IMG/VR virus record: IMGVR_UViG_2534681774_000019 | Span: 1 to 21,213 of that record | DNA from: a virus | Taxonomy: Duplodnaviria > Heunggongvirae > Uroviricota > Caudoviricetes | Reading direction: 5' to 3' (one strand) | DNA: 21,213 nucleotides | Shown: positions 1-21,213 of the stretch, one piece after another | Layout of the letters: every line of letters starts with the position of its first letter | How positions within the stretch are numbered: the stretch's first letter is position 1 | Program-made: the position numbers and the translations under genes | The notes under the pieces: model-generated | What the model saw: only the letters and a program-made list of their open reading frames with translations | Database searches by the model: none | Told to the model about the DNA's origin: nothing

Positions 1-9880: not shown

Positions 9881-10176
9881 ACTGTTTTCAGTTTGTGTGC
9901 GGATGTGCTTTCGATAACCCGATTCAGCGCCTGATTATGTTGCGTGTTTTGATGTCGGGTTCTTCAGACGGTGAAGGCGAGAGAGTTATTGATCATCAGG
10001 TGCTTGCTGATTTCTGCTGTTGTTCTAAGCAAGCGATATTCAGGGAAACCCTGGCACTGGAAAGAGCTGGTTATCTTCATATCCGAAAAATTGCAACGCT
10101 TACTATTGATGCAAAAGCCAGACTACAACCTGCGCGTGGCTACACAATTCTCATGCCGCGGAAGGAGGTTGTATGA
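9877..10176 (+). CDS. hypothetical protein (99 aa), possible HTH
   Basis: ORF track; GTG start with GGGAGG RBS, GTGA overlap upstream and ATGA overlap downstream. Confidence 0.45.
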   Translation: MNCFQFVCGCAFDNPIQRLIMLRVLMSGSSDGEGERVIDHQVLADFCCCSKQAIFRETLALERAGYLHIRKIATLTIDAKARLQPARGYTILMPRKEVV

Positions 10177-11165
10177 GCCGTTACGCCCCCACACCGGAAG
10201 TTATGGCTATTGGTCAAATTAATATTTCCGGCAATGTTACACCTGCGAACTGGTGGAAATATATTCGACTACCCAGTGGGCGTCCGGATGCGACGGCTAT
10301 CGCTCTGCTTTCAGAGATCGTTTACTGGTACCGCCCGACAGAGGTCAGGGATGAGCACACCGGAGCGTTGCTGGGATATCGCAAGCGTTTTCAGGGCGAC
10401 AAACTGCAAAGAAGCTACCAGGCGTTTGCTGAGCAGTTTGGTTTCGGGAAAAGGGAAACCGCAGATGCGCTGAAGCGTCTGCGCGATGCAGGGTTTATTA
10501 CTCTGGATTTACGCACGGTGGAAATGCTCGATGGGGTGAAATGCAGCAATATTTTGTTTGTCGGGATCAACCCACAGGCAATTGCGGCCATCACCACACC
10601 TTCTTCTGTTTCGCCAGAAAGTAACAGCAATAATGCAATCAGCGATACAGCTATTACGTTAAAACGGAACACCCCCCGACGTCATAACGGAACAGGGGAT
10701 ACGCCGAATGTTGATACAAATACAGAGATTACTACAGAGATTACAACGGAGACTAAAAACACTATTGATGCATCCGCTGACGCGTCTGCGCCAGCGCGTT
10801 CTGCCCGACAGGAATATTCACCGGAATTTGAACAGGCCTGGCAGGAATATCCCAAACGTGCTGGTGGCAATTCCAAGTCAGCAGCCTTCAAAGCCTGGAA
10901 AGCCCGTATCAGGGAGGGAATAAAACCGGAGACCATGCTTGATGGCGTGAAGCGGTATGCCGCCTGGGTACGTGCTACAGGAAATATCGGCACACAGTTC
11001 GTGAAGCAGGCTGCGACGTTCTTTGGACCCGATCGTCACTTCGAAGATTACTGGCAACAGCCAGCCGCTCACGGAGGTGGGCGACAGCGACAGGTCGATG
11101 TCCTGGCTGGCCTGGGAGCCATGTCTGACAAATTCGGTAAATCCAGTAACAAATTGACATTCTGA
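10173..11165 (+). CDS. phage replication initiator / replisome organizer (N-terminal DNA-binding region plus conserved phage C-terminal domain)
   Basis: ORF track 330 aa; strong RBS GGAAGGAGG; C-terminal YSPEFEQAWQEYPKRAGGNSKSAAFKAWKARIREGIKPETMLDGVKRYAAWV pattern typical of lambdoid replication proteins; immediately upstream of the DnaC-like and DnaB-like genes. Confidence 0.65.
   Translation: MSRYAPTPEVMAIGQINISGNVTPANWWKYIRLPSGRPDATAIALLSEIVYWYRPTEVRDEHTGALLGYRKRFQGDKLQRSYQAFAEQFGFGKRETADALKRLRDAGFITLDLRTVEMLDGVKCSNILFVGINPQAIAAITTPSSVSPESNSNNAISDTAITLKRNTPRRHNGTGDTPNVDTNTEITTEITTETKNTIDASADASAPARSARQEYSPEFEQAWQEYPKRAGGNSKSAAFKAWKARIREGIKPETMLDGVKRYAAWVRATGNIGTQFVKQAATFFGPDRHFEDYWQQPAAHGGGRQRQVDVLAGLGAMSDKFGKSSNKLTF
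10722..10757. repeat. three tandem 12-bp repeats inside the replication initiator gene (iteron-like)
   Basis: ACAGAGATTACT / ACAGAGATTACA / ACGGAGACTAAA, encoding TEIT-TEIT-TETK. Confidence 0.5.
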
Positions 11166-11166
11166 G

Positions 11167-12075
11167 GTGACAGCGATGATGACGATTGACCAACGTGAGA
11201 AACAAACAAGACTACAGGCGCGAATGGATGAGTTACGGGCAGAAATGGATGAGTTACGGGCAGAGATTGCATTTGCTCAGAAGGGCGAAAAGCCATGGCC
11301 TTATCGTTCCTGCCTGATGCGTGAAGGTCGCGGATATTGCGAAAAACACGGTAAATATCGTACGCATATACTGGTGTGGATCGATCGTAATGGCGAGGAC
11401 AGAGAAAAAATTTCATGCTGCCCTGACTGCTTGATCGCTGAGGCCAGTGATTTGACCATGGAACTGTCGTCCCTCAAGGCGGAAGAACTGACTGATAACG
11501 CCGGAATTGCTCTGCGTTTTCGGGACTGCGAGTTTGATAATTATCTGGAGGTTAATCCTGACGCAGCCAGAAATCTTGCGGCCTGTCGCCGCTATGCGGA
11601 GAACTGGCCAGATATGCTGGAGAACGGTACCAGTCTTGTTATGACCGGCAGTTGCGGTACCGGGAAAAATCATCTGGCGGTATCAATGGCAAAACACATC
11701 ATCCGTAACTATCTGGCCAGTGTGGAGATCACCGACGTGATGCGCCTTACCCGGGCTGTGAAAAACTGCTGGCGGAATGACAGTGAAAAAACAGCGGATG
11801 ACGTCATTGAGCATTATGCGTCACTGGATTTGCTGATTGTCGACGAAGTCGGCGTTCAGTTTGGCAGTGCGGCTGAAATGGCCATTTTGCAGGAAATTAT
11901 CAATGCCCGGTATGAGGGTATTTTGCCAACTATCCTGATCAGCAACCTTTCACCGGAAGAATTGTGGGCGTTCATCAGTCCCCGGATTGCCGACAGGATC
12001 ACCGATGGCGGGCGCAACTGGTTGTCGTTTAACTGGCCCAGCTACCGTTCTCGTATCGGAGGTGTTGCCGCATGA
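11167..12075 (+). CDS. DnaC-like helicase loader (AAA+ ATPase)
   Basis: ORF track 302 aa; Walker A GSCGTGKNHL, Walker B LLIVDEVG; start may instead be ATG 11176 (RBS GAGGTGA); stop overlaps the DnaB-like start. Confidence 0.85.
   Translation: MTAMMTIDQREKQTRLQARMDELRAEMDELRAEIAFAQKGEKPWPYRSCLMREGRGYCEKHGKYRTHILVWIDRNGEDREKISCCPDCLIAEASDLTMELSSLKAEELTDNAGIALRFRDCEFDNYLEVNPDAARNLAACRRYAENWPDMLENGTSLVMTGSCGTGKNHLAVSMAKHIIRNYLASVEITDVMRLTRAVKNCWRNDSEKTADDVIEHYASLDLLIVDEVGVQFGSAAEMAILQEIINARYEGILPTILISNLSPEELWAFISPRIADRITDGGRNWLSFNWPSYRSRIGGVAA
11224..11265. repeat. 21-bp in-frame tandem duplication inside the DnaC-like gene
   Basis: ATGGATGAGTTACGGGCAGAA followed by ATGGATGAGTTACGGGCAGAG (20/21 identical), encoding MDELRAE twice. 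Confidence 0.7.
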
Positions 12076-13472
12076 CCAGCCAGAACACCCCGGCATGGCG
12101 TAACGATGACCTGGAAGGCGCTGTCATCGGTGCGTTTTTTCTGCGTGGGGCCGATCCGGAAGTGATGGATATTCTGGCCACACTTCCGGCGGATGTATTT
12201 TTTGTGCGTCAGTACCGGGATATTTACGCGGGGATTTGCAGACAGGCTCGCATATTCGGCGTCATTGACCCCGTACTGCTGTGCAATGAGATGCCGGAAC
12301 TTGCCCCGGTGATTACCGACACCGGACGCAAAACCTGGGTGAAGTCTTCACTGGAGCACTATGTCGCAGCGTTGCGGCGCAATGCCGCACTGCGCGATGC
12401 AGAAAAAACACTGACTGAAGCATTACAGAATTTACGTGATGCGTATACCTGTGAAGCAGCCGAGGATGCCCTGAAGGATGCGCAGAACATGATGGCCTCA
12501 CTGTCGACCGGAAAGGGCGTCATTCAGCCGGTTCACATTGATGATGTCCTTCCGGAAGTGGTCGACCGTGTTGAATGCCGCAATCAGGGACTGGAGAAAT
12601 CCAGGGCGCTGATGACCGGTATTGATGAACTGGACGCAAAAACGGGCGGTATGGAGCCCGGAGACCTGGTATTCATTGCCGCCCGTCCTTCGATGGGGAA
12701 AACCGAACTTGCGCTGGACATCATCGACAAGGTGACTGAGCAGGGGCATGGCGTGCTTCTGTTCACCATGGAGATGGCGAACATCCAGATTGGTGAACGT
12801 ATGGTGTCTGCTGCCGGTGGAATGCCGGTATCCCGTCTTAAGTCTGTTGCCCGTTTTGAAGATGAAGACTGGGCGCGTTTCTCGCAGGGCGTGGGACGAA
12901 TGACGGGGCGTAATATCTGGATGGTGGACCAGGCAAACCTGACCATTGATGAGATATGTGCAACCACGAAGCACCACCGGATGAAACACCCGGAAACGGC
13001 GCTGGTTGTGGTCGATTACCTCGGCCTGATTAAAACCCGCAGCACGGGGCGTCACGACCTTGCTGTGGGGGAAATCTCAAAGGGACTTAAAAGCCTGGCA
13101 AAATCCGGCGGTTTTCCGCTGATTGCTCTGAGCCAGCTCTCCCGCGGCGTGGAATCCAGACCCAATAAACGCCCAATGAACTCGGACCTGAAAAACTCCG
13201 GGGAAATCGAGGCGGATGCCGACATCATTCTGATGCTTTACAGGGATGAGGTATACAACCCGGAAACTCAGGCCAGAGGCATAGCAGAAATCAACATCAC
13301 GAAACAGCGTAATGGCACGCTCGGGACCATTTACCGGCGTTTTCATAACGGACATTTTCTGCCTGTGGACCAGGAGAGTGCCCGGGTTCTTTCCACACCC
13401 ATGACGCCGGGCAATCCGCGCAGATACAGCAATAACCGCATGTCGGGCAGTAAAACGGAGCGTTTATTTTGA
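12072..13472 (+). CDS. DnaB-family replicative helicase
   Basis: ORF track 466 aa; RBS GGAGGTG; C-terminal RecA-like domain with Walker A ARPSMGKTELAL and DnaB-like motifs (VVVDYLGLI, ALSQLSRGVESR). Confidence 0.9.
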   Translation: MTSQNTPAWRNDDLEGAVIGAFFLRGADPEVMDILATLPADVFFVRQYRDIYAGICRQARIFGVIDPVLLCNEMPELAPVITDTGRKTWVKSSLEHYVAALRRNAALRDAEKTLTEALQNLRDAYTCEAAEDALKDAQNMMASLSTGKGVIQPVHIDDVLPEVVDRVECRNQGLEKSRALMTGIDELDAKTGGMEPGDLVFIAARPSMGKTELALDIIDKVTEQGHGVLLFTMEMANIQIGERMVSAAGGMPVSRLKSVARFEDEDWARFSQGVGRMTGRNIWMVDQANLTIDEICATTKHHRMKHPETALVVVDYLGLIKTRSTGRHDLAVGEISKGLKSLAKSGGFPLIALSQLSRGVESRPNKRPMNSDLKNSGEIEADADIILMLYRDEVYNPETQARGIAEINITKQRNGTLGTIYRRFHNGHFLPVDQESARVLSTPMTPGNPRRYSNNRMSGSKTERLF

Positions 13473-13726
13473 ACAACAGAGCAATCACTGTTTCACCGGA
13501 ACAACTTCGTCGGCAGGCGCAGGAGATGCTTCGTTGTGCTGAACAGATGGAAAAAACGAGCGTGGCAAAGGATACGCTCCGCAAGCAGCTTACTCCGGCG
13601 CTGCGTGATCTGCTGCTGGCAAAACACCGCACACAAAAGGCGGTGGATGAGCTGGTGGATTGCGTGGCGGAACTGGAAGGCCAGGTAAGCCAGTTTGAAA
13701 TACTGGTGAAGGAGTTTACTGCGTGA
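13469..13726 (+). CDS. hypothetical protein (85 aa)
   Basis: ORF track; TTG start overlapping the DnaB-like stop; predicted helical. Confidence 0.4.
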   Translation: MNNRAITVSPEQLRRQAQEMLRCAEQMEKTSVAKDTLRKQLTPALRDLLLAKHRTQKAVDELVDCVAELEGQVSQFEILVKEFTA

Positions 13727-13777
13727 TGGCTGAATTTTTTCTTCTGCGTTCATGCAATACCGTTCGCTGAGGTGACC

Positions 13778-14767
13778 GTGAGAGCACTACTGACCCCTGA
13801 AATTGCCCCGCGTATGGGGATCGTATTGTTCAGGCCCGGTTCAGAGCTGATGCCCCTGTTTATGCAGGGGCGTGTCCTGCTGGAGCCTGAGCCGGAACGT
13901 TATTCATCTTTTGCCAGTGGTGCCGTTCCGGCGGCATCACAACCGCTGGCGGATGATCCTGCCGTTCGGGCCGTGTTCCGCAATGAGGCAGTGATCCGTC
14001 GTGCTGGTGGCGTGGAATGTCTTGAAAGCTGGTTACTTCGTGAAAAGGGCTGTCAGTGGCCTCATTCCAACTGGCACAGCGAGAACATGACCACAATGCG
14101 ACACGCTCCGGGCGCAATCCGTCTGTGCTGGCACTGCGATAACCAGCTGCGCGATCAGTTCACGGAACGGCTGGAATCAATGGCAACGGATAACTGTGCC
14201 CGCTGGGTGTTGTCTGTTGTGCGTCGGGAGCTCGGTTTTGACGACAGTCACGTTGTGACAATGCCGGAACTGTGCTGGTGGCTGATTCGTAATGATCTGG
14301 CGGATGCCTTATCGGAAAGTGCAGCCCGTAAGGCACTGAGATTACCGAAGCCTGTTGTGCCGTCTGTTACCCGGGAAAGTGACCTTGTGCCTTCGGTTAC
14401 TGCCACCAGCATCATCCAGGATAAGGCGAAAAAGGTGCTGGCGCTGAAAGTGGATCCGGAGTCGCCGGAGTCTTTTATGTTACGCCCAAAACGTCGCCGC
14501 TGGGTTAATGAAAAGTACACGCGCTGGGTTAAGACGCAGCCGTGCGCATGTTGCGGAAAGCCTGCTGATGATGCCCACCACCTGATAGGCCACGGTCAGG
14601 GTGGAATGGGAACAAAATCCCACGATATTTTCACACTACCGCTGTGTCGGGAACATCACAACGAGCTTCATGCGGATCCGCTGGCATTCGAAGAAAAGCA
14701 TGGTTCCCAGGTTGATTTAATTTTTCATTTTCTTGATCACGCCTTTGCAACCGGCGTGCTTGGGTAA
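13778..14767 (+). CDS. DUF968-like protein with C-terminal HNH-type motif (YdfU-like)
   Basis: ORF track 13772..14767; GTG 13778 preferred because of GAGG spacing. C-terminus CACCGKPADDAHHLIGHGQGGMGTKSHDIFTLPLCREHHNELH has the Cys/His pattern of HNH nucleases. Confidence 0.6.
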   Translation: MRALLTPEIAPRMGIVLFRPGSELMPLFMQGRVLLEPEPERYSSFASGAVPAASQPLADDPAVRAVFRNEAVIRRAGGVECLESWLLREKGCQWPHSNWHSENMTTMRHAPGAIRLCWHCDNQLRDQFTERLESMATDNCARWVLSVVRRELGFDDSHVVTMPELCWWLIRNDLADALSESAARKALRLPKPVVPSVTRESDLVPSVTATSIIQDKAKKVLALKVDPESPESFMLRPKRRRWVNEKYTRWVKTQPCACCGKPADDAHHLIGHGQGGMGTKSHDIFTLPLCREHHNELHADPLAFEEKHGSQVDLIFHFLDHAFATGVLG

Positions 14768-14779
14768 AAGAGGTTACTG

Positions 14780-15139
14780 ATGCGTATAGAGTTTGTTTTG
14801 CCTTACCCGCCAACGGTGAACACCTACTGGCGACGTCGTGACAACACATATTTTGTATCAAAATCCGGTGAGCGTTATCGCCGGGATGTGGCGCTAATTG
14901 TTCGCGAGCAGCGGCTGAAATTAAACCTGTCCGGACGGCTGGCGATAAAGATTATTGCAGAGCCACCGGATAAGCGTCGTCGTGACCTGGACAATATCCT
15001 GAAAGCACCACTGGATGCGCTGACGCATGCCGGACTTCTCATAGACGACGAGCAGTTTGATGAAATTAATATTGTGCGCGGTCAGCTCGTTCCTGGGGGG
15101 CGGCTGGGCGTGAAGATTTACAAAATTGAGAGTGAGTGA
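14780..15139 (+). CDS. rusA: RusA Holliday junction resolvase
   Basis: ORF track 119 aa; AAGAGG RBS; LPYPPTVNTYWRRR ... DKRRRDLDNILKAPLDAL ... GGRLGVKIYKIE closely parallels E. coli RusA, including the catalytic Asp cluster. Confidence 0.9.
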   Translation: MRIEFVLPYPPTVNTYWRRRDNTYFVSKSGERYRRDVALIVREQRLKLNLSGRLAIKIIAEPPDKRRRDLDNILKAPLDALTHAGLLIDDEQFDEINIVRGQLVPGGRLGVKIYKIESE

Positions 15140-15690
15140 TCGTAAATATGATATACCCGGAAATTACAGGCAAAAGCGGCGAGCATTTACGTCTAAAAAC
15201 GCTGGAAGCCGTCTGGATCCAGGGGAAATTACGGATGTGGGGGCGTTGGTCGTACATAGGTGGTGGCAAACCAGGAAATATGTTCAATCAGTTGCTGACA
15301 TCCAAAAAACTGACAAAAACCGCGATCAATGAAGCCCTGCGTAGAATCAGGGAGTCAGGGATTGATAAACCAGAGCTGGAAGCATTCTTGCGAGAGATGA
15401 TCGCTGGCAGACAGAAGAGCTGGTTGTCTCACTGTACTGATGCAGAGGCGTTACGCATTGATGGGGTGATAAGTAAAGCGCTTGCACGTTATCCTGGATT
15501 GATTGATATCCTGCGGCAAAGATACGAAGGGCGGGGGATGAGTAAACGCAAAATGGCTGAATTGTTGAATGAGGTGCACCCGGAATGGTGTTTTAGTACA
15601 TGCGAAAAGCGAATTGCTAATTGGTTGGCTGTTGCTGAATATGCGCTATACATCCCTATGCGAGAATCGTTTGCTCAAAAAATGTCTTGA
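15136..15690 (+). CDS. putative late-gene antiterminator (Q-like), assigned mainly by position
   Basis: ORF track 184 aa; GTG start overlapping the rusA stop; lies between rusA and a short terminated leader upstream of the late genes. Sequence is not lambda-Q-like; family assignment is tentative. Confidence 0.45.
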   Translation: MIVNMIYPEITGKSGEHLRLKTLEAVWIQGKLRMWGRWSYIGGGKPGNMFNQLLTSKKLTKTAINEALRRIRESGIDKPELEAFLREMIAGRQKSWLSHCTDAEALRIDGVISKALARYPGLIDILRQRYEGRGMSKRKMAELLNEVHPEWCFSTCEKRIANWLAVAEYALYIPMRESFAQKMS

Positions 15691-15715
15691 TTTTTTACGC
15701 ATAAACTGTTTCAAT
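15687..15715 (+). promoter_or_regulatory. candidate late promoter (PR'-like)
   Basis: -35 TTGATT (15687..15692), 17-bp spacer, -10 TTCAAT (15710..15715); about 60 nt upstream of the terminator at 15775. Confidence 0.25.
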
Positions 15716-15774
15716 CCAGCTACGCTTCGCAAAGCTATACCGCGAGGCGAATAGCAGACATGGACACCTGAAAG

Positions 15775-15798
15775 AACCCGTTTTATGCGGGTTTTTTT
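15775..15798 (+). terminator. rho-independent terminator downstream of the Q-like gene (tR'-like)
   Basis: Stem AACCCG/CGGGTT (15775..15780 / 15788..15793), 7-nt loop, T-run through 15798. Confidence 0.5.
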
Positions 15799-15921
15799 GT
15801 GCCCGAAAAGCGGTACAGGACGTTAAATGCGCTGGTGGTTGCGAATGCCGGTCTTTCAGCTTGCTGGCTTTTTCGACAAGAGGTATTGGTATGTCACGTT
15901 AACCGGAAAAGGGAAAAAGGC

Positions 15922-16119
15922 ATGCTAAAACAGCAGGATATGACCGAAACCGCCAGAGTGGTGTTTAATGAATTAAGCGTCACCGAACCGGCGACCGTCG
16001 GGGAAATTGCGCAGAATACTTACCTTTCACGCGAACGCTGCCAGTTAATACTGACTCAGCTTGTTATGGCGGGTCTGGCAGATTATCAGTTCGGTTGTTA
16101 CAGACGCCTTCCTCAGTGA
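15922..16119 (+). CDS. small putative winged-helix protein (65 aa)
   Basis: ORF track 15799..16119 trimmed to ATG 15922 with AAGGG/AAAAAGG upstream; MLKQQDMTETARVVFNELSVTEPATVGEIAQNTYLSRERCQLILTQLVMAGL. Confidence 0.4.
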   Translation: MLKQQDMTETARVVFNELSVTEPATVGEIAQNTYLSRERCQLILTQLVMAGLADYQFGCYRRLPQ

Positions 16120-16268
16120 AGGTTTTTAATTTGTGGTAATGGGCGGCTGGTGGGTGTTAGCGGCACCTGCCAGCCATCTGCTCATGCGTTGGGGTCACAA
16201 GCAAACCTCAGGCCCATCTGCTTTGCGCAAAAGCGGTATGAGCCTATCAGAGAAGTGCTTATTGATCT

Positions 16269-17318
16269 ATGATTAATACTGTAAAAATATCCAGTTGTGA
16301 GTTAATCAACGCTGATTGCCTGGAATTTATCCAGACCTTACCGGAAAACTCTGTCGATCTGATAGTCACAGACCCGCCATACTTTAAAGTGAAGCCCGAG
16401 GGCTGGGATAACCAGTGGGAGGGCGACGATGATTACCTGAAATGGCTGGACCAGTGTCTGGCGCAGTTCTGGCGGGTACTGAAGCCTGCCGGAAGTCTTT
16501 ACCTGTTCTGTGGTCATCGCCTGGCATCTGACACCGAAATCATGATGCGTGAGCGCTTTAATGTGCTGAACCACATTATCTGGGCGAAGCCGTCCGGACG
16601 CTGGAACGGGTGCAATAAGGAAAGTCTGCGGGCGTATTTTCCGGCAACAGAGCGCATTCTGTTTGCAGAACATTATCAGGGACCGTATCGCCCGAAAGAT
16701 GATGGCTATGTGGCACAGGGGCGCGAGCTAAAACAGCACGTCATGGCCCCGCTGATTTCTTACTTTCGTGATGCGCGTAAATCACTGGGAATAACGTCAA
16801 AACAGATAGCGGAAGCCACCGGAAAGAAAAACATGGCTTCGCACTGGTTTGGTACCAGTCAGTGGCAGTTACCGAACGAGGGTGATTACAACAAATTGCA
16901 GGCGTTGTTTGCCCGGGTGGCAGAAGAGAAACATCAGCGCGGGGAACTGGAAAAGCCACACCACCAGCTGGTCAGCACATACAGTGAGCTGAACCGGCAG
17001 TATATGGAACTGCTGAGTGAATATAAAAATTTGCGGCGGTATTTCGGTGTGACGGTGCAGGTGCCGTACACCGATGTGTGGACGTATAAACCGGTGCAGT
17101 ACTATCCAGGGAAACATCCGTGCGAAAAACCGGCAGAAATGCTGCAGCAGATAATCAGCGCAAGTAGTCGTCCTGGTGATCTGGTTGCGGATTTTTTCAT
17201 GGGGTCGGGTTCAACGGTAAAAGCGGCGATGGCACTGGGGCGTCGTGCGATTGGTGTTGAGCTGGAGACCGGACGTTTTGAGCAGACAGTCAGGGAAGTT
17301 CAGGATTTAATCGTTTGA
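16269..17318 (+). CDS. beta-class DNA methyltransferase (N6-adenine or N4-cytosine), no partner restriction gene
   Basis: ORF track 349 aa; catalytic DPPY near the N-terminus (LIVTDPPYF) and AdoMet-binding FFMGSGST near the C-terminus. Confidence 0.85.
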   Translation: MINTVKISSCELINADCLEFIQTLPENSVDLIVTDPPYFKVKPEGWDNQWEGDDDYLKWLDQCLAQFWRVLKPAGSLYLFCGHRLASDTEIMMRERFNVLNHIIWAKPSGRWNGCNKESLRAYFPATERILFAEHYQGPYRPKDDGYVAQGRELKQHVMAPLISYFRDARKSLGITSKQIAEATGKKNMASHWFGTSQWQLPNEGDYNKLQALFARVAEEKHQRGELEKPHHQLVSTYSELNRQYMELLSEYKNLRRYFGVTVQVPYTDVWTYKPVQYYPGKHPCEKPAEMLQQIISASSRPGDLVADFFMGSGSTVKAAMALGRRAIGVELETGRFEQTVREVQDLIV

Positions 17319-17367
17319 AACGGATGAGATTGCAGTATTAATTCCGTAACGTTATTATTCTGCGCGC

Positions 17368-17443
17368 GGCCCTTTAGCTCAGTGGTGAGAGCGAGCGACT
17401 CATAATCGCCAGGTCGCTGGTTCAAATCCAGCAAGGGCCACCA
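17368..17443 (+). tRNA. tRNA with CAU anticodon, tRNA-Ile2 (lysidine) type, ileZ-like
   Basis: Cloverleaf GGCCCTT / D-arm GCTCAGTGGTGAGAGC / anticodon loop CTCATAA / T-arm GGTTCAAATCC / AAGGGCC-ACCA; near-identical in architecture to E. coli ileX (acceptor C4, C5). Confidence 0.9.
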
Positions 17444-17540
17444 TCACATACCGCCATTATCTCATCAGGAAAGAGCGCCAGCCTTCGAAGCTGGTTGCGC
17501 GGAGTTCGGGTCCCCGAAGGCGGTCCATTATCTGTATCCT

Positions 17541-17617
17541 GCGTTGTTAGCTCAGCCGGACAGAGCAATTGCCTTCTAAGCAATCGGTCACTGGTTCGAA
17601 TCCAGTACAACGCGCCA
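17541..17617 (+). tRNA. tRNA-Arg (anticodon UCU), argN-like
   Basis: Acceptor GCGTTGT/ACAACGC, anticodon loop CTTCTAA, T-loop GGTTCGAATCC, discriminator G, encoded CCA. Confidence 0.9.
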
Positions 17618-17631
17618 CACTTATTTTCCCT

Positions 17632-17656
17632 GGCTCGCTTTTGCGGGCCTTTTTTT
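17632..17656 (+). terminator. rho-independent terminator after the tRNA pair
   Basis: Stem GGCTCGC/GCGGGCC (one G-U pair), loop TTTT, followed by seven T. Confidence 0.6.
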
Positions 17657-17852
17657 AATAGTCTCACAATTCAGACGGTTGACAGTTGTCTGTTTTGCGG
17701 GGAGTTTGTTAAAAGAAACTGGCATGGTGAATCCCCCTGTGCGGAGGGGCAATCAGCGAGTAGGTATATGGGATAATCGTGGATTCAGGTGCTGGTACTG
17801 AATTCACCGGGAGGCACCCGGCACCATGCAATGGCACATAGCGCCACTCTCC

Positions 17853-17878
17853 AGCCCCTCTCCGGAGGGGCTTTCTTA
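17853..17878 (+). terminator. rho-independent terminator (plus strand) in the cargo slot
   Basis: Perfect 8-bp stem AGCCCCTC/GAGGGGCT, loop TCCG, followed by TTCTT. Confidence 0.5.
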
Positions 17879-17883
17879 TGGAC

Positions 17884-17912
17884 AAAAAAAGCCCGCGCAG
17901 GGAGACGCGGGC
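17884..17912 (-). terminator. rho-independent terminator oriented for leftward transcription, back to back with 17853..17878
   Basis: Perfect 7-bp stem GCCCGCG/CGCGGGC (17891..17897 / 17906..17912); A7 on plus strand gives a T-run on the minus strand. Confidence 0.45.
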
Positions 17913-18105
17913 GGCAAGGAATAAACAACAAAACGTGAAGTAATATTTCAGCTGGCGAATAATATCCGACAGTAATCACTCTGCGCAATAGCGCGGCCTT
18001 TTTCGTATTGCGGGCTGTTGTCTCTCTTCTGCCATTGTCCTGTAACTTCCGGACTTCAGCCCGCTCCTCATTTTACTCACAATATTATCCCGGCCGGGAG
18101 GATTC

Positions 18106-21213: not shown

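Follow-up and report, generated by a model that had tools for sequence, protein, structure and literature searches.

Convergent sRNA pairs have been described at the moron site 3′ of PR′, the Q-dependent late promoter, in the Sakai prophages Sp3, Sp4, Sp5, Sp9, Sp10, Sp11, Sp15, and Sp17 (PMC4104026), and the description is repeated in a review (PMC7873438). The Sp5 pair was named EcOnc27 and AsxR (PMC4104026). One partner of the Sp5 pair, EcOnc27, belongs to the STnc100 family, which has been reported 75 nt downstream of the stx2 operon (PMC12370729). Among its relatives, sRNA103/EcOnc27 raised fimZ and espA when overexpressed, and PasD of EPEC has many RIL-seq partners. As Juhala et al. (2000) are cited in PMC4104026, moron sites downstream of PR′ are late-region positions that tolerate alternative insertions. 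The site examined here is likewise such a position, yet it holds no cargo.

The window analysed, a stretch of 21,213 nucleotides from an IMG/VR virus record, carries a moron site of this kind. The initial annotation had read the 490-bp interval in front of the esterase gene as the toxin slot of an Stx-type phage, present but empty. Judged from sequence comparison, however, what separates the argO-like tRNA from the esterase gene is very probably not a vacated toxin slot but a conserved module of regulatory RNAs that belongs to the late-region moron site in Stx-type lambdoid prophages. This convergent sRNA module is already known from Sakai prophages (PMC4104026). The interval matches an RNA family, is nearly identical to Sakai Sp4, and coincides with published Hfq peaks and northern probes.

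The gene order given in the initial annotation was borne out by Pfam searches. A Q-like late antiterminator gene (15136–15690, plus strand; DUF1133, 341 bits; Phage_antitermQ, 28 bits) is followed by an N6/N4 DNA methyltransferase gene (16269–17318, plus strand; N6_N4_Mtase, 153 bits), the tRNAs, a NanS-p-like sialate O-acetylesterase gene (18106–19958, plus strand; DUF1737+SASA, DUF6645), a P21-type holin gene, and an endolysin gene whose product has a Gly/Ala-rich N terminus. A methyltransferase gene between Q and the tRNAs is common to the window and the Stx2a phage Stx2_95. With Q, the ileZ/argN/argO set, an sRNA dyad, the nanS-p esterase, holin, and endolysin all in place between homologous flanks, the region has the gene order of an Stx-converting lambdoid late region. 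The proposed Stx-phage-type backbone likewise stood, as identity to Stx2a phages is 91% to 92% in the methylase/tRNA flank and 74% to 79% from 17661 onward. The esterase gene itself is split into 18106–19473 (DUF1737+SASA) and 19482–19958 (DUF6645) by a 1-nt deletion in an A-run near 19455, when compared with its intact 617-aa counterpart in E. coli O111:H2 12A. Either the gene is a pseudogene, or a homopolymer sequencing error produced the split. In the gap of about 150 nt between esterase and holin genes (19960–20080) lies a strong terminator hairpin (20041–20069, plus strand), with a stem of 12 bp and a U-run. The PasA/PasC sRNAs of EPEC and EHEC prophages have been reported between esterase and holin genes.

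ARAGORN and Rfam both found a complete ileZ/argN/argO set on the plus strand. It comprises a tRNA with a CAT anticodon (17368–17443; ARAGORN Met-CAT; Rfam tRNA, 72.5 bits), which is ileZ-like, annotated as tRNA-Ile in RefSeq for strain 12A, and corresponds to Sakai ileZ1; an argN-like tRNA-Arg(TCG) (17451–17527; Rfam, 33.8 bits; Sakai argN1); and an argO-like tRNA-Arg(TCT) (17541–17617; Rfam, 70.1 bits; Sakai argO1). The last of these had been declared absent, and the interval then called empty begins immediately 3′ of it. A terminator directly after the tRNAs had been proposed correctly: terminator scanning and folding found an intrinsic terminator closing the cluster at 17632–17656 on the plus strand (hairpin 17632–17649 plus T7), which reads GGCUCGC-UUUU-GCGGGCC then U7 and folds at −13.8 kcal/mol (z −4.3). 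It is kept in the Stx2 phages, where it lies upstream of stx2A.

The boundary of the cargo was located by blastn of window positions 17300–18200 against the Stx2a phage Stx2_95 (L001) and Sakai Sp5 (L123). In Stx2_95, 17300–17655 matched 2308–2664 at 91% identity and 17661–18200 matched 4001–4563 at 79% identity; in Sp5, 17319–17655 matched 2717–3054 at 92% identity and 17661–18200 matched 4391–4929 at 74% identity. The Stx2-phage homology thus stops at 17655 and picks up at 17661 in both references, so that the Sp5 breakpoints are those of the window. Between the two matches, Stx2_95 and Sp5 hold 1336 bp, that is, the stx2 promoter region, stx2A, and stx2B, where the window has 5 bases (17656–17660). 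These two alignments shrink the slot from the 490-bp interval originally proposed to about 5 bp, and the whole of 17661–18105 also occurs in both Stx2 phages, 3′ of stx2B. Consistently, Rfam placed an STnc100 gene downstream of stx2B in both: at 160 bits in Stx2_95, a layout that agrees with the published one, and at 207.7 bits in Sp5 (L123 4423–4628, plus strand), where AsxR (4630–4682, minus strand; 88 bits) is directly convergent with it. The Sp5/933W-type Stx2 locus, whose dyad consists of EcOnc27 (STnc100, sRNA103) and AsxR, therefore has the same order as the window: tRNAs, terminator, cargo position, plus-strand STnc100, minus-strand sRNA, a conserved hairpin, and esterase. It differs in that the 1336-bp stx2AB segment is present, in that the minus-strand partner is the 53-nt anti-sRNA AsxR, and in a right flank only 74% identical to that of the window.

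The first element of the module is an STnc100-family sRNA gene of EcOnc05 type on the plus strand (17661–17883), assigned by Rfam family RF02076 and by identity to Sp4. The Rfam match covers 17693–17883 and model positions 1–206 of 206, scoring 137.7 bits against a gathering threshold of 47, and the conserved module begins at 17661. Its intrinsic terminator (17853–17880, plus strand; hairpin 17853–17872) reads AGCCCCUC-UCCG-GAGGGGCU then UUCUUAU, folds at −19.8 kcal/mol, and aligns with the 3′ stem of the Rfam STnc100 model. Like EPEC pasD2, which has been reported upstream of a sialate esterase gene in a lambdoid prophage, this full-length covariance-model match lies 5′ of such a gene; PasD, however, was reported to be too diverged from STnc100 for BLAST, whereas the window copy is a clear STnc100. 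The consensus promoter scan reported no plus-strand promoter. Two candidates were read by eye: T-TAAT at the junction would suit an RNA of 220 nt, and TTGTCT-18-TAAAAG one of about 160 nt. Positions 17679–17684 read TTGACA in the window and in strain 12A and TTGACT in Sakai Sp4, 25 nt from the nearest −10-like element. In RefSeq, strain 12A (99.9% identical) carries an incomplete pseudo "hypothetical protein" opposite STnc100 (window 17713–17838, minus strand; L002 16471–16596), which is probably an annotation artefact over the sRNA gene.

Sakai Sp4 provides the closest described locus. Window positions 17368–18200, spanning the tRNAs, the interval, and the esterase start, are 98.6% identical to it, and Sp4 has the same three tRNAs (ileZ1/argN1/argO1), a 489-nt gap, the same hairpins, and the esterase gene ECs_1088. 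The two differ by a few SNPs and by a net 1 nt in length at the junction, which reads GCGGGCC-T7-AATA-GTCTCACAA in the window and T8-AAAT in Sp4 and strain 12A. Upstream of the tRNAs, the window has the methylase gene, while Sp4 has CAAX-protease and AraC-type genes. Three Hfq-CRAC peaks published for Sakai (Tree et al. 2014, PMC4104026, Table S2) were mapped from Sp4 to the window: EcOnc05 at 17754–17862 on the plus strand, with a northern size of about 222 nt, and EcOnc08 (17886–17958) and EcOnc21 (17964–18049) on the minus strand, each with a northern size of about 271 nt. The EcOnc05 northern probe is antisense to 17751–17785 with one mismatch. The probe for EcOnc08/21/42 has the sequence of the plus strand itself (17958–17992, no mismatches), indicating that the RNA it detected was a minus-strand one. 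The interval is thus not empty, since it holds a full-length STnc100 at 17693–17883 on the plus strand and, on the minus strand at about 17884–18050, the counterpart of a published Hfq-bound RNA.

The second element is a convergent minus-strand sRNA of EcOnc08/EcOnc21 type (17884–18077), placed by the Sakai Hfq-CRAC peaks and the northern probe, with its 3′ end near 17884 and its 5′ end probably somewhere between about 18050 and 18155. Its intrinsic terminator (17884–17912, minus strand; hairpin 17912–17891) reads GCCCGCGU-CUCCCU-GCGCGGGC then U7 and lies 18 nt from the end of the plus-strand stem at 17872. In one relative (L117), the terminator stem still pairs through a G-C to A-U double change. 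The sole consensus promoter match, on the minus strand at 18112–18084, overlaps the ribosome-binding site and start codon of the esterase gene. Together with an Hfq peak reaching 18049 and a northern size of about 271 nt, this promoter-like site suggests that the minus-strand RNA is antisense to the esterase leader. Folding of the whole RNAs was unremarkable both for the plus-strand sRNA (z −1.9) and for a 272-nt minus-strand RNA (z −0.6); these z-scores are weak and were not used as evidence.

The minus-strand RNA had no Rfam family match, and membership of AsxR/AgvB was considered and rejected. Neither family (RF02703, RF02702) matched at E≤10 in 17600–18150 or in the Stx2_95 homologue, while the same scan returned AsxR at 88 bits in Sp5. 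AsxR/AgvB share with the window a back-to-back layout convergent with an STnc100-type sRNA at the moron site. The 3′ region of these anti-sRNAs, however, conserved over about 42 nt, reads ..UCUCAUGC..UUGCCCGAACCCACUCGGGC, and both the window hairpin, GCCCGCGUCUCCCUGCGCGGGC, and the sequence upstream of it differ from that region. AsxR/AgvB are RNAs of 51–60 nt with a variable 5′ seed of 14–18 nt; the size of about 271 nt given for Sakai EcOnc08/21, and Hfq peaks reaching window position 18049, would speak against so short an RNA here. Among the IMG/VR matches listed, two partner types were found behind STnc100, the AsxR/AgvB/EcOnc03 type and the window type, and the latter is well conserved among the relatives listed. 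We found no function for an EcOnc08/21-type RNA in the literature consulted. It is possible, although we consider it doubtful, that the minus-strand RNA is a dual-function regulator and a second partner class distinct from AsxR/AgvB, which would repress the nanS-p leader and start codon in cis as an antisense RNA in the lysogen and act in trans through the G/U-rich CACGUUUUGUUGUUUAUUCC. This conserved G/U-rich stretch we take to resemble the seed style of GcvB.

Altogether, four terminator-like hairpins lie within 488 bp. G+C-rich hairpins with U-runs predict three clear intrinsic terminators, at 17632–17649 (plus), 17853–17872 (plus), and 17912–17891 (minus), and one weak one at 17981–17996 (plus). 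The weak one (17981–18003 with its U-run) reads CUGCGC-AAUA-GCGCGG then CCUUUUUCG, folds at −9.1 kcal/mol (z −2.0), lies inside the minus-strand RNA, and is conserved in Sp5 and Stx2_95. The region from 15.5 to 19.6 kb contained 10 terminator-like sites, compared with 4.5 ± 2.3 in shuffles, and four of these fall inside the 488-bp interval. A back-to-back bidirectional pair at 17853–17912, noticed in the initial annotation, was confirmed by scanning and folding. As the Sakai Sp4 Hfq peaks and northern probes fall there, the pair can be read as the 3′ ends of the known convergent sRNA dyad.

What relatives carry at the junction was surveyed in IMG/VR with the exact argO 3′ end as anchor, which gave at least 120 loci, 119 of them usable; the class counts are not population frequencies. 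Among the matches listed, 56 of the 119 loci had nothing at the junction; in these, as in the window, the tRNA is followed by the sRNA module at a distance of 43–46 nt. stx2AB occupied exactly this junction in 17/119, which upholds the earlier statement that stxAB lie between the tRNAs and the esterase gene in related phages. A TerB and DUF3927 gene pair was present in 14/119 (six with two further small ORFs), other inserts of about 420–670 nt, including a 117-aa ORF, in 6/119, and short remnants of 75–105 nt in 9/119. The sRNA module was missing from 16/119, where TerB-like or other genes run directly into the lysis genes, and one locus was too short for classification. In one locus (L017), the small membrane ORF of the DUF3927 type survives as its terminal ~65 nt, which lie 3′ of the tRNA terminator and 5′ of the sRNA module, within the first 105 nt after the argO anchor; their persistence marks a deletion scar of the TerB/DUF3927 cargo. 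The right end of that cargo reads ..TTTTAAATGTCTCACAA and shares T-run/TAAAT microhomology with the window junction; gain or loss of any cargo could be mediated by it.

A second mosaic breakpoint is the plus-strand sRNA terminator, at which some relatives have another 630-nt segment, a second tandem STnc100, or no esterase. Two tandem STnc100 copies lie between the tRNAs and the esterase gene, about 40–760 nt after the argO anchor, in six loci (L011, L013, L048, L068, L097, and L118). The first copy is the window-type allele and the second the Stx2-phage-type allele with its minus-strand partner, and these tandem copies of two allele types point to recombination at the sRNA terminator. The view of the locus as a defined cargo-exchange site holds in part: exchange is real, as stx2AB, TerB+DUF3927, other ORFs, and deletion scars in relatives demonstrate, but the site is the junction and not the 490 bp.

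With stx2AB at exactly this position in relatives, the window could in principle derive from a phage whose stxAB was deleted, leaving an empty slot. Deletions do happen at the site, as the ~65-nt DUF3927 scar in L017 indicates, the T-run/TAAAT microhomology between the junction and cargo right ends could serve them, and a clean excision would be traceless. Nevertheless, when the whole window was searched with Stx2A/B by tblastn and with the 1336-bp cassette by blastn at word size 7, there were chance matches only, none near the junction, Stx1 being covered through its similarity to Stx2A/B only. Neither stxA nor stxB separates the tRNA terminator from the sRNA module, and the prophage is stx-negative. 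The alignment that had been suggested as a way to look for stx remnants or recombination scars showed a junction of about 5 bp against both Stx2_95 and Sp5. Among the IMG/VR loci listed, identity of the window sRNA module is 97% to 100% with most other cargo-free loci, about 82% with a few of them, and only 70% to 78% with stx2-linked copies, and the left flank of the window is the allele of cargo-free loci. Furthermore, of 5426 complete E. coli genomes, 1041 (19%) contain the cargo-free junction uninterrupted, as judged with a 201-nt junction-spanning query; these include Sakai, whose Sp4 coexists with intact Stx phages. Of the two options first offered, a stx-negative relative or a toxin-loss derivative, the former is favoured, while the absence of a remnant, the allele split, and the frequency of the junction give nothing that points to loss, which we regard as very unlikely.

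It is similarly improbable that the hairpins are transcriptional insulators only, shielding the lysis genes and yielding no functional RNA products. Four terminator-like hairpins within 488 bp 5′ of the esterase and lysis genes would suit such a role, and for lambdoid phages Q antitermination at PR′, by which polymerase reads through terminators, is well established. One of the hairpins, however, is oriented away from the lysis genes, and the stretch enclosed by the hairpins matches a curated sRNA family over the full model. For the Sp4 copy, which is 98.6% identical, northern blots revealed discrete RNAs bound by Hfq, and discrete Hfq-associated RNAs have also been reported for EDL933 copies of STnc100; sRNA production and insulation are, in any case, compatible. 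Hardly credible is the proposal that small proteins, one or several, are encoded in the interval, from the minus-strand ORFs 17709–17885 and 17785–17988, the RefSeq pseudo-CDS at about 17713–17838, or a 20-codon ORF inside the sRNA. Mechanical ORFs are indeed present, the RefSeq annotation of strain 12A has a partial "hypothetical protein" at this place, and RIBOseq in EDL933 showed ribosome coverage on some STnc100 copies (PMC5331693), with which a short peptide would be compatible. Yet the ORFs traverse the terminator hairpins, the RefSeq feature is flagged as incomplete and pseudo, conservation tracks RNA structure, and none of the three mechanical ORFs inside or across the interval matched Pfam. 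The interval had been described as free of ORFs, which is accurate for ORFs with a Pfam match, although mechanical ORFs of 53–93 aa do overlap it.

Taking the interval as a regulatory-RNA module, we propose from established lambdoid biology how it would work in the window's strain, where expression, promoters, an insulating role, and any target are inferred. The intrinsic terminator would end the tRNA cluster, ahead of the ~5-bp junction where relatives hold stx2AB or other cargo. The plus-strand STnc100-family sRNA (EcOnc05 type) would then stop at hairpin 17853–17872, and the convergent minus-strand sRNA (EcOnc08/21 type) would start near or inside the esterase 5′ end, run antisense to the leader, and stop at hairpin 17912–17891. 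In the lysogen, both sRNAs would presumably be made from their own promoters and bound by Hfq, and the terminators may insulate the esterase and lysis genes from tRNA and sRNA transcription. Once the prophage is induced, RNA polymerase modified by Q at the late promoter would be expected to pass all of the terminators.

The main value of these results is to correct the empty-slot reading. Stx-like prophages with a seemingly empty toxin locus are very common, since 19% of complete E. coli genomes carry the exact junction, and such a locus is not evidence of toxin loss. The DNA beside the toxin site would be regulatory-RNA cargo, carried by stx-positive and stx-negative phages alike, which annotation pipelines leave blank or cover with a pseudo-CDS. 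The junction at 17656–17660 is usable for PCR or in silico typing of the moron-site occupant.

Elsewhere in the window, Rfam gave tandem plus-strand matches to isrK (8671–8747; 61.6 bits) and C4 antisense RNA (8772–8859; 82.4 bits). Both sit within the 5′ part of an ORF at 8614–9468, annotated in RefSeq for strain 12A as a Rha family phage regulatory protein, and the tandem looks like a P1 immI/Gifsy IsrK-type RNA switch before an antirepressor-like gene.
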